64,000 nucleotides of DNA from Patescibacteria group bacterium (lineage in GTDB: Bacteria; Patescibacteriota; Patescibacteriia; 2-12-FULL-60-25). The translations under genes and the position numbers were made by a program. Positions 1-64,000 of the stretch are shown one piece after another. Each line of letters starts with the position of its first letter. Position 1 is the first letter of the stretch. The stretch spans positions 62,558 to 126,557 of the forward strand of contig JBAZWV010000001.1 of the NCBI GenBank assembly GCA_041660225.1, given 5' to 3'. Under the pieces are notes generated by a model. That model searched no databases. It worked only from the letters and a program-made list of their open reading frames with translations, and had not been told where the DNA came from.

Positions 1-1
1 A

Positions 2-76
2 GTCGCCGGAGCCGTTGATGAAAAAACGCAGCGCGCGTTGATTGCCGACGCGTTACAAGATATCGAACGCGCATAA
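2..76 (+). CDS. atpF: ATP synthase subunit b, C-terminal end (5' truncated by window edge)
   Basis: The frame is open from the window edge and ends at TAA 74-76 (...VDEKTQRALIADALQDIERA*). It sits 1 nt before atpH in an atp operon. The call rests on position only. Confidence 0.5.
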   Translation, partial: VAGAVDEKTQRALIADALQDIERA

Positions 77-77
77 T

Positions 78-554
78 ATGGCTGTTTCCCGCTTGGTCAA
101 AGATATCGCGCACGCGCTTGTCGCAGCTGCGCAGGACGAGAAGGTCGTTGCAAAGATCGTCGAAGATCTGAAACGTCTCCAGGTTGCTCAAACAAATAAA
201 ACGCTTTCCGAAGCACTCGATGATGTTCATCCCTTCACACAGAACGCGATCCTTTCTCTCCAACATCATTCACTCCTGAAAGACCTTCCTGCATTCGTCA
301 CGGCAGTTCTCGCCGAAGCGCAGTCAACAGCAAATCATCGGGACGTGCGCGTGACAACGCCGCTTCCGCTCACGGACGGGGAACGGAAATCGATTGCGAA
401 GATCGTCGAGAAGAAATTCGGGGGAACGCACACGCTGTCGGAACGGATCGAGCCGGGAATCATCGGCGGACTCATCATCGACATCGGCGATTGGCACATG
501 GACGCCAGCATCAAAGGGAAGCTCACACGCCTCACGAACGCACTCACCGCATAA
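78..554 (+). CDS. atpH: F0F1 ATP synthase subunit delta (OSCP)
   Basis: ATG at 78 follows the atpF stop. The C-terminus [25 protein letters not shown] is typical of OSCP/delta. The gene lies directly upstream of atpA. Confidence 0.85.
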
Positions 555-558
555 ATCT

Positions 559-2091
559 ATGTCAGAATCCAAACTCAAAAACGTGACCGCCGCGGCTCAA
601 ATCGCGGAGCGTCTCAAACAGCAGATCAAGGAGTTCGATGCGTCCAGCAAAGCGACGCAGTCGGGCGTGGTTCGTGACACCGGTGATGGCATTGCCTCGG
701 TTTCGGGTCTCGCGAATGTCGCGTCCATGGAAATGATCACGTTCGAGCGCGGTGAAGAGGGCGTCGTGTTGAACCTCGAACATGATCGTGTCGGTACGAT
801 GATTCTTGGTGATGCGAAAAACGTGCGCGCTGGCGATAGCGTTGCAGCAACAGGAACGATTCTGTCGATCGGCGTTTCGGATGAAATTGTCGGACGCGTC
901 GTGAGCCCACTCGGAAAAGCGCTGGATGGAAAGGGCGACATCAAGATCACGAAGACGATGCCGATCGAACGCGTTGCTCCGGGCGTCATGAGTCGTGAAC
1001 CGGTGAACCAGCCGATCATGACGGGCATCAAAGCGATCGACGCCATGATTCCGATCGGACGCGGACAACGCGAACTCATCATCGGTGATCGTCAGACGGG
1101 TAAGACGGCGATTGCGATCGACGCGATCATCAACCAAAAAGGAAAGAACGTGAAATGCGTCTACGTTGCGATCGCGCAAAAAGAATCGAAAATCGCGAAA
1201 CTCGTCGCCAAACTCGAAGCTGCGGGCGCGATGGAATACACCGTCATCGTTCTTGCCGGTGCGTCCGATCCAGCTTCGCTTCAATACATCGCACCGTACG
1301 CGGGTGTTGCGATCGCGGAATATTTCCTCGCAAAAGGTGAAGACAGTCTCGTAGTCTATGACGACCTCTCGAAGCACGCGCAAGCGTATCGTGAAGTTTC
1401 GCTCTTGCTCCGCCGTCCGCCGGGTCGCGAAGCCTATCCGGGTGACGTGTTTTATCTCCACTCCCGTTTGCTCGAACGCGCCTGTCGTTTGAACAAAGAA
1501 AGCGGCGGCGGATCGATCACGGCGCTTCCGATCATCGAAACGCAAGCCGGTGATATTTCGGCGTACATCCCGACGAACGTCATTTCGATTACGGACGGTC
1601 AGATCTTCTTGGAATCCGATCTCTTCTACAAAGGCGTCCGCCCAGCTGTAAACGTCGGCTTGTCCGTGTCGCGCGTCGGTGGTGCGGCGCAAACCAAGGC
1701 AATGAAGAAAGTTGCCGGTCAGCTTCGCCTCGACCTCGCACAATTCCGCGAACTCGAAGCGTTCTCACAATTCGCGACCGACCTCGACGAAATGACGCGC
1801 AAACAAATCGAGCGCGGACGCCGTACTGTTGAAGTGTTGAAACAGGGGCAATACGAACCGATGTCAATGGCGCACCAGGTCGCGACGATCTACGCCGTCA
1901 GCAAAGGTCTTACGGATGGCGTTGAGGTTGCGCGTATCAAGGAATGGGAACATGGCTACCATCGTTTCTTGGACGAAAGTGCTTCTGATGTCATGAGCGC
2001 CCTCGAAGATAAAAAGGTTCTTGAACCGGACATTGAAGAAGGGTTGAAAAAGGCGATCGAATCCTGGAACGACACCTTCGCCGCTTTGTAA
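559..2091 (+). CDS. atpA: F0F1 ATP synthase subunit alpha
   Basis: ATG at 559 (MSESKLK...). It has the Walker A motif GDRQTGKT and alpha-subunit blocks such as [17 protein letters not shown] and [20 protein letters not shown]. The track ORF start at 394 is an out-of-gene extension overlapping atpH. Confidence 0.97.
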
Positions 2092-2100
2092 TCCACACTC

Positions 2101-4373
<2,273 letters not shown>

Positions 4374-4376
4374 CAC

Positions 4377-4847
4377 ATGTCTCTCCATCTTGAACTCGTA
4401 ACGCCAGAACGCATTCTCTTCAGCATCGAAGCGGAACGCGTCACGCTCCCGACTGCCGAGGGTGAAATTACGGTTCTTGCGAACCATGCGCCGCTTGTCG
4501 CCAAGCTTGTTGCGGGGATGATGATCCTGGTGACGAAGCAGGGGACGGAGGAAGTTGCGGTATCGGGTGGGTTTATCGAAATCCTGAAGGATAATCGTGT
4601 TCGCGTGTTGGCAGATACGGCCGAACGAGGAGAAGAACTTGATCTGACCGCGATCACGGCGGCAAAGGAACGGGCGGAACAGGTGATGAAAGAAACCGTC
4701 CGCAGCGATGATACGGCGTACGCGCTGGCCGCCGCCTCGCTGGAACGTGAGCTCGCTCGTGAAAAAGTGGCCCGCCGCGCCCATGCCGCGCGCCGCGTCC
4801 CGACTGTTGACGCAGCGAGTCTTCCTCACGACGAAAACCCGGTATAA
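4377..4847 (+). CDS. atpC: F0F1 ATP synthase subunit epsilon (with a somewhat long C-terminal helical tail)
   Basis: The N-terminal beta-sandwiched pattern LELVTPERILFS...VTLPTAEGEITVLANHAPL matches epsilon. It is the last gene of the atp operon. Confidence 0.9.
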   Translation: MSLHLELVTPERILFSIEAERVTLPTAEGEITVLANHAPLVAKLVAGMMILVTKQGTEEVAVSGGFIEILKDNRVRVLADTAERGEELDLTAITAAKERAEQVMKETVRSDDTAYALAAASLERELAREKVARRAHAARRVPTVDAASLPHDENPV

Positions 4848-4853
4848 TGAATT

Positions 4854-5393
4854 ATGCGACTCTTCATCGGGATTCGAATACCCAATGATATCCAGGCGTC
4901 TCTTCAGCGGAACTGGGAACAAAGCGACCATCCCTCCGAAGATATGCGGGTTCTGGAGCCGGAAAGCCGCCACCTCACACTCGCCTTCCTCGGTGAAGTG
5001 AGTCCGGACAACCGACTGGCGCTTGAGATTTTGATCTCTAAAGCCATGGAACGACCTCCAAAAGGGTCGTTTTCATTTGTGACGTTTGAAACGTTTCCTC
5101 CAAAAGCACCGATTATTATCACCGCAAAACTGGATATCTCCGATGCACCTTCGTGGCCGGATTTTGTCGACCGGTTGCGCGATATGGTTTCGGTTGCTGC
5201 TCCAAGCGTTGACCGCAAGCCGTGGATGGCGCACGTTACCGTTGCACGTAGCCGCAAAGCCATCCTCCCCGCGTGGAACGAATCGTTCGATCCGATCCCG
5301 TGGAAACCGGAGAATGTTTCTCTTATCCTCAGCGAACCAGGCAGTAATGGTTCAAGATACACAGATCTTCATGTCTTCCCCCTCGACGTTTGA
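4854..5393 (+). CDS. thpR: RNA 2',3'-cyclic phosphodiesterase / 2'-5' RNA ligase family (2H phosphoesterase)
   Basis: It carries two H-x-T/S-x motifs (HLTLAFLG and HVTVAR) with the spacing typical of LigT/ThpR. Confidence 0.8.
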   Translation: MRLFIGIRIPNDIQASLQRNWEQSDHPSEDMRVLEPESRHLTLAFLGEVSPDNRLALEILISKAMERPPKGSFSFVTFETFPPKAPIIITAKLDISDAPSWPDFVDRLRDMVSVAAPSVDRKPWMAHVTVARSRKAILPAWNESFDPIPWKPENVSLILSEPGSNGSRYTDLHVFPLDV

Positions 5394-6135
5394 GTGCTTC
5401 GGACTCGTTATCCACGGATTAGACTGGGAACGCGTCCGAGAGAAAATTGACTACGCCGTTTCACGCCGTGAACAACTTTGGATTGTCACGACAAATCCGG
5501 AAATTCTGCTTGAAGCAAAACGGAATCCATCATACTGGCAAACCGTCCGGCAAGCCGATCTGCGACTCGTGGACGGTTTTGGATTGAAACTCGTTGGTCG
5601 ATTGTTCGGTGCGAGGTTGGAACGGCTGACAGGCGTTGAACTCTCGGAACAGTTGTTGCAGATCGCGGAAGAACGGAACTGGAAGGTCGCGTTTATTGGC
5701 GGAGGGAAGGACAGTGGTGATAAAGCCGCGTGGGAAATTCGAAAGCGTTTCACGCGACTGCGGATCGTGACGGAACGAGCAGGCACGATCGGAAATGATG
5801 GAGCTGGAGACGTGGCAACGGACGAAGCGTTGCAACGGCTAACGCTCGAAGCGCCGGATGTCATGCTTGTTGCGTTTGGTCATCCGAAACAAGAGGCATG
5901 GATTGCGCGTCATCTCGCTGAGCTTCCAAGTGTGAAGGTTGCCGTCGGTGTTGGCGGAACCTTTGACTATTGGTCCGGCGGAGCCTCGCGAGCACCAATG
6001 TGGATGCGCTCGATCGGTCTCGAATGGCTGTGGCGTGTCGCGCATGAACCGAAACGGTGGAAACGCATCTGGAACGCCGTCGTGGTTTTTCCTCTTACCG
6101 CGATCTTTAGCCGATTGGATCATAAGACTGCGTAA
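5371..6135 (+). CDS. WecB/TagA/CpsF family glycosyltransferase
   Basis: Family blocks IVTTNPEILLEA, ADLRLVDGFGL, FGHPKQEAW, GVGGTFDYWSG and EWLWR are present. The start is ambiguous: ATG 5371 or ATG 5347. The track start at 5086 is an extension overlapping thpR. Confidence 0.8.
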   Translation: MSSPSTFECFGLVIHGLDWERVREKIDYAVSRREQLWIVTTNPEILLEAKRNPSYWQTVRQADLRLVDGFGLKLVGRLFGARLERLTGVELSEQLLQIAEERNWKVAFIGGGKDSGDKAAWEIRKRFTRLRIVTERAGTIGNDGAGDVATDEALQRLTLEAPDVMLVAFGHPKQEAWIARHLAELPSVKVAVGVGGTFDYWSGGASRAPMWMRSIGLEWLWRVAHEPKRWKRIWNAVVVFPLTAIFSRLDHKTA

Positions 6136-6137
6136 GC

Positions 6138-7649
6138 ATGGACAATCCCTTCCAAAAAACCTACCCTACGGAGGCTATGGAACGAGTCCGCGTACGGTTT
6201 GCCCCCAGTCCCACGGGTTTTTTGCATATTGGCGGTTTGCGGAGTGCGCTCTACAACGAGTTATTCGCGCGTCATCATCAAGGTGATTTCATTTTACGCA
6301 TCGAAGACACGGATCGGACGAGATTCGTAGAAGGTGCGGTTGAAAATCTCTGTCGCTCGCTTGAAGCGTGTGGCGTGATTCCGAATGAAGGCGTGTGGTT
6401 GGATAAAAAAGGAAATGTGATGCAGCGCGGTGATCACGGACCGTACATCCAATCGGAACGTCAGGAAAAACATCGTGCGTATGCCGACGAGTTAGTGAAG
6501 ATCGGAAAAGCCTATCATTGTTTCTGCACGCAAAAACGACTTGAGACGCTTCGCGAAGAACAGCAGGCGTCAGGGAAGCCAACGATGTATGACGGGCACT
6601 GTCGGGCCGTGCCGCATGAAGAAGCAGAAGGACGGATCAAGAATGGTGAGGGATACGTCATTCGTTTGAAATTGCCAAAACAAGGGAGCGTGACGGTGTG
6701 GGATTTGATTCGCGACGACATCTCGTTTGAGTGGGCGCTCATCGACGATCAGGTCATTATCAAATCCGACGGTTTTCCGACGTATCACTTGGCGGCGACC
6801 TGCGATGACCATGACATGGAGATCTCACACGTCATCCGCGGAGAAGAATGGCTGCCATCCGCACCAAAGCATCTTTTTATCTACGAAGCATTCGGCTGGA
6901 AGCCACCCAAGTTTGCGCATCTCCCGCTCCTGTTGAATAGCGATCGTTCCAAGCTCTCGAAACGACAAGGCGACGTTGCCGTCGAAGATTATTTGAAGAA
7001 AGGATATCTTCCGGAAGCGCTTCTCAACTTCGTTGCGCTTCTTGGTTGGAATCCGAGTGGAGAAAAGGAAGTGTACACGCATGAAGAATTGACGGCGCAA
7101 TTCGATATCACAAAAGTAAACAAAGCAGGAGCCGTCCTGAATGTGGAAAAACTTGATTGGTTGAACGCGCAATATCTTCGGACGATGCCGACGGAAAAAT
7201 ATCTCACACTGATGCATCCGTTCGTCGCGGAGAAAACGGATGACGGATCGTTTGCGGATCGTTGTCTTCTTCTGATCCGCGATCGCCTCACGAAGCCGCA
7301 AGACGTGGACGAACTGACAACATTTTTCTTCCGTGATCATTTGGATTATTCAAAAGCGCCGCTGACATGGAAGACGCAATCGAGAGAAGAAGCGAAGGAA
7401 CGTCTTGAGGCGTTGCGTGAGATCATCAGCTCGATGAACGAAGGCACTACGTTGAACGCGATGGAAATTGAAACAGCTATCAAGAATCGTATTGCAGAAA
7501 AAGGGTGGGGGAATGGGGATACGCTGTGGCCAATGCGAGTGGCGTTGTCGGGACAAGAAAAATCACCCGGACCCTTTGAGCTTGCGGCTACGTACGGCAA
7601 AAAACGGGCTCTAGAACGTCTTGAGGACGCGATCAGCTCCCTTTCCTGA
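6138..7649 (+). CDS. gltX: glutamate--tRNA ligase
   Basis: It has RFAPSPTGFLHIGGLRSALYN (HIGH-type motif), the KLSKRQG (KMSKS) motif and IEDTD. Confidence 0.95.
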   Translation: MDNPFQKTYPTEAMERVRVRFAPSPTGFLHIGGLRSALYNELFARHHQGDFILRIEDTDRTRFVEGAVENLCRSLEACGVIPNEGVWLDKKGNVMQRGDHGPYIQSERQEKHRAYADELVKIGKAYHCFCTQKRLETLREEQQASGKPTMYDGHCRAVPHEEAEGRIKNGEGYVIRLKLPKQGSVTVWDLIRDDISFEWALIDDQVIIKSDGFPTYHLAATCDDHDMEISHVIRGEEWLPSAPKHLFIYEAFGWKPPKFAHLPLLLNSDRSKLSKRQGDVAVEDYLKKGYLPEALLNFVALLGWNPSGEKEVYTHEELTAQFDITKVNKAGAVLNVEKLDWLNAQYLRTMPTEKYLTLMHPFVAEKTDDGSFADRCLLLIRDRLTKPQDVDELTTFFFRDHLDYSKAPLTWKTQSREEAKERLEALREIISSMNEGTTLNAMEIETAIKNRIAEKGWGNGDTLWPMRVALSGQEKSPGPFELAATYGKKRALERLEDAISSLS

Positions 7650-7664
7650 TATACTCAGAATCGC

Positions 7665-8906
7665 ATGCGTCTACGGAGGATTCTCGCGATAGTACTCCTC
7701 AGCCCACTTACGTTTGGGGCTGTTTTTCCGGTTGTCGCTCAAGTAGCACACGAGGATGACGGGGATGTCGCCATCAAAGAAACCGTTGATGATCTGAACG
7801 AGGCCGTAAAGGATAAGCGTGGTCGTATTAAAGAACTTGATACGTTGATCGGCGGATATCGCAGTCGGATCAAGGAGCAGGAAGCGTCACAGCTCACGCT
7901 TGAAAACGAAGTTGCACTGCTCGACAATCGCATTCGAGAAAAAGAACTCGACATCCAGCGCGCCAAAACGGAAATTGAAACTCTCAATCTTGAAATTGAG
8001 CAGCTTGGACAGGAGATTGCCATCCAAGAAGATCGTATCGCGAAACATAAAGATCTGATCGCTGAATTCGTACGTCGTACGCACCAGTCGGATGAAGTTT
8101 CGACGATGGACGTACTCCTCACACGGCCATCACTCTCTTCATTTTTTAATCGGATCGATGAAATGGAACGGCTTCAAAAAGAGCTGGGCGTGTCGATTGA
8201 AAAATTGAAAGGCGTAAAAGACAGCCTTGATAATGCCAAGCGGCTCCGAGATCAGCATCGCGCCGATGTGACGGAACAGGAAAACAAACTTCGAGACGAA
8301 CAAATGGAATTGGAACTCCAACGCAACACAAAAACATCTCTTGTCAGTGAAACGGCGCAAAGTCAGGAGGAGTTTCAGCGTATTCTGTACGAGTTGAAAC
8401 AACAGCAACAAATCACGTCTGGCGATATTTCACGACTTGAGGAGGAATTGAAAGATACGCTTGATAGCGTTGATGAATCGCTCGCGCGTGGCGATATTCT
8501 GCTCAATTGGCCGCTCAATCCGGCAAAAGGTATTAGCGCGAGTTTTCATGACCCAAGCTATCCGTTCCGACGCCTCTTCGAACACCCGGGAACAGATATT
8601 CCAGCTCCTGTCGGCACGGCTGTGAAGGCGGCGGCTGGCGGATATGTCGCTTGGAATAAGACAGGGAAGCAGTATGGCAACTACACGATGATCGTTCATC
8701 CAGGAGGAATTGCAACCATTTACGCGCACCTCTCGAAATTTGTCGCGAAGGCGGATACATACGTTGATCGCGGTGACGTGATCGGTCTTTCCGGCGGACG
8801 ACCGGGAGATCAGGGAGCGGGGCTCTCAACCGGACCACACCTTCACTTCGAAGTGCGACAAAACGGAATTCCGGTAAACGCAGAAAACTTTTTGCCTGGG
8901 CTGTAA
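7665..8906 (+). CDS. M23 family metallopeptidase with long N-terminal coiled coil (EnvC-like)
   Basis: A signal/TM N-terminus is followed by about 250 aa of heptad-rich E/K/L sequence. The C-terminal M23 motifs are HPGTDI...YAHLS...GPHLHFEVRQNG. Confidence 0.85.
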   Translation: MRLRRILAIVLLSPLTFGAVFPVVAQVAHEDDGDVAIKETVDDLNEAVKDKRGRIKELDTLIGGYRSRIKEQEASQLTLENEVALLDNRIREKELDIQRAKTEIETLNLEIEQLGQEIAIQEDRIAKHKDLIAEFVRRTHQSDEVSTMDVLLTRPSLSSFFNRIDEMERLQKELGVSIEKLKGVKDSLDNAKRLRDQHRADVTEQENKLRDEQMELELQRNTKTSLVSETAQSQEEFQRILYELKQQQQITSGDISRLEEELKDTLDSVDESLARGDILLNWPLNPAKGISASFHDPSYPFRRLFEHPGTDIPAPVGTAVKAAAGGYVAWNKTGKQYGNYTMIVHPGGIATIYAHLSKFVAKADTYVDRGDVIGLSGGRPGDQGAGLSTGPHLHFEVRQNGIPVNAENFLPGL

Positions 8907-8907
8907 G

Positions 8908-9867
8908 TTAAACGACCGCGAGATGTTTCGCGAAGGCGGTTTCGAGGTCATCCATCGTTGAAACGCGGACGAGATCTTCTTTGATTCCTTTGAGGCCCGG
9001 AACGTTTTTAAAATACCAGGGAAGATGTTTGCGGAGTTTCACGAGACCGTACGGACCATGATGTTCGATTTGGAGACGCGCGTGTTCGCGAACGACCGCG
9101 ACGCGTTCCTGCATCGTTGGCAATTCAGGATCAATGCCTTCACGAAGACCGCGAACCATCCGTTCAAAGACCCACGGATTGCCAAGCGCGCCGCGTCCGA
9201 TCAAGACACCGTCTGCGTTGCTGAGACGAAGTGCTTCGCGAGCTTCTTCGAGATTTGTAATGTCGCCGTTTACGAGAACCGGAAGCGTCGTATTGGCACG
9301 TGCTTCACCGATGCGGGCCCAATTGGATTTACCGCTGTAGCCCTGCTCTTTCGTGCGGCCGTGAATTGAGATAAGATCGGCGCCCGCTGCTTCAAGAACC
9401 TTCACGAACTCAAGAACGTCCGTATCTTTGCTCCAACCTAGACGCGTTTTTACGCTGAGTGGTACAGTGATCGCTGCCTTCATCGCTTTGATGATGGCCG
9501 TCGCACGCTCGGGGTCTTTGATCAAAAAAGCGCCGTTAAAGTTGGAAACAAGATTGTAGACGGGACAGCCCATGTTGATATCGATCGCATCGGGCTTGTA
9601 TCGCTCTTCGATGATCCGCGCAGCCTCGGCCATGGCAGCCGGATCGGAACCGAAGATCTGCTGGACGAGAGGACGTTCGCGCTCATCGAACTCGCACATC
9701 CGAAGTGTCTTGGGATTCATGCGAACGACAGCTTCGGACGAGACCATCTCGCGGAACATCAGCGGTGCACCGTGCGCCTTGCACACGAGGCAAAAGGGAA
9801 GATCGCTCATGTCTGCCATGGGCGCGAGCGCGACGATCGGTCGCGGTTGATCTGACCAGCGGAACAT
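8908..9867 (-). CDS. dus: tRNA-dihydrouridine synthase
   Basis: Blocks LAPMADMSDLPF, IDINMGCP and HGRT...SG are typical of Dus. The chosen start is ATG at 9867. The track start at 9885 is TTG. Confidence 0.9.
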   Translation of the reverse strand: MFRWSDQPRPIVALAPMADMSDLPFCLVCKAHGAPLMFREMVSSEAVVRMNPKTLRMCEFDERERPLVQQIFGSDPAAMAEAARIIEERYKPDAIDINMGCPVYNLVSNFNGAFLIKDPERATAIIKAMKAAITVPLSVKTRLGWSKDTDVLEFVKVLEAAGADLISIHGRTKEQGYSGKSNWARIGEARANTTLPVLVNGDITNLEEAREALRLSNADGVLIGRGALGNPWVFERMVRGLREGIDPELPTMQERVAVVREHARLQIEHHGPYGLVKLRKHLPWYFKNVPGLKGIKEDLVRVSTMDDLETAFAKHLAVV

Positions 9868-9887
9868 GGCCGGAGGGTAGCACAATC

Positions 9888-11969
9888 ATGCCAGAATTCA
9901 AGCTCCACAGCCCCTATCAGCCATCGGGTGACCAGCCGGACGCGATTGCGGCCTTGGTTAAGGGCGTCAAAGGTGGCGCGATGTGCCAGACACTCCTTGG
10001 AGCCACGGCGACCGGTAAGACGTTCACAATTGCGAATGTCATTCAAGAAGTAAAAAAACCGACGTTGGTCCTCGCGCACAACAAGACGCTGGCCGCGCAG
10101 CTTTGCAATGAGTTCCGCGAATTTTTTCCCAACAATGCCGTTGAATACTTTGTTTCATACTACGACTACTATCAGCCGGAGGCGTACATCGCGAAGAGCG
10201 ATACGTACATCGAAAAAGAGGCGATGATCAACGAGGAAATTGATCGTCTTCGTCACAGCGCGACGCAAGCGTTGCTTACGCGCAAAGACGTGATCATCTG
10301 TTCTTCCGTTTCATGCATCTACGGTCTTGGTGCGCCGGAAGCGTACGAGAAGACGGTCATTCATATTACAAAAGGAGGTGACGTGACGCGCGAGGATTTG
10401 GTGCGCCGTCTGATCGAGATGCAATTCACGCGTACGAACGCAGAAATTTTACGTGGAACCTTCCGCGTCCAAGGACCGGTTCTTGAGATCATGCCGGTGA
10501 ACGAAGAGTTTATTTATCGTATCGAGGCACCACGAGGTGTCATTGAAGCGATCTTGAAAACGGATCCAGTGACACGAAAGATTCTTCGAGAGCAGGAAGA
10601 TTTGTGGATCTTCCCGGCGAAGCACTTTATTACGATGGGGCCGGAACGTGAACGCGCGATCAAGTCCATTCGAGAAGAATTGAAAGAGCGTCTTGTCTGG
10701 CTCGAAAAGAATGGAAAGCTTCTTGAAGCCGAACGATTGGATCGTCGCACGAAATTCGATCTTGAAATGATCGAGAACCTTGGCTATTGCAACGGCATTG
10801 AAAACTATTCACGCCATCTTTCCGGAAGACCGGAAGGCGCGCCGCCGGACACATTGCTCGCATACTTCCCCAAAGACTTCTTGCTCGTCGTCGACGAATC
10901 ACACGTCACGATTCCGCAAATCGGCGGAATGAGCGAAGGAGACAAGTCGCGCAAGAATACACTCGTCGAATATGGGTTCCGTTTACCGAGCGCGAAGGAT
11001 AATCGACCGTTGACGTTTCATGAATTCGAAGAGCGCGTGCAACAAGCAATCTTTGTTTCTGCAACACCAGGGGATTATGAAGCGAAACATTCCTCGATCA
11101 TTGCCGAACAAATTATTCGTCCGACGGGTCTTGTTGATCCGGAAGTTATCATTCATCCGATTACGCCAAAGAAAGGGGGAGTGGGACAGATTGATGATGT
11201 ACTGGCGCGTATTGCAGAGGTCGTGAAGCGAAAGGATCGCGTTCTGGTCACGACGCTGACAAAAAAGATGGCGGAAGATTTGAATGAGTTTTTGCTCGAA
11301 CGCAAAATCAAGTCGAGATATCTTCACAGTGATATTGATACGATCGAACGTCTTGAGATCCTTTCCGAATTCCGTCGAGGAACATATGACGTTATCGTTG
11401 GCGTGAACTTGCTTCGTGAAGGCTTGGACTTGCCCGAAGTTGCACTTGTCGCGATCCTCGATGCGGACAAGGAAGGATTCTTGCGATCTGAAACGTCACT
11501 GATTCAAACGATTGGTCGCGCGGCTCGTAACGTTCGGGGACAAGTTGTGCTCTATGCGGATCGGATGACGGGTTCGATGACTCGTGCCATTGCTGAGACA
11601 GATCGTCGTCGCGCCAAACAAACCGCATACAACCAGCTCCACGGCATCACGCCGCAAACAATTATCAAAGCCATCAAGGATTTGCGTGGTGAGCTTGGGC
11701 TGACCGGAAAGACAAAGGATATTAAAGCTATTTTGAAATTAGAGCTCACAGCAGAAACGCATGATCTGAAAACGGTATTGAAACAAAAAGATGTCGAGAT
11801 GAAAGAAGCTGCACGAAATCTCGAATTCGAGTTAGCTGCGATTCTACGCGATGAAATGTCCGTGCTCCTGAAAGAAATCAAGAAACGCGAAAAGAAAGGT
11901 TCGGCACTGCCGGAAGAATCTGAAAAGAAACTCCAGAAGAAACAGCCGCGACACGGACGCACGAGATAA
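9888..11969 (+). CDS. uvrB: excinuclease ABC subunit B
   Basis: ATG at 9888 (MPEFKLHSPYQPSGDQPDAI). It has GATATGKTFT (Walker A), DESH, a beta-hairpin region and the helicase C motifs. Confidence 0.97.
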   Translation: MPEFKLHSPYQPSGDQPDAIAALVKGVKGGAMCQTLLGATATGKTFTIANVIQEVKKPTLVLAHNKTLAAQLCNEFREFFPNNAVEYFVSYYDYYQPEAYIAKSDTYIEKEAMINEEIDRLRHSATQALLTRKDVIICSSVSCIYGLGAPEAYEKTVIHITKGGDVTREDLVRRLIEMQFTRTNAEILRGTFRVQGPVLEIMPVNEEFIYRIEAPRGVIEAILKTDPVTRKILREQEDLWIFPAKHFITMGPERERAIKSIREELKERLVWLEKNGKLLEAERLDRRTKFDLEMIENLGYCNGIENYSRHLSGRPEGAPPDTLLAYFPKDFLLVVDESHVTIPQIGGMSEGDKSRKNTLVEYGFRLPSAKDNRPLTFHEFEERVQQAIFVSATPGDYEAKHSSIIAEQIIRPTGLVDPEVIIHPITPKKGGVGQIDDVLARIAEVVKRKDRVLVTTLTKKMAEDLNEFLLERKIKSRYLHSDIDTIERLEILSEFRRGTYDVIVGVNLLREGLDLPEVALVAILDADKEGFLRSETSLIQTIGRAARNVRGQVVLYADRMTGSMTRAIAETDRRRAKQTAYNQLHGITPQTIIKAIKDLRGELGLTGKTKDIKAILKLELTAETHDLKTVLKQKDVEMKEAARNLEFELAAILRDEMSVLLKEIKKREKKGSALPEESEKKLQKKQPRHGRTR

Positions 11970-11983
11970 GGTATTCTATCATT

Positions 11984-12439
11984 ATGAAATCTCGCTCTCC
12001 TGTTTTCTCGATTATCCTTACGCTGCTCACGACGCTCATCCTCGTGATGCTCGTCTACATCGTCTTTCGATTTACGCAGACGAATAAACTACCGGCACCG
12101 ACGGTGCAGCCGGGTGGAATGACGACACAACCCGTTGATCCGGGACGCGCATTCATCAAAATCGTAACCGGGTCGGGCGTTGCGGATATCGGCGGGGAGT
12201 ATTCGATCGTGCTGGATTCAAACGAATGGGCGAAATGCACGGTGGATTTGTATGAACCGGGTGAAGTATTGTTTCAACAAACGAAAGATCAGGCTCGTGC
12301 GAATCCGCTCGCTCCAGGACGATTCAATTGGACATGGAAAGTCCCCATGGACGCTCAGGGTGGTGCGTGGCTCGCACGGGTTCTGTGCGGTAGCGCGGAG
12401 AATCTTGCAACGTTGGACCAGAGTATAGAGGTGCGATAA
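11984..12439 (+). CDS. hypothetical membrane-anchored protein
   Basis: An N-terminal hydrophobic helix (VFSIILTLLTTLILVMLVYIVF) is followed by a soluble domain. I recognise no family. Confidence 0.55.
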   Translation: MKSRSPVFSIILTLLTTLILVMLVYIVFRFTQTNKLPAPTVQPGGMTTQPVDPGRAFIKIVTGSGVADIGGEYSIVLDSNEWAKCTVDLYEPGEVLFQQTKDQARANPLAPGRFNWTWKVPMDAQGGAWLARVLCGSAENLATLDQSIEVR

Positions 12440-12448
12440 GGTGGCGGC

Positions 12449-14140
12449 ATGGATGCCGTCGAGGAGATCAAAACACGGCTGGACGTCGCGGACGTCGTAC
12501 AGGAATATTTGCCGTTGAAGCCCGCGGGGAGCGGGAGTTTTAGGGGTTTGTGTCCGTTTCATCATGAGAAGACTCCCAGTTTTTATGTAAACCGGCCACG
12601 TCAGAGCTGGCATTGCTTTGGATGCAATGAGGGTGGCGACATCATCTCGTTTGTCATGCGAATGGAGGGAATGGAGTTTCGCGAAGCATTGGAGCTCTTG
12701 GCGACGAAAGCGGGCGTTGAGTTGCCGACGTTTGATGTCAAAAAACAATCGGATAAAAAACGATTGTATGAAGTGAACATGATGGCGGCGAAATATTTTC
12801 GCGCCATGTTGCTCGAATCTCCCAACGCGGAACATGCGCGGACCTACGCGGCATCGCGAGGCATTGATGATCTCACCGGCGACTTGTGGCTGATTGGATA
12901 TGCGCCGGATGGATGGTCGAATCTTACCGAGGCGTTGACAAAGAAGGGAGCGACGGAAGATGAATTGATTCGCGCGGGACTTATTGGCAAGCGCGAACAG
13001 GGGAGCGGCACGTATGATCGATTTCGGAATCGATTGATGTTTACGATTGCGGATGTCCACGGAAATATCGTCGGGTTTACGGGACGCCTGTTGTCTGACG
13101 AACAAAAGGAGGCAAAGTATGTGAACACGCCGGAAACGCAGATCTATAAAAAGAGTTCTGTTTTGTACGGTCTCGATAAGGCGAAGGGTGATATCAAGCG
13201 AGAAGACCTTGCGGTGATCGCGGAAGGAAACATGGATGTCGTAACGTCGCATCGCGTTGGCGTTGCAAACGTCGTAGCATCTTCGGGAACGGCACTGACC
13301 GGAGAGCAGTTGAATTTGATAAAACGGTTCACAACGAATCTTGCAATAGCGTTTGATCAAGACGCGGCGGGGAATGCGGCGACGATTCGCGGATTGGATC
13401 TTGCACGACAACTTGATTTCAATATTCATGTCATCACACTGCCGCCGGAAGCCGGAAAGGATCCGGATGATGTCGCGAAGAAAGACGTGAACTTGTGGCG
13501 TGATGCGATTCGAGATGCAAAAGGGATCGTTGATTGGTTGTATGTGAATGCATTTCGTGGACGTGACGTGCAAAAACCGGAAGACAAAAAATTGATCGCT
13601 CGTGATCTCCTTGTTGAGTTCCGCCGTATTCCAGATCCTGTTGAACGCGATGGATGGGTGACGCGCCTCGCTCGCGACCTCGCCGTTTCTGAAGATGCCC
13701 TTCGCGAGGCCATGAAGGGGATGAAGCCGTCTCCACCGAACACGGTTACGACCGATGCAAAGCACGCAGAACCGGTCCAAAAAAAGGCCGTAGAGGCTGA
13801 ATCGCGCCAAATACAGCTCCAAGATCGGCTGTTGGCTATTATCCAGCTCAAACCCGAGCTGCGTGCCCTTGCCCAAGAGCGTTTGGCGAGGTATCCTCTG
13901 GCCGAACCCGAAAGGGAGGATCTTTCCAACTATCTCGCGATCTTAGCGGATCGCGAGTTCGAGGATCAGTCGCTCGATACCCTGACAAAGGATCTCGAGA
14001 AGACGGCCACAGACCTGCACGAGCTGTTGCTCAAGCAGGAATGTGAGCGCCTCGAACAGGAGATGCGCGATGCAGAGCGACTTGGCGACACCGCCAGGAT
14101 CAATGCTCTCGCCGCGCAATTTACTCAGCTGAATTCTTAA
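12449..14140 (+). CDS. dnaG: DNA primase
   Basis: It has the zinc-ribbon [13 protein letters not shown]...[11 protein letters not shown] and the TOPRIM block IAEGNMDV. It sits upstream of rpoD, the classic dnaG-rpoD order. Confidence 0.95.
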
Positions 14141-14187
14141 CATCCGTTTCCGGGGGCTCCGGCTCTCGTTCCTGGGTGTGCGAATCT

Positions 14188-15435
14188 ATGCCGAAAAACA
14201 CTGCCAAGAACAAGAAGAAGTTTCATAAGCCGCTTCCTCCAAAGAAGCACTCGGCCGGCAAGAAGCAAACCAAGCCGCAGCCGAAAAAACAGACGCCGGC
14301 CCAGCACCAAAAGCTGAAGCCGCGCCAAGCGTACGTCAAATCCGAACCGCCTTCACCTGAGGCGCTTGATCGGTTGTTCGAAAAAGCTCGCACGCGCAAT
14401 TTTTTGACGGAGAACGAAATTCTCTACAGCTTTCCCGAAATCGAGGACTACATTCCGGTCTATGAAAACTTCATTGACCGTCTTGATGGTGCCGGTGTCG
14501 GGATCGTCGAAATGAAGGAGGGGATTCTCGGGCGCGAAAAGGAACGCCATGAGGTCATGACCGGACTCCACAGCGCGGACGACAAGCGAGGCAAGGTTGA
14601 TCCGTTCGATCTGACGGCGGACTCGATTCAGATGTATCTCCGCGAGATCGGTAAAATCCCGCTGCTCACAGCTGAAGAAGAAGTTGCGCTCGCAAAACGA
14701 AAAGAGAAGAGCGATAAAGATGCGGAAAAGAAACTGATCGAAGCGAACCTGCGTCTCGTGGTTTCGATTGCGAAAAAATTTATCGGCAAATCACTGTCGC
14801 TCCTCGACTTGATTCAAGAAGGGAACATCGGATTGTTCCGTGCCGTGAAGAAGTTCGAATATCGTAAGGGATACAAGTTCTCGACATACGCGACCTGGTG
14901 GATCCGCCAAGCGATCACGCGTGCGCTTGCCGATCAGAGTCGCACGATCCGTATTCCGGTGCACATGGTCGAAACGATCAACAAATTCCAGCAAGTTGAA
15001 CGTCAGCTCATTCAAGACCTCGGACGCGAACCGTTGCCGGAAGAAATCGCTGCGGAAATGGGCGAGGACGTCGACAAAGTTCGTCACATCATCAAAATTT
15101 CACAGGACACGGTTTCGCTTGAAACCTCCGTTGGTGAAGATGATGAAGACTCGACACTCGAAGACTTCATCGAAGACGTCAAACACGTCACACCGGATCG
15201 CGCGGCAGGTCTCCAGCTTTTGAAAGATTACGTCGGTGACATCATCAAGGATCTTTCACCTCGCGAACAAAAGATTCTCGAAATGCGTTTCGGCCTCCAC
15301 GACGGCGTGAGCCACACGCTCGAAGAAGTCGGAAAAGAATTCGACGTCACGCGTGAACGCATCCGCCAAATCGAAGCCAAAGCCATGGAAAAGATCCAGC
15401 AACACCCGATGGTCAAGCGCCTCGTGGACTACTAG
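14188..15435 (+). CDS. rpoD: RNA polymerase sigma factor RpoD (sigma-70) with Lys/Pro-rich N-terminal tail
   Basis: Region 2 is [40 protein letters not shown]. Region 4 is [11 protein letters not shown]...[20 protein letters not shown]. The chosen start is ATG at 14188. The track start at 14176 is GTG. Confidence 0.95.
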
Positions 15436-15484
15436 AATCGGGTCTTGAATAACCGGGAAGGGGGTGGTACTCTCTTCCCCGCAT

Positions 15485-15559
15485 TCGAGGGTAGCTCAGC
15501 GGTAGAGCAGGGGACTGTTAATCCCTTGGTCGTGGGTTCGATCCCCACCCCTCGAGCCA
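15485..15559 (+). tRNA. tRNA-Asn (anticodon GTT), CCA encoded
   Basis: I folded the cloverleaf by hand. Acceptor is 15485-15491 with 15549-15555. The D arm is gctc/gagc. The anticodon stem is 15510-15514 with 15522-15526, loop ctGTTaa. The T arm is gtggg-ttcgatc-cccac, followed by gCCA. Confidence 0.9.
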
Positions 15560-15696
15560 GCAACAATCTCAGCATTTCGCTGGGATTTTTGTTTTGTTTG
15601 AGGGCTACCCTGATGGGATCAAAACTGATAGTCTGATAGGCAAATCGGTGCAAACAGTACTCAATAAACGCTCTAAAAAGTGAATTGTGCTTCCTT

Positions 15697-16377
15697 ATGC
15701 CACAACCTCCAAATCTTCTGAATGACGACGGTACTGCCTCCATGGCCACCATGCTTTTGATGTCCCATCACGCGTTTCGTCGTGATATCGCGCGCCTCAT
15801 TCACGCTGTTGCTCAGATCAAGGCCGGTGACGCCTCGCGTGCTGAAGCTGTGCGAGACGAGTGGGAAAAAAGTTATCGACAAGCACTCCATGGACATCAC
15901 ACGATGGAAGATGCAAACGTCTTCCCCGACATCAAGAGCAAACATCCTGATCTCGCGGCGGCACTCGAAAAACTGAGTGAGCAGCATCATCAGATTGATC
16001 CTATTCTCGAAAAAGGCGATGCGGCCTTTGTTGATCTCGCACATCCGGAAAACGCTGAAGCTGTATTAATAGAATTAAAAAAACTACTCGACGAGCACCT
16101 AGCCTTCGAAGAAGCAGAAATCACCCCCTCCCTGCGCGATGGCAAGGAATTTCCAGCGCCAGCGGACGACAATGTGGCGGCGATGTATGCCCAGGGTTTT
16201 TCCTGGAGTATGCAGGGGATCGCTCCGGAGGTACTTGATAAGGTACGAAAAATATTGCCCGACATCCTGCTCGCAAAACTCCCTGCCGCTCAAGCCGAAT
16301 TTGAGGCGCGTTCGAAACGTGTGTGGGGAACGTACGCTGTAGGGTCGGCAACGACATCGATACCGACAGAATACTAA
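15697..16377 (+). CDS. hemerythrin-like domain protein
   Basis: Repeated His/Glu/Asp metal-ligand spacing is present (SHHAFRRD, HGHHTMEDANVFPD, EQHHQIDP, LDEHLAFEE). The chosen start is ATG at 15697. Confidence 0.75.
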   Translation: MPQPPNLLNDDGTASMATMLLMSHHAFRRDIARLIHAVAQIKAGDASRAEAVRDEWEKSYRQALHGHHTMEDANVFPDIKSKHPDLAAALEKLSEQHHQIDPILEKGDAAFVDLAHPENAEAVLIELKKLLDEHLAFEEAEITPSLRDGKEFPAPADDNVAAMYAQGFSWSMQGIAPEVLDKVRKILPDILLAKLPAAQAEFEARSKRVWGTYAVGSATTSIPTEY

Positions 16378-16463
16378 CAGAGTGGCTCCCACAGCATGGA
16401 GCAGCTTACGTTACAGAGTATTTTTTGTTATATTTTAAGCTAGATTTTAAGGAGATAACACTC

Positions 16464-16871
16464 ATGAATATGAACCCTGTCGTCCACTTCGAGATGCCGT
16501 ACGAGGATAAGAACCGCATGGCGGACTTTTATTCAAAAGCGTTTGGTTGGAAGTCGCAGATTCTCGGTCCTGAGATGGGGGAGTATATTGTTGCGCAGAC
16601 GACTGAAATGGATGGAAACAACATGGTGACGAAGCCCGGAACGATCAATGGCGGTTTCTTCAAGAGATCGAAGCCGGATCAAGGCGTCTCCGTCGTCATC
16701 AGCGTTGAAGATATCCATGCAGCCATGATCAGCATCGAAGAATCCGGCGGAAAGGTCATCGGAGGACAGAACCCTGGCGAACCGGATGATATTCCGGGCA
16801 TCGGACTCTACATCTCTTTTAGAGACACCGAAGGCAATCTCGTGGGCGTTCTTCAACCGAAAGGGATGTAA
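16464..16871 (+). CDS. VOC (glyoxalase/bleomycin-resistance) family protein
   Basis: ATG at 16464 has an AAGGAG RBS at 16449-16454. The N-terminus is VVHFEMPYEDKNRMADFYSKAFGW and the C-terminus is FRDTEGNLVGVLQP. Confidence 0.8.
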   Translation: MNMNPVVHFEMPYEDKNRMADFYSKAFGWKSQILGPEMGEYIVAQTTEMDGNNMVTKPGTINGGFFKRSKPDQGVSVVISVEDIHAAMISIEESGGKVIGGQNPGEPDDIPGIGLYISFRDTEGNLVGVLQPKGM

Positions 16872-16882
16872 TCAAAACACAT

Positions 16883-17365
16883 ATGCAAAAAATCACACCG
16901 TTCATCTGGTTTGAAAAGAATAATGCGGAAGAAGCGATGAACTTCTACGTCTCCGTGTTTAAAAATGCGAAGATCGTTGAGATCTCGCGTTATCCAGAGG
17001 GGATGACGGAAGAGCACATGAAGAACATGGGCGGCAAAGTGCTCACGGGCATCTTCGAGCTCGATGGGCAACAGTTCATGTGTATCGACGGCGGCCCGGG
17101 CGTTTTCCAGCTTTCGGGAGCTATCTCGTTTCTTGTGACATGCGAGGATCAAGCTGAGATCGACCATTATTGGGAAAAACTCTCCGCCGTTCCGGAAGCC
17201 GAACAGTGCGGATGGCTGAAGGACAAGTTTGGCGTCACGTGGCAGATCGTCCCGAAGGGAATGGGAGAAATGCTGAACGGTCCGGATAAAGAAAAGACGA
17301 AACGTGCGATGCAGGCCATGTTTCAGATGAAGAAGATCGATATCGCAACATTACTAAACGCATAA
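16883..17365 (+). CDS. VOC family protein, PhnB / 3-demethylubiquinone-9 3-methyltransferase-like domain
   Basis: Blocks ITPFIWFEKNNAEEAMNFYVSVF...GKVLTGIFELDGQQFMCIDGGP...CGWLKDKFGVTWQIVP match that family. Confidence 0.8.
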   Translation: MQKITPFIWFEKNNAEEAMNFYVSVFKNAKIVEISRYPEGMTEEHMKNMGGKVLTGIFELDGQQFMCIDGGPGVFQLSGAISFLVTCEDQAEIDHYWEKLSAVPEAEQCGWLKDKFGVTWQIVPKGMGEMLNGPDKEKTKRAMQAMFQMKKIDIATLLNA

Positions 17366-17377
17366 CGAAAAAACGAT

Positions 17378-17755
17378 ATGTCGAAAAACGTGAAATACGT
17401 GGACGGATACGTTCTCGTGGTTCCGAAAAAACATCTAAACGCCTATCGACAGATGGCGGCAATGGGCTGCAAGGTTTGGAAAAAATATGGTGCGCTGGAT
17501 TACAAGGAATGCGTTGCGGAAGATGCTCGTCCGAAGGGTGTCGTCTTTCCGTTCGCGAAAGCCATGAAGGCGAAACCGAGTGAGGTTGTTATCTTTTCCT
17601 ATATTGGATTCAAATCCCGCGCACATCGCGACACCGTAAACGCAAAGGTCATGAAAGATCCCCTCATGAACGATCCGAAGTACAAAGACAAGCCCATGCC
17701 GTTCGATATGAAGCGTATGTCGTATGGAGGATTTACGGTTATCGTCAGCAAATAA
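17378..17755 (+). CDS. DUF1428 domain protein
   Basis: YVDGYVLVVPKK...YKECV...VIFSYI...SRAHRD...FDMKRMSYGGF resembles DUF1428. This is from family memory, not a search. Confidence 0.7.
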   Translation: MSKNVKYVDGYVLVVPKKHLNAYRQMAAMGCKVWKKYGALDYKECVAEDARPKGVVFPFAKAMKAKPSEVVIFSYIGFKSRAHRDTVNAKVMKDPLMNDPKYKDKPMPFDMKRMSYGGFTVIVSK

Positions 17756-17790
17756 GGACCCCTCATTTAAAAATTGACATCATTACAAAC

Positions 17791-18177
17791 ATGAACTTCC
17801 GCAATCGCAAACTCTTGATCGCTCTTCGGACGATTCTCGGCCTATTCTTCCTCATGAGCGGCGTGACCGGATTTCTGGGAGGATCAGAAATGAACGGCGT
17901 TCCAGCTCCCATGGTTCCATACATGAAAGAGCTCTGGGTCATGGGCCTTTTCCAGATGATCAAAGTGACAGAAATCGTGGCAGGCCTGATGTTGATCGTC
18001 GGATTCCTCCCGGCACTTGCCGCCGTCATTCTTGCGCCGCTGTGCATCGGCATTTTGGTGTTTAATCTGAGAATGGCTCCGGCGTATCTTCCGACGGGCA
18101 TCTTCGTCACCATTCTCACGGCGTATCTCGGCTACGCGTACTGGCCGAAATACAAAGCCTTGTTTGAACGGAAGTAA
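17791..18177 (+). CDS. DoxX-like small membrane protein
   Basis: It has four predicted TM helices. The N-terminus RTILGLFFLMSGVTGFLG resembles DoxX. Confidence 0.5.
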   Translation: MNFRNRKLLIALRTILGLFFLMSGVTGFLGGSEMNGVPAPMVPYMKELWVMGLFQMIKVTEIVAGLMLIVGFLPALAAVILAPLCIGILVFNLRMAPAYLPTGIFVTILTAYLGYAYWPKYKALFERK

Positions 18178-18181
18178 TCTC

Positions 18182-18565
18182 ATGAACAAACAATTCTACA
18201 AAGACGCCTTCGGGTGGGGTTTTGCGCTCTGGTTTATTGGATACGTTCTGGGAATCGTCCTTTTTGCATTCGTGCCGCCTTCTTTGCTTGGGTGGATCAT
18301 TATGCCGATTGGGATACTTATCACGCTCTGGGTGTTGCTGAAGAAAGTAAAAAGCACCTCGTTTCAGCACCATGCTCTCATTGCGATCACGTGGACGCTT
18401 ATCGCAATCGTTTTTGACTACGTATTTCTTGTCTTGATTTTTAAACCAGCAGACGGATACTACAAACTTGATGTGTACATCTATTATGCACTGACCCTTC
18501 TTCTCCCTTTGATTGTCGGTTGGCGGAAAAGCATGACATCAACCAAGGGCTCGAGAGGGTTTTGA
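18182..18565 (+). CDS. hypothetical membrane protein
   Basis: It has four hydrophobic segments. The chosen start is ATG at 18182. The track start at 18164 is TTG and overlaps the previous gene. Confidence 0.55.
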   Translation: MNKQFYKDAFGWGFALWFIGYVLGIVLFAFVPPSLLGWIIMPIGILITLWVLLKKVKSTSFQHHALIAITWTLIAIVFDYVFLVLIFKPADGYYKLDVYIYYALTLLLPLIVGWRKSMTSTKGSRGF

Positions 18566-18991
18566 TCAGAGCCTTTTATATTTTCGTTTCTTCACGCATG
18601 TTCGGCAAAGGCACCTATGCGCTTTAATGAATTCATCGAAGTACTCTTTTCCGTAATCATACGTAACTTCTTCGCCCGCCTTGATACGTTTCGTTGAATA
18701 AATATAGACGTGATTTTTAGAAATACGAACCTCCGCATTTGGTCGACAAGCATGGTTGACGTATCGTGCGATATTCTTCCTCGTCCCACCGAGAATCGTC
18801 TTCCCGTTCTCTAAATCGAAGAGATATCGCCCGCCGATGCCGTCCGCAACTTCGCTGGGGACGAGCTTCCCCCAATAGTCGATAATAAAGCGACCTTTCG
18901 GGATATCCTCGTCCGCGAATATTCCAAATCCGGTCGCGCTCCGACCGACATGTAGCGAGAATGTTGAAGGACGTGGAGATGGATATGGCAT
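18566..18991 (-). CDS. SET domain protein (putative protein-lysine methyltransferase) with post-SET Cys cluster
   Basis: Motifs GFGIFADEDIPKGRFIIDYWG, ARYVNHACRPNAEV, GEEVTYDYG and CLCRTC are present. The chosen start is ATG at 18991. GTG at 19030 is also possible. Confidence 0.85.
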   Translation of the reverse strand: MPYPSPRPSTFSLHVGRSATGFGIFADEDIPKGRFIIDYWGKLVPSEVADGIGGRYLFDLENGKTILGGTRKNIARYVNHACRPNAEVRISKNHVYIYSTKRIKAGEEVTYDYGKEYFDEFIKAHRCLCRTCVKKRKYKRL

Positions 18992-19158
18992 ATCTTGATG
19001 ATGACGGGAAAACCGGACATGAGTATACACGATACGGGCCTTTTTTTGTTGTGTCTCATCGGCTGCTCTGTTTGAGGCATACGTTCAACCGGAGCTTTTT
19101 TATTCTTTGTAGTCATTTTTCATGATCCCTGTTACCGTTACGCCAATCGATCTCTTTC

Positions 19159-20391
19159 ATGAAACTCGCGATCATCGGCGGTGGCGCTGCGGGTCTGATG
19201 GCAGCAGCAACGGCTCATGCAGCAAATCCATCTGCGGAGATTTTTCTGATTGAACGAAACGACGGATTGGGGAAGAAGGTGATTATTTCGGGCGGAGGAC
19301 GGTGCAATGTGACAACGGGAATTTTTGATGTACGGACGATGCTGACGCGATATCCGCGAGGCGGGAAGTTTCTTTCTTCTGCGATGCATTTGTTCCCACC
19401 AGAAAAAGTGTATGAGTGGTTTGAGTCCCACGGCGTTCCACTCAAAATCGAAGAAGACCTGCGCGTCTTCCCGCAGTCGAATGACGGGAAAGATATCGTG
19501 GGAGTATTTGAAAAACTCTTTCGATCATCGAGTGTTCACGTCTTGCTGAGTGCGTATGCGAATCATGTTGAAAAGAAGGGCGCTCAATTCCATATTTTCA
19601 TCAAAGGTGAAAAGGAACCGCTCATCGTTGATCGACTTATCCTCACGACGGGTGGTCAGGCGTATCGTCATACGGGTTCGACAGGGGATGGATATGGGTT
19701 TGCAATTGCGCTTGGACACACGCTCACGCCACTCGCCGCGAGCTTGAATGCGTTTTATACGACGGAGACGTGGCCAGCGAATATTTCCGGACTTTCATTT
19801 GAAAAAGCGAAGATTACGGCGAAGCGCGAAAAAAATCCTTCGTATACCGGACCGTTTTTGTTTACGCATAAAGGCGTGAGCGGTCCCGCGGTGTTCGCGG
19901 TGTCGTCGCTTGTCGCGTTTGAACAATACGATAAGACAAATCCGCTTGAAATCTCGATTAATCTTTTTCCGGATCTGACGACAGAGAAGTTGCGGGAACT
20001 GATTGAGGAAAAAATCTCGGAGAATCCGAAGAAACAATTTGCAAACGATCTGATCGGAATTATTCCGAAATCTCTCACGGAAATCGTATGCGAGCAGCTT
20101 GAGATCCCACAGGACAAGAAGGCGGGAGAAGTTGGAAAGAAGGATTTGATGCGTTGCGCCACCTGGCTCAAAGGAATTCCGTTGCACGTGATTGCACGCG
20201 GAGCAGGGGATGAGTTTGTGACGGCAGGCGGCGTCGAACTCAAAGACGTAAATCCGAGCACGATGGAGTCAAAACTCTGTCCGGGACTCTTCTTTGCTGG
20301 GGAAATCCTCGACATCGACGGTTTTACCGGCGGATTCAATCTCCAGGCTTCGTGGGCAACCGGGCATTTGGCAGGCGAGCATTCGGTCTAA
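19159..20391 (+). CDS. NAD(P)/FAD-dependent oxidoreductase, HI0933/BaiN family
   Basis: It has the dinucleotide fold IIGGGAAGLMAA, then GGGRCNVT and the C-terminal GGFNLQ.AW.TG. Confidence 0.85.
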   Translation: MKLAIIGGGAAGLMAAATAHAANPSAEIFLIERNDGLGKKVIISGGGRCNVTTGIFDVRTMLTRYPRGGKFLSSAMHLFPPEKVYEWFESHGVPLKIEEDLRVFPQSNDGKDIVGVFEKLFRSSSVHVLLSAYANHVEKKGAQFHIFIKGEKEPLIVDRLILTTGGQAYRHTGSTGDGYGFAIALGHTLTPLAASLNAFYTTETWPANISGLSFEKAKITAKREKNPSYTGPFLFTHKGVSGPAVFAVSSLVAFEQYDKTNPLEISINLFPDLTTEKLRELIEEKISENPKKQFANDLIGIIPKSLTEIVCEQLEIPQDKKAGEVGKKDLMRCATWLKGIPLHVIARGAGDEFVTAGGVELKDVNPSTMESKLCPGLFFAGEILDIDGFTGGFNLQASWATGHLAGEHSV

Positions 20392-20458
20392 CCCTTGCTT
20401 TTTTCCCCAAAAAGAGTATAGTGCGGCGACTGCTCATAATCATATTTTTAAGCCTTAT

Positions 20459-20869
20459 ATGCCTTATCAAAAGAAGGGTCCGGGTGGATTCAAGCGTGCA
20501 GGAAAATCGTTCGGAGACCGGAAGCCTTCTTTTGGAGGTCCGAAGGTCTGGGATCATGGCAATCGCTCCGGTGGCTTTGACCGCCCTGCGATGTTCGATG
20601 CCACGTGCAGCGAATGTCACAATGCGTGCCAGGTTCCGTTTAAGCCGACCGGTCGCCGTCCGGTTCTCTGCAACAACTGCTTCCGCAAAGACGGAGGTGG
20701 ATCGGATCGTCCTTCGTTCGGCGAGAAGCGCGATTTTGCGCCTCGCGAAGAGCGTTTCGGCGGTGCGACGAAAGACCAGAGCCGCGATCTCCTCCAGCTC
20801 AAGGAGCAGATGCGCACGGTCAACGAGAAACTCGACACGATTCTCGCCATCCTCGACGATAAAGAATAA
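20459..20869 (+). CDS. CxxC-x17-CxxC domain protein
   Basis: The sequence CSEC-HNACQVPFKPTGRRPVL-CNNC has exactly 17 residues between the two CxxC pairs. An RG-rich segment and a C-terminal coiled tail follow. The start is ATG at 20459. Confidence 0.8.
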   Translation: MPYQKKGPGGFKRAGKSFGDRKPSFGGPKVWDHGNRSGGFDRPAMFDATCSECHNACQVPFKPTGRRPVLCNNCFRKDGGGSDRPSFGEKRDFAPREERFGGATKDQSRDLLQLKEQMRTVNEKLDTILAILDDKE

Positions 20870-20873
20870 GAAC

Positions 20874-20904
20874 AAAAACCCCGGATTTTCCGGGGTTTTT
20901 CTTT
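20874..20904 (+). terminator. rho-independent terminator
   Basis: Stem aaaaaccccgg (20874-20884) pairs with ccggggttttt (20890-20900), followed by a T-tract. Confidence 0.8.
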
Positions 20905-20949
20905 GAATGCGCCGTGCTCGTGGTATTGTGAAAGAAAGGCGTTCAGAGG

Positions 20950-20978
20950 TTGACAAAAAGGCAAAAAAGTGGTAGTTT
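20950..20978 (+). promoter_or_regulatory. possible sigma-70 promoter for the M23 peptidase gene
   Basis: TTGACA at 20950-20955, a 17-nt spacer and TAGTTT at 20973-20978. The -10 element is weak. Confidence 0.3.
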
Positions 20979-20990
20979 TCCTCTTCGTTT

Positions 20991-21701
20991 ATGCGTCCTC
21001 ATCCCTTTATCCACGTTGCCGGAATTGCTGCGCTCGTCGCTATTATCGCGAGCCTGACATTGGCGTACGTGGATATTCCGGCAAAGACCGCTATTGCCGC
21101 TCCGATCACCGAGATCGTTGCTCCCGCACCGGAAATTCTTGATTCTATCGAGGTCCCGCAAGAACCTGCTCCGATCATTGTTCCGGCGAAACTCGGCTTA
21201 CCGATGACGGACGCGCTGCGCCGCGTCACCAAAAAGACGTTCGGCATGGAGGTTCATCCCGAAACCTCCCCGGTTCAGAACGATCGCTTTGACGGCTATC
21301 ACGTTGGCGTTGATTTTGAAACGGACGAAACGGAACAGGACATCGATGTGGTCGTATCCGCGATCTGCGATGGTCCATTGCTCTCGAAAAATTTTGCGAA
21401 GGGCTACGGCGGCTTCGCACTTCAATCCTGTGTACTCGATGGCGAAGACGTGATCATCACGTATGGGCATTTGGATCTTGAAAACATCGAGGTTGAACCG
21501 AAACAGATTCTCACGCGTGGCGAACGGATCGGCGTGCTCGGAAAAGGACACAGCCGCGAAACCGACGGCGTGCGCAAGCACCTGCACCTCGGCATCCATC
21601 GCGGAACGGAAACGGATATCCGCGGCTACGTGCAAAAAAAGGAAGAGATTGAGAAGTGGCTGGATGTTCTAAAATACCTGACTCCATCAACGAAGGAATA
21701 A
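20991..21701 (+). CDS. M23 family metallopeptidase
   Basis: GYHVGVDFE and HLHLGIHRG are the M23 Zn-ligand motifs. There is an N-terminal TM anchor. Confidence 0.85.
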   Translation: MRPHPFIHVAGIAALVAIIASLTLAYVDIPAKTAIAAPITEIVAPAPEILDSIEVPQEPAPIIVPAKLGLPMTDALRRVTKKTFGMEVHPETSPVQNDRFDGYHVGVDFETDETEQDIDVVVSAICDGPLLSKNFAKGYGGFALQSCVLDGEDVIITYGHLDLENIEVEPKQILTRGERIGVLGKGHSRETDGVRKHLHLGIHRGTETDIRGYVQKKEEIEKWLDVLKYLTPSTKE

Positions 21702-21732
21702 AACGCGACTCGCAAATGGGTCGCGTTTTTTG
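21700..21732 (+). terminator. rho-independent terminator
   Basis: Stem cgcgac (21704-21709) pairs with gtcgcg (21720-21725), followed by TTTTTT. Confidence 0.75.
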
Positions 21733-21760
21733 TATCCATGGAGTACGATGAAAACGAATT

Positions 21761-24196
21761 ATGATCAATCTTCCAGTACGAAAAAGAATTATTGTTCCCC
21801 TTGTTCTGTTGGTGGGTGTTTTTGGGTTCGCATTGATCGCATCCGTTCAGACGACGCCCGCTCCGCTCGTGGAAGGATCCCTCGTGCTCACACAGGGAGA
21901 TCCTCGCGTCTACTTCATCCAAAACGGCAAGCGACGCTGGATCGTTTCGGAAGAGGCATTCCGCGCGCAATTCTTCCAGTGGTCCGAGATCATATCCGTG
22001 GAATCGCAACGGCTGGCGATGTATCCGGAAGGAGAAGTGATTCACGCCTCTCCTTCGCTGGGACGTGTGCCCGCCCAGAGTCTGTTGCCGGATCTCGCTC
22101 CCACAGCTCCATATGATCTTCGTTTCGCGGTAGAAAACGGACGGACGCGTTTGCGCTTCACGGCAACGTTTTGGAATCGCGGCAAGGGAGCAATGGAATT
22201 GAATGCGAGCGCAGAAGCTAACGCCGCTGATGGCGCCTATGATGCCAGTCAGCGCATCTTCCAGCCGGACGGCACATTCGTTGATAAACCGGTTGGCACA
22301 CTGTTCTGGCACGGCGTACATGCGCACTATCACTACAATGATTTTGGAATCTATAAGCTAGAAATGATTGGTTCTGCGGCTGTGAGCGCACCCATCCAGC
22401 CCGTAGTCACACAAAAGACGACCTTTTGTCTGCGTGATGATCTCGCGATTGGTGCACCGTCGGAGGGCGCCAAACAGGCCGCAAAATACAACGGATGTCA
22501 CGGACATAAACAGGGCGTATCGGTGGGATGGGCGGATGTCTATCCATACACGCTTGCGGATCAATTTTTGGATGTAACGGATCTTCCGGCGGGAACATAT
22601 CGTCTTTCCTTTTCCGTTGATCCGCAATCGCATTTTTCGGAAATGACACGAAGCAACAATGAGAGCTTCACGATTCTCCAACTTGATCCCGCCAAGCGCA
22701 CGATGCAGATCATCGCCGTAGCCTCGGCCTACGAATCGCCGAACAACCGTTATGCTGACGGGATGCTCGTACGTGCAGAGGGTGAGAATCGTATCTATGT
22801 TATCCGCGGCAACAAGAAGCGATGGATTCCGAATGAACAGACCTTCAATGCATACGGATTTTCTTGGGGATCCATCTACACATTCCCGAAAGGCGTGATT
22901 GATGCGATTCCGTCTGAACGGTTAATCAAAGTAACGGGGCAGGGAACGCTCTATTTCGTGAACAACGCGGGATATAAACGCCGCGTGTTGAATCCAGACG
23001 TCTTGCGCTCGTACAACTTGAGCGGAGTTAACGTCACAGAAATCAATCAAATGGAGTTCGATGCAATTCCGTCTTCGGATCTCATCATGAAATCAGGTGA
23101 CACGCGGGTCTACTCGATCGGTTCGCGATCCTTCGTCGGTACATTCGAAAAATTGGTGTTGCTTGGTCTTGATCCGACCTCCGTGCATACCGTGAACAAC
23201 ACGGACTTCAGCGCGTATGCCGTGAGCGTTGTCACGACAGGTCTCAATGTGCCGTGGGACATCGTGTTCCTCCCCGACGGGGATATGCTCGTGACGGAGC
23301 GATCGGGAACGGTCCGTCGTCTCGGCAAGCAACCGGCGACGATTACGATTCCGTCCGTGAAGACGATCGGCGAAGGCGGACTCATGGGTCTCGCACTCCA
23401 CCCGAACTTTGCGCAGAACCAATTCGTCTATCTCTATTTCACGAGCTCAGAAAACGGAACGGAAAATAAAATCACACGCTTCAAATTGAATGGGACGAGT
23501 TTAATCGAAGATAAAACCATCATTGATGGCATTCCGGCGGCGATCTACCACGACGGCGGTCAGATCACCTTCGGTCCGGACGGCATGCTCTACGTCACCA
23601 TTGGAGACGCGAATACTTCGGAGACGGCGCAGAATCTTGGATCGCTCGCTGGAAAAACTCTGCGACTCACACCGGACGGCGGAATTCCGTCAGACAATCC
23701 GTTTGGCAGCGCGGTGTGGTCATACGGACATCGAAATGCGCAGGGAATCACGTGGGACGCGCAGGGACGCATGTGGCAAACGGAGCATGGTCGATCCGGC
23801 GCACTGTCAGGTCTTGATGAACTGAACATGATCGAAAAAGGAAAAAACTACGGCTGGCCGACAATTCAGGGAGATGCCGCTCGTGAAGGGATGGTCCGTC
23901 CGGTCCGCCATTCAGGCGAAAACGTTACCTGGGCGCCATCGGGAATTGCGTATGTGAACGGAAGCGTGTACTTCGCGGGACTCAAAGGCGCCTCGCTCTA
24001 CCAAGCACGGATCGCAGAGAATGGGACGATTTCGGAGTTTAAAACACATATAAGTGGCGTTTATGGGCGATTGCGCGCGGTTGTTCTCGGCCCGGATGGC
24101 GCTCTCTACATCACAACCTCGAATCGTGACGGGCGTGGCGTTCCGAAAACAGGAGATGACAAGGTCCTCCGCGTTCATCCTGACTTCTTGCCTTAA
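21761..24196 (+). CDS. secreted multidomain protein: lysyl-oxidase-like domain + ~45-aa repeats + PQQ-dependent sugar (glucose/sorbosone) dehydrogenase beta-propeller
   Basis: LOX-like blocks are LRFTATFWNRGKG, FWHGVHAHYHYNDFGIYKL, QKTTFCLRDD and GVSVGWADVYPYTLADQFLDVTDLPAGTYRLSFSVDP. The C-terminal blocks GLNVPWDIVFLPDGDMLVTERSG, HDGGQITFGPDGMLYVTIGD and GHRNAQGITWD match soluble PQQ dehydrogenases. Confidence 0.85.
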   Translation: MINLPVRKRIIVPLVLLVGVFGFALIASVQTTPAPLVEGSLVLTQGDPRVYFIQNGKRRWIVSEEAFRAQFFQWSEIISVESQRLAMYPEGEVIHASPSLGRVPAQSLLPDLAPTAPYDLRFAVENGRTRLRFTATFWNRGKGAMELNASAEANAADGAYDASQRIFQPDGTFVDKPVGTLFWHGVHAHYHYNDFGIYKLEMIGSAAVSAPIQPVVTQKTTFCLRDDLAIGAPSEGAKQAAKYNGCHGHKQGVSVGWADVYPYTLADQFLDVTDLPAGTYRLSFSVDPQSHFSEMTRSNNESFTILQLDPAKRTMQIIAVASAYESPNNRYADGMLVRAEGENRIYVIRGNKKRWIPNEQTFNAYGFSWGSIYTFPKGVIDAIPSERLIKVTGQGTLYFVNNAGYKRRVLNPDVLRSYNLSGVNVTEINQMEFDAIPSSDLIMKSGDTRVYSIGSRSFVGTFEKLVLLGLDPTSVHTVNNTDFSAYAVSVVTTGLNVPWDIVFLPDGDMLVTERSGTVRRLGKQPATITIPSVKTIGEGGLMGLALHPNFAQNQFVYLYFTSSENGTENKITRFKLNGTSLIEDKTIIDGIPAAIYHDGGQITFGPDGMLYVTIGDANTSETAQNLGSLAGKTLRLTPDGGIPSDNPFGSAVWSYGHRNAQGITWDAQGRMWQTEHGRSGALSGLDELNMIEKGKNYGWPTIQGDAAREGMVRPVRHSGENVTWAPSGIAYVNGSVYFAGLKGASLYQARIAENGTISEFKTHISGVYGRLRAVVLGPDGALYITTSNRDGRGVPKTGDDKVLRVHPDFLP

Positions 24197-24273
24197 AAAG
24201 AGCCTGCCATTGCAAAAATAGACGGAATACGCTAGGCTGTATTCATTATCTATTTAGCTTGGTTCGTATCCAT

Positions 24274-24474
24274 ATGCAGGGAAAAATTCGCAGCAAGAAC
24301 GATGAGAAGGGTTTTGGCTTTATCACGGTTGAAGGCCAGGAAAAGGACACCTTTTTCCACAAGTCCGCTTTGGTGGGCATGACCTTCGAGGAAATCCAAC
24401 TCGACGACATGGTCTCCTTCGACACGGAAGACTCTGAAAAGGGACCCCGCGCCGTCAACGTTCAGCGCGCCTAA
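24274..24474 (+). CDS. csp: cold-shock protein (CspA family)
   Basis: It has the KGFGFI (RNP-1) and FFH (RNP-2) motifs and is 66 aa from ATG 24274. Confidence 0.9.
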   Translation: MQGKIRSKNDEKGFGFITVEGQEKDTFFHKSALVGMTFEEIQLDDMVSFDTEDSEKGPRAVNVQRA

Positions 24475-24491
24475 TCGAAAGAAATGGCAGA

Positions 24492-24521
24492 AAAACGCTC
24501 CGATACAACTCGGAGCGTTTT
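24492..24521 (+). terminator. rho-independent terminator
   Basis: Stem aacgctccg (24494-24502) pairs with cggagcgtt (24511-24519), followed by TTT. Confidence 0.7.
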
Positions 24522-24574
24522 GATATCCCGCATCTTGCCTTATTGCTTTTTTTCTGCTTTAATAGCGGCTCTTT

Positions 24575-26035
24575 ATGGCGAACGATCAGCACGGGAACGT
24601 CATCATCCGCTTCAGCGCGGTGTCATTTGGATATGACGAGGATCATCCGATTTTGGACGAAGCTGATTTTTCGGTCCGCGAGAACGCCAAAGTCACGGTC
24701 ATGGGTCAGAACGGGGCAGGGAAGAGCACGATCTTCAAACTGATCACCGGCGGACTCAAACCGCAGGAAGGCGGCGTTCACGTCCGCGCGGGCGCGACGA
24801 TCGGGACCGGATTACAAGTCATGCCGCGTGATCGCATGGATGACACGGTGTCTGAATTCTTCGCACACGCTTTTCCGGAGATCCAATACGATTTGGATAA
24901 ACGCATCAAAAACGTTCTTGAAACGGTGAATCTGGATGCTCCTCTCGATAAACAGATCAAATCTTTTTCGGGCGGACAACAGGCACGCCTCTTGCTCGCG
25001 TACGCATTGATTCAGGAACCGGACATCCTCCTTCTTGATGAACCGACGAACAATTTGGACAAAGCGGGGATCGAACATCTGACCGGATTTTTGATGATGT
25101 ATCCGAAAACCGTTCTCGTGATTTCGCACGATGCGGATTTTTTGAACGCCTTTACCGAAGGCGTGCTGCATCTTGATGTCTTTACCGGCAAAGTCGAACA
25201 GTACGTCGGAAACTACTACAACGTCGTTGAAGAAATCGCCGCTCGTGTTGAGCGCGATCGCATGAAGAACGCGCGTCTCTTGAAAGACATTCAGGATCGC
25301 AAAGACAAAGTGAACTTCTTTGCAAACAAAGGAGGAAAGATGCGTAAACTTGCGAGCAAACTCCGTGAGCAGGTTGAAGAGGCGGAAGATGACATGGTCG
25401 ACGTTCGTCGTGATGACAAGACGATTCGCGATTTTACGATTCCTACACAAGACCTGACGGAAGCGATTTTGATGCTGACCTCCGTCGGGATCGTGAAGAA
25501 TCACAAAGCGACACGCAAACCCGTGGATATCAAGTTGTGGAAGAAACAACGTCTCCTGATTTCGGGTCCGAACGGAATCGGAAAGACGACCTTGCTTCGC
25601 AACCTCGCAGAAGGAACGGAGGAAGGCGCGAAGATTACGGAGGGCGTACACGTCGGGTATTACCGCCAGGATTTTTCGGGATTGGATTACGACGCGACCG
25701 CGTACGAATCGCTTGAGCAAGTGATGGAAATGAAAAATAACGAACGACTCCGTTCCGTTGCAGCCGAATTTTTACTGACATCGGATCTTCTCAAGAACAA
25801 GGTCGGATCGCTTTCGGAAGGACAGAAGGGTCTGCTCTGTTTTGCGCGCTTCGTGCTCCAGGCTCCTGGCCTCCTCATCCTCGATGAACCGACCAACCAC
25901 ATCAACTTCCGTCACCTCCCCGTTATCGCGAAAGCCCTCGAAGCCTACCAAGGCGGTCTCATCCTCGTGAGTCACGCGCCGGAGTTCGTGAAAGAAATTC
26001 GCTTCGACGAGACGCTCGACCTCGGAACGTTGTAG
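24575..26035 (+). CDS. ABC-F family ATPase (two ABC cassettes, no TM domain)
   Basis: Walker A appears twice (GQNGAGKST, GPNGIGKTT). Signature motifs are SGGQQARL and SEGQKGLL. Walker B is LLLDEPTN and LILDEPTN. Confidence 0.9.
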   Translation: MANDQHGNVIIRFSAVSFGYDEDHPILDEADFSVRENAKVTVMGQNGAGKSTIFKLITGGLKPQEGGVHVRAGATIGTGLQVMPRDRMDDTVSEFFAHAFPEIQYDLDKRIKNVLETVNLDAPLDKQIKSFSGGQQARLLLAYALIQEPDILLLDEPTNNLDKAGIEHLTGFLMMYPKTVLVISHDADFLNAFTEGVLHLDVFTGKVEQYVGNYYNVVEEIAARVERDRMKNARLLKDIQDRKDKVNFFANKGGKMRKLASKLREQVEEAEDDMVDVRRDDKTIRDFTIPTQDLTEAILMLTSVGIVKNHKATRKPVDIKLWKKQRLLISGPNGIGKTTLLRNLAEGTEEGAKITEGVHVGYYRQDFSGLDYDATAYESLEQVMEMKNNERLRSVAAEFLLTSDLLKNKVGSLSEGQKGLLCFARFVLQAPGLLILDEPTNHINFRHLPVIAKALEAYQGGLILVSHAPEFVKEIRFDETLDLGTL

Positions 26036-26045
26036 AATACGAAGC

Positions 26046-26603
26046 ATGAAACGCTGTCCTTGGGTCCTTTCCGCTGATCCCTTGTTCGAGGCGTATCATG
26101 ACGAAGAGTGGGGCGTACCGGTCCACAATGATCGGAAGATCTACGAATTTCTTGTGCTTGAAACGTTTCAGGCAGGACTCTCATGGAGGACGATTCTGCA
26201 TAAACGAAAGAATTTCAAAAAAGCATTTGCGAATTTTGATTATAAAAAAGTTGCGCGATTTGATGCGAAGGACGTGAAGCGTCTGCTCGGAGATGCGGGG
26301 ATCATTCGCAATCGTCAGAAGATTGCAGCGGCGATTAATAACGCGAAACGATTCATGGAAGTCCAAAAAGAATTCGGAACATTTTCAACGTATATGTGGT
26401 CGTGGGTGAAGGGAAAAACGATCCGGCACACGCTCAAAACGGCAAAAGACTTTCCTGTCCATATTCCGGAAGCAGTCGCGTGGTCGAAAGATCTCAAGAA
26501 ACGGGGATTCTCGTTTCTCGGTCCGACGGTCGTCTATGCACACATGCAAGCGGTCGGAATGGTGAACGATCACGTCACAACCTGCTCGTCACGAAATCGA
26601 TAA
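26046..26603 (+). CDS. tag: DNA-3-methyladenine glycosylase I
   Basis: YHDEEWGVPVHNDRKIYEFLVLETFQAGLSWRTIL is the Tag signature. The C-terminus is MQAVGMVNDH. Confidence 0.92.
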   Translation: MKRCPWVLSADPLFEAYHDEEWGVPVHNDRKIYEFLVLETFQAGLSWRTILHKRKNFKKAFANFDYKKVARFDAKDVKRLLGDAGIIRNRQKIAAAINNAKRFMEVQKEFGTFSTYMWSWVKGKTIRHTLKTAKDFPVHIPEAVAWSKDLKKRGFSFLGPTVVYAHMQAVGMVNDHVTTCSSRNR

Positions 26604-27225
26604 TATTTTTCAGGAACTGTCCGAAATCAAATCCACGTGGCGCTGTAAAAAGGACCGTTGGTGTTCCATTCGCTTCTTTGCTCTTCGCATTGAAGTCGTG
26701 GAGTGCGTTCATCACTGAATCGTAGGAGTAGCTTTTCCGCTCTCGTCCCGGATCATTCATCGTGAATTCTTTTTTTTCGTCATCATATCCCGTGAGCACG
26801 GCAACATGATACGAATCTCCCAGCGGGGTTTCGCCGTACATCTTGAACATATTGATCAAGATGATGACGGGACGTTTTTTATCAAGCTCGCGCGTAATCT
26901 CTTTCAAAGACGGATTGCGCTTTATCGTTGTGCGAAAGGAGCCTTCGTGATCAATCAGCCGTTTGATTTCTTTCGCATCCGTATCCTGATTTTTCTTGAG
27001 CGCACTGTTTTCCCACGCGATCATCGTTTCCATTCTTCGTTTTGAATCATCGACCCAGATAGAATCATTTTTCGAATAATATCCCTCGACCATTGTCACG
27101 CTGGCTTCTTCGCACGCCTCGCTCCACGGTAATTCCCAAACTCCATCCGGAACTTGCGAAACATACGGCACCGGAAGAATGATGACCGCAAGAAGAAATC
27201 CGGAAAGCGAAGATGGCATTTTCAT
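26575..27225 (-). CDS. secreted C39-like (papain-fold) peptidase domain protein
   Basis: A signal peptide (MKMPSSLSGFLLAVIILP) is followed by VPYVSQVPDG...WSEACEEASVTMV, which resembles Peptidase_C39_2. The 3' end overlaps tag by 29 bp. The start is taken at the signal peptide; the ORF extends to 27297. Confidence 0.6.
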   Translation of the reverse strand: MKMPSSLSGFLLAVIILPVPYVSQVPDGVWELPWSEACEEASVTMVEGYYSKNDSIWVDDSKRRMETMIAWENSALKKNQDTDAKEIKRLIDHEGSFRTTIKRNPSLKEITRELDKKRPVIILINMFKMYGETPLGDSYHVAVLTGYDDEKKEFTMNDPGRERKSYSYDSVMNALHDFNAKSKEANGTPTVLFTAPRGFDFGQFLKNIIDFVTSRL

Positions 27226-27311
27226 CTTTTTACCATAGCCTCTTTGTAGCTTTTTCTCCATGAGACGGTATAGTGTCATCAGGAGAGGACTATTCATTAA
27301 CCTGCTGCATT

Positions 27312-28064
27312 ATGAACAATAACCGAATGATCGCGATCGTTGTGATCGTCCTCGCCCTTTTTGGCATTGGAGGTTTGTACGCGTTCAATCAATCGTCGAA
27401 AACGGAGAACGCGAATACGCCGACCAATCAGGCACCGAATCCGACACCGAGTACTCCGAATCCAACAACGACTCCGCCGGTCACACCGCCCGCGACAACG
27501 CCGACATCGACAGAAGGAGGAGATATCACGACACCGACATCGACGGTTTCGATCTGGGAAAAATATACTCGTGCCACGGAGTACTTTCTCAAATATCCTC
27601 CGTATCTCGTGCTTCAGACCGGAAGCGATTTGGCAGGTGGGTTCTTCGACATTGGATCGACCCAGGTAAAACTTCGGTTCCCGCAAGATTACTTTAAGAA
27701 AGACAATTCAAACTTCGTCGAGTCATATCTTGTTGTTAGCCGCAACACGATAGATACGGACCGGCTTGCGAGCTCGCAGTGCACTTCTTTCTCCGACATC
27801 GATAACAAAATGAACGATAAAGCCGCAAAAAAAGTTATCAACGGCGTGAGCTGGTACATGCAACATGTGGAAGAACCGGCTGCTGGGAATCGTTACTACA
27901 GTGACATCTACCGGACGGTTCGAGACAATTATTGCTATGAAGTCGCGATCACTGTTCATACGGGCGTGAAGGAAAACTACGAGCCGATGGTGCATGAGTT
28001 CAATAAAACCAAAGCAATCAATGTGCTTGAGAAGGTTTTGGGAACGTTCACGTTCTTTAAGTAA
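27312..28064 (+). CDS. hypothetical secreted/membrane-anchored protein with Thr/Pro-rich linker
   Basis: A TM anchor (MIAIVVIVLALFGIGG) is followed by the linker NPTPSTPNPTTTPPVTPPATTPTST and a globular domain with no family I recognise. Confidence 0.55.
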   Translation: MNNNRMIAIVVIVLALFGIGGLYAFNQSSKTENANTPTNQAPNPTPSTPNPTTTPPVTPPATTPTSTEGGDITTPTSTVSIWEKYTRATEYFLKYPPYLVLQTGSDLAGGFFDIGSTQVKLRFPQDYFKKDNSNFVESYLVVSRNTIDTDRLASSQCTSFSDIDNKMNDKAAKKVINGVSWYMQHVEEPAAGNRYYSDIYRTVRDNYCYEVAITVHTGVKENYEPMVHEFNKTKAINVLEKVLGTFTFFK

Positions 28065-28563
28065 TCTCGACGATTCCGTACATCACGTCGCCGCGATCTG
28101 TTGAGATCGTAACGGCATCACCGACCTTGTGGTGGAGAAGTGCGGAGCCGAGAGGCGAAACATGAGAGATCCGGCCTTTGGTCGGATCTGTTTCGTGCGG
28201 ACCGACGATGCGATAGGTTTTCTGTTTTCCCTCGATACTCACGACAACCGTTGAACCCAGGCGAACATTCTCGGACGCTCCTTCTTCGATGAGGATGACG
28301 CGCTTCAATCGTTCTTTGATTCCAAAAATGCGTCCGTCGGTTCGCGCAAGCCGCGCCTTGGATTCCGTATACTCCGCGTTCTCGGAGAGATCGCCCATCG
28401 CGATCGCGCGCGTCAGGTCCGCGACGGTGTTCGGACGTTCCGCTTCAAGCTGCGCGAGTGTCCGTTTCAGATTCTCAACACCACGCGGCGTCAAATACAC
28501 TGCTCCCGTATCGTCTTGGGCTTGTTGGCGAAGCATTTGCGACCGGCGCTTGGGGAGTTGCAT
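28057..28563 (-). CDS. greA: transcription elongation factor GreA
   Basis: Blocks GDLSENAEYTESKARL, RIFGIKERLKRV and the C-terminal SHVSPLGSALLHHKVGD match GreA. The chosen start is ATG at 28563. Confidence 0.9.
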   Translation of the reverse strand: MQLPKRRSQMLRQQAQDDTGAVYLTPRGVENLKRTLAQLEAERPNTVADLTRAIAMGDLSENAEYTESKARLARTDGRIFGIKERLKRVILIEEGASENVRLGSTVVVSIEGKQKTYRIVGPHETDPTKGRISHVSPLGSALLHHKVGDAVTISTDRGDVMYGIVEIT

Positions 28564-28622
28564 GTCCGCATGGTAGCGGAGTCTAGAAGTAGGGGCAATC
28601 AACGTTTTGGGATCAAAAAAAT

Positions 28623-28650
28623 ATTTTATCCACACGTTTTATCTTGACAA
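28623..28650 (-). promoter_or_regulatory. possible sigma-70 promoter of greA
   Basis: On the minus strand, TTGTCA (28650-28645), a 16-nt spacer and TAAAAT (28628-28623) lie about 55 nt upstream of the greA ATG. Confidence 0.4.
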
Positions 28651-29008
28651 AACCAAAAAAATATGGAAAGCTGATCATGCAACGGAGCAAAGAGGCTAAA
28701 CCTCTAAGCGCCGACAAACGTTTCGTAAAAGCAACCTGACAGACCATCGGGCTCACGACCAAGGAGGGGTCACCTCCAAGGAAGACTGAAACGAAACAAA
28801 CCAGACCTGGAAGAAGCCGAAGCCGGTGCACAGGCGCGAAGGCGTCCAAAACCGTTCGCGAGCTGAAAACAGGAAAGAAATCATCGATCTTTGTCGAAAG
28901 ATGAAGAAATGCGTAACCGCGATGAGACTGTGATCCTTTTCAATGAGGCGCAGTGCAGGTAAACTGAAAGATGGTGGACGTGGCCACGTCCACCATCAAA
29001 CCAACTTG
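28651..29008 (+). ncRNA. candidate structured leader / ncRNA associated with the downstream reverse transcriptase (function unknown)
   Basis: This is the longest non-coding tract in the window. It has no credible ORF, is purine-rich on the + strand and keeps a host-like GC next to an AT-rich RT gene. Local hairpins lie at 28691-28705, 28763-28777, 28835-28860 and 28887-28902, and a 28-bp palindrome lies at 28969-28996. Strand and ends are not determined. Confidence 0.35.
28969..28996. repeat. perfect 28-bp palindrome (gatggtggacgtgg|ccacgtccaccatc)
   Basis: I read it directly. The 14-nt arms are exact reverse complements. It ends 12 nt before ATG 29009. Confidence 0.95.
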
Positions 29009-30184
29009 ATGTTTAAGATTACAGAAGAGCTACTTCTCAAAGCATGGCTTGAAATCTATCGGAGTAAACCAAAGGCAAAAAGAAAATATTCTAGGGGAAT
29101 TGATGAAGTGTCCATAGAGGATTTCAAGAAGCATGATCGAGAAAATCTCGGTGAAATATATCGCCAATTAGAGGGCGGTTTTTTTGAATTTAGACAATTA
29201 AAAGAATATAAAATTCCCCGTCCAGGAAAAAGTCCACGTTTAATTCAGGCACCGACAGTTACAGATCGGATTGTCCAAAAAGTTATCTCTAATCATTTAA
29301 TGGATGTTTTTCAAAAAATATTTACAACTGCGGGAATTGTAGGCTCAGTTCGGGGCACCACGGTTGAAGGCGTTCTTAGAGGGGCGGTGGGCTACTACGA
29401 TCAAGGTTATCATTACGTTCTCAAAACTGATATTGAGAATTATTTTCCCAGTATTAATAAAAAGAGATTAAAAAAAATCTTCTATAGAGAAATTCATGAC
29501 GAAAAATTAAGAACATATTTTGATCAATTTCTCAAACAATCAAAACAACCAGGCATACCACAAGGGACTCCACTGTCTCCCTTCTTTGCGAATCTTTTTT
29601 TGCTTAATTTTGATAAAGCTCTTAAAAAAGAAAAGAATATAAAACATTTTAGATACATAGATGATTTAGTAGTTTTTTGCGACAATAGAGATAGAGCAGA
29701 AGCTATTTTCAATAAAGTTGAACCTATGTTTAGAGATCTAGGGCTAACTATTCACCCTTTAAGTACACCTGGAAAGACTTTTATCGATCTATTTGATACA
29801 GGAAGAGTAGATGTGCTTGGTGTTATATATAAAAATAAAAAACTTTTAATTAAACAAAAAAAATATCGAGAATTCATCGCTGAAACTATTACCCCCATTC
29901 AATTTAAAAGCTGTTTGAACTCTCGATTGAGTACTGAACAGGGTTTAAACGATCTATTAAAAGACTTGCGCTATCGAGTCTATGGGTGGGCGGGCGCCTA
30001 CAGTTTTTGTGATGTAAAAGAAACTTTTGAGGATCTGGATGCAAAACTCTATGAGCAATTCAATAAACTACTCAATCGTCTTGCTCTCACTCCCACGGAA
30101 AAATCTTACTATTTAAGCCATCTTCCTAAATTCACAAGAGCTTTAAAAAAACGATCTTTAAAGAAGTCTCAACTATTGTCATAA
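29009..30184 (+). CDS. free-standing group II-intron-like reverse transcriptase (G2L-type; YIDD active site)
   Basis: RT0 is LLKAWLEIYRSKPKAKRKYSRGIDEVSIEDF, RT1 RLIQAPTVTDRIVQKVI, RT3 YVLKTDIENYFPSI and RT4 GIPQGTPLSPFFANLFL. RT5 is FRYIDDLVVF (YIDD at 29654-29665), RT7 is VDVLGVIY and the thumb-like block is YRVYGWAGAYSF. An in-frame upstream ATG at 28943 is an alternative start. The ORF is markedly AT-rich. Confidence 0.9.
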   Translation: MFKITEELLLKAWLEIYRSKPKAKRKYSRGIDEVSIEDFKKHDRENLGEIYRQLEGGFFEFRQLKEYKIPRPGKSPRLIQAPTVTDRIVQKVISNHLMDVFQKIFTTAGIVGSVRGTTVEGVLRGAVGYYDQGYHYVLKTDIENYFPSINKKRLKKIFYREIHDEKLRTYFDQFLKQSKQPGIPQGTPLSPFFANLFLLNFDKALKKEKNIKHFRYIDDLVVFCDNRDRAEAIFNKVEPMFRDLGLTIHPLSTPGKTFIDLFDTGRVDVLGVIYKNKKLLIKQKKYREFIAETITPIQFKSCLNSRLSTEQGLNDLLKDLRYRVYGWAGAYSFCDVKETFEDLDAKLYEQFNKLLNRLALTPTEKSYYLSHLPKFTRALKKRSLKKSQLLS

Positions 30185-30213
30185 AATCATTTTCCCGCTA
30201 ACCTTAGCCAACT

Positions 30214-31128
30214 ATGGCCGCAATCGAAATCAAGAATCTCTCAAAAACCTACGCAACAGGTACAAAAGCCCTCACAAACGTCGATCTGACGGTGAAAGAA
30301 GGGGACTTTTTTGCGCTTCTTGGCGCGAACGGGGCGGGAAAAACCACCGTTATCGCGATTTTGACGAGCCTCGTCACAAAAACGTCGGGAACCGTCACCG
30401 TGAACGGGTTTGATCTCGACAAGAATCCGGATGCGGTCAAAGCGCAGATCGGCGTTGTTCCGCAGGAATTTAACTTCAACATCTTCGAAAAGGTGGTCGA
30501 TATCGTTCTTGATCAGGCGGGTTTTTACGGCGTTGAGCGGCCGGCTGCATTACTGCGAGCCGAAGAGCTCATGAAAGCGCTCGGACTCTGGGAAAAGAAA
30601 GACATGAAGTCCATGACACTTTCAGGCGGCATGAAACGCCGTCTCATGATCGTCCGCGCGCTCATGCATCAGCCAAAAATTCTGTTGCTTGATGAGCCGA
30701 CGGCGGGTGTCGATGTCGAGCTACGTCACGGCATGTGGGAGTATCTCAAAAAACTCAATGCCGAAGGCACGACAATTTTGCTGACAACGCATTATTTGGA
30801 AGAAGTGGAACAGCTTTGCAAGAACGTCGTCATTCTGAAAAAAGGGGAGAAGGCACACGACTCTTCTGTCGCATCGTTGCTTTCGGGACTTCCGTCCTCG
30901 ACGTACCGCGTAACACTCGACAAGGATCCGAAAACGCTCGACATCAAGGGGATGAAAATTTCTCCGCGTGATGAACGAACGGCGGATATCGAACTTGACT
31001 CCAATCAAAGTCTCACGAGCCTCATGCAGACGCTTTCGGATGCAGGCGTAAACGTTCTCGACATTCGTCCGGCGGCGAACCGAATTGAACAGGCATTTCT
31101 TGATATTACCAACGGACAACCCGTATGA
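30214..31128 (+). CDS. ABC transporter ATP-binding protein (ABC-2 exporter type)
   Basis: It has Walker A GANGAGKTT, signature LSGGMKRRL and Walker B ILLLDEPTAGVD. Confidence 0.92.
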   Translation: MAAIEIKNLSKTYATGTKALTNVDLTVKEGDFFALLGANGAGKTTVIAILTSLVTKTSGTVTVNGFDLDKNPDAVKAQIGVVPQEFNFNIFEKVVDIVLDQAGFYGVERPAALLRAEELMKALGLWEKKDMKSMTLSGGMKRRLMIVRALMHQPKILLLDEPTAGVDVELRHGMWEYLKKLNAEGTTILLTTHYLEEVEQLCKNVVILKKGEKAHDSSVASLLSGLPSSTYRVTLDKDPKTLDIKGMKISPRDERTADIELDSNQSLTSLMQTLSDAGVNVLDIRPAANRIEQAFLDITNGQPV

Positions 31129-31895
31129 GCTCAATCCAAATCGTTGCCTTCAAGACTTTGATGCACCGCGAGATCGGTCGTCAATTTCGAATCTGGAAGC
31201 AAACCTTTCTCCCTCCCGTCATCACACAAACGCTGTACTTCCTCGTCTTCGGAACCTTCATCGGTTCGCAGATCGCGCCGATCAAGGGCGTGTCGTACAT
31301 GGGCTATATCGTTCCCGGCATCATTATGATGGCCGTGATTACGAGCTCATACATGAACGTCGTGTTCTCGTTTTTCAGCATCAAGTTCATGCGCAGCATT
31401 GAAGAGCTGCTCGTCTCTCCGATGTCGTATCGCACGATGCTTCTTGGTTTTGTTTCCGGTGGCGTGTTTCGCGCGGTATTCACGGGGCTCCTCGTCTTCA
31501 TCGTTTCGTTCATCTTCGTACGTCCGGTCGTCCAGCATCCGTTCATCGTGTTGCTCTTCGTTATCCTGACGGCGACGGTGTTCGCCCTCGGAGGATTCCT
31601 GAATGCGATCTTCGCAAAAAACTTCGATGATGCGGGAACGTTTACGACGTTTGTGCTGACTCCGCTCACGTATCTTGGTGGCGTCTTCTATTCGATTGAA
31701 TCATTGCCACCGTTTTTCCGCACACTCTCGTACTTCAATCCAATCGTCTACATGGTCGACGGATTCCGCTTTGGATTTTACGGTATCCACGACACGAATC
31801 CGTGGATCGGCGTGATTTTTCTCACGGTTATTTCTCTCGGACTCGCGACCTTGAATCTTCATCTTCTGAAAAAAGGAACGGGACTTCGGGCATAA
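31125..31895 (+). CDS. ABC-2 type transporter permease
   Basis: It has six hydrophobic segments and overlaps the ATPase gene by 4 bp (ATGA). Confidence 0.85.
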   Translation: MSSIQIVAFKTLMHREIGRQFRIWKQTFLPPVITQTLYFLVFGTFIGSQIAPIKGVSYMGYIVPGIIMMAVITSSYMNVVFSFFSIKFMRSIEELLVSPMSYRTMLLGFVSGGVFRAVFTGLLVFIVSFIFVRPVVQHPFIVLLFVILTATVFALGGFLNAIFAKNFDDAGTFTTFVLTPLTYLGGVFYSIESLPPFFRTLSYFNPIVYMVDGFRFGFYGIHDTNPWIGVIFLTVISLGLATLNLHLLKKGTGLRA

Positions 31896-31910
31896 CGACA
31901 GAGTTGGAAC

Positions 31911-31938
31911 AAAAAACCTCCTGAACGGAGGCTTTTTT
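31911..31938 (+). terminator. rho-independent terminator
   Basis: Stem cctcc (31917-31921) pairs with ggagg (31927-31931), followed by cTTTTTT. Confidence 0.7.
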
Positions 31939-32001
31939 GTATCCTCATACCTACTACCTTGCATAACATAGTAGTAGGTGTTATGGTCTTGTCGTACCCC
32001 T

Positions 32002-32352
32002 ATGACTCACCAACCTCCCCTCGATGTGAGCAACACCAAGGCCCAGATGCGCAAAGGCATTCTGGAGTTTTGTATCTTGCTGATCATCTCCCAGGGAAAG
32101 ACCTACACCAACGATATTCTGAAGGAACTCCGCACGGCGGATCTCCTCGTTGTCGAAGGTACCGTCTACCCCATCTTGAGCCGCCTGAAAAACGCCGGAC
32201 TCCTGTCGTACGATTGGTCGGAAAGTCCGAATGGTCCGCCGCGCAAATATTATGCGCTGACCGAAAACGGACACGATTTTTTAGAACAGTTGGTGGGTAC
32301 ATGGGAATCCCTGGATTCTTCGATTAACAAGCTCCTCACGAAGTTCAACTAA
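32002..32352 (+). CDS. PadR family transcriptional regulator
   Basis: It has the winged-helix block KGILEFCILLIISQGKTYTNDILKEL...EGTVYPILSRLKNAGLL...RKYYALTENG. Confidence 0.85.
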   Translation: MTHQPPLDVSNTKAQMRKGILEFCILLIISQGKTYTNDILKELRTADLLVVEGTVYPILSRLKNAGLLSYDWSESPNGPPRKYYALTENGHDFLEQLVGTWESLDSSINKLLTKFN

Positions 32353-32357
32353 CGCAT

Positions 32358-34121
32358 ATGAAAAAAACCATTTCTATTACGCTCGGAGGACGCATCTTCG
32401 CGATCGAAGAAGACGGATACGGTGTGCTTGAACAGTACCTGAACGGACTGAAGCGTCATTTTACCGGCGATCCGTCGTCGGATGAGCTGATGGCCGATAT
32501 CGAATCCAGCATCGGAGAAAAATTCGAAGAGAAGCTCGGTCCGCACAAGCAGGCGGTCACGCTTGAAGATGTGAACGGCGTCATCCTGGTCATGGGCAAG
32601 ATCGAAGAAATCGCGGATGAAGAATCGCGAGATGACAAGAAGGGTTCCAAAACGGACGATGCGAACACATCCAAACGTTTTTATCGTAATCCGGACGACA
32701 TGGTCATTGGAGGCGTGTGCTCAGGTATCGCTGCGTATTTCGGCATTGATCCGCTCATCGTGCGCATTATTTTCGCCATACTCACACTCGTAAACGGATT
32801 TGGCATTCTCGTATATCTCGTTCTGTGGATGGCGATGCCTCTTGCAGAAACGAGCACACAGAAACTTGAAATGCGCGGCAAGCCGCTGAATGTCGAAGAA
32901 ATCGAAGAACTCATAAAGGAACGAGCGGAAGGTGTTGGCAGGGAAGGTCGTGAAGCATGGCAACGCGCACAGAAACCGGATTCGGTCATGCGCAGAATCC
33001 TGAATGTTCCCGTACGTATTGTCGGAGCCATTGCTACGGGCTTGCGCACATTCTTTCGTATGCTTGGTCCGGTTCTCGGCGTTCTCATCGGTCTCCCGAT
33101 TTTGATCAGCGCGATCGCCGGCCTTGTTGCGACGAACGTAACCGCGACACTTCTTCTGTTCCGTATCAATTCGCCCTATATTATTTCGGACCTGCCTCTC
33201 GCGGAGCTCGCGGGACAGCCGATGTATTACGTGGGGGTTGTTGCAGGATATTTTCTCGTACTCATTCCATTCATCTTTCTCGCGACGCTTGGAATAAGCA
33301 TCGTTCGTCGCAGAAGCTGCTTCGGTGCGGTATCGAGCGGCATGTGGATCGCCATTTGGATCGTTGCGGCAGGAGCAGGAGCCGTTGCCGCAAGCGATGT
33401 TGCTCCCTGGGTGCATACGCGTTCGCAGGAAATGGAACGACAAGCGACGGTCTCGCGTACGATTGAGCAGCGTGACTTCACGTCGATCGCTCTCTCTGAT
33501 TCGATCAATGTGACGATCACACGCGGTGATGACTATGCGCTGAGCTTTACCGGTCTGCAAAAAGACATGGATGCGCTGCATTTCACGAACGAAAAAGGCG
33601 TTCTCAAGATCACACAGCGGGATGAACGAATCGGTCCGTGCGTTTTCTGCTTCCGACATCGCGTGGAAGGGGAGATCACGCTTCCGCGTCTTGTCTCGTA
33701 CACCGGATCCGATGAGAGCCATGGGTCGATCAACGGATTCACGGAAGACCTCGTCCTCGCCTTGAATGACGTCGCGCAGCTTGATCTTGAAATGCTGGGA
33801 CAGAATGCGACCGCCACAACACGCGACGTGAGCCGATTAATGCTGACGGGAAGCTCGACGCGTCTTGTTCTCGATACCTCCGACGCTTCACGAATCATCG
33901 CCGAAGGATTTGTCTCAACATTCATCCGCGTAACCGGACGTGATGTCAGCCGTACGGTTCTGGAGGGGTCGACACATGAGCTGCTCGTTGATCTCAAGGA
34001 TGTCGCTCGTGTTGATGCTGACGATCTGACGAGCGACCTTGTCACATTCTCGACGCGGGATGTTTCGCACTACGAAGGACCGCAGCCCACACATCTGGAG
34101 ACAGAATACGAAACGGATTGA
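32358..34121 (+). CDS. PspC domain-containing membrane protein with C-terminal beta-helix-like (DUF4097/DUF2807-type) region
   Basis: The PspC motif is RFYRNPDDMVIGGVCSGIAAYFGIDPLIVRIIFAILTLV. Multiple TM helices follow. The C-terminus has repeated RDVSR/DASR strands. Confidence 0.8.
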   Translation: MKKTISITLGGRIFAIEEDGYGVLEQYLNGLKRHFTGDPSSDELMADIESSIGEKFEEKLGPHKQAVTLEDVNGVILVMGKIEEIADEESRDDKKGSKTDDANTSKRFYRNPDDMVIGGVCSGIAAYFGIDPLIVRIIFAILTLVNGFGILVYLVLWMAMPLAETSTQKLEMRGKPLNVEEIEELIKERAEGVGREGREAWQRAQKPDSVMRRILNVPVRIVGAIATGLRTFFRMLGPVLGVLIGLPILISAIAGLVATNVTATLLLFRINSPYIISDLPLAELAGQPMYYVGVVAGYFLVLIPFIFLATLGISIVRRRSCFGAVSSGMWIAIWIVAAGAGAVAASDVAPWVHTRSQEMERQATVSRTIEQRDFTSIALSDSINVTITRGDDYALSFTGLQKDMDALHFTNEKGVLKITQRDERIGPCVFCFRHRVEGEITLPRLVSYTGSDESHGSINGFTEDLVLALNDVAQLDLEMLGQNATATTRDVSRLMLTGSSTRLVLDTSDASRIIAEGFVSTFIRVTGRDVSRTVLEGSTHELLVDLKDVARVDADDLTSDLVTFSTRDVSHYEGPQPTHLETEYETD

Positions 34122-34178
34122 GGTCCTGAGAAAGGGGAGTATACTGAAGCCATAAGCCATTTTTAGCCAAAACGCCTT

Positions 34179-34601
34179 ATGGACAACAGCATGCAAACTC
34201 CTACAAAGGCGCCGATGCCGAACGTAGACTCAACCCTTCGTGAAGAACGGTTGCCGACGCATCGCATTAAGCCGCTCTACCGCACGACGCAGATCGTTTG
34301 GTATATCGTCGGTCTCCTTGAAATACTTCTCGCGTTGCGTTTCTTTCTGAAGCTCTTCGCAGCCAATTCTGCAGCAGGGTTCTCGAAATTTATCTACGGC
34401 GCAACGGAGATCTTCGCCGGACCGTTCTTGATTGTCTTCCAGGGATCGCGTGTGAACAGCAGCGTGTTCGAGTGGTCCACGCTTCTCGCCATGGCGGTGT
34501 ACTTCCTGATCGGTCTACTGATCGTGAAAGCGCTTGTCATGAGCAAGCCTGTTTCGACGAAAGAAGCGGATCAAAAACTTCCCGGACAAGAAAAACTCTA
34601 A
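34179..34601 (+). CDS. hypothetical membrane protein (YggT-like?)
   Basis: It has two or three TM helices. The family assignment is weak. Confidence 0.5.
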   Translation: MDNSMQTPTKAPMPNVDSTLREERLPTHRIKPLYRTTQIVWYIVGLLEILLALRFFLKLFAANSAAGFSKFIYGATEIFAGPFLIVFQGSRVNSSVFEWSTLLAMAVYFLIGLLIVKALVMSKPVSTKEADQKLPGQEKL

Positions 34602-34615
34602 CGGATTTTTGAAAG

Positions 34616-34645
34616 AACTCCGGGCGTGACAAGCCCGGAGTTTTG
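34616..34645 (+). terminator. rho-independent terminator
   Basis: A 10-bp stem, aactccgggc (34616-34625) with gcccggagtt (34633-34642), is followed by a TT run. Confidence 0.75.
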
Positions 34646-34663
34646 CTTTAAACTTGGCTAAAT

Positions 34664-35137
34664 ATGACACATCTCGCAACGTTCGGCGCCGGATGTTTTT
34701 GGGGCGTGGAAGAACTCTATCGGCGTCTGCCGGGTGTGAGCGAGACCGCTGTAGGATATATGGGAGGAACGACCGAGAAACCGACGTACGAAGACGTCTG
34801 TACGGGTTCGACCGGACACGCCGAAGTCGTACAGGTAACGTATGATCCGGAAAAGGTGACGTATGAGAATCTTTTGAAGCTCTTCTGGGAGAATCATGAC
34901 CCAACGCAGCTGAATCGTCAGGGACCGGACACGGGCACGCAATATCGTTCCGTTGTTTTCTTCCATTCGCCAGAGCAGGAAGCGTCAGCCGTCAGATCCA
35001 TTGAGGACTTGAAAAAACATAGACGCTACGAGCATCCGATTGTCACGCAGATCGTTCCGGCAACGGCGTTTTGGAAAGCGGAAGATTACCATCAGCAATA
35101 TCTTGAGAAGCGCGGACTCGGAAGCTGTCACATTTAA
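34664..35137 (+). CDS. msrA: peptide-methionine (S)-S-oxide reductase
   Basis: It has the GCFWGVE active-site motif, [11 protein letters not shown] and GTQYRS. Confidence 0.95.
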
Positions 35138-35138
35138 T

Positions 35139-35894
35139 ATGAATCAAGAACTTCAACAACAACTTGCAAAACCAATTAAAATCGCAATCGGCGTTTTCCT
35201 CGGTTGCGCGGGGCTGTCGCTTGTCCTGGGTCTGCTCATCACGGGGGGAACGGCATTCGGTCTTTCCCGTCTGATGGATCTTGATCCGTTGAAGATGTTT
35301 GCCGGCATTGAGAAACCGGTTTCGGTTGCTCCACCGGGAGACGCCGGCGCCTTCGATCCCATCAAAGCGTTTATGGAGGTGAAAACATATGCGGGGAATG
35401 TTCCGCTTGTCGAGATGACGGCGACGCATGTCCGTTCCGACGGCACGATCAACCTCATGGCAGATCTTTCCCCGCGTCCGACCGTGTCTTATGATTTTGT
35501 TGAAGAATTTAAAAACGATTCTGAAGACGCACCGCCGATCGGTGCTGGAAGCGGAGAGGGTGGCGTACAATGGCGCGACGTTACGGTAGACGTGAGTCAT
35601 CCAAACATCTGGCGCCACGTGACGCAGATCGGCGGGAGTATCAACGCGAGCTATCGATATAAATATCTTGGAATGGGAAAAACGATCGGTTCTCCTCGTG
35701 GATCCAATTATGATACGCCGTTACCGGACCCTCTCTGTCCGTTCGTCGCGTTGTGGGCGGTTGCGATGCAGAAAGGCACGCCCTCCGATGCCGTTGCGTG
35801 GATCCGGTACAACAAAGACGGTTACGACTTTTGGATTCGTGATACGAAATATCGATACCGTTTCGATACGGATTGTCGTCTTATTGAGAAATAA
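35139..35894 (+). CDS. hypothetical membrane-anchored protein between msrA and msrB
   Basis: ATG at 35139 follows 1 nt after the msrA stop. One TM helix (IAIGVFLGCAGLSLVLGLLITGG) is present. I recognise no family. Confidence 0.55.
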   Translation: MNQELQQQLAKPIKIAIGVFLGCAGLSLVLGLLITGGTAFGLSRLMDLDPLKMFAGIEKPVSVAPPGDAGAFDPIKAFMEVKTYAGNVPLVEMTATHVRSDGTINLMADLSPRPTVSYDFVEEFKNDSEDAPPIGAGSGEGGVQWRDVTVDVSHPNIWRHVTQIGGSINASYRYKYLGMGKTIGSPRGSNYDTPLPDPLCPFVALWAVAMQKGTPSDAVAWIRYNKDGYDFWIRDTKYRYRFDTDCRLIEK

Positions 35895-35896
35895 AT

Positions 35897-36292
35897 ATGA
35901 ACGACAGCATTCAAAAGAGCGAAGCGGACTGGCGCAAGGATCTGACGGAAGAGCAGTATCGCGTCTTGCGTGAGAAGGGGACCGAGGCACCGTTTACGGG
36001 AGAGTATGTCCATACCGACGAAAAAGGAATGTTCACATGCGCTGCGTGCGGCAATCAACTGTTTTCAACAGAGACGAAATTCGACTCCGGTTCGGGTTGG
36101 CCCAGTTTTACGGATGCAATTCCGGGCGCCGTGGAGTTTCACGACGATTCTTCTGGGGGCATGAAGCGAACGGAAGTGACATGTGCACAATGTGGCAGTC
36201 ACTTGGGGCATGTCTTTGACGATGGTCCCGGACCAAATGGAAAACGTTATTGCATCAATTCCGTGTGTCTCAATCTGCAGGCAAAAACCTGA
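35897..36292 (+). CDS. msrB: peptide-methionine (R)-S-oxide reductase
   Basis: It has the CAACGNQLF and CAQCGSHLGHVF zinc CxxC pairs and the catalytic motif RYCINS. Confidence 0.95.
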   Translation: MNDSIQKSEADWRKDLTEEQYRVLREKGTEAPFTGEYVHTDEKGMFTCAACGNQLFSTETKFDSGSGWPSFTDAIPGAVEFHDDSSGGMKRTEVTCAQCGSHLGHVFDDGPGPNGKRYCINSVCLNLQAKT

Positions 36293-36321
36293 AAAAGAAA
36301 AACCCCGTGAAGATCACGGGG
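36290..36321. terminator. hairpin shared by convergent msrB and HD-domain genes
   Basis: Stem ccccgtga (36303-36310) pairs with tcacgggg (36314-36321). An A-run precedes it on the + strand, which is a T-run on the minus strand. It overlaps the HD gene stop codon. Confidence 0.55.
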
Positions 36322-37591
36322 AGGGAAATACGCTGAACGGTTCGCAGGATTCACGGTACCGCTCGTAGTCTTGAAGAAAGGCAGGATTGAGTTGCGGATC
36401 CCGAAGGATGAACAGAAGAACGGGAGGTTCCTCTTCCGCAAGCTCCCTGATACGAGCGGCTTCCGTAGGACAGGCGTCTTCGAAAGGGAGAACGGTTCCC
36501 TCCGAGAGCACGGGGAGATCCATCCGCGGCTTCAAAAGACGTTTTCGGCACGCCGCCGTGAACACCGTTCCGGATCGATGCAAGGAGGACGCAAACGCGT
36601 TTGCGTCGTTTTCGTTTTGATACTCGAGAACTTCCGGATATCCCATGTGCGGAATCTGGAAACGCGCGCACCTGATTCCGGCGTGTTGCAGGATACGAGA
36701 CTCGAGCTTCGCGTCGTCCCACCGAAAGAGATCGGCGGGTAGGATATGTTCGCGCCGGAGGAGACACTCCACGATGCACCGGACGAGCGTGCGTAGAAAC
36801 TGGGTATGCCTGCCGTAGTACAGGTCACGGAACAGAAGGACGCGCAGACGTAGAAAGTCGGCCAACATGAGCGGATCGTTCGACACGATCTGACCATCCT
36901 TCAACACCAGCGTTTTCCACACTTCGCAGACCATCGGTCGAATCTGGAGCGAGGCGTTTATACTGCACGCATCGTTCAGCGTCAGGGGAGAAGAGATGCC
37001 GCAGAATCCGCGGTACTCACCGACGTCACGCGCGACGTAGCCGATTTTGTCGGCCCAATCGAGCAATTGCCCGAGCATGCCACGGTTATTGATGATCTCA
37101 GTCAGCGACTCGGGCTCCAGCGCATATCGCTGTCGGAGATCTTCCCATGCGTCACCAACGAGCGCTCGCGGATATGCTGCGTCTTCGTCGAATGCGCTCG
37201 GATCGATATCTTTGATCACATCGCCGCCTGCGACCGTACACACATCATGCGAGAGTGCGGCGACCGTCAGATGTGTCATCTGTGCGTCATCGAGACCCAC
37301 GGCGTGTCCGATCTGTTTCGCGATCGCCATGACATCGTGACTGTGTTGCCAGCGCGTGTGCGTGAATGTCGGCGACACGTGTGGTCGCGTGAACATCCGG
37401 GTCGGGACTGCCGTGTGAATGTACGGCAGTTGCTTGATGCCACGAAGGCGTTCAAGACCGAATGCGCGGATCGTTTGAGCACAGAGTCCGTCAGGTTCGG
37501 CCACGCGGTAGCGCAGATCCGCATAGGGGAGATCAAATGTCTCTGTTTCGGAATCTACGGCTGAGCCGTAGGCCACGTCATCAAGTTTCAT
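36314..37591 (-). CDS. HD domain phosphohydrolase (COG1078 / SAMHD1-like arrangement)
   Basis: FTHTRWQHSHDV resembles the R..HS..V motif. AALSHDVCTVAGGD supplies the HD motif. Confidence 0.75.
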   Translation of the reverse strand: MKLDDVAYGSAVDSETETFDLPYADLRYRVAEPDGLCAQTIRAFGLERLRGIKQLPYIHTAVPTRMFTRPHVSPTFTHTRWQHSHDVMAIAKQIGHAVGLDDAQMTHLTVAALSHDVCTVAGGDVIKDIDPSAFDEDAAYPRALVGDAWEDLRQRYALEPESLTEIINNRGMLGQLLDWADKIGYVARDVGEYRGFCGISSPLTLNDACSINASLQIRPMVCEVWKTLVLKDGQIVSNDPLMLADFLRLRVLLFRDLYYGRHTQFLRTLVRCIVECLLRREHILPADLFRWDDAKLESRILQHAGIRCARFQIPHMGYPEVLEYQNENDANAFASSLHRSGTVFTAACRKRLLKPRMDLPVLSEGTVLPFEDACPTEAARIRELAEEEPPVLLFILRDPQLNPAFLQDYERYRESCEPFSVFPSP

Positions 37592-37678
37592 CGGCTCCTC
37601 CGTTTTGGTTGAAAGATCGAATGCGTCAAAACGGTCTCATTTGAGATAGGCACGGTCAAGTGTTAGGATGGTGCGACT

Positions 37679-39976
37679 ATGCTTCCTCCTACGATCTTGG
37701 TGCTCTTCGGTGCGACGGGTGATCTCGTGGCAAAGAAGATCCTTCCGGCGCTGCTCCATCTTTCGCAAAAAGGAAAGCTCCCCGAACAACACACGATCGT
37801 TGCCTTCGGAAGACGAGAGATGACGACCGAAACATTTCGCGAATATGTCCGCGGAATCATCGGGAACGAACATCCGGATTTTTTGAAAAACTTTGTGTAT
37901 CAACGGGGGCAATTCGATGCGCTCGAAGATTATCACGCGCTTGCCGCAACACTTGATCCGCAAGCGAATCATCTGTTTTATCTCGCCGTTCCTCCGGAGC
38001 TCGATACGATGATTTTTGACGGACTCCGCGAATCCGGACTTGCCGCGCAACAAACGGGCGGCCCCGCTCGTCGGATCATCGTCGAAAAACCGATCGGTAT
38101 CAGCGCGGAAAATGCCACAGAGATCGAGGCGGCGCTTTGCAAAAGCTTCGACGAATCGCAGATCTATCGCATCGACCACTATCTTGCGAAGGAGATGGTG
38201 CAGAATATTTTAAGTTTCCGTTTTTCCAATAGCCTCTTCGAGCAAAGCTGGAACAATCGCTTCATCGAAAAAATAGAGATCCGCTTGTGGGAAGCGCTCG
38301 GCGTCGAAAAACGCGGTCCTTTTTACGATGGCCTTGGTGCGCTCCGCGACGTGGGACAGAACCATCTGCTTCAGATGCTTGCGTTTGTTGCAATGGAACA
38401 CCCGCAAAACTTTGAAGCGGCTTCGATCCGAAACAAGCGTGCTGAAGTTTTGGAAACGCTCGAAATTCTGTCGAGCGAAGAGGTCGCGAGCAAAACACGA
38501 CGCGGACAATACGAAGGATATCGCGCCATCGAAGGCGTGATGCCAGATTCGGACACGGAAACGTATTTCAAGATCGAAGCGACATTGAATACTCCGCGCT
38601 GGAACGGCGTGCCGATCACGATGGAAAGCGGCAAGCGGATGGGGGAGGCACGCAAAGAAATTGTCGTGACGTTCAAAGAACCGAACGAGTGTTTGTGCGC
38701 GACGGATACCGATGAGCATCAACGAAACGTCGTCACGTTCGGTCTCGAGCCGACAGAAGGAATCATGATCGAGTTTTGGAGCAAGAAGCCGGGATTGGAT
38801 TTCGAGGTTGAAAAACGTTCACTCGATTTCATGTTGCGTGAAAAAGGCGAACGCGCGCAGTACGTCGAAGAATACGAAAAGCTACTCCTTGATGGCTTCC
38901 TCGGCGATCAGACGCTCTTCGTCGACAAGAATGAGGTAAAGGCGATGTGGCGCTACATCGATCCGATCGTGAACGGATGGAACGAGGGTATAGCGCCACT
39001 TGAAACGTACATGCCGGATACGAAAACCATTGCGGAGAAAGAGATCTCAACAACGGTGACAGAAAAAGCGAAACCGGAACTTGCGATCCTCGGACTTGGA
39101 AAAATGGGCGGCAACATGGCGAAGCGGATGGTGGAACAAGGTTGGCGCGTGGTCGGATGGAATCGGACGCACGCCGTCGCGGAAGAATTATCGAAAGATG
39201 GAATCGAACCTGCTGCGAGTTTTGATGAGGTGATTTCAAAACTGAAAACGCCTCGCATCGTCTGGTTGATGCTTCCAGCTGGAGATGCGACGGAAGAAGC
39301 GTTGTTCGGAGAACATGGAATTGCGAAAAAACTTTCGTCGGGAGATACCGTCATTGATGGTGGCAATTCCTATTTCAAAGACGCTGCAGGTCGCGCAGAA
39401 AAACTGAAAGCACTCGGCATAAACTATCTTGATTGCGGAACATCGGGCGGACCGGGCGGAGCAAGACGCGGCGCGTGTCTCATGATCGGCGGAGATCGCG
39501 CGACGTTTGAAAAGATCGAACGGTTGTTCCGCGACTTTGCACTCCCCGGCGGATATCAATTCTTCGACGGCCACGGCGCCGGACATTTTGTGAAGATGGT
39601 TCACAACGGCATCGAGTACGGAATGATGCAGGCGATTGCCGAGGGATTTGAAGTCATGAAGCTTTCAAACTTCAAGCTGGATCTCACGCGCGTCACCGAT
39701 ATCTACAATCATGGAAGCGTCATCGAATCGCGATTAGTGGCGTGGCTCAAAGATGGTTTCAACGCATACACGACGGAGCTGGAAGGCATTTCCTCAACCG
39801 TCGCGCACACCGGTGAAGGCGCATGGACGGTGCAGAGCGCAAAAGAAATGGGGATCGAAATTCCGATCATTGAAGGATCGCTCGAATTCCGAAAGCTGTC
39901 AGAGCAGAATCCGCGGTATGCAGGCAAGGTCCTTTCTGCGTTAAGAAATCAATTCGGAGGGCATAAAGCGACATGA
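37679..39976 (+). CDS. zwf-gnd: fused glucose-6-phosphate 1-dehydrogenase / 6-phosphogluconate dehydrogenase (short YqeC-type)
   Basis: The N-terminal ~455 aa have FGATGDLVAKK, VEKPIG and RIDHYLAKE (G6PD). The C-terminal ~300 aa have ILGLGKMGGNMAKRM (NAD(P) fold), DGGNSYF and KMVHNGIEYGMMQAIAEG (6PGDH). There is a single ORF with no stop at the junction near 39041-39076. Confidence 0.9.
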   Translation: MLPPTILVLFGATGDLVAKKILPALLHLSQKGKLPEQHTIVAFGRREMTTETFREYVRGIIGNEHPDFLKNFVYQRGQFDALEDYHALAATLDPQANHLFYLAVPPELDTMIFDGLRESGLAAQQTGGPARRIIVEKPIGISAENATEIEAALCKSFDESQIYRIDHYLAKEMVQNILSFRFSNSLFEQSWNNRFIEKIEIRLWEALGVEKRGPFYDGLGALRDVGQNHLLQMLAFVAMEHPQNFEAASIRNKRAEVLETLEILSSEEVASKTRRGQYEGYRAIEGVMPDSDTETYFKIEATLNTPRWNGVPITMESGKRMGEARKEIVVTFKEPNECLCATDTDEHQRNVVTFGLEPTEGIMIEFWSKKPGLDFEVEKRSLDFMLREKGERAQYVEEYEKLLLDGFLGDQTLFVDKNEVKAMWRYIDPIVNGWNEGIAPLETYMPDTKTIAEKEISTTVTEKAKPELAILGLGKMGGNMAKRMVEQGWRVVGWNRTHAVAEELSKDGIEPAASFDEVISKLKTPRIVWLMLPAGDATEEALFGEHGIAKKLSSGDTVIDGGNSYFKDAAGRAEKLKALGINYLDCGTSGGPGGARRGACLMIGGDRATFEKIERLFRDFALPGGYQFFDGHGAGHFVKMVHNGIEYGMMQAIAEGFEVMKLSNFKLDLTRVTDIYNHGSVIESRLVAWLKDGFNAYTTELEGISSTVAHTGEGAWTVQSAKEMGIEIPIIEGSLEFRKLSEQNPRYAGKVLSALRNQFGGHKAT

Positions 39977-39977
39977 T

Positions 39978-40259
39978 ATGAAAACGAAATCAGCAATGAA
40001 GAAGGTCACGCCGTTTGCGCAGCACGTGTACGATATCGTGCGAAAGATTCCGAAAGGGAAGACGCTGACGTATCAGCAAGTCGCGATTGCAGCGGGACGA
40101 CCCAATGCATGTCGAGCCGTTGGGAATATTTTGAATAAGAATCGCGATGCAAAGGTGCCGTGTCATCGTGTCGTTCGTTCGGATGGCACGACGGGAGGGT
40201 ACGCTTGGGGTCCGGCAAAGAAGATTCGACGGCTACGGGCAGAGAAGGCTATCATGTGA
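39978..40259 (+). CDS. methylated-DNA--protein-cysteine methyltransferase family protein (C-terminal DNA-binding/active-site domain only)
   Basis: It has the PCHRVV active-site motif and is 93 aa long. Confidence 0.85.
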   Translation: MKTKSAMKKVTPFAQHVYDIVRKIPKGKTLTYQQVAIAAGRPNACRAVGNILNKNRDAKVPCHRVVRSDGTTGGYAWGPAKKIRRLRAEKAIM

Positions 40260-40264
40260 CGGAT

Positions 40265-41701
40265 ATGAACCGCGCACCACGAGCCGGGATCGCTCTTGCG
40301 ATCCTCGTCTCACTTTTTGGAATGTCTTCGGCTGACGCCGCTGCGGTACGACCCGTGCCCGTAAAACCGGAGCATACGCGTCCACCGGAAGTCCGTATCT
40401 GGGATGACGCGTTCCGGACGACCGGACGTTTTATGGCGCTGGATTCAAAAGCGACAGGCGGCGGGCACATTGCGGCCGGAGACATCGATGGCGATGGAAA
40501 CGACGAGATTGTTGTTGGTTCCGGCCTTGGCGCGGAATCGGAAGTCCGTATTTTTGATGTGAATGGAAAACAGCGCCTGACGTTTGCTCCATATCTCAAG
40601 GGATTCAAAGGCGGTGTTCGGGTTGCCGTTGGAGATGTGATCGGGGATTCAAAACTGGAAATCGTGACGGCACCGGGACCGGGAACGGAAGCGAACATTC
40701 GTGTCTTTGATGCGAATGGAAACGATCTTCTCGGGACAAAAAAACTTGCGTATGCTCCCGCCTTCGTCGGAGGAGTACATCTGGCGGTTGGAAATCTCGT
40801 TGGCGACAGCAAAGCGGAGATCGTCACCTCGCCGGGTCCGGGCGGCGGTCCGCATGTCCGTGTTTGGAATGGCTCGATGGAGAATGTGGGACATGACATC
40901 TTCGCGTTTACGCGTGACATGACCGATGGCGTCACCGTTTCGATTGCGAAGACTGAATGGGGACCGACGCTCGTCGCGGGCGTCGAAAGCTGGAGCGAGC
41001 CGCTTGTGCGCCTTTTCATCATGCGTTCCACACTCGTGCTCGCAACCGAGTTTTATCCGTTTGATCGCGCATCTCGTCGCGGCATCACGACGGCGGCTGT
41101 TGATATGGACGGGAATGGCATCGATGAAATTGCCGTGACGGGGAATGGAAGTTCCATTGGAGAAGTCGCTCTGTTTGATACATATGGGAATCGTCGTGCC
41201 ATCGGCCTGCTTCAAGATCCGACGTATCGAGGCGGGATGTCACTTGCTGCCGTCAAACGAGCGGGGAGTGAACGCGAGGGATTAGCTGTGATTCCAGCCT
41301 CGCCGGTTGTTATCGGTCCGACGGACGTCGATCGCTCTATCGACGTGAACCTGACACAGCAGCGACTCTACGCGTATGAACGTGGCCGTATCGCAAAGAC
41401 GTTCCTTGTTTCCACAGGGACATACAGCCATCCGACGCCGGTTGGAAAAACAACGGTTCAAAAAAAGATTCCGATCATGGATTATCGTTGGAGTTACGGT
41501 CCGGGACATCCGGATAACTACAACTTGAAAAACGTGAAATTTAATTTGAACGTCTTTCCGCACATCTACATCCATACGGCGTATTGGCATAATAATTTCG
41601 GGTATCGCATGAGTCACGGCTGCATCAACACGCACATCACGGACGCGGAATGGATCTTCAATTGGGCATCGACGGGCACACAGGTTGAGATCCATTACTA
41701 A
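40265..41701 (+). CDS. secreted FG-GAP/VCBS repeat protein with C-terminal L,D-transpeptidase (YkuD) domain
   Basis: A signal peptide is followed by repeats GDIDGDGNDEIVVGSG, GDVIGDSKLEIVTAPG, GNLVGDSKAEIVTSPG and VDMDGNGIDEIAVTGN. The YkuD catalytic motif is SHGCINT. Confidence 0.85.
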   Translation: MNRAPRAGIALAILVSLFGMSSADAAAVRPVPVKPEHTRPPEVRIWDDAFRTTGRFMALDSKATGGGHIAAGDIDGDGNDEIVVGSGLGAESEVRIFDVNGKQRLTFAPYLKGFKGGVRVAVGDVIGDSKLEIVTAPGPGTEANIRVFDANGNDLLGTKKLAYAPAFVGGVHLAVGNLVGDSKAEIVTSPGPGGGPHVRVWNGSMENVGHDIFAFTRDMTDGVTVSIAKTEWGPTLVAGVESWSEPLVRLFIMRSTLVLATEFYPFDRASRRGITTAAVDMDGNGIDEIAVTGNGSSIGEVALFDTYGNRRAIGLLQDPTYRGGMSLAAVKRAGSEREGLAVIPASPVVIGPTDVDRSIDVNLTQQRLYAYERGRIAKTFLVSTGTYSHPTPVGKTTVQKKIPIMDYRWSYGPGHPDNYNLKNVKFNLNVFPHIYIHTAYWHNNFGYRMSHGCINTHITDAEWIFNWASTGTQVEIHY

Positions 41702-41734
41702 GCGCACGCAAAAGAGTGGTATACTTTCCGTCGT

Positions 41735-42595
41735 ATGCCACGAGGTGAACAACAGAGCGGCCATCCGGAGGTGTGGGCCTTTCTGACGATCATTACATTT
41801 CCGATTGTTCTTATCGCAAGTGATCTGTTTGAGGTTGGCGGATGGTGGCCGTTTCTCTACGCGCTTCTCGCCACATTTTCGATTCTTGTTTTGGAAGTCA
41901 TCGTCCGTGGACGACTCTGGCCGTTTGAAAAAGAATTCGTGAATCACATTGGTCATCCCGAGACGCCATATCGCATTCTCGTCTTCCTGGGAGCAACGCT
42001 CCTCATGCTCGAAACCGTCGTCGTTGTCGGCGTGGCAACGGATACGCGCTTCGATGCGCCGCTTCTCGGACTCATCATCAACAAGCAGTGCGCTGCCCGG
42101 GGCGAAAGCCGCATTTCTGATTCAATCTGCCGTTTTTTGACCGAATCCAAAATTGATCCGCAATCGGAATTACGAACAGCTGATCTTTCGCGCCACGCGC
42201 TCTTACTGTTTGCGGAAAAAGCATGGTTTCCGAACGGGGGACACATCACCTGCGTCTCGCGTCCCGTCGTCCGCACCATGGAAGCGGAAAATACCGTTAT
42301 CCGTGAACTCAACCTCATTCATTGTGTCGAATGGAAGATTGATACATCAAACGCCCTGAGCATAAACAAGCATCAAACGCGATACGCTGCTGCGGCGCTT
42401 GCGCGCGATAAAGACGGTTTTCCCGTGGTCACAAGCTGGAGCGAGGATTCCGGCAACGCAAGCTGGGAAACGACGCTCGGTAATATTGCCGCCGTCAGTC
42501 GCGACAAAGTTGAGTCTCTCGGTATTCTCCCCGAACTGATTCCTGCGCTCGACCAAGACGCATTGGAAAAAGCACAATCGATCCTGAAACGATAA
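41735..42595 (+). CDS. hypothetical membrane protein
   Basis: N-terminal TM helices are followed by a soluble region with no recognised family. Confidence 0.5.
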   Translation: MPRGEQQSGHPEVWAFLTIITFPIVLIASDLFEVGGWWPFLYALLATFSILVLEVIVRGRLWPFEKEFVNHIGHPETPYRILVFLGATLLMLETVVVVGVATDTRFDAPLLGLIINKQCAARGESRISDSICRFLTESKIDPQSELRTADLSRHALLLFAEKAWFPNGGHITCVSRPVVRTMEAENTVIRELNLIHCVEWKIDTSNALSINKHQTRYAAAALARDKDGFPVVTSWSEDSGNASWETTLGNIAAVSRDKVESLGILPELIPALDQDALEKAQSILKR

Positions 42596-42626
42596 AAAAA
42601 GATCCCTCAGTGAGGGATCTTTTTTA
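42594..42626. terminator. bidirectional rho-independent terminator
   Basis: The sequence aaaaaaagatccctca-g-tgagggatctttttt has an A-run before and a T-run after. It lies between convergent genes. Confidence 0.8.
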
Positions 42627-42827
42627 GTAAGGCCTAGGAACTTTCGCCGCTTCGGGAGGAATTGTCGGTTCCTTTGTCGGAGCCGTGGCTTGCGGCGGCT
42701 GGCGCATCTGGTCCTGTACCTCAAGCGATTGCTGTTCGGCAGTCTTTTTGATGCAACCGGCACCGAGAAGAACACAGGAGACAGCGGCAATACCGAGCGC
42801 TGTCCGTAAAAGAATCTTTGATAGCAT
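42624..42827 (-). CDS. small putative lipoprotein (67 aa)
   Basis: ATG at 42827. A signal peptide with a lipobox-like LLGAGC is followed by a Pro/Gln-rich tail. The longer track ORF (to 43493) is antisense to the beta-CASP gene. Confidence 0.5.
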   Translation of the reverse strand: MLSKILLRTALGIAAVSCVLLGAGCIKKTAEQQSLEVQDQMRQPPQATAPTKEPTIPPEAAKVPRPY

Positions 42828-42878
42828 ATCGCATGAAGTATACCACGCGTACGACTCGATCGTGATACACTTTCTGCT

Positions 42879-44228
42879 ATGAAGATCTCCTTTTTTGGGG
42901 CGACGCGCGAAGTGACGGGTTCTTGCTATCTCGTAGAAGCCGGGCGAAGTCGAGTCCTCGTTGACTGCGGCATGTTCCAGGGATCGCATTTTGCTTCGCA
43001 GAGTAACTTCAAACCCTTCGATTTTGATCCGACCACGATCGACGCCGTTCTCATTACACACGGACACCTGGACCACACCGGCCGGATTCCGAAACTGCTC
43101 AAAGAAAAATTTCCGGGAAAGATCTACGCGACGCCACCGACATGCGATATCGCGCGTATCGTCATAGAAGATGCAGAGCACGTGATGGACGATGAGTTCA
43201 AACGGAAGGGTACGCCAAAGCTGTACGAGCAACGCGACGTGGAAGCCGTCGTCAAACGACTCACGCCCGTTGATTATTCCGTTCATACGAAACTGGACGG
43301 TCTTTCGTTCAGATTTCGTGATGCCGGACACATTTTTGGCAGTTCGTTTATTGAGATCGAAGAAACGGGCGGAGCGAAAGCGGTTTTTTCTGGCGACGTC
43401 GGTAACAAAAATGTTCCGATTCTTCGACCGACGGCACAAATGTTTGCATGTGATGCGCTGATCATCGAATCCACATATGGAAATCGCATTCACGAAAGTG
43501 AAGCGACCCGCGAGTCGCGTCTAAAAGAGGCGGTTGTCAAAACGATCAAACAAAACGGCGTCCTCGTTGTTCCTGCGTTTGCGGTTGAACGGACACAACA
43601 GCTCCTCTATGAGCTGAATCACCTCGTCGAAAATAAACTCATTCCGCCCGTGGACGTTTATCTCGACAGTCCGATGGCGATCAAAATTACCGAAGTCATC
43701 AAATCGTATCCCGAATATTACGATAAGGAAGCGCTTCGCATCGTTGCGACAGGGGATGATCTCTTTTCATTTCCCGGTCTCCGCGTTACAGCGTCACGGG
43801 ACGAGTCGAAAGCAATCAACGATGCTCCGCGACCCAAAGTGATCATTGCCGGTGCCGGCATGATGAACGGGGGACGCATCCAGCATCACCTCGTCCGATA
43901 TCTCAGCGATCCACGCTCGACGATCCTCATCATCGGATACCAGGCTAGCGGAACACTTGGACGCCGGTTGTATTCAGGAGAAAAAACCGTTGATGTTCTG
44001 GACGAAACCGTTCACGTGAAAGCTGCGATCACTTCCATCGGAGCGTATAGCGCACATGCGGATCAGCACACACTCATTGAATGGATCGATGGTGCCGAAA
44101 AGCCTCCGGGCCATGTCTACTGTACCCATGGGGAAGAAGACGCCGCTGCCGGGCTTGCGACACGCATCACTGAAGATCTTGGAATCAAAGCTGACGTTCC
44201 GCGCCTCGGTGACGTCATAACGCTCTAA
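42879..44228 (+). CDS. MBL-fold metallo-hydrolase, beta-CASP family (RNA-processing type)
   Basis: It has the HGHLDHTG motif, GSCYLVEAG, beta-CASP motifs and a C-terminal SAHAD. Confidence 0.88.
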   Translation: MKISFFGATREVTGSCYLVEAGRSRVLVDCGMFQGSHFASQSNFKPFDFDPTTIDAVLITHGHLDHTGRIPKLLKEKFPGKIYATPPTCDIARIVIEDAEHVMDDEFKRKGTPKLYEQRDVEAVVKRLTPVDYSVHTKLDGLSFRFRDAGHIFGSSFIEIEETGGAKAVFSGDVGNKNVPILRPTAQMFACDALIIESTYGNRIHESEATRESRLKEAVVKTIKQNGVLVVPAFAVERTQQLLYELNHLVENKLIPPVDVYLDSPMAIKITEVIKSYPEYYDKEALRIVATGDDLFSFPGLRVTASRDESKAINDAPRPKVIIAGAGMMNGGRIQHHLVRYLSDPRSTILIIGYQASGTLGRRLYSGEKTVDVLDETVHVKAAITSIGAYSAHADQHTLIEWIDGAEKPPGHVYCTHGEEDAAAGLATRITEDLGIKADVPRLGDVITL

Positions 44229-44231
44229 CAT

Positions 44232-45146
44232 ATGTCATGGCTTCTCTTTGCAATCCTGGGACATGCGGCGAATGGCATCGCGTTTATCATCGATAAAGCG
44301 CTCCTCTCAACCGCATTTAAACGCAGCGCGACCTATGCCGGTCTCATCTGCATCCTGTCGTTCCTCGTCGTCCTGGCCGCGCCATGGGTTACGCATTGGC
44401 CAACGGGAACGACCGCATTCGTTGCGATCGCATCCGGCGTCACATTCACGCTCGGACTGTGGGCCTTCTTTGCCGCTCTCGCACGCGCCGAAGCCAGCCG
44501 CGTGGTTCCAATCGCCGGTTCGCTGATTCCGATGCTGACGCTGCTCGGGTCATTTGTTTTTTTGAACGAACGTCTCTCTCAACCGCAACTTCTCGGATTC
44601 GCATTTCTCGTTGTTGCGACCGTTATTCTGTCATCAAGCGGAGGGAAGGCGCGTCCGCCAGCAAACGCGATCGGATTCGTCCTGCTTTCTTCCGTGCTTT
44701 TCGGAATTGCTTCCGTCAGCGCGAAATTCAGTTATGACGCATTGGGGTTTCTCTCCGGTTTTATCTCAAACCGTCTTGCTGCTGCGGCGACCGCTGTCGT
44801 TGTCGTAACGTTGCTTGATAGCGCCGCAGGATCCGAACTCTGGTCCATCGTCCGACCGAAAAAGGGGAAGGGAAGCAAGCTGACAAAGAATGCCGGAATC
44901 CTGGCCGTGATCGGACAGGCGACCGGTTCTGCTGGCTTCCTCCTTGTTCAATACGCCGTTTCGATGGGGAGTGCTTCGATCGTGAACGCGCTTCAGGCCG
45001 TACAATACGCGCTCCTTGTGTTGGCCGCGTTCGCACTGCGACATCGAGCGCCAAAGCTTCTTGGTGAGAACCTCGCTCCGAAGGTCGTTGCGATCAAAAC
45101 ATTTGCGCTCATTTTAACGGCCATCGGTCTTGCCCTCATTTTATAA
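44232..45146 (+). CDS. EamA/DMT family transporter
   Basis: It has ten hydrophobic segments in two repeats of five. Confidence 0.8.
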   Translation: MSWLLFAILGHAANGIAFIIDKALLSTAFKRSATYAGLICILSFLVVLAAPWVTHWPTGTTAFVAIASGVTFTLGLWAFFAALARAEASRVVPIAGSLIPMLTLLGSFVFLNERLSQPQLLGFAFLVVATVILSSSGGKARPPANAIGFVLLSSVLFGIASVSAKFSYDALGFLSGFISNRLAAAATAVVVVTLLDSAAGSELWSIVRPKKGKGSKLTKNAGILAVIGQATGSAGFLLVQYAVSMGSASIVNALQAVQYALLVLAAFALRHRAPKLLGENLAPKVVAIKTFALILTAIGLALIL

Positions 45147-45151
45147 ATCAC

Positions 45152-46162
45152 ATGCTTCGTCACGCGCCTCACATGCTGCTTACATTTCTCGCTGTTGCGT
45201 GCGCTGTTTTTCTCGTCGTCCTCGGTTTTTTGCTGACGGATAGCCCGCAACGGAATCGCGAGGTAGACTTCGGCATGACGTTCAGCCGACCGTACGCGCG
45301 AGATGAGCTCGGCCTCGATGCCGATCGTGTTCTCACGGCTTCACTCGATGAACTCGGCATCCGTCGCTTCCGGATCGGAGCGTATTGGAATTTTATCGAA
45401 CCGCAAAAAGGAGACTGGAATTTTGATGATCTCGATCGCGATATTCGAGAAATCGAGGCACGTGGCGGGTCGATCGTTCTTGCCGTCGGACAAAAATTGC
45501 CGCGCTGGCCGGAATGCTGGGCGCCGGAGTGGTCAAAACAGCTCTCATCTTCAGACCGAGAAGCGGCGACGTTGCAATACATCGAAACAGTGGTGACACG
45601 CTACCGCGAAAACAAAACCATTATCGCCTGGCAGATCGAAAATGAACCACATTTTGAATACGGAGAATGTCCGAAAACGGATCCTGCGTTTCATGCACAG
45701 GAAGTTGATCTTGTCCGCAGTCTGGATGGAACACGTCCTGTTGTGACGACGGACTCAGGAGAACTCTCGCTCTGGACCACGTTCGGTCGCAGCGTTGATG
45801 CGCTCGGCATCAGCGTCTATCGCGTCGTTCAGAATCCCACGATCGGCATTTGGCGCTACTGGTTTATTCCTCCGAGTTTTTATCGTCGCAAGGCCCAGAT
45901 CCTTCAGCCGTTCGGCGTCCATACGATCTACGTCAGCGAGTTCCAAATGGAGCCGTGGAGCAACAAGCCGCTCCCCCAAACGCCGGTTGAAGATCAGATG
46001 AAGACATTCAATCTCGCACAGATGAAAAAGAATATCGCCTACGCGAAGCGCATGGGTATTTCTCCGATCGATTTTTGGGGCGTCGAATGGTGGTATTGGA
46101 TGAAAGAAAAACGGGAACACCCTGAGTTTTGGGAAATGGCGAAAACAATCTACCAAAAATAA
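45152..46162 (+). CDS. membrane-anchored clan GH-A glycoside hydrolase-like protein (cellulase/GH5-like)
   Basis: An N-terminal TM helix is present. The WQIENEP catalytic acid/base-type motif is present. A second Glu lies in the context SEFQMEPW. Confidence 0.65.
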   Translation: MLRHAPHMLLTFLAVACAVFLVVLGFLLTDSPQRNREVDFGMTFSRPYARDELGLDADRVLTASLDELGIRRFRIGAYWNFIEPQKGDWNFDDLDRDIREIEARGGSIVLAVGQKLPRWPECWAPEWSKQLSSSDREAATLQYIETVVTRYRENKTIIAWQIENEPHFEYGECPKTDPAFHAQEVDLVRSLDGTRPVVTTDSGELSLWTTFGRSVDALGISVYRVVQNPTIGIWRYWFIPPSFYRRKAQILQPFGVHTIYVSEFQMEPWSNKPLPQTPVEDQMKTFNLAQMKKNIAYAKRMGISPIDFWGVEWWYWMKEKREHPEFWEMAKTIYQK

Positions 46163-46184
46163 AAACCCCGATGTACATCGGGGA
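46161..46184. terminator. hairpin between convergent genes
   Basis: The palindrome ccccgatgt|acatcgggg (46166-46183) is preceded by an A-run, which is a T-run for the minus-strand gene. Confidence 0.6.
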
Positions 46185-46424
46185 TCACGGTCTACGACCG
46201 CGTTTTGTTCGTTTATGGGGGTAGAGCATCAGCGTTCCTGCACAGAACGAGACAAGCATCAGTCCGACGAGGGCAAGACGGACCGGGAAAGGCCATCCCA
46301 TATTGCCGAAGACCGCAACAACGGCCAAACAGACGGGAGCTCCGAAAAAAATGGCGGCGACGACAATCACCATTCCCACCTTTGTCAGGCGATCTTCAAA
46401 GACGGACGGAGACGGTTCTTCCAT
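46185..46424 (-). CDS. small hypothetical membrane protein
   Basis: ATG at 46424 has GGAGG about 7 nt upstream on the minus strand. Two TM helices are present. Confidence 0.5.
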   Translation of the reverse strand: MEEPSPSVFEDRLTKVGMVIVVAAIFFGAPVCLAVVAVFGNMGWPFPVRLALVGLMLVSFCAGTLMLYPHKRTKRGRRP

Positions 46425-46535
46425 ACAATCCTCCAAAAAACAGGGAAAGGACGAGTGAGGGACAGCATAGAGGACTTTTCCATGCGGGGCAAACCTTGAC
46501 CGAATGGGTAATTTTGGCTATGATCCGCCCACATT

Positions 46536-48326
46536 ATGGAGCTCCGCAATATCGCGATCATCGCCCACGTCGACCACGGTAAAACCACCTTGGTGGATTC
46601 GCTGTTGAAACAATCCGAAACGTTCAAAGAACGCGGACTTGAAGGCGAAACGATCATGGACTCAAACGAGCTCGAACGCGAGCGCGGAATTACCATTCTC
46701 TCCAAAAACGCGGCTGTGACCTTTGGTGATGTCAAAATCAACATCGTCGACACGCCGGGACACGCCGACTTCGGCGGGGAAGTAGAACGCATCATGAACC
46801 TCGTCGATGGCGCACTCTTGCTCGTCGATGCGAAGGAAGGTCCGATGCCGCAAACGCGCTTCGTCCTCAAAAAGGCGATCGCTGCCGGCCACCGCATCAT
46901 CGTGGTCATCAACAAGATCGATAAACCGGATGCGCGTCCGGAATGGGTGCTTGATCAGACGTTTGATCTCTTCGTGACGCTCGGCGCGTCGGATCGTCAG
47001 ACGGATTTCCCGGTCGTGTACGCTTCGGCGAAACAGGGGAAAGCCGGACTTGGAACGGATCTTTCGCAGATGACGGACATCCGTCCGCTCTTCTTGAAGA
47101 TCGTCGAAGAAATCCCTGCACCGAATTCGGACCCGAACGGCACGCTGCAGGTTTCGGTTGCAAACGTCAGTTACGATAACTACAAAGGAAAGACGGCTGT
47201 CGGCCGCGTGGTTCGTGGAACGCTGAAGCCTGGTCCGGTCGCCTGGATCAACCGTGATGGAAAGACGGCTGCGGCAAAAGTCACGAGCATCATGATTTTT
47301 GAAGGCATGGGCAAGCGCGAAGTGCAGGAAGCTCCGGCCGGTGAAATTGTGGCGTTCGCAGGCATCGACGGCATCAACATCGGTGAAACGATTGCGGATC
47401 CGGCGAACCCAGAAGCGCTCCCCGTCATGAAGATCGAAGAACCGACCGTCAAAATGACCTTCGGCGTAAACACCTCACCATTCAATGGCAAGGAAGGGGA
47501 GTTTACGACCTCACGTAATATCAAGGAACGCCTCGAACGCGAATTGCAAAACGATGTGGCGCTCCGTGTCGAGCCCGGTCTTTCCGGTGAAAGCTTCGTC
47601 GTCAGCGGCCGCGGTGAACTCCACCTCGCAATTTTGATTGAGAAGATGCGCCGTGAAGGTTTCGAAATGCAGGTCTCCCGTCCTCAAGTCATTTTTAAGG
47701 AAGAGGGCGGCAAGAAGCTGGAACCGTTTGAAGAAGTTTCGCTCGAAGCTCCGGAGAACATGTCGGGTACGGTTATTGAAAAACTCTCGAAGCGTAAGGG
47801 TGAACTCAAAGACATGCGCACGGAAAACGGTATCGCGTATCTTGATTTCACAATTCCGACGCGTGGTCTCATCGGATACCGAAACGAATTCATGATGGAC
47901 ACGCGCGGACAGGGAATCATGAACAGCTTGTTCCTTGGCTATCGCGATTACGTCGGCGAACTCGGATCGAGTTCACATGGCTCACTCATCTCGTTTGAGA
48001 CGGGAGAATCGAACAGCTACGGTCTCCAGGCGGCTCAAGAACGTGGCCAGCTGTTCATCGGCGCGGGCGTACCGGTCTATGAAGGTATGGTCATCGGTCA
48101 AAATGCGAAACCGGAAGATCTGATGGTCAACGTGTGTAAAGAAAAGAAGCTCTCGAACATGCGTTCCAAGGGTGATGGCGTTGCCGCAGGTCTCGACACG
48201 CCAAGACTCATGACGCTGGAAGAAGCGCTTGAATTTATCGGCGAAGACGAGCTTGTAGAAGTCACACCGAAAAATATTCGTCTTCGCAAGGTATTCCTCA
48301 AGGAATTCGAGCGAAAGCGCAACTAA
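46536..48326 (+). CDS. typA: translational GTPase TypA/BipA
   Basis: It has AHVDHGKTTL, DTPGHADFGGEV and NKID, and the overall architecture resembles EF-G. Confidence 0.96.
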   Translation: MELRNIAIIAHVDHGKTTLVDSLLKQSETFKERGLEGETIMDSNELERERGITILSKNAAVTFGDVKINIVDTPGHADFGGEVERIMNLVDGALLLVDAKEGPMPQTRFVLKKAIAAGHRIIVVINKIDKPDARPEWVLDQTFDLFVTLGASDRQTDFPVVYASAKQGKAGLGTDLSQMTDIRPLFLKIVEEIPAPNSDPNGTLQVSVANVSYDNYKGKTAVGRVVRGTLKPGPVAWINRDGKTAAAKVTSIMIFEGMGKREVQEAPAGEIVAFAGIDGINIGETIADPANPEALPVMKIEEPTVKMTFGVNTSPFNGKEGEFTTSRNIKERLERELQNDVALRVEPGLSGESFVVSGRGELHLAILIEKMRREGFEMQVSRPQVIFKEEGGKKLEPFEEVSLEAPENMSGTVIEKLSKRKGELKDMRTENGIAYLDFTIPTRGLIGYRNEFMMDTRGQGIMNSLFLGYRDYVGELGSSSHGSLISFETGESNSYGLQAAQERGQLFIGAGVPVYEGMVIGQNAKPEDLMVNVCKEKKLSNMRSKGDGVAAGLDTPRLMTLEEALEFIGEDELVEVTPKNIRLRKVFLKEFERKRN

Positions 48327-48329
48327 GAC

Positions 48330-48360
48330 AAAAAAACGGCCCATCATGGGCCGTTTTTTG
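48330..48360 (+). terminator. rho-independent terminator
   Basis: The sequence aaaaaacggccca-tca-tgggccgtttttt forms the hairpin and T-tract. Confidence 0.85.
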
Positions 48361-48460
48361 TCTAAAATATGCTGTAAAGCAGGCTTGACAAATAGCCTGT
48401 TTTGTGCTATATTGCTGTGTTCGTTGTGAAAACCAGTGCCTAAGCACATCGAGGTATCCA

Positions 48461-48622
48461 ATGGGAAAAATCATCAAAAGCTTCGTGATTCTCGCATTGA
48501 TGGGTGGGTGCTGCTACGGCGCCTGCATTCTCGCCAAGAAGGTTTGGGACTACGGCCTTGCGCAAGCGGGACGTGACCTGAACGCCAGCATGGATCGACT
48601 CAACGCAACGTTCGAACGCTAA
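48461..48622 (+). CDS. small hydrophobic peptide (53 aa)
   Basis: ATG at 48461 follows GAGGT. One TM helix (FVILALMGGCCYGACILA) is present. Confidence 0.4.
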   Translation: MGKIIKSFVILALMGGCCYGACILAKKVWDYGLAQAGRDLNASMDRLNATFER

Positions 48623-48640
48623 CCCGCTCATTAGGAACAT

Positions 48641-48781
48641 ATGAATAACATTCTGTCACAGCTCAAGGCAAACAGTGCCGACATCGCCATGACGTTCATC
48701 ACCTTCGGAGAGCTCATTCTCTTTATCGGCTGCTCGGTCGCTGCCCTGAAGTTCATGATGATCATCGACGCCGTTCTCTAA
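48641..48781 (+). CDS. small hydrophobic peptide (46 aa)
   Basis: This ORF is not in the track (under 60 aa). ATG at 48641 follows AGGA. The product is MNNILSQLKANSADIAMTFITFGELILFIGCSVAALKFMMIIDAVL*. Confidence 0.35.
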   Translation: MNNILSQLKANSADIAMTFITFGELILFIGCSVAALKFMMIIDAVL

Positions 48782-48806
48782 CCGTTCCGGTCTCACGGAA
48801 CGCCGA

Positions 48807-48840
48807 CCCCTACATCTATACGGTGTAGGGGTTTCGCTTT
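48807..48840 (+). terminator. probable terminator hairpin
   Basis: Stem cccctaca (48807-48814) pairs with tgtagggg (48824-48831), followed by tttcgcttt. A second hairpin, cgttccg/cggaacg, lies at 48783-48802. Confidence 0.5.
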
Positions 48841-48905
48841 ACCCCGACCCTTGCAAAAACGAGAGTTTTCGCGTAACGTCCCACCAGGTCACGGAAGGAG
48901 GAGGG

Positions 48906-49439
48906 ATGAACGAACCGTACCGACAGCGTTCTTTACACACGGATGAAAAAGAAAATCTTTGGAAGGAGTTGAAGCGCGTCCGTCGTTTGCAAGCCAAAGC
49001 GGTCAACGCTTCCTACAGATGGAAACGTCAGGCGATGAAGGCCGAACCCTATCGGCGAACCGTTCTGCTGATGAGCAAAGTGCTGATCATTTCCGGTTTC
49101 GTCATCGGCGGCGGCTTCGCTGTCAATCAGCTCCCCGCATCAACGGCCGCGGATCCTGCCGCTTCGCAAGGAGGGGCGCCGGATTACTCGGACGCTTCGG
49201 CGGCCGCAAACATGGATCTGATCTGGATCGATCTTCTCGACGAGCCACATACCAACGAAATGATGTGTCGAAACGTCACATCGTTCACGCTTCCGATGCG
49301 GCCGGATGAAGATCCATCGCTTCGCCAGCTCCAGTGTCTCAAGAGCGAGGGTCGTATCGTCTACTGGCCGACGAGCCCGCCACAGCTCCCATGGAGAAGT
49401 ACGCCTCTCCACATTCACGCCTGCTTCATCTCACGATGA
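48906..49439 (+). CDS. hypothetical single-pass membrane protein
   Basis: A GGAGGAGGG RBS precedes ATG 48906. It has a basic N-terminus, a TM helix (VLIISGFVIGGGFAV) and a C-terminal domain with several Cys. Confidence 0.5.
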   Translation: MNEPYRQRSLHTDEKENLWKELKRVRRLQAKAVNASYRWKRQAMKAEPYRRTVLLMSKVLIISGFVIGGGFAVNQLPASTAADPAASQGGAPDYSDASAAANMDLIWIDLLDEPHTNEMMCRNVTSFTLPMRPDEDPSLRQLQCLKSEGRIVYWPTSPPQLPWRSTPLHIHACFISR

Positions 49440-49475
49440 CGGCAGGCGTTTTTTATATATAGAAAAAACCCGCAT

Positions 49476-50129
49476 TCACTTAGAACGCGGGTCATGCGAG
49501 TCATCCGCCATCGAAGGTATGGCAGGTTCGGAACGGGTGATACGAATGGTTGTGGAGGACCCAGACCGTTTCATCGGGGAGGGAACACGTGGGGGAACTG
49601 TCTTCGCGACGCGCAGTCGTTGCGCTCGAGCGAGGAGCTCCTCGCTGTCGAAACCGCCCAGCTGTTCCGGAACGATGAGAAAGTCCATCACAGGCTTATC
49701 CGCTTCGTCCGGCGCGGTTTTATCCGCCCGCCAGATTGCGGGAAATGAACGGTAGTCCGTCCAGTAGTATCCGAGGCGACTGAGGACGGTATCGAGACCA
49801 CTTTCCATTTCGCGGGCGAAGACGATCCAGGTCGTGTTCGCGAGCAGCGTCGGCATCTCGGCTTCGATTTTTCGTCGGAGCTTGAGCACCATGGGCGGAA
49901 ACGGAATCGTCTCGAGAAACGCAACGATGATCTCGGGTCGGTCCGCTCGTTCGAGGATGGCATGCTGAGGGATATCCTCGAGGCACGCTTCCGGCGATTC
50001 GTACGGTCCGAGTTGATATTGGTGCTTGAGCTCTCCTCCGCACAACGTTTCGAGTGCGTGCTTGCAAAACACGGGGATCTCTTGCGATGAGGGGGAAAGC
50101 GGGAAAAGAACGATCCGCGGGTTTTGCAT
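49476..50129 (-). CDS. hypothetical protein
   Basis: It is a 217-aa ORF with an ATG start and protein-like composition. I recognise no family. Confidence 0.5.
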   Translation of the reverse strand: MQNPRIVLFPLSPSSQEIPVFCKHALETLCGGELKHQYQLGPYESPEACLEDIPQHAILERADRPEIIVAFLETIPFPPMVLKLRRKIEAEMPTLLANTTWIVFAREMESGLDTVLSRLGYYWTDYRSFPAIWRADKTAPDEADKPVMDFLIVPEQLGGFDSEELLARAQRLRVAKTVPPRVPSPMKRSGSSTTIRITRSEPAIPSMADDSHDPRSK

Positions 50130-50248
50130 GCGTTATCCTTTCTTCTAACAGGCCGATTCAATCATATTCTCGCGATATTTGCAAGGGTCGCCCTGTCCAC
50201 TCGCATGATCTTTTCGTGCGTGATACATTCGTTCGACCATTCTTTTCT

Positions 50249-50830
50249 ATGCGCCGCGAAGTCGTTCTCGATATCGAGACTCAAAATACATTTCAAGACG
50301 TCGGCGCCTATAACGCCGCGCTTCTCGATATCTCGCTCATCGGCTGTTATTTTTATGAAACGGATACATACGAAACATTTTTAGAAGAAGATCTCCCCAA
50401 ACTCTGGCCACGACTCGAACGAGCGGATCGGATCATCGGCTACAATTTGTTCGGGTTCGATTATCCCTGCATGCAGGAATACTATGCGGGTGATTTGATG
50501 AAATTTCCGACGGTGGATTTGTTGCGTGAAATCGAGAAGCGTATCGGCTTCCGCGTGAAGCTCGATGATGTTGCCCAGGCAACCCTCGGGGTAGGGAAGA
50601 GCGGTCACGGACTTCAGGCCGTGGAATTTTGGCGCAAAGGGGAGATTCAGAAGCTCAAAGACTATTGTTTGCAGGACGTAAAAATAACGCGTGATGTTTA
50701 CGAGCATGCCCTCGAAAAACAAAATGTCTGCTTCTTTGACCGGATGGGACAAAAACAAACCGTTCCAATGCCCATTGTCCCGCCCGAACCGGAAGCCAAA
50801 CCAACAATAAACCTCTCCCTCGGTCTGTAG
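50249..50830 (+). CDS. RNase H-like / DEDD 3'-5' exonuclease domain protein (YprB-like)
   Basis: It has VLDIETQ (ExoI), GYNLFGFDYP (ExoII) and YCLQDVKITRDVY (ExoIII with Y-x3-D). The chosen start is ATG at 50249. Confidence 0.75.
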   Translation: MRREVVLDIETQNTFQDVGAYNAALLDISLIGCYFYETDTYETFLEEDLPKLWPRLERADRIIGYNLFGFDYPCMQEYYAGDLMKFPTVDLLREIEKRIGFRVKLDDVAQATLGVGKSGHGLQAVEFWRKGEIQKLKDYCLQDVKITRDVYEHALEKQNVCFFDRMGQKQTVPMPIVPPEPEAKPTINLSLGL

Positions 50831-50881
50831 CTCAAAAAAGTATCCACAGCCTTAAAAATCCAATAAAACCTGATCGCGCGA

Positions 50882-50929
50882 CCACTACATCTTGTGGTAT
50901 AATCCTCTGGCGACCACAAGATATAGTGG
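50882..50929 (+). promoter_or_regulatory. tandem NrdR boxes overlapping an extended -10 promoter of the nrd operon
   Basis: Box 1 is CCACTACATCTTGTGG (50882-50897). Box 2 is CCACAAGATATAGTGG (50914-50929). The boxes are 32 bp apart start to start. TGgTATAAT lies at 50895-50903. The flanks form a 13-bp inverted repeat, atcgcgcgaccac (50873-50885) with gtggtcgcgcgat (50926-50938). Confidence 0.7.
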
Positions 50930-51095
50930 TCGCGCGATTTCCAGGCCCATTTTCAAAAATCCTCTGTTCGGACACCAAAAGATGCCAAATGGAGGCAAAA
51001 AATGAATCCGTCACACGCACCTTGATGAGGAAACTCGTCGGGAGACGGACAAACTGGAACCGTGCGATTCTACAAACCTCAACAAACTCAGCTTT

Positions 51096-52889
51096 ATGAA
51101 AAAGCCGGTTGTTTCGAATTCGAATGTGGCAGAAACCGTCTGGTCGTATGTCACATCGGTCAAAACGATCCGCCGTAGCGACGGCAGAATCGAGGATTTT
51201 GATGCTGCCATTTTGGAAAAATCCGTTCGTGATGCCTTTGTTGCGACAGGACTCAATTCCGAACGCGAACATTCGCGCATCCAGGGCGTTGTTCAAGACA
51301 CCATCCACCGACTGACACAGGCATTTGATGGCCACACCGTTCCCGAAACGCAAGATGTAAAAGAGCTTGTCGGCGCGTCGCTTATAGACGGCGATCTGCT
51401 CGAAGTGGCGAAGTCCTACCTGACGAACGATATGGGACCCAAAAACACCCCCGCCATCCAGCTGCAGAGTGTCCCGACAGCGAAGCCCGCTTCTCGGCCT
51501 GTTATCGCACGCCGACGTCGCTTGTCGGATGAACGTCAATCGATCACGCACAAATTCGAAATCGGATCACACACGGGATACATCACCGTGGGTCTGTACG
51601 AGGATGGAAAGCCGGGAGAAATCTTCGTCACGATGAGCAAGGAGGGGAGCACGCTCGCCGGACTCTTGGACGCGCTCGCAACCTCCGTATCGATCGGTCT
51701 CCAATATGGCGTTCCGCTCAAGACGCTTGTCAGCAAATTTTCACACGTTCGCTTTGAACCGTCTGGTTTCACGCAGAACCCGAACATCCGCGTTGCAAAG
51801 TCGGTGGTTGATTATATTTTCCGCTGGCTCGGAACGAAGTTTCCCGACACGGAACTTGATCTCCATCCGATTGAAGAAACAGAAAGCGAAGCGGCGATCG
51901 ATACGCAGGCGGAGGAACGTCGCAGTCCGATGGTCGGAAGCTGTCCGATGCTTACGCCTCGCAAAGTCTACAAACCATTCGAGTATCCGCAGTACTTCGA
52001 TTATTTCATGAAGCAAAACCAGGCGCACTGGATGCCGACGGAAATTCCGATGGAAAGCGATATCATCGACTACAAGAACAATCTCTCACCGGCAGAAATC
52101 AGCCTCGTCATCAACATCTTGCGTTTCTTTACGCAGGGCGACATCGAAGTCAACAACAACTACAACAGCCGTCTCATTCCGACGTTCCCGAAACCGGAAA
52201 TCAAGATGATGCTGTCGGCGTTCGCGGCCATGGAAAGCACACACGTGTGGGCGTATTCCTACTTGAACGACTCGCTCGGCCTTCCGGAAAAAGAATATTC
52301 TGCATTCCTCGATTACGAATCCATGCGCAAGAAGTACGAGTACATTCAATCGTTTGATGTACGCACGGTTGAGGATCTCGCCGTGAACCTCGCCGTCTTC
52401 GGTGGATTCATGGAGGGTGTCAGTCTCTTTTCATCATTCGCGATTCTGATGAACTTTCCGCGTCTCGGAAAACTGAAAGGACTCGGACAGGTTGTCACAT
52501 GGAGCATCCGCGATGAAACGCTGCACTCCAAGGGCGTCTGTCAGCTCTTCCGCGACCTCGTGAGTGAGAACAAGCACATCTGGACCACCGATCTTCAAGA
52601 AACGCTCTACAGCGCGTGTCGCGACATGGTGAACCTCGAAGATGCGTTCATCGACACCTGTTTCAGCCTCGGGGAAGTTCCAGGACTCAAACCAGACCAG
52701 GTCAAACAATATATTCGCTACATTGCTGATCGTCGTCTGAACGATCTTGGTCTTGATGCGATCTACAACGTTTCAAACCCGCTGGGTTGGCTCGACGTGA
52801 TGGTTAACGCCAAGGAGCACACAAACTTTTTCGAAAATCGCGCGACGGAATACTCCAAAGGTTCTGTGATCGACGATTGGGGCGCCTAA
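51096..52889 (+). CDS. nrdB: ribonucleotide reductase beta subunit (R2) with N-terminal ATP-cone and an inserted NrdJ-C-terminus-like segment
   Basis: The ATP-cone is aa ~20-110 (VKTIRRSDGRIEDFD...). An NrdJ-like block spans aa ~138-246 (RRRRLSDERQSITHKFEIGSHTGYITVGLYEDGKPGEIFVTMSKEGSTLAGLLDALATSVSIGLQYGVPL...RFEPSGFT...DYIFRWLG). The R2 ferritin-like domain spans aa ~288-597, with E-x-x-H twice (ESTHVWAY, RDETLHS) and Tyr at the radical position. Confidence 0.88.
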   Translation: MKKPVVSNSNVAETVWSYVTSVKTIRRSDGRIEDFDAAILEKSVRDAFVATGLNSEREHSRIQGVVQDTIHRLTQAFDGHTVPETQDVKELVGASLIDGDLLEVAKSYLTNDMGPKNTPAIQLQSVPTAKPASRPVIARRRRLSDERQSITHKFEIGSHTGYITVGLYEDGKPGEIFVTMSKEGSTLAGLLDALATSVSIGLQYGVPLKTLVSKFSHVRFEPSGFTQNPNIRVAKSVVDYIFRWLGTKFPDTELDLHPIEETESEAAIDTQAEERRSPMVGSCPMLTPRKVYKPFEYPQYFDYFMKQNQAHWMPTEIPMESDIIDYKNNLSPAEISLVINILRFFTQGDIEVNNNYNSRLIPTFPKPEIKMMLSAFAAMESTHVWAYSYLNDSLGLPEKEYSAFLDYESMRKKYEYIQSFDVRTVEDLAVNLAVFGGFMEGVSLFSSFAILMNFPRLGKLKGLGQVVTWSIRDETLHSKGVCQLFRDLVSENKHIWTTDLQETLYSACRDMVNLEDAFIDTCFSLGEVPGLKPDQVKQYIRYIADRRLNDLGLDAIYNVSNPLGWLDVMVNAKEHTNFFENRATEYSKGSVIDDWGA

Positions 52890-52912
52890 ATCAAAAATAA
52901 AAACGCACATCT

Positions 52913-54823
52913 ATGTCTTCCGTCTATAAAACCGTCGTTGACGCCCTGTCCGCCAATGACCTCGCCGCCGCGCGTGATCTTCTCCTTGAGGATATTCTGG
53001 TCAAAACAGCCGGCAAAAATAGCTGGGACTGTCCGCATTACACCGCAGACCGTGCCGTGCAGGAATCTATCGACCTCGAAGCCGTGACGCACGCTCCGCT
53101 CTCGTTTTTCGGCCTCGAAAATTTGCGCGACCGTTATTTCATTCGCGATGCGAACGGGGAGATTTGTGAAAGCCCGAAAACATTTTACGCTCGGGTGGCG
53201 ACGGGCATGGCTCGTGGCGACAAGGCGCACGCCCAGGAGCTCTACAACCTGATGGTTCAGCAGTGGTTCGTGCCTGCAACACCGACACTCATGAATATCG
53301 GAACGAGCAAGGGTTTGCCGATCTCGTGCTTCCTCAACACCGTTCCGGACACGCTCGAAGGAATTTTTGATCTCTATCGCGAAAATGCATTCCTCTCGAA
53401 ATACGGTGGAGGCATTGGCACGGACTGGTCGCAATTGCGTGGACAAAACGCACCGCTCAAAGCGAGCGGACTCCGATCCTCCGGCGTCATTCCGTTTCTC
53501 AAAATCATGGACTCGGAAACGATCGCCGTATCGCGCAATTCAACGCGTCGTGGGGCTGCGGCTGCGTATCTTCGTATCGATCATCCGGATATCGAAGAAT
53601 TTCTTGAAATGCGCAAACCGACGGGAGGCGACATGGATCGCAAGTGCCTCAACCTGAACAACGGCGTTACGATCACGGATGAATTTATGAAGGCCGTCGA
53701 AGAGAACCGAACGTATCAGCTTATCGATCCGCATTACAAAACGGTGACCAAGGAACTTTCGGCTGTCGACATGTGGCGCAAACTTCTCAAGATGCGCGCC
53801 GAGACAGGGGAGCCGTACTTCCTCTTTATCGACACCGTGAACCGCGCCATTCCGCCGCACCACAAAGCGAAGGGTCTTACGGTTCGTCAGAGCAATTTGT
53901 GCACCGAAATCGTGCTGCCGACCGACGCCGAACGAACTGCCGTGTGCTGCCTCGGCAGCCTCAACCTCGAGCGCTACGACGAATGGAAGCATCAGATTCC
54001 GGAGATCTCCTATGCGTGCGTCAAAGCGCTCGATAACAACCTCGAAACTTTCATTGAGATGGCGGATCCGGTTGAGTTCAAAAAAGCCATCAATTCGGTC
54101 AAACACGAACGCTCGATCGGTTTCGGCGTGATGGGATACCACGGCTATTTGATGTCGAAAGGCATTCCGTTTGAGAGCCTGCAGGCGCGCCTCGTGAACA
54201 AAGATATCTTCAAACACTTCCATGAGAGCTCCGTTGCGGCGTCAGAACGTCTTGGTCGCGAACGTGGTCTTCCGCTGGACGGAGGAACGCAACGGAACTC
54301 CTATATCAACTCGATCCAACCGACGGCTTCAACGGCCTTTATCTGCGGCGAAGCGACGCCTTCGATCGAACCTTCCGCGGGGAACGCGTATCTCCAAAAG
54401 ACCTTAAGCGGCAGTTTTCTCGTGAAGAACAAATATTTGGAAAAGCTGTTGGATGAAAAGGGGATCAACTCCATGGAAATCTGGAAGAGTGTTATCGCGG
54501 CAAAGGGGAGCGTGCAACACTTGGAGGATCTGACCGAAGATGAAAAGAAAGTATTCCGCACCGCCTACGAAATGAACATGCGCGAAATTGTGCAACAGGC
54601 CGCGGATCGTCAGCCGTTCATCTGTCAGGCGCAGTCACTCAATATTTTCTTCACAACGCCGGTGAGCGGGAAGTATCTCCACGAGGTTCATATGCTCGCA
54701 TGGAAGCTTGGCGTGAAGTCGCTCTACTATCTCCGCTCCAGCGCCCCGATTCATGCGGATTCGATCGATATGAAGTCGCTCAAGCGTGACGTTGCGAACG
54801 AGGAGTGCGCGGTTTGCCAATAA
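52913..54823 (+). CDS. nrdA: class I ribonucleoside-diphosphate reductase alpha subunit (no ATP-cone)
   Basis: It has PATPTLMN, ISCFL, SNLCTEIVLP, CCLGSLNL and a C-terminal YYLRS. There is no VxKRDG-type cone at the N-terminus. Confidence 0.93.
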   Translation: MSSVYKTVVDALSANDLAAARDLLLEDILVKTAGKNSWDCPHYTADRAVQESIDLEAVTHAPLSFFGLENLRDRYFIRDANGEICESPKTFYARVATGMARGDKAHAQELYNLMVQQWFVPATPTLMNIGTSKGLPISCFLNTVPDTLEGIFDLYRENAFLSKYGGGIGTDWSQLRGQNAPLKASGLRSSGVIPFLKIMDSETIAVSRNSTRRGAAAAYLRIDHPDIEEFLEMRKPTGGDMDRKCLNLNNGVTITDEFMKAVEENRTYQLIDPHYKTVTKELSAVDMWRKLLKMRAETGEPYFLFIDTVNRAIPPHHKAKGLTVRQSNLCTEIVLPTDAERTAVCCLGSLNLERYDEWKHQIPEISYACVKALDNNLETFIEMADPVEFKKAINSVKHERSIGFGVMGYHGYLMSKGIPFESLQARLVNKDIFKHFHESSVAASERLGRERGLPLDGGTQRNSYINSIQPTASTAFICGEATPSIEPSAGNAYLQKTLSGSFLVKNKYLEKLLDEKGINSMEIWKSVIAAKGSVQHLEDLTEDEKKVFRTAYEMNMREIVQQAADRQPFICQAQSLNIFFTTPVSGKYLHEVHMLAWKLGVKSLYYLRSSAPIHADSIDMKSLKRDVANEECAVCQ

Positions 54824-54830
54824 AGAAAAA

Positions 54831-54880
54831 GCCTCTCAACGAGTGAGAGGCGAGGGGAGCGGACACGTGTCCGCTCTTTG
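54831..54880. terminator. double hairpin terminator between convergent genes
   Basis: The first hairpin is gcctctca/tgagaggc (54831-54851). The second is the palindrome gagcggacac|gtgtccgctc (54857-54876). T-runs follow on both strands. Confidence 0.7.
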
Positions 54881-54883
54881 CGT

Positions 54884-55252
54884 TCAGAGATCGCTCATGG
54901 GCTTCATCTCACGCGAGAGAAGCGTGAGCAGGAATCCGCGGCGAGCGCGGTCATGAACTTCGACGGAGTAGGTGACTCCTGCAACTTCGAAGCGGTATAT
55001 TCCGCGCTTGCTGCGAAACGTCTTCGCAACGACGACACGGATGTCATCCGGCAGAGCATGGAGCGATACGAGCTCCTGATATCCGGTCTCGCGATTCTGC
55101 TCGCTCGCGAAGCTCATAAGCTTCTGCTGGACGAACATCGAGGCGACGTCGGAAAGCGTGAGGGATGTCACCTCGACACCTCTGAGATCGTCGTCTCCCT
55201 GGGGATGGACAGAATCTGGGGCAAGACGCCCCGTCGTTGGCTGCGTCATCAT
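54884..55252 (-). CDS. hypothetical protein (122 aa)
   Basis: ATG at 55252 has GGAG 9 nt upstream. A terminator lies downstream on the minus strand. I prefer it over the overlapping + strand ORF 54878-55273. Confidence 0.5.
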   Translation of the reverse strand: MMTQPTTGRLAPDSVHPQGDDDLRGVEVTSLTLSDVASMFVQQKLMSFASEQNRETGYQELVSLHALPDDIRVVVAKTFRSKRGIYRFEVAGVTYSVEVHDRARRGFLLTLLSREMKPMSDL

Positions 55253-55360
55253 CTGACCCGCTCCTGTCTGTGACGGTTATGGTTATGCCGAAAGGGCGTG
55301 TGGCGCGAGAATATCATCTTTGCTCCAAATGTCAAGTGCTGGCGTGATACACTGGGAGCG

Positions 55361-55999
55361 ATGGACGGATTGAACCTTGGTTTTACGAGTATTCAACTCG
55401 AGGATATTGGATACCTCGCGATTTTTGCAATCATGACGCTGGATGGAGCGAACGTTCCGTTTACGCCGAACGAGCTCTTCCTTGGATTCACCGGATATCT
55501 GGCACGAACCGGAGAAGTGAATGCCGTCCTTGCCTACGCCGTCGGATTGCTCGGAAGTTTGGCAGGACACCTCGTATCGTTCTTTGTCGGATGGAAAGTT
55601 GGCCGGCCGTTGTTCGATCGGTACGGGAAATTTATTCTTGTCAGCAAGAAGAGTCTCAAAAACGGGGAGCGTGCCATCAAACGATTTGGACCGGCGGCAC
55701 CGTTCATCATTCGATTTATTCCTGGGCTGCGCAACATAGGCAGCCTGTTCCTCGGCGTGTTCCGGTATGCTCCCGGCCCGTTCTTCCTTCTTACCGCAAC
55801 AGGTATCGCAATTTACAACGGTCTCTTTTTCTTGTCCGGTTTCATTCTTGCTGAACGGTTTGCATCGCTGAAAGAATATGTTTTTCCGGTCGTCGTGGGG
55901 ATTCTTGCCGTTGGGTTGTCTCTCGCCGCTATAAACTGGTACCGTACGCGACGTTCGCAGGTGTCTCCACCCAAAAAGAAGAAAAGAACACGAATATAA
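55361..55999 (+). CDS. DedA family membrane protein
   Basis: It has LEDIGYLAIFAIMTLDGANVPF.NE, GR.LFDRYGKF and the IRFIPGLR motif. Confidence 0.85.
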   Translation: MDGLNLGFTSIQLEDIGYLAIFAIMTLDGANVPFTPNELFLGFTGYLARTGEVNAVLAYAVGLLGSLAGHLVSFFVGWKVGRPLFDRYGKFILVSKKSLKNGERAIKRFGPAAPFIIRFIPGLRNIGSLFLGVFRYAPGPFFLLTATGIAIYNGLFFLSGFILAERFASLKEYVFPVVVGILAVGLSLAAINWYRTRRSQVSPPKKKKRTRI

Positions 56000-56002
56000 C
56001 CT

Positions 56003-56647
56003 ATGGGCGTACGTGATCTCGGTGCGGAAATGTTATTTGTCGTCTCAGCGCTTGTCTACGCCATCTTTTGGATATGGGCGATCATTCATGCCCTGCAAAC
56101 GCCACGCGCGACAGATGCGCAGCGCGGGCTCTGGGGGATTGCGATGATCGCGAATCCCATCACCGCCATTTGGTATTGGTACGTTTGGAAACGCTGGGCA
56201 TTTTGGACGCTCTTTACGCCACTCCTCGGCCTCACGTTTTCTTTTCCGTTCATTATCCGCTCCATCATCAGCAAAGCGGACGCAACGGCTCTCACGAACG
56301 CACTTTTCGCCCTTGGGAGCTCGCGACAAGTCGTCCTTATCGCCGCATTGATGATTTTTCCCATGCTGCTCGGGCTTGCTGCCTTGCTCCATCTTGGAAA
56401 AAACACGGAGCTTACGGCCATGGATCGAAATGACTGGATCGTATCGCTTGCGCTGCCGTTCTTCGGCTTTGGAGCGGGTATCGCGTACTGCGCCCGATTC
56501 ATGCGTACCTGGGCCGTTCTGGGGCTTCTGTGGTGGATCGTGATCATTGCGGCACTCAAAGGCATCACGATAAATATCTCCCATGCGCTGATTCCGGCAG
56601 GGGAGGAAAAACGGGAGGAATTTTTACTGCGTATCAAACCGAACTAG
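56003..56647 (+). CDS. membrane protein with PLD-nuclease N-terminal-like (PLDc_N) segment
   Basis: IFWIWAIIHALQTP...ANPITAIWYWYVWKRW resembles PLDc_N. About five TM helices are present. Confidence 0.5.
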   Translation: MGVRDLGAEMLFVVSALVYAIFWIWAIIHALQTPRATDAQRGLWGIAMIANPITAIWYWYVWKRWAFWTLFTPLLGLTFSFPFIIRSIISKADATALTNALFALGSSRQVVLIAALMIFPMLLGLAALLHLGKNTELTAMDRNDWIVSLALPFFGFGAGIAYCARFMRTWAVLGLLWWIVIIAALKGITINISHALIPAGEEKREEFLLRIKPN

Positions 56648-56916
56648 ACTTCTTCTTCGTCGCCAACATCAATTTCAGGCTCATCAAGCTCTTTTTCCAT
56701 TTTTTCGAGCGCTGCTAAGCCATCAAGCGGCTCCTCATCGTCAACAACAGGGGAGGCAACGACGGGTTTCTCAACATCATCGTCTTCTTCATCCTCAACA
56801 TCCTCGGCATCACTATCGAGTGCATCGGCTTCTTTAACGGACATTCCAAGCGCGCCAAGGTCTTCTTCTTCGGTTTGCATGATGTCGTCGTCTGCGTCTT
56901 GGGAAGTGGAAAGCAT
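56644..56916 (-). CDS. small highly acidic protein (90 aa)
   Basis: It has an ATG start, about 45% Asp+Glu and almost no basic residues. Its 3' end overlaps the convergent gene by 4 bp. Confidence 0.5.
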   Translation of the reverse strand: MLSTSQDADDDIMQTEEEDLGALGMSVKEADALDSDAEDVEDEEDDDVEKPVVASPVVDDEEPLDGLAALEKMEKELDEPEIDVGDEEEV

Positions 56917-57020
56917 AGTATGGATAGATAAATGGGTTTTCCGACGATAGCAAGTCCGTTTTTAGATGGGAATGCGCTCCGTGTGGATAAGCTTCGTAGC
57001 GGATGCTAATCTACCCACCT

Positions 57021-58067
57021 ATGGATTTTTCACCGATTCTTATCATTCTTTTGGTGGTTGTTGTGGCGGGGATTGCGTATCTCGCAATCAAGATGAATCG
57101 TCTGCCTGTCGCGCCCCCGCAGGACACGACATCCATGACACTATTGCAGAACCAGATTGCTCAACTGCAAAAAGAAATGGGGGATCGGATGGGGGAGACG
57201 AACCAGGCGGTCCGTCAGAGTTTTGCGGCGTCAACCGGAATTGTACGTGACGTGACTGAGAGAATTACACGAATGGAAGAGACGAATAAACAGGTGTTGG
57301 ATGTGACGAGCCAATTGCAGAATTTGCAGGACATGCTGAAGAACCCGAAGCAGCGCGGCATTCTCGGTGAATATTATTTGGAAACGCTCCTCAAGAATAT
57401 TTTGCCGCCGGGCGGATATCAAATGCAATACGGATTCAAAGACGGAGAGATCGTTGATGCGGCGGTCTTTATCAAAGATAAGATCGTACCGATTGATTCC
57501 AAGTTCAGTCTTGAAAATTACAATCGCCTTGTCAGTGAGCAGAACGCGACGGAGCGCGATCGCCTCGAAAAATTATTTGTGAGCGATCTCAAGATGCGCG
57601 TGCAGGAAACCGCTAAATACATCCGTCCGCAGGAGGGGACGATGGACTTCGCATTCATGTTCATTCCGCACGAAGCGATCTATTACGATCTTCTGATCAA
57701 CAAAATCGGCGCCGTCCAAGATGATACCGAAAGTATCATTCAGCGTGCGGCAGGGAAGTATCACGTCATCATCGTGTCGCCGACATCGTTCCTCGCCTAT
57801 CTTCAAACGGTACTTCAGGGGTTGCGCGCGCTCCAGATCGAAGAACAGGCGAAGGAAATCCGCAATCGTGTTGTGGATTTGGGACGACATCTCGCGAAAT
57901 ACGAGGAGCATTTTACGAGCGTCGGGAAGAATCTGGGCACGGTTGTGAATCAATATAATCTTGCGTCAAAAGAATTCGTAAAAATCGATAAGGACGTCCT
58001 GCGCATCACCGGGAGCGCGAATGATGTCGAAGCGCTCTCGCTAGATAAACCGTCAACGGACGAATAA
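57021..58067 (+). CDS. rmuC: DNA recombination protein RmuC
   Basis: It has an N-terminal TM helix, a coiled coil, and the RmuC blocks RGILGEYYLE...VDAAVFIKDKIVPIDSKF...DFAFMFIPHEAIYYD...VSPTSFLAYL. Confidence 0.9.
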   Translation: MDFSPILIILLVVVVAGIAYLAIKMNRLPVAPPQDTTSMTLLQNQIAQLQKEMGDRMGETNQAVRQSFAASTGIVRDVTERITRMEETNKQVLDVTSQLQNLQDMLKNPKQRGILGEYYLETLLKNILPPGGYQMQYGFKDGEIVDAAVFIKDKIVPIDSKFSLENYNRLVSEQNATERDRLEKLFVSDLKMRVQETAKYIRPQEGTMDFAFMFIPHEAIYYDLLINKIGAVQDDTESIIQRAAGKYHVIIVSPTSFLAYLQTVLQGLRALQIEEQAKEIRNRVVDLGRHLAKYEEHFTSVGKNLGTVVNQYNLASKEFVKIDKDVLRITGSANDVEALSLDKPSTDE

Positions 58068-58072
58068 CATCT

Positions 58073-58699
58073 ATGCTGAAAAATTTTCTGAGTCAGGTAA
58101 AACAATTTCTCATCTGGGCAATCTGCGTGGTTGTCTTTTTGCTCGGTTGGATGATCCTGCATGTGCAGACGAATTATCTTGTAGACATGTATCCGTCCAC
58201 GGACAGTGTTGTCGATAAAGCACAAGTTGCAATCGTTCTGGGAGCTGCAGTGACAAACGGACAACCATCAGATGCGCTGAATGATCGATTGCTTGTGGGA
58301 GAAGAGCTGTATCGGAAGGGGAAGGTTGAAAAAATTCTTATCACGGGGGACGATGGGGGATTCCACTCGGATGAAATTTCGATCATGCACAAATTCCTCC
58401 TGGATCGGGAGATTCCACCGGATGCGATCATCGTCGATGGAAAAGGATATCGAACATATGAATCGTGCCGTCGTGCAAAACAAGAATACAATATTGAAAC
58501 CGCTGTCGTCGTAACGCAACGGTTTCATATGGGGCGTGCGCTGTATCTGTGCAATGCGCTTGGTATTGAATCCGTCGGCGTTACCTCTGATCTGCAAACG
58601 TACGTTCGCATCAAGGCGTTTTGGATTCGGGATCTTCTCTCAAGCGTAAAAGCGTTTTGGGAAATCAATCGTGACCGGGCCGGACAACAGGCGATATAA
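58073..58699 (+). CDS. sanA: SanA/YdcF (DUF218) family protein
   Basis: It has VLGAAV...G.PSDALNDRL, ILITGDDG...EISIM and VVVTQRFHMGRALY. Confidence 0.85.
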   Translation: MLKNFLSQVKQFLIWAICVVVFLLGWMILHVQTNYLVDMYPSTDSVVDKAQVAIVLGAAVTNGQPSDALNDRLLVGEELYRKGKVEKILITGDDGGFHSDEISIMHKFLLDREIPPDAIIVDGKGYRTYESCRRAKQEYNIETAVVVTQRFHMGRALYLCNALGIESVGVTSDLQTYVRIKAFWIRDLLSSVKAFWEINRDRAGQQAI

Positions 58700-58732
58700 A
58701 AAGAAAAGGCCCGGAGTGTGTTCCGGGCCGAA
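58700..58732. terminator. hairpin between convergent genes
   Basis: Stem ggcccgga (58708-58715) pairs with tccgggcc (58722-58729). An A-run precedes it, which is a T-run for the minus-strand gene. Confidence 0.6.
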
Positions 58733-58746
58733 GAAGGCGTGGGGGA

Positions 58747-60387
58747 TTACGGGGGATCGATACGGTTTGACCACTCGTGCAGATCGACGAGACGCCGCGT
58801 CATACCGGCATCGGGTTCGAAGTAATAGCCATCCGTATGGCACGCGAGGCACTGTGCGCCGACTTTTTTTACTCCAGCAAATCCGTGCCAGGCACGCGGC
58901 AACGAGGCCGCTCCCGTATGACAGCTGCCACACGCGCCGACCCCGGGAACATTGAATCCAGGGAAGGTCGTCACGTTAGGGGACCCAACCTGGACGTACA
59001 GTGATGCTGCAGCCAACATCGGTTCACCCTGCCAGTATCGTCGCGCTTTCGTTCCCGTAACGTACGTTCCCGATTCTGCATCCGCAGGAACCGTGAATGT
59101 GAAGACATCCGGCGTCGGAAAATCGCACGCTCCGGGAAGAAATCCGAACAGGCATCCAAACATGACGGGGGTGATCGGTGTTTCTTGGATCACGCTGGAA
59201 TATCCGTCGATGGAGTGTGATGCTGCGACAATTTCGTTTTGAAAGAGCGAGGCGGGGGTGATCGGCGTCGTAGCGACGCTTGTCATTTTGTGTACAGGAC
59301 CTGCGAGAAACGTCTCCATAGCTCCTTGAACGGGCTTGTGAACCCAATAGAGCTGGGGGAGTCCATCGAAGACAAGATAACGCAATCCCTGCGCCGACGG
59401 AGCCCAACCGATCGCGTCGCCGTACGAAGGCATCGCACCCGACGCAAAGAGTGGCGTGCCAGATCCGTCCTTGTACGTCATACGGATAGGCACTTGCTCA
59501 CCCGGAAGATAGTACCCGCGCGAAGGCGGACTCACCTCCTCGAGATCAAGCGTGAACCCGTAGCCGGTATTACCCGGCGCATCGTGAACGATGGGGACCT
59601 GCCAGATCTTGCCGGGAGCTTCTGACCACTTAACTTCGAGCGAGGCTGTATTTGATGGGAGGTCGAAGGAATCATGCGCGTGCAGGTTCACACGAAGCTG
59701 TATGAAGCCTTCGGCGAGGTGGAAGGCTCCTGCGTTGCTGCAATCATTCTCAGCCATGCAGTTGCCGGACAAAACCCGTGCAACGAAGCGCCGCTCAAGG
59801 AAGTCATCACTACTCTTCCAAAGAGTGTCACGACCAGCCTGCACCGTCTGCGTTTCGAGCTGGTACCCATTCGCATCACGAGCAATAAGCTTGAAGGAGC
59901 TCGCATCGTTCATCCAGTGTGCGCCGCGATAAAAGACCTGGTGTTGCCACTGATATCCGTCTGCCTGAACACGCCAGTCTTCGTCGACGGCTTGAACGTT
60001 GCTCCAATCGAACGTGGAAAAGTCGCCCGAATCCATGATGGGGTCGAGGCCGTCTTCTGGCGTCGTTGGAAGCGACGAGACGATGTATAACTCTTGAAGA
60101 TATCTCGACGGGCCGTCAACGACATGAAGCGCGTTGGGCCGTCCCGGACTGAATGGGTTTGGGAGCGAGGTGAGATCTTGATTCCAACTTCCGTTATGGA
60201 AATAAAGACCGAGACCTACGGGCGGTGCGTCGTCGTCACAGAACGTAACGGCCTGTGACGATTCGCCATACTCTTGCGTCGTTTCGGGTCCTCCACTTTC
60301 TTCTGAGTCAGGTTTCGTATTACATGCCTGCAGTGAGACGAGCCCACATGCCGCACACAGAATGCTGACACACATACTACCGTGCAT
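58747..60387 (-). CDS. large putative lipoprotein with two C-terminal CXXCH motifs
   Basis: A signal peptide with a lipobox-like LVSLQAC is present. CGSCH lies at 58918-58932 and CLACH at 58837-58851. ATG at 60387 has GAGGAG 7 nt upstream. The track start at 60402 is TTG. Confidence 0.7.
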   Translation of the reverse strand: MHGSMCVSILCAACGLVSLQACNTKPDSEESGGPETTQEYGESSQAVTFCDDDAPPVGLGLYFHNGSWNQDLTSLPNPFSPGRPNALHVVDGPSRYLQELYIVSSLPTTPEDGLDPIMDSGDFSTFDWSNVQAVDEDWRVQADGYQWQHQVFYRGAHWMNDASSFKLIARDANGYQLETQTVQAGRDTLWKSSDDFLERRFVARVLSGNCMAENDCSNAGAFHLAEGFIQLRVNLHAHDSFDLPSNTASLEVKWSEAPGKIWQVPIVHDAPGNTGYGFTLDLEEVSPPSRGYYLPGEQVPIRMTYKDGSGTPLFASGAMPSYGDAIGWAPSAQGLRYLVFDGLPQLYWVHKPVQGAMETFLAGPVHKMTSVATTPITPASLFQNEIVAASHSIDGYSSVIQETPITPVMFGCLFGFLPGACDFPTPDVFTFTVPADAESGTYVTGTKARRYWQGEPMLAAASLYVQVGSPNVTTFPGFNVPGVGACGSCHTGAASLPRAWHGFAGVKKVGAQCLACHTDGYYFEPDAGMTRRLVDLHEWSNRIDPP

Positions 60388-60548
60388 TGTCATGCTCCTC
60401 AAAAAAAGAACGGATGTGCCTGTGCTGAAGCACGATGAGATTTTAGCATATTCGATCCCGATATTGAACTCCTATCTATCAATGGATTGACAATCGGGTC
60501 TTTTCATGGTGGACTGGCGGCAGATCTGTACATCCAGAAAGGCTCAAC

Positions 60549-61226
60549 GTGTTTAACGAACTCATCTTCGATGAAACGCTTTTGCAGGGAACCGAGCAGG
60601 AAGTGCTTGACCGATGGTTTATCCTGAAGTCGCATGGGTGCATCCTCGTCCGACGCAGTATCACGGCGGTGCTTCGTGAGTACGTGGATCAAATCGATCC
60701 TGCGGATATCCGAAAAACAAAACCGCCGCCGCCAAAGAAAAAGTTGCGCGGACGGAAGGTGCACGAACCCGCCTGTCTGAACATGGTCGTCGCCGTGGCG
60801 AAATTCAGAGATAGCCCGCGTGTCTTTACGAATGCGACGTTCATTCCCCGTTGCTTCAAGTATATGGGAATTCATCTCGATTACACGCCCTCACGATTTA
60901 TGAAGGGGGTGCGTCCGATGAACTGGGGTGACATTCATGCTGGCGACGTCATCGCGTTTTCCCTGCCAGACAACGAGAAGAAGCTCTACGGCATCGCAAC
61001 GAACGAAAAAACGATCGTATATGCTTCGGTGAAGCACGGTCTCGTCATCGAACGGACGCTTGAAGAGCTTAACCAGTGTGCGTTTCACGGCATGAAACGC
61101 ATGCTGCCCGAAGGGATGCACCGACGGACGGACATCATTCGTCTTCCCGCCGGTCGGAAACTCGCCCCAACGAAGGAGACCGTCCGAATGCTCCTTGCGG
61201 CCGGCCTCAAACAGAACGCCGCATAA
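60549..61226 (+). CDS. hypothetical protein
   Basis: It is a 225-aa ORF with a GTG start and a central basic stretch (KTKPPPPKKKLRGRK). I recognise no family. Confidence 0.45.
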   Translation: MFNELIFDETLLQGTEQEVLDRWFILKSHGCILVRRSITAVLREYVDQIDPADIRKTKPPPPKKKLRGRKVHEPACLNMVVAVAKFRDSPRVFTNATFIPRCFKYMGIHLDYTPSRFMKGVRPMNWGDIHAGDVIAFSLPDNEKKLYGIATNEKTIVYASVKHGLVIERTLEELNQCAFHGMKRMLPEGMHRRTDIIRLPAGRKLAPTKETVRMLLAAGLKQNAA

Positions 61227-61228
61227 CC

Positions 61229-61257
61229 TCCCCGTTGATCAACGGGGATTTTTTTTA
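61229..61257. terminator. rho-independent terminator
   Basis: The palindrome tccccgttga|tcaacgggga (61229-61248) is followed by a T8 run. Confidence 0.85.
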
Positions 61258-62019
61258 TTCCTGAGTGATCTCCATGGCCTCCATCGTCGAGACAGTCGTG
61301 CCGAACGTGCTATCGCTCTTTACGAGACCCACGTCCTTCACATACCACGCGTTCGCGGTGGTCGTGGAGTGCGCGCCCATGACAGCTGATTCCATTGTGA
61401 TTGTCTGTTCGATTTTGAGAGCGTTAAACGTCCCTGCAGGTACCGTCACAGTCTCTTCACCGATAACTTTGCTTGCGATGTTCGATTTTTGGCGACGACC
61501 GTCGAGCATTGCTTTCATCTGGGCGTTTGTTGTATGGATTTCAACCTCTGTCGCTAAATTCCACGCACGACCGATCGCGAGATCACTCGGAAGAATCTCT
61601 CCTTCCATCGAAATTGTATCGAAGCTCATTTCCATTCCGGTGAATGCCTGTGCGATATCGAAATAGCCGGTGCTCTTTATCGCACCGTTCTCACATACGA
61701 GATTATTCGTAAGCTTGGATTCGCGTCCTTGGACGGTAAACGTGTATTCGAGCTTTACCGTTGTCGATGTACGTTCAACCACACGAATCGTAAATGGCGT
61801 TTCCATCGTACCGCTCTTCATACGATAGGCGATCGCTGAACCGGTTTTCAATGGATAATACAGATTAAAACAATCTTCCTGGCCGTTGGAACGAGCAACG
61901 GCAGGGGAGGGGGAGGCCTCTGAAGCCGTTTCGGAGGCTCTGGGGGTCGTAGAGCCGCAACCGGCGCCAAGAAGGACGAGAATCGAACTGGCGGCGATAA
62001 AACGAGAAATAGATTTCAT
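61255..62019 (-). CDS. putative lipoprotein
   Basis: A signal peptide with the lipobox LLGAGC is followed by a beta-rich body. I recognise no family. Confidence 0.6.
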   Translation of the reverse strand: MKSISRFIAASSILVLLGAGCGSTTPRASETASEASPSPAVARSNGQEDCFNLYYPLKTGSAIAYRMKSGTMETPFTIRVVERTSTTVKLEYTFTVQGRESKLTNNLVCENGAIKSTGYFDIAQAFTGMEMSFDTISMEGEILPSDLAIGRAWNLATEVEIHTTNAQMKAMLDGRRQKSNIASKVIGEETVTVPAGTFNALKIEQTITMESAVMGAHSTTTANAWYVKDVGLVKSDSTFGTTVSTMEAMEITQE

Positions 62020-62235
62020 ATGGCGGAGAGTATAGATCGAAAGGATTTTTTTATAAAATCTGAGTTGGTGCCGAATAGGGTACCGAGCGATTTTTTCATT
62101 TTTAACGGTGGGGTAGGGGGCTCAAAGCTAGCAAATGGAGTTAATCTAGTGTCGCACAATGTATGTTATACGACATTAGGGTAGTTCTTTTTCCTAACGT
62201 TTGCAAAATCCATCTTTAAACCCTCTACGCGCTGT

Positions 62236-63075
62236 TTAACGTACAAATACCTTTCCTGGGACACGTACGTCTAGATACTCTGCGATCTTTGTCTCATCGG
62301 GCTTCGTCTTCATGTACGCTTGATACGTCATCAGCTGTGGCTCTAGAGGCTGCGTGAGATCTATATAGATATCGTAACCTCTCTCACTCACAAATCGCGT
62401 TAGAGCAGATTCAGGGCTCTCTACCTTCATGAAACGGAACCTGACGCCTCCTAGGACCAAATAACGCGTCGTATCGAGCCAGCGTCGAATCTGCTCTGGT
62501 TTGGCCACCTGGAAACCTTGGGACAACGGATCAGCAGTTTTCATAACCACGACCGGTAAATGCAATTCGTCAGCAAACGCGCGGGCGGCGACACGGTCCA
62601 TAGATGCGCGGAGAATATCTTCCGTTGCATCGCCGGTGACGATTCCGGTGCTGTCCACTAAGGCGTACTGTTCGAAAGACACCACAACCACACTCCTCTG
62701 CCTCTCTTTAATCTTGAGTCGTAAAATGTTTGGATAGGACTTTTCCACAGCCACCTGATCTACGAACAAACGGTCCTTCAAGCTCGTCGCTAACATTTCT
62801 GTATCCAACATTAACAAATTCTTTTTATGCCACGGTTTCCACGACCGTTCTTCGAGGATCCGATCGACTTCCGTCATCACCTCTCCCCTGTTCAGGGTCT
62901 GCAGCTCCCCTGTCTCGATACTCGAAATATCCAAAAAACCAGACATGAATAAAAACCATAACCAACCGGTTACGGCAAAACCCGCGACGATCATAATCGT
63001 CACGCCGTAGCCGGTACGCTGATCTTCGCGTCTTCGCGTCCGGAACATGCCTCCCCTCCCCTCACGCGGGTCCAT
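62236..63075 (-). CDS. ftsQ: cell division protein FtsQ-like (TM + POTRA)
   Basis: A TM helix (VTIMIVAGFAVTGWLWFLF) is followed by a POTRA-like block ISSIETGELQTLNRGEV...LLMLDTEMLATSLKDRLFVDQVAVEKSYPNILRLKIKER. The chosen start is ATG at 63075. Confidence 0.7.
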   Translation of the reverse strand: MDPREGRGGMFRTRRREDQRTGYGVTIMIVAGFAVTGWLWFLFMSGFLDISSIETGELQTLNRGEVMTEVDRILEERSWKPWHKKNLLMLDTEMLATSLKDRLFVDQVAVEKSYPNILRLKIKERQRSVVVVSFEQYALVDSTGIVTGDATEDILRASMDRVAARAFADELHLPVVVMKTADPLSQGFQVAKPEQIRRWLDTTRYLVLGGVRFRFMKVESPESALTRFVSERGYDIYIDLTQPLEPQLMTYQAYMKTKPDETKIAEYLDVRVPGKVFVR

Positions 63076-63082
63076 AGGCTGT

Positions 63083-64000
63083 TTAGCGTACCACAACGCG
63101 CGGTAAGAGCGGATTTACACGTGTTACGATTTCGTAATTGATTGAACCAATCTTTGATGCAATATCTTCGGCGCTTACGACCTCATTTTTTTGCCGTCCG
63201 AGCAACACGACCTCGTCTTCGACGCGAACTCCCGGTACATCTGTCACGTCAATGACACACATGTTCATACAAACGCGCCCCATCACCTTGCATCGATGAC
63301 CACGTACGAGCACCGTTGCGGAGCCGGAAAGCTTGCGATCAAATCCGTCCCAGTATCCAACAGGAATAATCGCGAGGACAGAATCACGATTCGCGCGTTC
63401 GGTGAGCCCATAACTGACCGGCGTTCCCTTTTTCACACGCTTCACCTGCGCGATCACCGTCTTCCATGTCATGACAGGTTGAAGATCCAATTTTTCTTTT
63501 CGGTTTTTTGCGACGGCAAGCGTTTCCTTCGACGACCACAAGCCGTACATCGAAACGCCGAGACGAACGAGATTAAAATAGGTGTCTGGAAACAGTACCG
63601 TCGCCGCGCTGCACGCTGCATGTTTCCATGCGGGATTGATTCCTTCTTTTGAGAGGACGGAAAGTCCGTCTTGGAAACGCTGGAGCTGCTGTTCTGCGTA
63701 TGAATGATCCGTCGTGTCTTCAATATTTGCGAAGTGTGTCGAAGCTCCTTCGATCACGACGCCCGGTGTTTTCTTCAGCTCACGGACAAGCCTCTTCAGC
63801 TCATCGCCGGACACTCCCTGGCGGGTTGTTCCAGTCTCAATTTTGATATGAACGAATGCCGCTTTGGCGGCCGGCTTTGGGTGTTTCGAGAGGGGCTGAA
63901 GTTTCAAGGCTCGGAGAGCTTTTACCGTTTCAAGGTTATACACGACGAACGAGATCCGATGCGTGACGCAATCCCGCAGACGCTCGTTTAACGTGTACCC
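63083..64000 (-). CDS. alr: alanine racemase (N-terminus beyond window edge)
   Basis: It has THFANIED, YGLWSS, PVMTWKT.IAQVKRVKKGTPVSYG, IPVGYWDGF and GRVCMNMCVIDVTD. The frame stays open to position 64000. Confidence 0.9.
   Translation of the reverse strand, partial: GYTLNERLRDCVTHRISFVVYNLETVKALRALKLQPLSKHPKPAAKAAFVHIKIETGTTRQGVSGDELKRLVRELKKTPGVVIEGASTHFANIEDTTDHSYAEQQLQRFQDGLSVLSKEGINPAWKHAACSAATVLFPDTYFNLVRLGVSMYGLWSSKETLAVAKNRKEKLDLQPVMTWKTVIAQVKRVKKGTPVSYGLTERANRDSVLAIIPVGYWDGFDRKLSGSATVLVRGHRCKVMGRVCMNMCVIDVTDVPGVRVEDEVVLLGRQKNEVVSAEDIASKIGSINYEIVTRVNPLLPRVVVR

Follow-up and report, generated by a model that had tools for sequence, protein, structure and literature searches.

The locus described here lies within a window of 64,000 nucleotides, the whole stretch of DNA that was analysed, and comprises a reverse transcriptase (RT) gene and, directly 5' of it, a gene-free tract of 445 nt (28564-29008). 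The tract was taken as gene-free because the coding region of greA, on the minus strand, ends at 28563 as judged by Pfam. The neighbours of the module in the window, GreA (greA) and an ABC transporter ATPase, are of a housekeeping rather than a defence character. The features assigned to the locus are as follows.

28626..28634, plus strand: exact DnaA-box consensus TTATCCACA, 9 nt upstream of the −35 element of promoter P1
28644..28672, plus strand: predicted promoter P1 of the RNA, with a perfect −35 (TTGACA, 28644-28649), a 17-nt spacer and a weak −10 (AAAGCT, 28667-28672)
28680..28997, plus strand: predicted structured ncRNA of about 318 nt, from the 5' motif through hairpin P5, with a predicted 3' end
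28680..28719, plus strand: 5' motif, stem P1 (28683-28687 with 28709-28713) around hairpin P1a
28692-28695 with 28701-28704, plus strand: hairpin P1a, loop CUAAA
28720..28880, plus strand: variable middle domain with a conserved GGCUCAC..ACC, hairpin P2b and lineage-specific hairpins, the least certain part of the RNA
28763-28767 with 28773-28777, plus strand: hairpin P2b, placed by hand alignment
28881..28925, plus strand: helix P3 (28881-28886 with 28920-28925); a small hairpin and an A-rich strand (…AAUGCGUAACCG) lie within it
28927..28954, plus strand: hairpin P4, ACUGUG (28927-28932) with CGCAGU (28949-28954)
28937..28965, plus strand: internal promoter-like element P2, TTTTCA (28937-28942), 17 nt, TAAACT (28960-28965), an 8/12 match
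28970..28997, plus strand: hairpin P5, a perfect 28-nt palindrome with a 12-bp G+C-rich stem and a 4-nt loop
29009-30184, plus strand: RT ORF, 391 aa, free-standing, group II intron-like and intact

The motifs listed for the ORF 29009-30184 in a preliminary description of this DNA (GIDEVSIEDF, PTVTDRIVQKVI, PQGTPLSPFFANLFL, RYIDDLVVF, VDVLGVIY and GWAGAYSF) were all found in the RT translation. The alternative ATG proposed there at 28943 was rejected; ATG 29009 was taken as the start because the N-termini of 15 homologues align to it with the pattern 'MF.I...L.KAW', while the added 22 aa show no conservation among them. Pfam returned an RVT_1 match (4e-24) and a sub-threshold GIIM match. No endonuclease domain was found by Pfam, in line with the earlier claim, and a DNA-binding domain is also absent. 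The G+C content is 0.34 in the RT gene and 0.52 in the flanks, which puts figures on an AT-richness previously judged by eye; the leader, at 0.51 G+C with 60% purine and 34% A on the RT strand, has the higher G+C and the purine bias that had been described.

D141, D218 and D219, the catalytic residues, do not vary across RT relatives of 39-60% identity. The active-site motif is YIDD in the window, and the family has I or V at this position, so that YIDD and YVDD alternate. The RT4 motif reads PQG in 13 of 16 family members, RT3a falls about 9 aa short of its length in the GsI-IIC and E. rectale group II RTs, and one position of the C-terminal tail holds Ser or Thr in 13/16 members without being invariant. 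The AF2 model of the RT has a pLDDT of 91.4 and its nearest folds are the GsI-IIC RT and G2L4 (TM 0.70 each); on this model, the RT fold is of the group II RT type.

The top NCBIfam model for the window RT was TIGR04416, matched over model positions 4-351 of 353 at 170.8 bits against a cut-off of 300, and the relatives P0059 and P0060 reached 151-162 bits, also below that cut-off. The best matches by sequence and fold were the GsI-IIC RT, the E. rectale group II RT and G2L4. Membership of the group II intron RTs or maturases was rejected on the sub-cut-off TIGR04416 score and the lack of a surrounding ribozyme with domains I-VI; the RT has the generic traits of a G2L protein, being closest to group II intron RTs with the intron RNA absent. 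The clade is small and discrete: among 1.84e9 representatives, about eight clusters scored 250-586 bits, followed by a gap to 204 bits or less. Its members come mostly, indeed almost only, from Patescibacteria (CPR). No close relative pointing to a phage origin was found in IMG/VR, where the best RT had 32% identity. One homologue carries the name 'retron-type reverse transcriptase' from JGI. The best reading is that the clade branched from group II intron RTs, with group II intron and G2L4 RTs as its nearest relatives.

Assignment to UG38, DRT2 or G2L4 was rejected. UG38 is an RT group reported from CPR; the match to RT_UG38 was partial at 75.5 bits, lower than the scores of group II RTs with that model (97-115 bits). 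The Drt2 model NF041746 gave 72.6 bits, far short of its cut-off of 390, and the DRT2 chain in the PDB gave 46 bits. A link to G2L4, a double-strand-break repair RT, had been drawn in the preliminary description from the YIDD motif. G2L4 is not known to have a dedicated ncRNA. Like the G2L4 RT of Pseudomonas aeruginosa, the window RT is free-standing and group II-derived, lacks an intron RNA, is similar in size and fold and has YIDD. The hallmarks of G2L4 are AQG in RT4 and an RT3a plug with a 9-aa insertion (PMC12337344), whereas in this family RT4 is mostly PQG, RT3a is shortened instead of extended, and YIDD is not conserved; the G2L4 identity was rejected, and the repair link is not supported.

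The tract upstream of the RT is the longest non-coding tract of the window, as had been stated; a crude tiling of ORFs puts the two runners-up among internal gaps at 335 and 283 nt, with a median gap of 38.5 nt. Compared with dinucleotide shuffles, the minimum free energy of the window leader had z = −5.3 in the sense and −2.1 in the antisense direction, and the means over 16 loci were −4.0 and −2.5, respectively. The leader gave no Rfam match in a permissive scan of 28000-30600, in a gathering-threshold scan of the whole window or in 16 related loci. Group II RNA domains (D1-D4, D5-D6) were likewise not found around the RT in the permissive scan, and only 29 nt separate the RT stop (30184) from the next ATG (30214), in agreement with the earlier statement that there is no room for a ribozyme. 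Rfam detected no group II RNA in the 16 family loci, whereas L004, a distant control RT locus that lies inside a group II intron, was positive at 101 bits. Thus, neither of two outcomes that the preliminary description had set against its own proposal, a leader belonging to a housekeeping RNA family and homologues residing in group II introns, was observed.

Coding capacity of the leader was also considered. Stop-free frames showed no excess on either strand across 16 loci, in a test that a 40-codon unit would escape, and the antisense 78-aa ORF at 28613-28849 is expected from base composition (p = 0.26); this test gave no sign of a hidden neo-type ORF or small protein. No template-like repeat was detected in the leader.

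In each of the 17 family loci (distinct loci with sufficient upstream sequence, RT identity 39-60%), the RT is preceded by 250-360 nt of leader that lies on its strand and contains no gene. When MAFFT was given entire leaders, or only the 3' hairpins, the covarying arms fell out of register, and the alignments used were short anchored segments, hand-defined arms and covariance-model alignments. For the 5' motif (alignment A4), 96.3% of the cells are paired and double changes occur in six of nine pairs; the covariation score is 0.512 compared to 0.227 in shuffles, with 0 of 500 shuffles reaching 0.512. The covariance model R1 scored 46.6 bits at the 5' motif of the window and had no other match in 709 kb outside the family loci; in the held-out locus L171 it scored 36.2 bits (E = 1.4e-8). 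Scores of at least 33 bits were obtained in 13 of the 17 loci and a weak one of 13 bits in L090, while the divergent forms in L079, L085 and L031 were recognised by eye only. Further downstream, the hand-aligned arms of P2b in seven subgroup-A loci are fully complementary yet varied (GGAGG/CCUCC, GGAAUU/AAUUCC, GUCGG/CCGAC and others).

For the 3' domain (alignment A8), the covariation score is 0.583, whereas shuffles gave 0.185 and slid partners no more than 0.11. This alignment was made with model R2, which was trained only on the window and L001 and recovered P3 and the 3' domain, ending at the RT start, in L088, L171, L078 and L087; 96.9% of its cells are paired and 17 of 24 pairs show double changes. 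P3 has double changes in 5/6 pairs, and its arms are complementary in 15/15 hand-aligned loci. Every cell of P4 is paired in A8, compensatory variants occur in L078 (CUCUG/CAGAG) and L079 (CCUUG/CAAGG), and the end of the P4 3' arm lies 52-59 nt from the RT start in all subgroup-A loci. P5 corresponds to the perfect palindrome that had been reported just before the start codon, and is now placed at 28970-28997. A hairpin occupies this position in every subgroup-A locus with a different sequence each time (double changes in 11/12 pairs, 97.9% of cells paired). It ends 11 nt before the start codon in the window and 7-16 nt before it across subgroup A. In L003 this hairpin carries a U-tract and resembles an intrinsic terminator; in the other loci, no terminator was found between the RNA and the RT start. 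The G-U pairs of the helices are compatible with the RT strand only. Judged from these comparisons, the leader is a conserved structured RNA rather than a spacer, its helices being kept by compensatory changes, and it is under selection.

Upstream of the RNA, promoter P1 would place the transcription start at about 28679-28680. In 11 of 16 loci, TTGAC occurs 33-51 nt ahead of the 5' motif, and sigma-70 consensus matches of at least 9/12 occur at the place of P1 in most loci. The P1 spacing is identical in the window and L001, and the −10 is weak in both. From these sequence matches, the RNA appears to be independently expressed from its own predicted promoter. The second element, P2, is better matched (9-11 of 12) in L001, L087, L088, L078, L079 and L002, where it occupies the corresponding position and 41-50 nt separate the end of the −10 from the RT start; in subgroup B, the sequence TTGACA-17/18-TAAAAT is found 134-152 nt ahead of the RT start. 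In both subgroups the distance of the element to the RT start is fixed. P2 may be the RT's own promoter. Exact copies of the DnaA box number two in the 64-kb window against 0.24 expected. In 11/16 loci, a box with no more than one mismatch is found 44-69 nt ahead of the RNA 5' motif (background, 0.04 per 125 nt), and L171 also has one, giving 12/17 loci in all with a box next to the −35 element. Its orientation is plus in subgroup A and minus in subgroup B. DnaA may bind there.

The surroundings of the homologues differ from those in the window. Restriction-modification genes, an OLD-like nuclease, a KAP NTPase, an SLFN-type helicase with MazG, Vsr, DpnI and DpnII were found as neighbours, as were mobility-type genes (a tyrosine integrase with tRNA-Asn, a serine recombinase and an IS element). 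At some family loci, tRNA or tmRNA genes lie within 1 kb upstream. The module is often found in restriction/defence or integration islands; the family, with about 20 known sequences, is too small for a statistical test of defence-island enrichment. The G+C content of the RT is 5-18 points under that of the flanks in 15/16 loci, the exception being L078 with a difference of 1 point, and the module looks horizontally acquired. No conserved partner or effector protein was found, the downstream genes being different at each locus.

The RNA and the RT were always found together across the family loci. Because the RT always stands behind a conserved folded ncRNA, the pair looks like a new RNA-plus-enzyme module, of a type that bacteria employ in antiviral defence. 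This supports the central proposal of the preliminary description, which took the leader for a dedicated RNA accompanying a free-standing, horizontally acquired RT: the leader is conserved at 17/17 loci and covaries. The accompanying view that such a partner was undescribed for group II-like RTs is out of date, as UG17, formerly G2L3 (PMC8632793), is now DRT10, composed of ncRNA, SLATT and RT (PMC12632851). The RTs of DRT2, DRT9 and DRT10 use as templates ncRNAs that are encoded upstream in cis (PMC11100668, PMC12483538, PMC12632851). By analogy with these systems, the reading preferred here, tentatively and at somewhat less than an even chance, is a two-part module of ncRNA and RT, retroelement in origin, similar to DRT2 and DRT10 and probably acting in defence, with the RNA as a putative template.

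In such a module, a structured ncRNA of about 300 nt would be transcribed from its own promoter flanked by the DnaA box, and the RT would bind it, likely at the 3' domain P3-P4-P5 abutting the start codon (compare domain IVa). Part of the RNA may then serve as scaffold and template for cDNA synthesis, as in DRT2, DRT9 and DRT10, and the cDNA product or its accumulation would act against phage or other invading DNA. Through the DnaA box, the RNA could be transcribed in step with the cell's replication state.

Of the described systems, DRT2 resembles the module in having a structured upstream ncRNA of similar size (about 280 nt in DRT2), an RT of about 400 aa without an extra domain, and two components with no partner protein, RNA and RT possibly being co-transcribed; both are frequent in defence islands (PMC11100668, PMC9226505). 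The two differ in that the RT here is of another lineage, the RNA is unrelated, no neo-type stop-free frame was detected, and the promoter-like element within the leader reads in the sense direction instead of lying antisense across a repeat junction. The points against the module reading in the window are the housekeeping neighbours, the weak −10 of P1 and the weak internal promoter. Also counted against it are the negative searches for a template-like repeat and a hidden open frame in the leader, and the fact that the nearest RTs, G2L4 and group II, act without such a dedicated ncRNA template.

As the RNA abuts the start codon without a terminator in most loci, it may be only a 5' leader. 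The alternative built on this has the leader as a cis-regulatory 5' UTR that controls RT translation, through autogenous binding or occlusion by P5, and RT transcription through DnaA, with the RT acting elsewhere, for example in DNA repair as G2L4 does. It is considered unlikely, though it deserves serious weight. An RNA that extends to the start codon, with P5 ending 7-16 nt before it in subgroup A and a terminator only in L003, is what this alternative would predict; the closest solved folds, GsI-IIC RT and G2L4, are compatible with it, and the DnaA box would fit a gene responsive to replication stress or DNA damage. However, at least six conserved helices over 250-360 nt are far beyond the needs of known translational operators. 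Furthermore, the internal promoter-like element would yield an RT mRNA without most or all of the conserved 5' domain, in which case cis control cannot account for the conservation of that domain. The missing G2L4 hallmarks speak against G2L4-like repair, and the patchy, AT-rich, island-borne distribution is unlike that of a housekeeping repair gene.

A more speculative proposal, and a doubtful one, is that the clade is a surviving intermediate between group II intron RNPs and the ncRNA-templated class-2 defence RTs (DRT10/UG17). The RNA partner would be descended from the intron or have replaced the intron RNA, a defined segment of it would be copied into cDNA, and the system would be DnaA-switched, so that it would sense replication state or its disturbance by phage. 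With the mobile group II intron RNP, the module shares fingers, palm and thumb of group II type and a hairpin just before the start codon, where domain IVa, the high-affinity site of the maturase, lies; it differs in having no ribozyme domains, no DNA-binding or endonuclease domain, all of its RNA upstream of the ORF, and a single-copy element.

A divergent DRT10/UG17 system, making tandem-repeat cDNA on the ncRNA in a telomerase-like manner without the SLATT effector, is very unlikely. The PADLOC model RT_UG17 matched the RTs over nearly their full length at 150-166 bits, UG17 being itself group II-like (PMC8632793), but this match is not specific because true group II intron RTs outscore the family on the same model (164-188 bits). 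Other likenesses to DRT10 are the group II-like RT ancestry, HMM cross-matches and a structured, upstream, independently expressed ncRNA (PMC12632851; bioRxiv 10.64898/2026.04.29.721553). DRT10 produces protein-primed tandem-repeat cDNA, and the Ser/Thr of the C-terminal tail (13/16) recalls its priming Ser/Tyr (PMC12632851), although the residue is not invariant here. Against this, no SLATT or other membrane protein was a conserved neighbour among the called neighbours at 13 homologue loci and the window; the RNA, about 300 nt and directly before the RT, is over twice as long as the subtype-specific DRT10 ncRNA of about 137 nt with its template loop (PMC12632851); and the hosts are CPR, compared with Pseudomonadota, Bacteroidota and Bacillota for DRT10.

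Highly improbable, too, is a retron-like arrangement in which the leader is an msr/msd and the RT makes branched msDNA primed from an RNA 2'-OH. The layout, with the ncRNA immediately upstream of the RT, the carriage on defence islands and the JGI name of one homologue recall retrons, but the RT falls outside the retron clade: the retron St85 model gave 88.9 bits against a cut-off of 235, and retron RTs rank well under group II RTs as matches by sequence and fold. Conserved terminal pairing of the RNA ends through a1/a2 inverted repeats was not seen in single-sequence folds, and there is no conserved effector gene. A decaying group II intron remnant, made up of an ORF plus a 5' fragment and lacking a function of its own, is scarcely credible despite the full-length likeness to group II RTs (TIGR04416 positions 4-351 of 353) and the domain IVa-like hairpin adjoining the start codon, given an intact ORF with catalytic residues invariant across 39-60% identity, RNA helices maintained by compensatory changes, no D1-D4 or D5-D6 Rfam matches where the control intron was detected, and only 29 nt beyond the stop codon. 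No likeness of the leader to intron domains I-III was seen either.

In full-text searches of the literature on group II-like RTs, Patescibacteria/CPR, RT plus ncRNA, and defence, no description of this RNA-RT pair was found, and the RT lineage and the RNA fit no described family. RTs with a dedicated ncRNA include retrons, DRT2, DRT3, DRT9 and DRT10, and have revealed several unexpected modes of making DNA. To our knowledge, each newly characterised RT-RNA pair has so far had a different mechanism. The pair described here is placed between group II intron RTs and UG17/DRT10, a lineage recently tied to the origin of telomerase. As a compact RT of 391 aa with a confident structural model, the enzyme may also be of use as a tool. 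If the DnaA box at the RNA promoter is a true link, it would be an unusual tie of chromosome replication control to a retroelement, in CPR hosts whose defence and RNA biology are almost unknown.

The region of the window around the reverse transcriptase (RT) is arranged as follows.

Up to 28563, minus strand: greA coding region (Pfam GreA_GreB and GreA_GreB_N).
28564-29008: gene-free tract of 445 nt (the leader) between greA and the RT ORF.
28626-28634: exact match to the DnaA-box consensus, TTATCCACA.
28937-28965: promoter-like element P2 (8/12 matches).
29009-30184, plus strand: RT ORF, 391 aa.
From 29 nt past the RT stop codon: ABC-transporter ATPase gene (Pfam).

Pfam matched the RT ORF to RVT_1 (4e-24) and, below threshold, to the maturase domain GIIM; it found no endonuclease domain, as the preliminary description had stated, and the RT motifs quoted there were all found in the translation. 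The RT starts at the ATG at 29009, where 15 homologues begin at the same aligned position. The alternative ATG suggested at 28943 was discarded, as its 22 extra residues are not conserved among homologues. G+C was 0.34 in the RT, 0.51 in the leader and 0.52 in the rest of the window, so the gene judged AT-rich by eye is indeed so, and the leader described as purine-rich is 60% purine on the RT strand. By a crude ORF tiling of the window, the leader was also the largest internal gap, as claimed (runners-up 335 and 283 nt; median 38.5 nt), and the perfect 28-nt palindrome reported before the RT start was located at 28970-28997. No Shine-Dalgarno-like sequence was found at 28998-29008 ahead of the RT, at 30185-30213 ahead of the ABC ATPase gene or before the greA start; near the RT start, GGAGG-like runs were present only in the 5' arm of helix P5, ~30 nt ahead of it. 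The sole RNA gene recognised by Rfam in the window at gathering thresholds was a tRNA at 15485-15556.

The RT belongs to a small, discrete clade. An exhaustive HMMER search over 1.84 billion representative proteins returned ~8 clusters at 250-586 bits, and the next proteins (≤204 bits) were divergent group II-like RTs. A word-indexed search gave ~19 members at 39-60% identity, followed by a fall to ≤31%. A protein identical to the window RT came from a Patescibacteria MAG; other members were from Patescibacteria and Candidatus Nomurabacteria MAGs, with one from a MAG labelled Gammaproteobacteria. No close relative was found among IMG/VR viral contigs. In one family protein (P0014; 506 aa, on a contig of 3292 nt), the match to the family profile covers residues 270-498 and begins only at profile position 155. 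The N-terminal half is thus different, and a fusion, a frameshift or an artefact of gene calling may be responsible.

A same-strand structured RNA always goes with RTs of this clade. Upstream sequence was gathered for 17 distinct family loci, and in each of them a leader of 250-360 nt on the RT strand is free of genes. The 5' motif of the RNA comprises an outer stem (consensus CGGGG/CCCCG) around the hairpin GAGG-CUAAA-CCUC. In an alignment of 12 sequences, 96.3% of cells pair, with changes on both sides in 6/9 pairs, and covariation was 0.512 versus 0.227 when shuffled (0/500 shuffles reached 0.512; slid partners ≤0.21). A covariance model of this motif (R1), searched against 709 kb, found it only upstream of family RTs (runner-up 18 bits), scoring at least 33 bits in 13/17 loci. 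One locus fetched later and outside the R1 training, L171, reached 36.2 bits (E = 1.4e-8). L090 was weak (13 bits), and the divergent forms in L079, L085 and L031 were recognised by eye only.

For the 3' domain, a covariance model of three helices, P3, P4 and P5 (R2), was built from the window and L001 alone. Full-length matches ending exactly at the RT start were found in L088, L171, L078 and L087 (19-23 bits; E = 0.02-0.12 in 344 kb), and nothing was found in unrelated RT loci. In the R2-derived alignment, which is fitted to the model itself and of which two rows hold P5, a palindrome, as read from the opposite strand, 96.9% of cells pair, double changes occur in 17/24 pairs and covariation was 0.583 versus 0.185 shuffled (0/500; slid partners ≤0.11). 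Hand-defined arms carried P3 and P4 into subgroup B, the more distant of two sets of loci (the window belongs with subgroup A), where every pair is canonical and the spacing to the RT start is fixed; likewise, the mid-domain hairpin P2b has differing complementary arms, defined by hand, in 7 loci. The helices are thus under selection, and the conservation on which the preliminary description had staked its proposal is borne out, the tract being present in 17/17 loci with covariation in both the 5' motif and the 3' helices.

On the sense strand, folding energies were well below those of dinucleotide shuffles (z averaging -4.0, and -5.3 for the window); the antisense strand was less extreme (mean z = -2.5), and G-U pairs in the helices were compatible with the RT strand only. 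No leader had an excess of stop-free frames; a 78-aa antisense ORF in the window leader was rejected as a gene, being explained by composition. The leader lay 9-20 G+C points above the RT gene in 16/16 loci. The earlier remark that it 'keeps' a higher GC therefore holds for the value, while the trait is a property of the RNA and not of the host.

The RNA carries its own promoter-like signals, labelled separately from the helices. The first, predicted promoter P1, has TTGAC(A/T) 33-51 nt before the 5' motif in 11/16 loci scanned; in the window its -35 is perfect and its -10 weak, and L001 is alike at equal spacing. Just upstream of TTGAC(A/T), the DnaA-box consensus was present with at most one mismatch in 11/16 loci, and additionally in L171, against a background of 0.04 per 125 nt in family loci. 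Seven copies are exact, and the box is in + orientation in subgroup A and in - orientation in subgroup B. Across the 64-kb window, exact copies numbered 2 versus 0.24 expected (the second at 56982-56990, minus strand) and boxes with at most one mismatch 17 versus 8.4 expected (reached by 0/100 shuffles); they formed no origin-like cluster. A minus-strand promoter-like site at 28623-28650 (TTGTCA-16-TAAAAT, 10/12 matches) overlaps the DnaA box and the -35 of the RNA promoter and points to greA, which starts at 28563; the 5' edge of the module may therefore also supply or share the greA promoter.

The second, sigma-70-like element, P2, is internal to the leader, and its distance to the RT start is fixed. 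Six subgroup A loci match at 9-11/12 positions; there the -35 occupies the loop of P4, and the -10 falls in the P4-P5 interval and ends 41-50 nt short of the ATG. The subgroup B version, close to consensus (TTGACA-17/18-TAAAAT; TTTACA-17-TAAGAT in L031), lies between the 5' domain and P3 and ends 134-152 nt before the RT start. The simplest reading of these predicted elements is that the RT would have its own promoter and the upstream RNA would be a separate, overlapping transcript. In L003, a distant family member, the last hairpin ahead of the RT (5925-5953) has a U-tract after it, as in a classic intrinsic terminator. This suggests a possible 3' end for the upstream RNA at that point, in which case the RT needs read-through or its own promoter.

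No conserved neighbour protein was found across homologue loci, and the RT neighbours in the window are housekeeping genes. Defence or mobility genes surround many homologue loci. These were a DNA methylase with HNH; MmeI-type restriction-modification with an OLD-like ATPase; DpnII with a KAP NTPase; a methylase, R.HinP1I and Vsr, with DpnI nearby; an SLFN-type helicase with a MazG-like gene and a kinase; and a ResIII helicase. In addition, L002 has a tyrosine integrase with tRNA-Asn, L003 a serine recombinase and L086 an IS element. In four loci a tRNA or tmRNA gene precedes the module by no more than 1 kb, the distance being 55-950 nt:

L002, 5251-5322: tRNA-Asn; tyrosine integrase at 7219-8247, just downstream of the module.
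L171, 197-270: another tRNA.
L088, 1-57: truncated tRNA.
L086, 2464-2867: tmRNA.

This adjacency, together with the L002 integrase, is the pattern of integrated genomic islands. The RT gene was 5-18 G+C points under its flanks in 15/16 loci (L078 differed by only 1 point). Outside the leader, sub-threshold matches to the Rfam LOOT RNA (~36 bits; gathering 46.4) were seen at L090 90-199 and L031 2935-3045.

We tentatively favour a reading in which the RNA is the functional partner of the RT, would be bound by it and is probably copied in part to cDNA, by analogy with DRT2, DRT9 and DRT10, the module probably being defence cargo; as a whole, this chain falls a little short of an even chance. In the main rival, which is doubtful but deserves weight, the leader is an elaborate cis-regulatory RNA and the RT works on other substrates. 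Against this rival, the RNA is large, and the internal promoter would give an RT mRNA without the conserved 5' domain.

The remaining alternatives concern the identity of the RT, which sequence and fold place beside group II intron RTs. The NCBIfam group II RT/maturase model aligned end to end, yet at 170.8 bits versus a cut-off of 300. An AlphaFold model from the family alignment was confident (pLDDT 91.4), and its closest solved folds were GsI-IIC RT and G2L4 (TM 0.70), then DRT9 (0.66). The family loci lack an intron and a conserved partner protein, and their leaders match no known RNA family, the Rfam scan of window and family leaders being negative. As a positive control, a distant relative inside a true group II intron (L004; 25% identity, Stellaceae MAG) gave a 101-bit match upstream of its RT (group-II-D1D4-4, 5111-5247); the lack of intron RNA at family loci is therefore real, and a decayed intron is unlikely. 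A retron is likewise unlikely: the family profile scored highest on GsI-IIC RT (126 bits), E. rectale group II RT (118) and G2L4 (118), and much lower on DRT9 (65), retron RTs (~47) and DRT2 (46). The PADLOC RT_UG17 model matched the window RT at 153 bits, which seemed important because UG17 is now DRT10, a defence system of ncRNA, SLATT and RT (PMC12632851; bioRxiv 10.64898/2026.04.29.721553). However, three true group II intron RTs reached 164-188 bits, so the match is unspecific and was rejected as an identification, in agreement with the original naming of UG17 as G2L3, a group II-like RT (PMC8632793). No SLATT gene was present near the RT in the window or homologue loci, and a DRT10 lacking SLATT is improbable.

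G2L4 identity was ruled out by the active site, RT4 and RT3a. YIDD, previously taken as a G2L4 hallmark, alternates with YVDD in this family, RT4 is mostly PQG, and RT3a falls ~9 residues short of its length in group II RTs, at a place where G2L4 instead carries a 9-residue insertion (PMC12337344). A Ser/Thr occupies A1 alignment column 434 in 13/16 members (window ~residue 375, …LPKFTRALKK…, in a poorly modelled C-terminal tail). In DRT10, a Ser or Tyr at the C-terminus serves as primer for cDNA synthesis (PMC12632851); since the position is not invariant, this likeness is a lead only.

Domesticated RTs with an ncRNA encoded in cis are already well known as a kind and now much studied. Full-text searches on this theme gave no account of this RT clade, of its RNA, or of an RT-associated ncRNA with a DnaA box. 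The family is worth testing: its RT lies between group II introns and UG17/DRT10, its hosts are CPR bacteria, a DnaA box at the RNA promoter is unexpected, and every RT-ncRNA pair characterised to date has had its own mechanism.

Follow-up and report, generated by a model that had tools for sequence, protein, structure and literature searches.

A class I ribonucleotide reductase small subunit carrying an NrdJ-derived ATP-cone and a cysteine-free TSCPD module in a Patescibacteria group bacterium

Introduction

How did a segment resembling the C-terminal region of a B12-dependent class II ribonucleotide reductase (RNR) come to lie between an ATP-cone and a class I small subunit, and what might it do there? 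The question is raised by a single uninterrupted open reading frame (ORF) of 597 aa at 51096-52889 on the forward strand of the 64,000-nucleotide stretch of Patescibacteria group bacterium DNA analysed here, hereafter the window. The organism is tiny and uncultured and belongs to the Patescibacteria (CPR). A large fraction of class II RNRs have the IscU-like/TSCPD domain, whose function Burnim et al. 2022 described as unknown, proposing a part in oligomerisation (PMC9669993). The last 150-220 aa of S. nassauensis NrdJd, termed the 'CRD' and containing this module, are required for the formation of dATP/dGTP-induced tetramers and hexamers, and effector-mixing experiments gave a hint of a third nucleotide site (PMC5704485). 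On the class I side, the ATP-cone of L. blandensis NrdB drives dATP-dependent β4 formation (PMC5794259). A literature search found no paper combining TSCPD with RNR, or Patescibacteria with an ATP-cone RNR.

Results

The initial annotation had described three modules in one uninterrupted ORF: an ATP-cone, a segment like the C-terminus of NrdJ, and R2. An ORF check together with Pfam and NCBIfam scans confirmed this arrangement, and the module boundaries given there proved correct to within a few codons. The Pfam scan placed three domains in the 597-aa protein, ATP-cone, TSCPD (PF12637) and Ribonuc_red_sm, and the gene and its parts are as follows.

51096-52889, forward strand: fused gene, ATP-cone plus cysteine-less TSCPD/IscU-like module plus class I NrdB (Pfam, NCBIfam)
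51165-51422, forward strand: ATP-cone, aa 24-109 (Pfam, AF2, identity to NrdJ cones)
51432-51503, forward strand: linker 1, aa 113-136, variable and predicted to be disordered (pLDDT, alignment)
51504-51845, forward strand: cysteine-free TSCPD/'IscU-like' module, aa 137-250, with a conserved RRRL-x-DER lead-in (Pfam, NCBIfam)
51648-51713, forward strand: module helix α1, aa 185-206, core of a predicted symmetric homodimer interface (model)
51846-51947, forward strand: linker 2, aa 251-284, variable, predicted to be disordered, the fusion joint (pN, pLDDT, junction comparison)
51948-52886, forward strand: class I R2 (NrdB) domain, aa 285-597, with a C-terminal tail of the α-binding type (Pfam, NCBIfam, alignments)

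The domain scans bore out the likeness of the middle segment to NrdJ: aa 153-245 scored 51 bits against TSCPD (PF12637; cut-off 22.8), and aa 128-275 matched positions 731-880 of the 960-position NrdJ model PRK06556 with an E of 4e-53. PF02867, which marks the catalytic ten-stranded barrel of class II NrdJ, was absent from the 597-aa protein in the Pfam scan, and no C-x-x-C Zn-finger array lies downstream of the module in this protein; judged by its domain content, the fused protein is NrdJ-derived and not itself an NrdJ. When the module was aligned to a four-Cys copy in L042, the canonical TSCPD Cys positions were found to be all replaced (S158, T186, F220 and V237), placing it in the Cys-less TSCPD subgroup of long NrdJ. 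It is 75-96% identical to its counterparts in the fused family and 70-79% identical to the modules of NrdJ, and it is most similar to that of patescibacterial cone-bearing NrdJ.

The ATP-cone scored 30.6 bits at aa 24-109 (Pfam cut-off 25.8), and AF2 returned a confident helical model over aa 20-110 (pLDDT 79-90). This cone, too, is most similar to those of patescibacterial cone-bearing NrdJ, being 31-46% identical to the cones of patescibacterial NrdJ, while its sole PDB match, the L. blandensis NrdB cone, was not significant (E 0.57). It is the least conserved of the domains (35-85% identity), and its RRSDG motif has Ser in place of the canonical Arg directly before DG, a position that varies across the family. 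As the cone has been lost repeatedly among relatives, cone-dependent regulation cannot be the essential part.

In the comparison of the window with L030, dN/dS was 0.030 in the module, against 0.038 in R2 and 0.046 in the cone; the module is under purifying selection as strong as that on R2. Linker 2 had a pN of 0.43-0.58 (0.43 for the window versus L030) and a pLDDT below 50 in AF2, and the region of linker 1 had a pLDDT below 50 at aa 113-147 in the full-length AF2 model and variable columns in the family alignment. This full-length model, built with the 39-sequence family alignment, was poor (pLDDT 59.5, pTM 0.41) and holds no domain-packing information. In the AF2 model of the module the core had a pLDDT above 90 and a β-β-β-α-α-β-α layout, and superposed on models of NrdJ TSCPD with a TM of 0.81-0.84. 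The best VIA-align match was the weak one to the IscU entry 1q48 (Z 5.9, rmsd 3.4 Å over 89 residues), with other IscU/SufU entries at Z 4.2-4.4 and dimerisation domains of FAD-disulfide reductases at Z 4.2-5.4, where a Z below 8 may mean just a common arrangement. Foldseek of the module model against the PDB returned nothing at E <= 0.001, and a PDB sequence search with the module, as single sequence and as profile, gave no meaningful match; as far as sequence can tell, the module has no solved structure.

At the other end of the protein, the description of R2 as complete, with both E-x-x-H motifs and a radical Tyr, held throughout the family. Ribonuc_red_sm (PF00268) scored 243 bits at aa 289-562 (Pfam cut-off 33.6), and aa 285-595 matched the NrdB model NF007186 with 431 bits (NCBIfam cut-off 237). 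The metal ligands D349, E380-x-x-H383, E440 and E474-x-x-H477 are invariant across the alignment of 39 homologues and align with the ligand positions of PDB 9dws and C. trachomatis R2, a comparison from which the identity of the metal cannot be read; Tyr387, four residues past H383, sits at the radical position and is equally invariant. The closest solved R2 is 9dws (310 bits, versus 108 bits for 5olk), an entry for which a literature search found no paper that mentions it. The gene that follows encodes the large subunit.

52913-54823, forward strand: nrdA, cone-less class I α subunit, 636 aa, with a C-terminal CAVC pair (Pfam, NCBIfam)

Its product scored 703 bits on NF006577 (NCBIfam), carries the catalytic SNLCTEI motif, the YY pair in LYYLR and a terminal CAVCQ, and showed no ATP-cone in the Pfam scan, in agreement with the initial annotation; its nearest PDB matches are class Id α subunits (6dqw, 359 bits). 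The genome, which is 100% complete, has one PF02867 locus and one TSCPD, and NrdD is absent from it. On this gene content, NrdAB is the organism's only RNR, a class I enzyme made up of a canonical R2 and a canonical cone-less NrdA. Upstream of the fused gene lie putative control elements.

50882-50897 and 50914-50929, forward strand: two NrdR-box-like 16-mers of the CCAC-N8-GTGG type, 32 bp apart (sequence and repeat scan)
50895-50903, forward strand: extended -10 element TGgTATAAT, flanked or overlapped by the NrdR-like boxes (sequence scan)

Contig 2 carries a gene for a canonical 152-aa NrdR, with zinc ribbon and ATP-cone, and the stretch 50882-50929 is likely an NrdR-repressed promoter of the operon. 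An Rfam scan of the 5' region detected no riboswitch, the only matches being chance miRNA-like ones on the NrdR-box palindrome.

The survey of homologues proposed in the initial annotation found the fused three-domain architecture in about 40 protein clusters from independent assemblies; 39 full-length fused homologues come from NCBI, JGI, ENA and Logan assemblies. Three of these fusions were read on independent contigs of 123-951 kb, and a cone-less nrdA follows each. The module was also found outside the fusion, by itself in at least 62 clusters and with a cone in at least 36, and the Zn finger is absent from all of them. One unpublished genome, G154, entered a tally on which no conclusion here depends. 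In the unfused loci an RNase_H_2 gene is followed by the module gene, with or without a cone, and then by nrdB in all seven places read in six loci; nrdA comes next in six of the seven, while in the seventh (L025) the contig ends at nrdB. Several unfused loci have 4-nt stop/start overlaps. The junctions were compared as well: standalone module proteins stop at the '...SLL' motif that NrdJ has ahead of its Zn-finger linker, while the fused linker runs on into the NrdB N-terminal motif, with the end of linker 2 (SP-x-x-G-x-CP-x-LT) aligning to the N-terminus of unfused NrdB. Read from these junctions, the module is a separate upstream gene in relatives, and here the loss of a stop codon has fused it to NrdB. 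In the genomes G208 and G372 an nrdBA of the same lineage (74-78% identical) sits in a different genomic setting and has no module at all, which makes the module an accessory. Tandem module pairs are also found outside RNR, including on SIR2 proteins. Since the module is cone-less or unfused in relatives and occurs in tandem outside RNR, it is an autonomous unit and not a mere spacer.

In NrdJ the TSCPD/IscU-like module lies between the barrel and the Zn finger. The genome G117, from the same family, carries a 1089-aa nrdJ (cone, core, TSCPD and Zn finger) in the slot that the fused nrdB and nrdA occupy in the window, between an RNase_H_2 gene and the orf214/rmuC/DUF218 genes. The corresponding anchors in the window are the following, with the ORF at 56003-56647 and the next DUF218-type ORF as further downstream anchors.

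50054-50830, forward strand: RNase_H_2/PolB-exo-like gene, upstream synteny anchor common to nrdJ and unfused-module loci (Pfam, loci comparison)
57003-58067, forward strand: rmuC, downstream synteny anchor (loci comparison)

The presence of a full nrdJ in the same slot of a same-family genome argues that the cone and the module are retained ends of nrdJ. By this comparison the N-terminal ~285 residues of the fused protein are the two ends of an ancestral nrdJ, its ATP-cone and its TSCPD/IscU-like module, which remained in place while nrdB-nrdA took over, in situ, from the B12-dependent core and the Zn finger. Of the two readings offered in the initial annotation, the 'domesticated remnant of a deleted nrdJ' is upheld by this syntenic gene and by the nearness of cone and module to patescibacterial NrdJ, while that of an adaptor between cone and R2 is too narrow for a module that occurs without a cone, unfused and as tandem pairs outside RNR. 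On the module tree the fused family forms one clade (94-96% SH-like/SH-aLRT), which in the maximum-likelihood tree groups with two NrdJ (P0031 and P0045; 97% SH-aLRT), apart from the unfused clade; a single origin of fused and unfused modules was not rejected (AU p = 0.33), and the NrdJ P0031 is not at the syntenic locus.

Complex prediction with two copies of the module gave a score of 0.64, versus 0.00 for the best of three controls. A score this high was seen for 20 of 30 proteins whose solved structures are pairs of one chain, and for 1 of 23 solved as single chains, a calibration that is rough since our own alignment was used. At least 90% of contacts agreed between the dimer runs, and the partner pLDDT was at least 86. 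The predicted interface comprises helix α1 (aa 185-206) together with aa 214-222, 236 and 238; its mean conservation, 0.76, does not exceed the 0.80 of the remaining module. Independent support for a module dimer comes from its repeated duplication in tandem, seen in module-only proteins, some NrdJ and SIR2_2 fusions. Homodimerisation of the module is, on balance, somewhat more likely than not. Many invariant polar residues (E146, R147, T151-F154, D170, E175, K182, Q203, N228 and D239-W244) lie outside the predicted interface, suggesting that a second surface of the module is probably functional as well; the homodimer alone does not explain how standalone modules act on the reductase.

Discussion

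We regard the 597-aa protein as almost certainly a real, functional, NrdJ-derived fusion. The explanation that we favour, if only modestly when it is taken as a whole and with its mechanism, is that the NrdJ-derived part is a portable dimerising or regulatory cassette. The module would be an autonomous dimerising unit, two copies of which, carried on the β2 dimer, would pair via helix α1; the former TSCPD metal positions, now T186, F220 and V237, would lie in or adjoining this predicted interface. The module and the flexibly tethered ATP-cone would jointly form a regulatory and oligomerisation cassette that sets the quaternary state of NrdB according to nucleotides and, through this, its ability to form a productive α2β2. 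Catalysis would be classical and would not need the module, and the control logic of the old enzyme would have been carried over to the new catalytic machinery. That the role of the module itself is nucleotide-linked regulation or oligomerisation is a tentative proposal, to which we give somewhat less than an even chance. A broader and rather doubtful version would make the Cys-free module a second kind of portable RNR allosteric domain beside the ATP-cone, a self-contained dimerising sensor, possibly of purine dNTPs, that works whether attached to class II α or class I β, free-standing, or duplicated in tandem where ThsA-like SIR2 effectors carry their sensor.

Several other explanations bear on the same observations. 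The module could be a docking platform for a third, lineage-conserved partner of the old NrdJ, perhaps a reductant or maturation factor, with dimerisation incidental and the module surviving because its partner survived. The module surface is indeed largely invariant across NrdJ, unfused and fused contexts despite the differing attached enzyme, standalone module proteins must act in trans, and S. nassauensis NrdJd is not reduced by the organism's thioredoxins or glutaredoxin (PMC5704485), so that CRD-bearing NrdJ may use another donor. However, none of the class I-associated forms has kept the Zn finger with its redox cysteine pair, NrdA carries a CxxC tail of its own, the loci compared show no third gene conserved beside the operon, and in G208 and G372 an nrdBA of this lineage does without the module, leaving docking an unlikely explanation. 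Less probable still is a subunit adaptor that binds NrdA or the NrdB core and stabilises the α-β complex, in a role like that of NrdJb toward NrdJa in the split Pseudomonas enzyme. A core-binding interface should have diverged between class II and class I cores that are only ~23-26% identical, yet the module is 70-79% identical between NrdJ and NrdB contexts; pairs of modules in tandem are found with no RNR attached, on SIR2 proteins or by themselves, and the module is dispensable in G208 and G372. An adaptor role would be in keeping with the Rosetta-stone pattern of a module fused to NrdB or encoded by a translationally coupled upstream gene, with the (NrdJa-NrdJb)2 complex formed by P. aeruginosa NrdJb with its IscU-like domain and Zn finger (PMC4520616; PMC9669993), and with the conservation of H217, R219, F225 and K235 in tethered modules (fused or NrdJ), which is relaxed in free ones.

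That the module is an inert relic, a spacer from a deleted nrdJ without a function of its own, would fit its derivation from a deleted gene and the functioning of the same nrdBA lineage elsewhere without it. This reading is already contradicted by the selection data, as the module's dN/dS of 0.03 equals that of R2 and the linkers on either side change with almost no constraint; the module is kept in about 140 clusters of three architectures, and even where the cone is lost, which makes an inert relic highly improbable. An assembly chimera, or an undetected frameshift that hides two or three separate genes, might be suspected from relatives with separate genes that split at the same joint. The ORF is nonetheless uninterrupted, the fusion is common to the 39 homologues from four sources of assemblies, including the three checked on long contigs, and the fused family is a single well-supported clade; the same fused ORF in independent assemblies excludes chimerism, and we attach practically no weight to this explanation.

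The portable-cassette reading can be set beside known systems. A close analogue is the NrdBi ATP-cone::NrdB arrangement (Leeuwenhoekiella blandensis, PDB 5OLK; Facklamia ignava, Grx::ATP-cone::NrdB), which likewise has N-terminal non-catalytic additions including an ATP-cone on a class I β and a cone-less partner NrdA, and by analogy with which nucleotide-driven β oligomerisation would be the expected logic (PMC5794259). Unlike in NrdBi, a 115-aa cysteine-free TSCPD module lies between cone and R2, and the R2 is far closer to 9dws than to 5olk. The cone is NrdJ-derived and not significantly similar to the NrdBi cone, pointing to independent acquisition, and the RNR is the only one in its genome, whereas the species with cone-bearing NrdB in PMC5794259 all have other RNRs. 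The module belongs to the same sequence family as the IscU-like domain of long class II C-termini (Burnim et al. 2022; Loderer et al. 2017) and is flanked by flexible linkers as it is there, but here it is detached from the barrel, the Zn finger and the redox cysteines and is joined to, or encoded beside, a class I β. In Pseudomonas aeruginosa NrdJa/NrdJb, too, a NrdJ C-terminal region forms its own polypeptide and cooperates with the catalytic barrel (PMC4520616); NrdJb, however, still has its Zn finger and serves a B12 enzyme in dithiol exchange, while the genome analysed here has no Zn finger of this kind, no NrdJa and no B12 enzyme. With canonical TSCPD (PF12637) the module has in common a score above the Pfam threshold and the secondary-structure layout, although the four cysteines that define that family are all replaced.

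The published work on the parent 'CRD' left its dATP/dGTP-dependent oligomerisation unexplained and its reductant unidentified (PMC5704485). The natural isolation of the module from the B12 barrel and the Zn finger, under strong selection, offers a clean system for the function of this tail domain, and its three forms (free, cone-linked and NrdB-fused), together with module-less nrdBA relatives, make up a ready-made deletion and fusion series. At this locus an ATP-cone would have been joined to NrdB for a second time and independently. The locus is also a clear example of an essential enzyme swapped in place, from B12-dependent to O2-dependent, with the old non-catalytic ends kept, and as such bears on the entry of oxygen-dependent metabolism into CPR bacteria.

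A class I NrdB carrying an ATP-cone and an NrdJ-derived module

50882-50897 and 50914-50929: two NrdR-box-like 16-mers, 32 bp apart, upstream of fused nrdB
50895-50903: extended -10 element TGgTATAAT, running from the 3' end of box 1 into the inter-box gap
51096-52889, + strand: fused nrdB, one uninterrupted ORF, 597 aa
52913-54823: nrdA, cone-less class I alpha subunit, 636 aa, the next gene after fused nrdB
L004 (contig 2) 1453-1911, minus strand: canonical NrdR, 152 aa

The initial annotation read the 597-aa product as an ATP-cone, a segment resembling the C-terminus of the class II, B12-dependent reductase NrdJ, and a complete class I R2 domain, encoded beside an NrdA without a cone, and domain scans agree on each point. 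Pfam assigned aa 24-109 to the ATP-cone family (30.6 bits), aa 153-245 to TSCPD (51 bits) and aa 289-562 to Ribonuc_red_sm (243 bits). In NCBIfam, aa 128-275 match the 960-position NrdJ model PRK06556 over its positions 731-880 (E 4e-53), and aa 285-595 match an NrdB equivalog (431 bits). We refer to the cysteine-free TSCPD, or 'IscU-like', segment (aa ~137-250) as the module. The R2 residues D349, E380/H383, E440, E474/H477 and Tyr387, covering both E-x-x-H motifs and the radical position, are invariant among 39 homologues and, in an alignment with two solved R2 proteins, occupy the ligand columns. NrdA has no ATP-cone in the Pfam and NCBIfam scans; both its catalytic Cys motif and its YY pair are present, with CAVC at the C-terminus.

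A survey of NrdB homologues in relatives, the check named in the initial annotation, found the same architecture. Using the N-terminal 290 aa as query, we recovered ~40 clusters (at 90% identity) with these three domains. Their sources are NCBI, JGI, ENA and Logan assemblies, their labels Uhrbacteria, Parcubacteria or Patescibacteria, and their identity goes down to 51%; three fused homologues were checked on contigs of 123-951 kb, each with a cone-less nrdA next. This recurrence across assembly sources and on these contigs leaves a negligible chance that an assembly chimera or a frameshift joined separate genes. The window's genome (1.09 Mb, 7 contigs, 100% complete) has one RNR barrel locus and one TSCPD, and a search of it returned no NrdD; fused NrdB and NrdA are thus its only RNR, and the fused gene is both real and essential. 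ATP-cone::NrdB fusions are already known from NrdBi and F. ignava, whereas the IscU-like domain was known before only within class II C-termini, and our literature search found no paper on an IscU-like/TSCPD domain on, or beside, a class I subunit.

Both NrdR-box-like 16-mers lie within a nested palindrome (50873-50938). As they surround the -10 element and the genome encodes NrdR, transcription of the operon is likely controlled by NrdR as well. The RNase_H_2/PolB-exo-like ORF at 50054-50830 comprises 258 aa counted from its first GTG; its orthologues are called at 193-209 aa, the alignment covers only ~193 residues, and the true start is probably ~60 codons further downstream.

nrdB-nrdA replaced nrdJ in place

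Outside the fused family, the nearest relatives of both cone (31-46% identity) and module (70-79%) are patescibacterial NrdJ proteins of ~1040 aa, built of ATP-cone, core, TSCPD, linker and Zn finger. The cone shows no detectable relation to that of L. blandensis NrdB, the only solved cone-bearing NrdB in our PDB search, which argues for independent acquisition of a cone on NrdB. Of 401 genomes searched in the phylum, a sample of 400 and that of the window, 75 contain the module; beyond the window's own family it lies nearly always within NrdJ-length frames of 900-1480 aa, with short exceptions in genomes G099 and G075. In G117, a genome of the same family, a 1089-aa nrdJ sits between an RNase_H_2-like gene and orf214/rmuC/DUF218 genes, the neighbours that flank fused nrdB and nrdA in the window. 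From this syntenic slot it follows that nrdB-nrdA took the place of the nrdJ core and Zn finger at this locus; the surviving parts are the cone, from the 5' end of the gene, and the module, which bears out the earlier suggestion of a domesticated remnant of a deleted nrdJ. P0031 (locus L033), the NrdJ whose cone is nearest to that of the fused family, is encoded outside the syntenic locus, and a CobA/BtuR-type corrinoid adenosyltransferase gene follows it (L033 10090-10650).

In three further genera of the window's family the piece is a separate gene at the same locus:

Genome G138: 346-aa cone-plus-module protein, followed by nrdB and nrdA
Genome G095: 190-aa module-only protein, followed by nrdB and nrdA
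Genome G386: 166-aa module-only protein, followed by nrdB and nrdA

With the 166-aa protein as query we recovered at least 62 module-only and at least 36 cone-plus-module clusters, all of them lacking the Zn finger. The order in three loci looked up is RNase_H_2, module gene (with or without cone), nrdB, nrdA (the contig of L025 ends at nrdB), with rmuC near in two of the three (L024 and L026/L027) and a 4-nt overlap or 6-nt gap between module gene and nrdB. Standalone module proteins stop at '...SLL', a motif that NrdJ has in its linker ahead of the Zn finger; unfused NrdB starts with MS-x-LLG-x-CP-x-LT, and the fused linker continues into SP-x-x-G-x-CP-x-LT. This pattern fits a fusion through stop-codon loss at the module/nrdB overlap. 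In the module tree the fused family forms a single clade (94-96% support) within patescibacterial NrdJ. The unfused clade lies elsewhere in the tree, but the AU test did not reject one origin for all class I-associated modules (p 0.33).

Two module-only loci (L026 7409-9598, L027 7409-9233) have short nrdA calls, 439 and 503 aa versus ~635, and gaps of 300-870 nt after nrdB, which a frameshift, an insertion or decay of nrdA may explain. At one fused-gene locus (L031 1-4400), PrgI, TraC-like and DUF87/TraG P-loop genes, which are conjugation or type IV secretion-like, replace the usual RNase_H_2 neighbour upstream, a hint that mobile DNA can harbour or adjoin the operon.

The module is conserved and predicted to dimerise

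Selection on regions of fused NrdB: dN/dS (window versus locus L030); pN (three comparisons)
Module: 0.030; 0.03-0.13
R2: 0.038; 0.04-0.14
Cone: 0.046; 0.09-0.42
Linker 2 (aa 251-284): not computable, dS saturated; 0.43-0.58

By these rates, constraint on the module equals that on the catalytic domain, and the cone, lost in many relatives, is less constrained; that the module is a mere relic is highly improbable.

Modelled alone from a 34-sequence alignment, the module folds as beta-beta-beta-alpha-alpha-beta-alpha with pLDDT > 90 over aa 148-249; the full-length model is poor (pLDDT 59.5), and all it indicates is that no fold is predicted for aa 113-147 and 252-298. Foldseek gave no significant match for the module model in the PDB. 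The best VIA-align match, a weak one, was IscU 1q48 (Z 5.9, 89 residues aligned at rmsd 3.4 A); dimerisation domains of FAD-disulfide reductases gave Z 4.2-5.4 and other IscU/SufU entries Z 4.2-4.4, which is weakly compatible with the name 'IscU-like' of Burnim et al. Atlas models of NrdJ TSCPD regions match the module with TM 0.81-0.84, and alignment to a four-Cys copy (L042) places the four TSCPD Cys positions at S158, T186, F220 and V237.

Complex prediction with two module copies scored 0.64, versus 0.00 for the best of three controls, a score reached by 20 of 30 solved same-chain pairs and 1 of 23 solved single chains; these counts apply only approximately, since the module was run with our own alignment. 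Runs share at least 90% of contacts, with partner pLDDT at least 86. The symmetric predicted interface comprises helix alpha-1 (aa 185-206) and aa 214-222, 236 and 238, so that three of the four former Cys positions lie in it or next to it. These models suggest that the module probably homodimerises, and we infer that a putative metal-bridged dimer of canonical TSCPD became a hydrophobic one here.

In an exhaustive representative search with the module (7541 representatives at E <= 0.001), the top-ranked hits carry it twice in tandem: some, 250-390 aa long, are made up of modules alone, one is an NrdJ, and at least three clusters are SIR2_2 fusions. Independently of the complex prediction, this arrangement supports a dimeric working unit. 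P0242, P0243, P0244, P0247 and P0255 (250-390 aa) consist of nothing but two tandem Cys-less modules, at most 64% identical to the window's copy. In P0047 (L045 6001-7764), P0248, P0251 and P0246, SIR2_2 recurrently precedes two such modules; this SIR2_2 is ThsA-like (PADLOC ThsA E 3e-17, LmuA E 1e-16), the modules occupy the place of the ThsA sensor domain, and the protein may be a defence-type effector sensing through them.

A candidate regulatory cassette on the beta subunit

L028 (genome G208) 6044-8952: module-free nrdB-nrdA
L029 (genome G372) 5918-9494: module-free nrdB-nrdA

These operons belong to the same nrdB-nrdA lineage (74-78% identical), have neither module nor cone, and lie in another genomic context without RNase_H_2/rmuC neighbours; the module is therefore accessory, and they could represent a donor-like state of the class I operon. 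In S. nassauensis NrdJd, dATP/dGTP-induced tetramers and hexamers require the C-terminal region, or 'CRD', that includes the module, and experiments with mixed effectors hinted that a third nucleotide site exists (PMC5704485). The P. aeruginosa counterpart of this region, NrdJb, is a separate subunit (PMC4520616), and in L. blandensis the ATP-cone on NrdB turns beta2 into inactive beta4 with dATP (PMC5794259).

Mean conservation is high throughout the module, and no higher at the predicted interface (0.76) than elsewhere (0.80), so a second functional surface is likely. Tethered modules, in NrdJ or fused NrdB, conserve H217, R219, F225 and K235, positions that are relaxed in free modules. That the module serves as a docking site for a third partner is unlikely, and that it is an alpha/beta adaptor is less likely still.

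The evidence covers the module's identity and origin, the selection acting on it and its predicted dimer. In the best-supported reading, slightly better than an even bet, cone and dimerising module would be an NrdJ inheritance that acts as one cassette for regulation and oligomerisation, tethered to beta through a flexible ~45-residue linker; the module's part in nucleotide-linked regulation or oligomerisation has, taken by itself, at best nearly even prospects. We infer that this cassette responds to nucleotides and affects activity, while catalysis itself would be ordinary class I.
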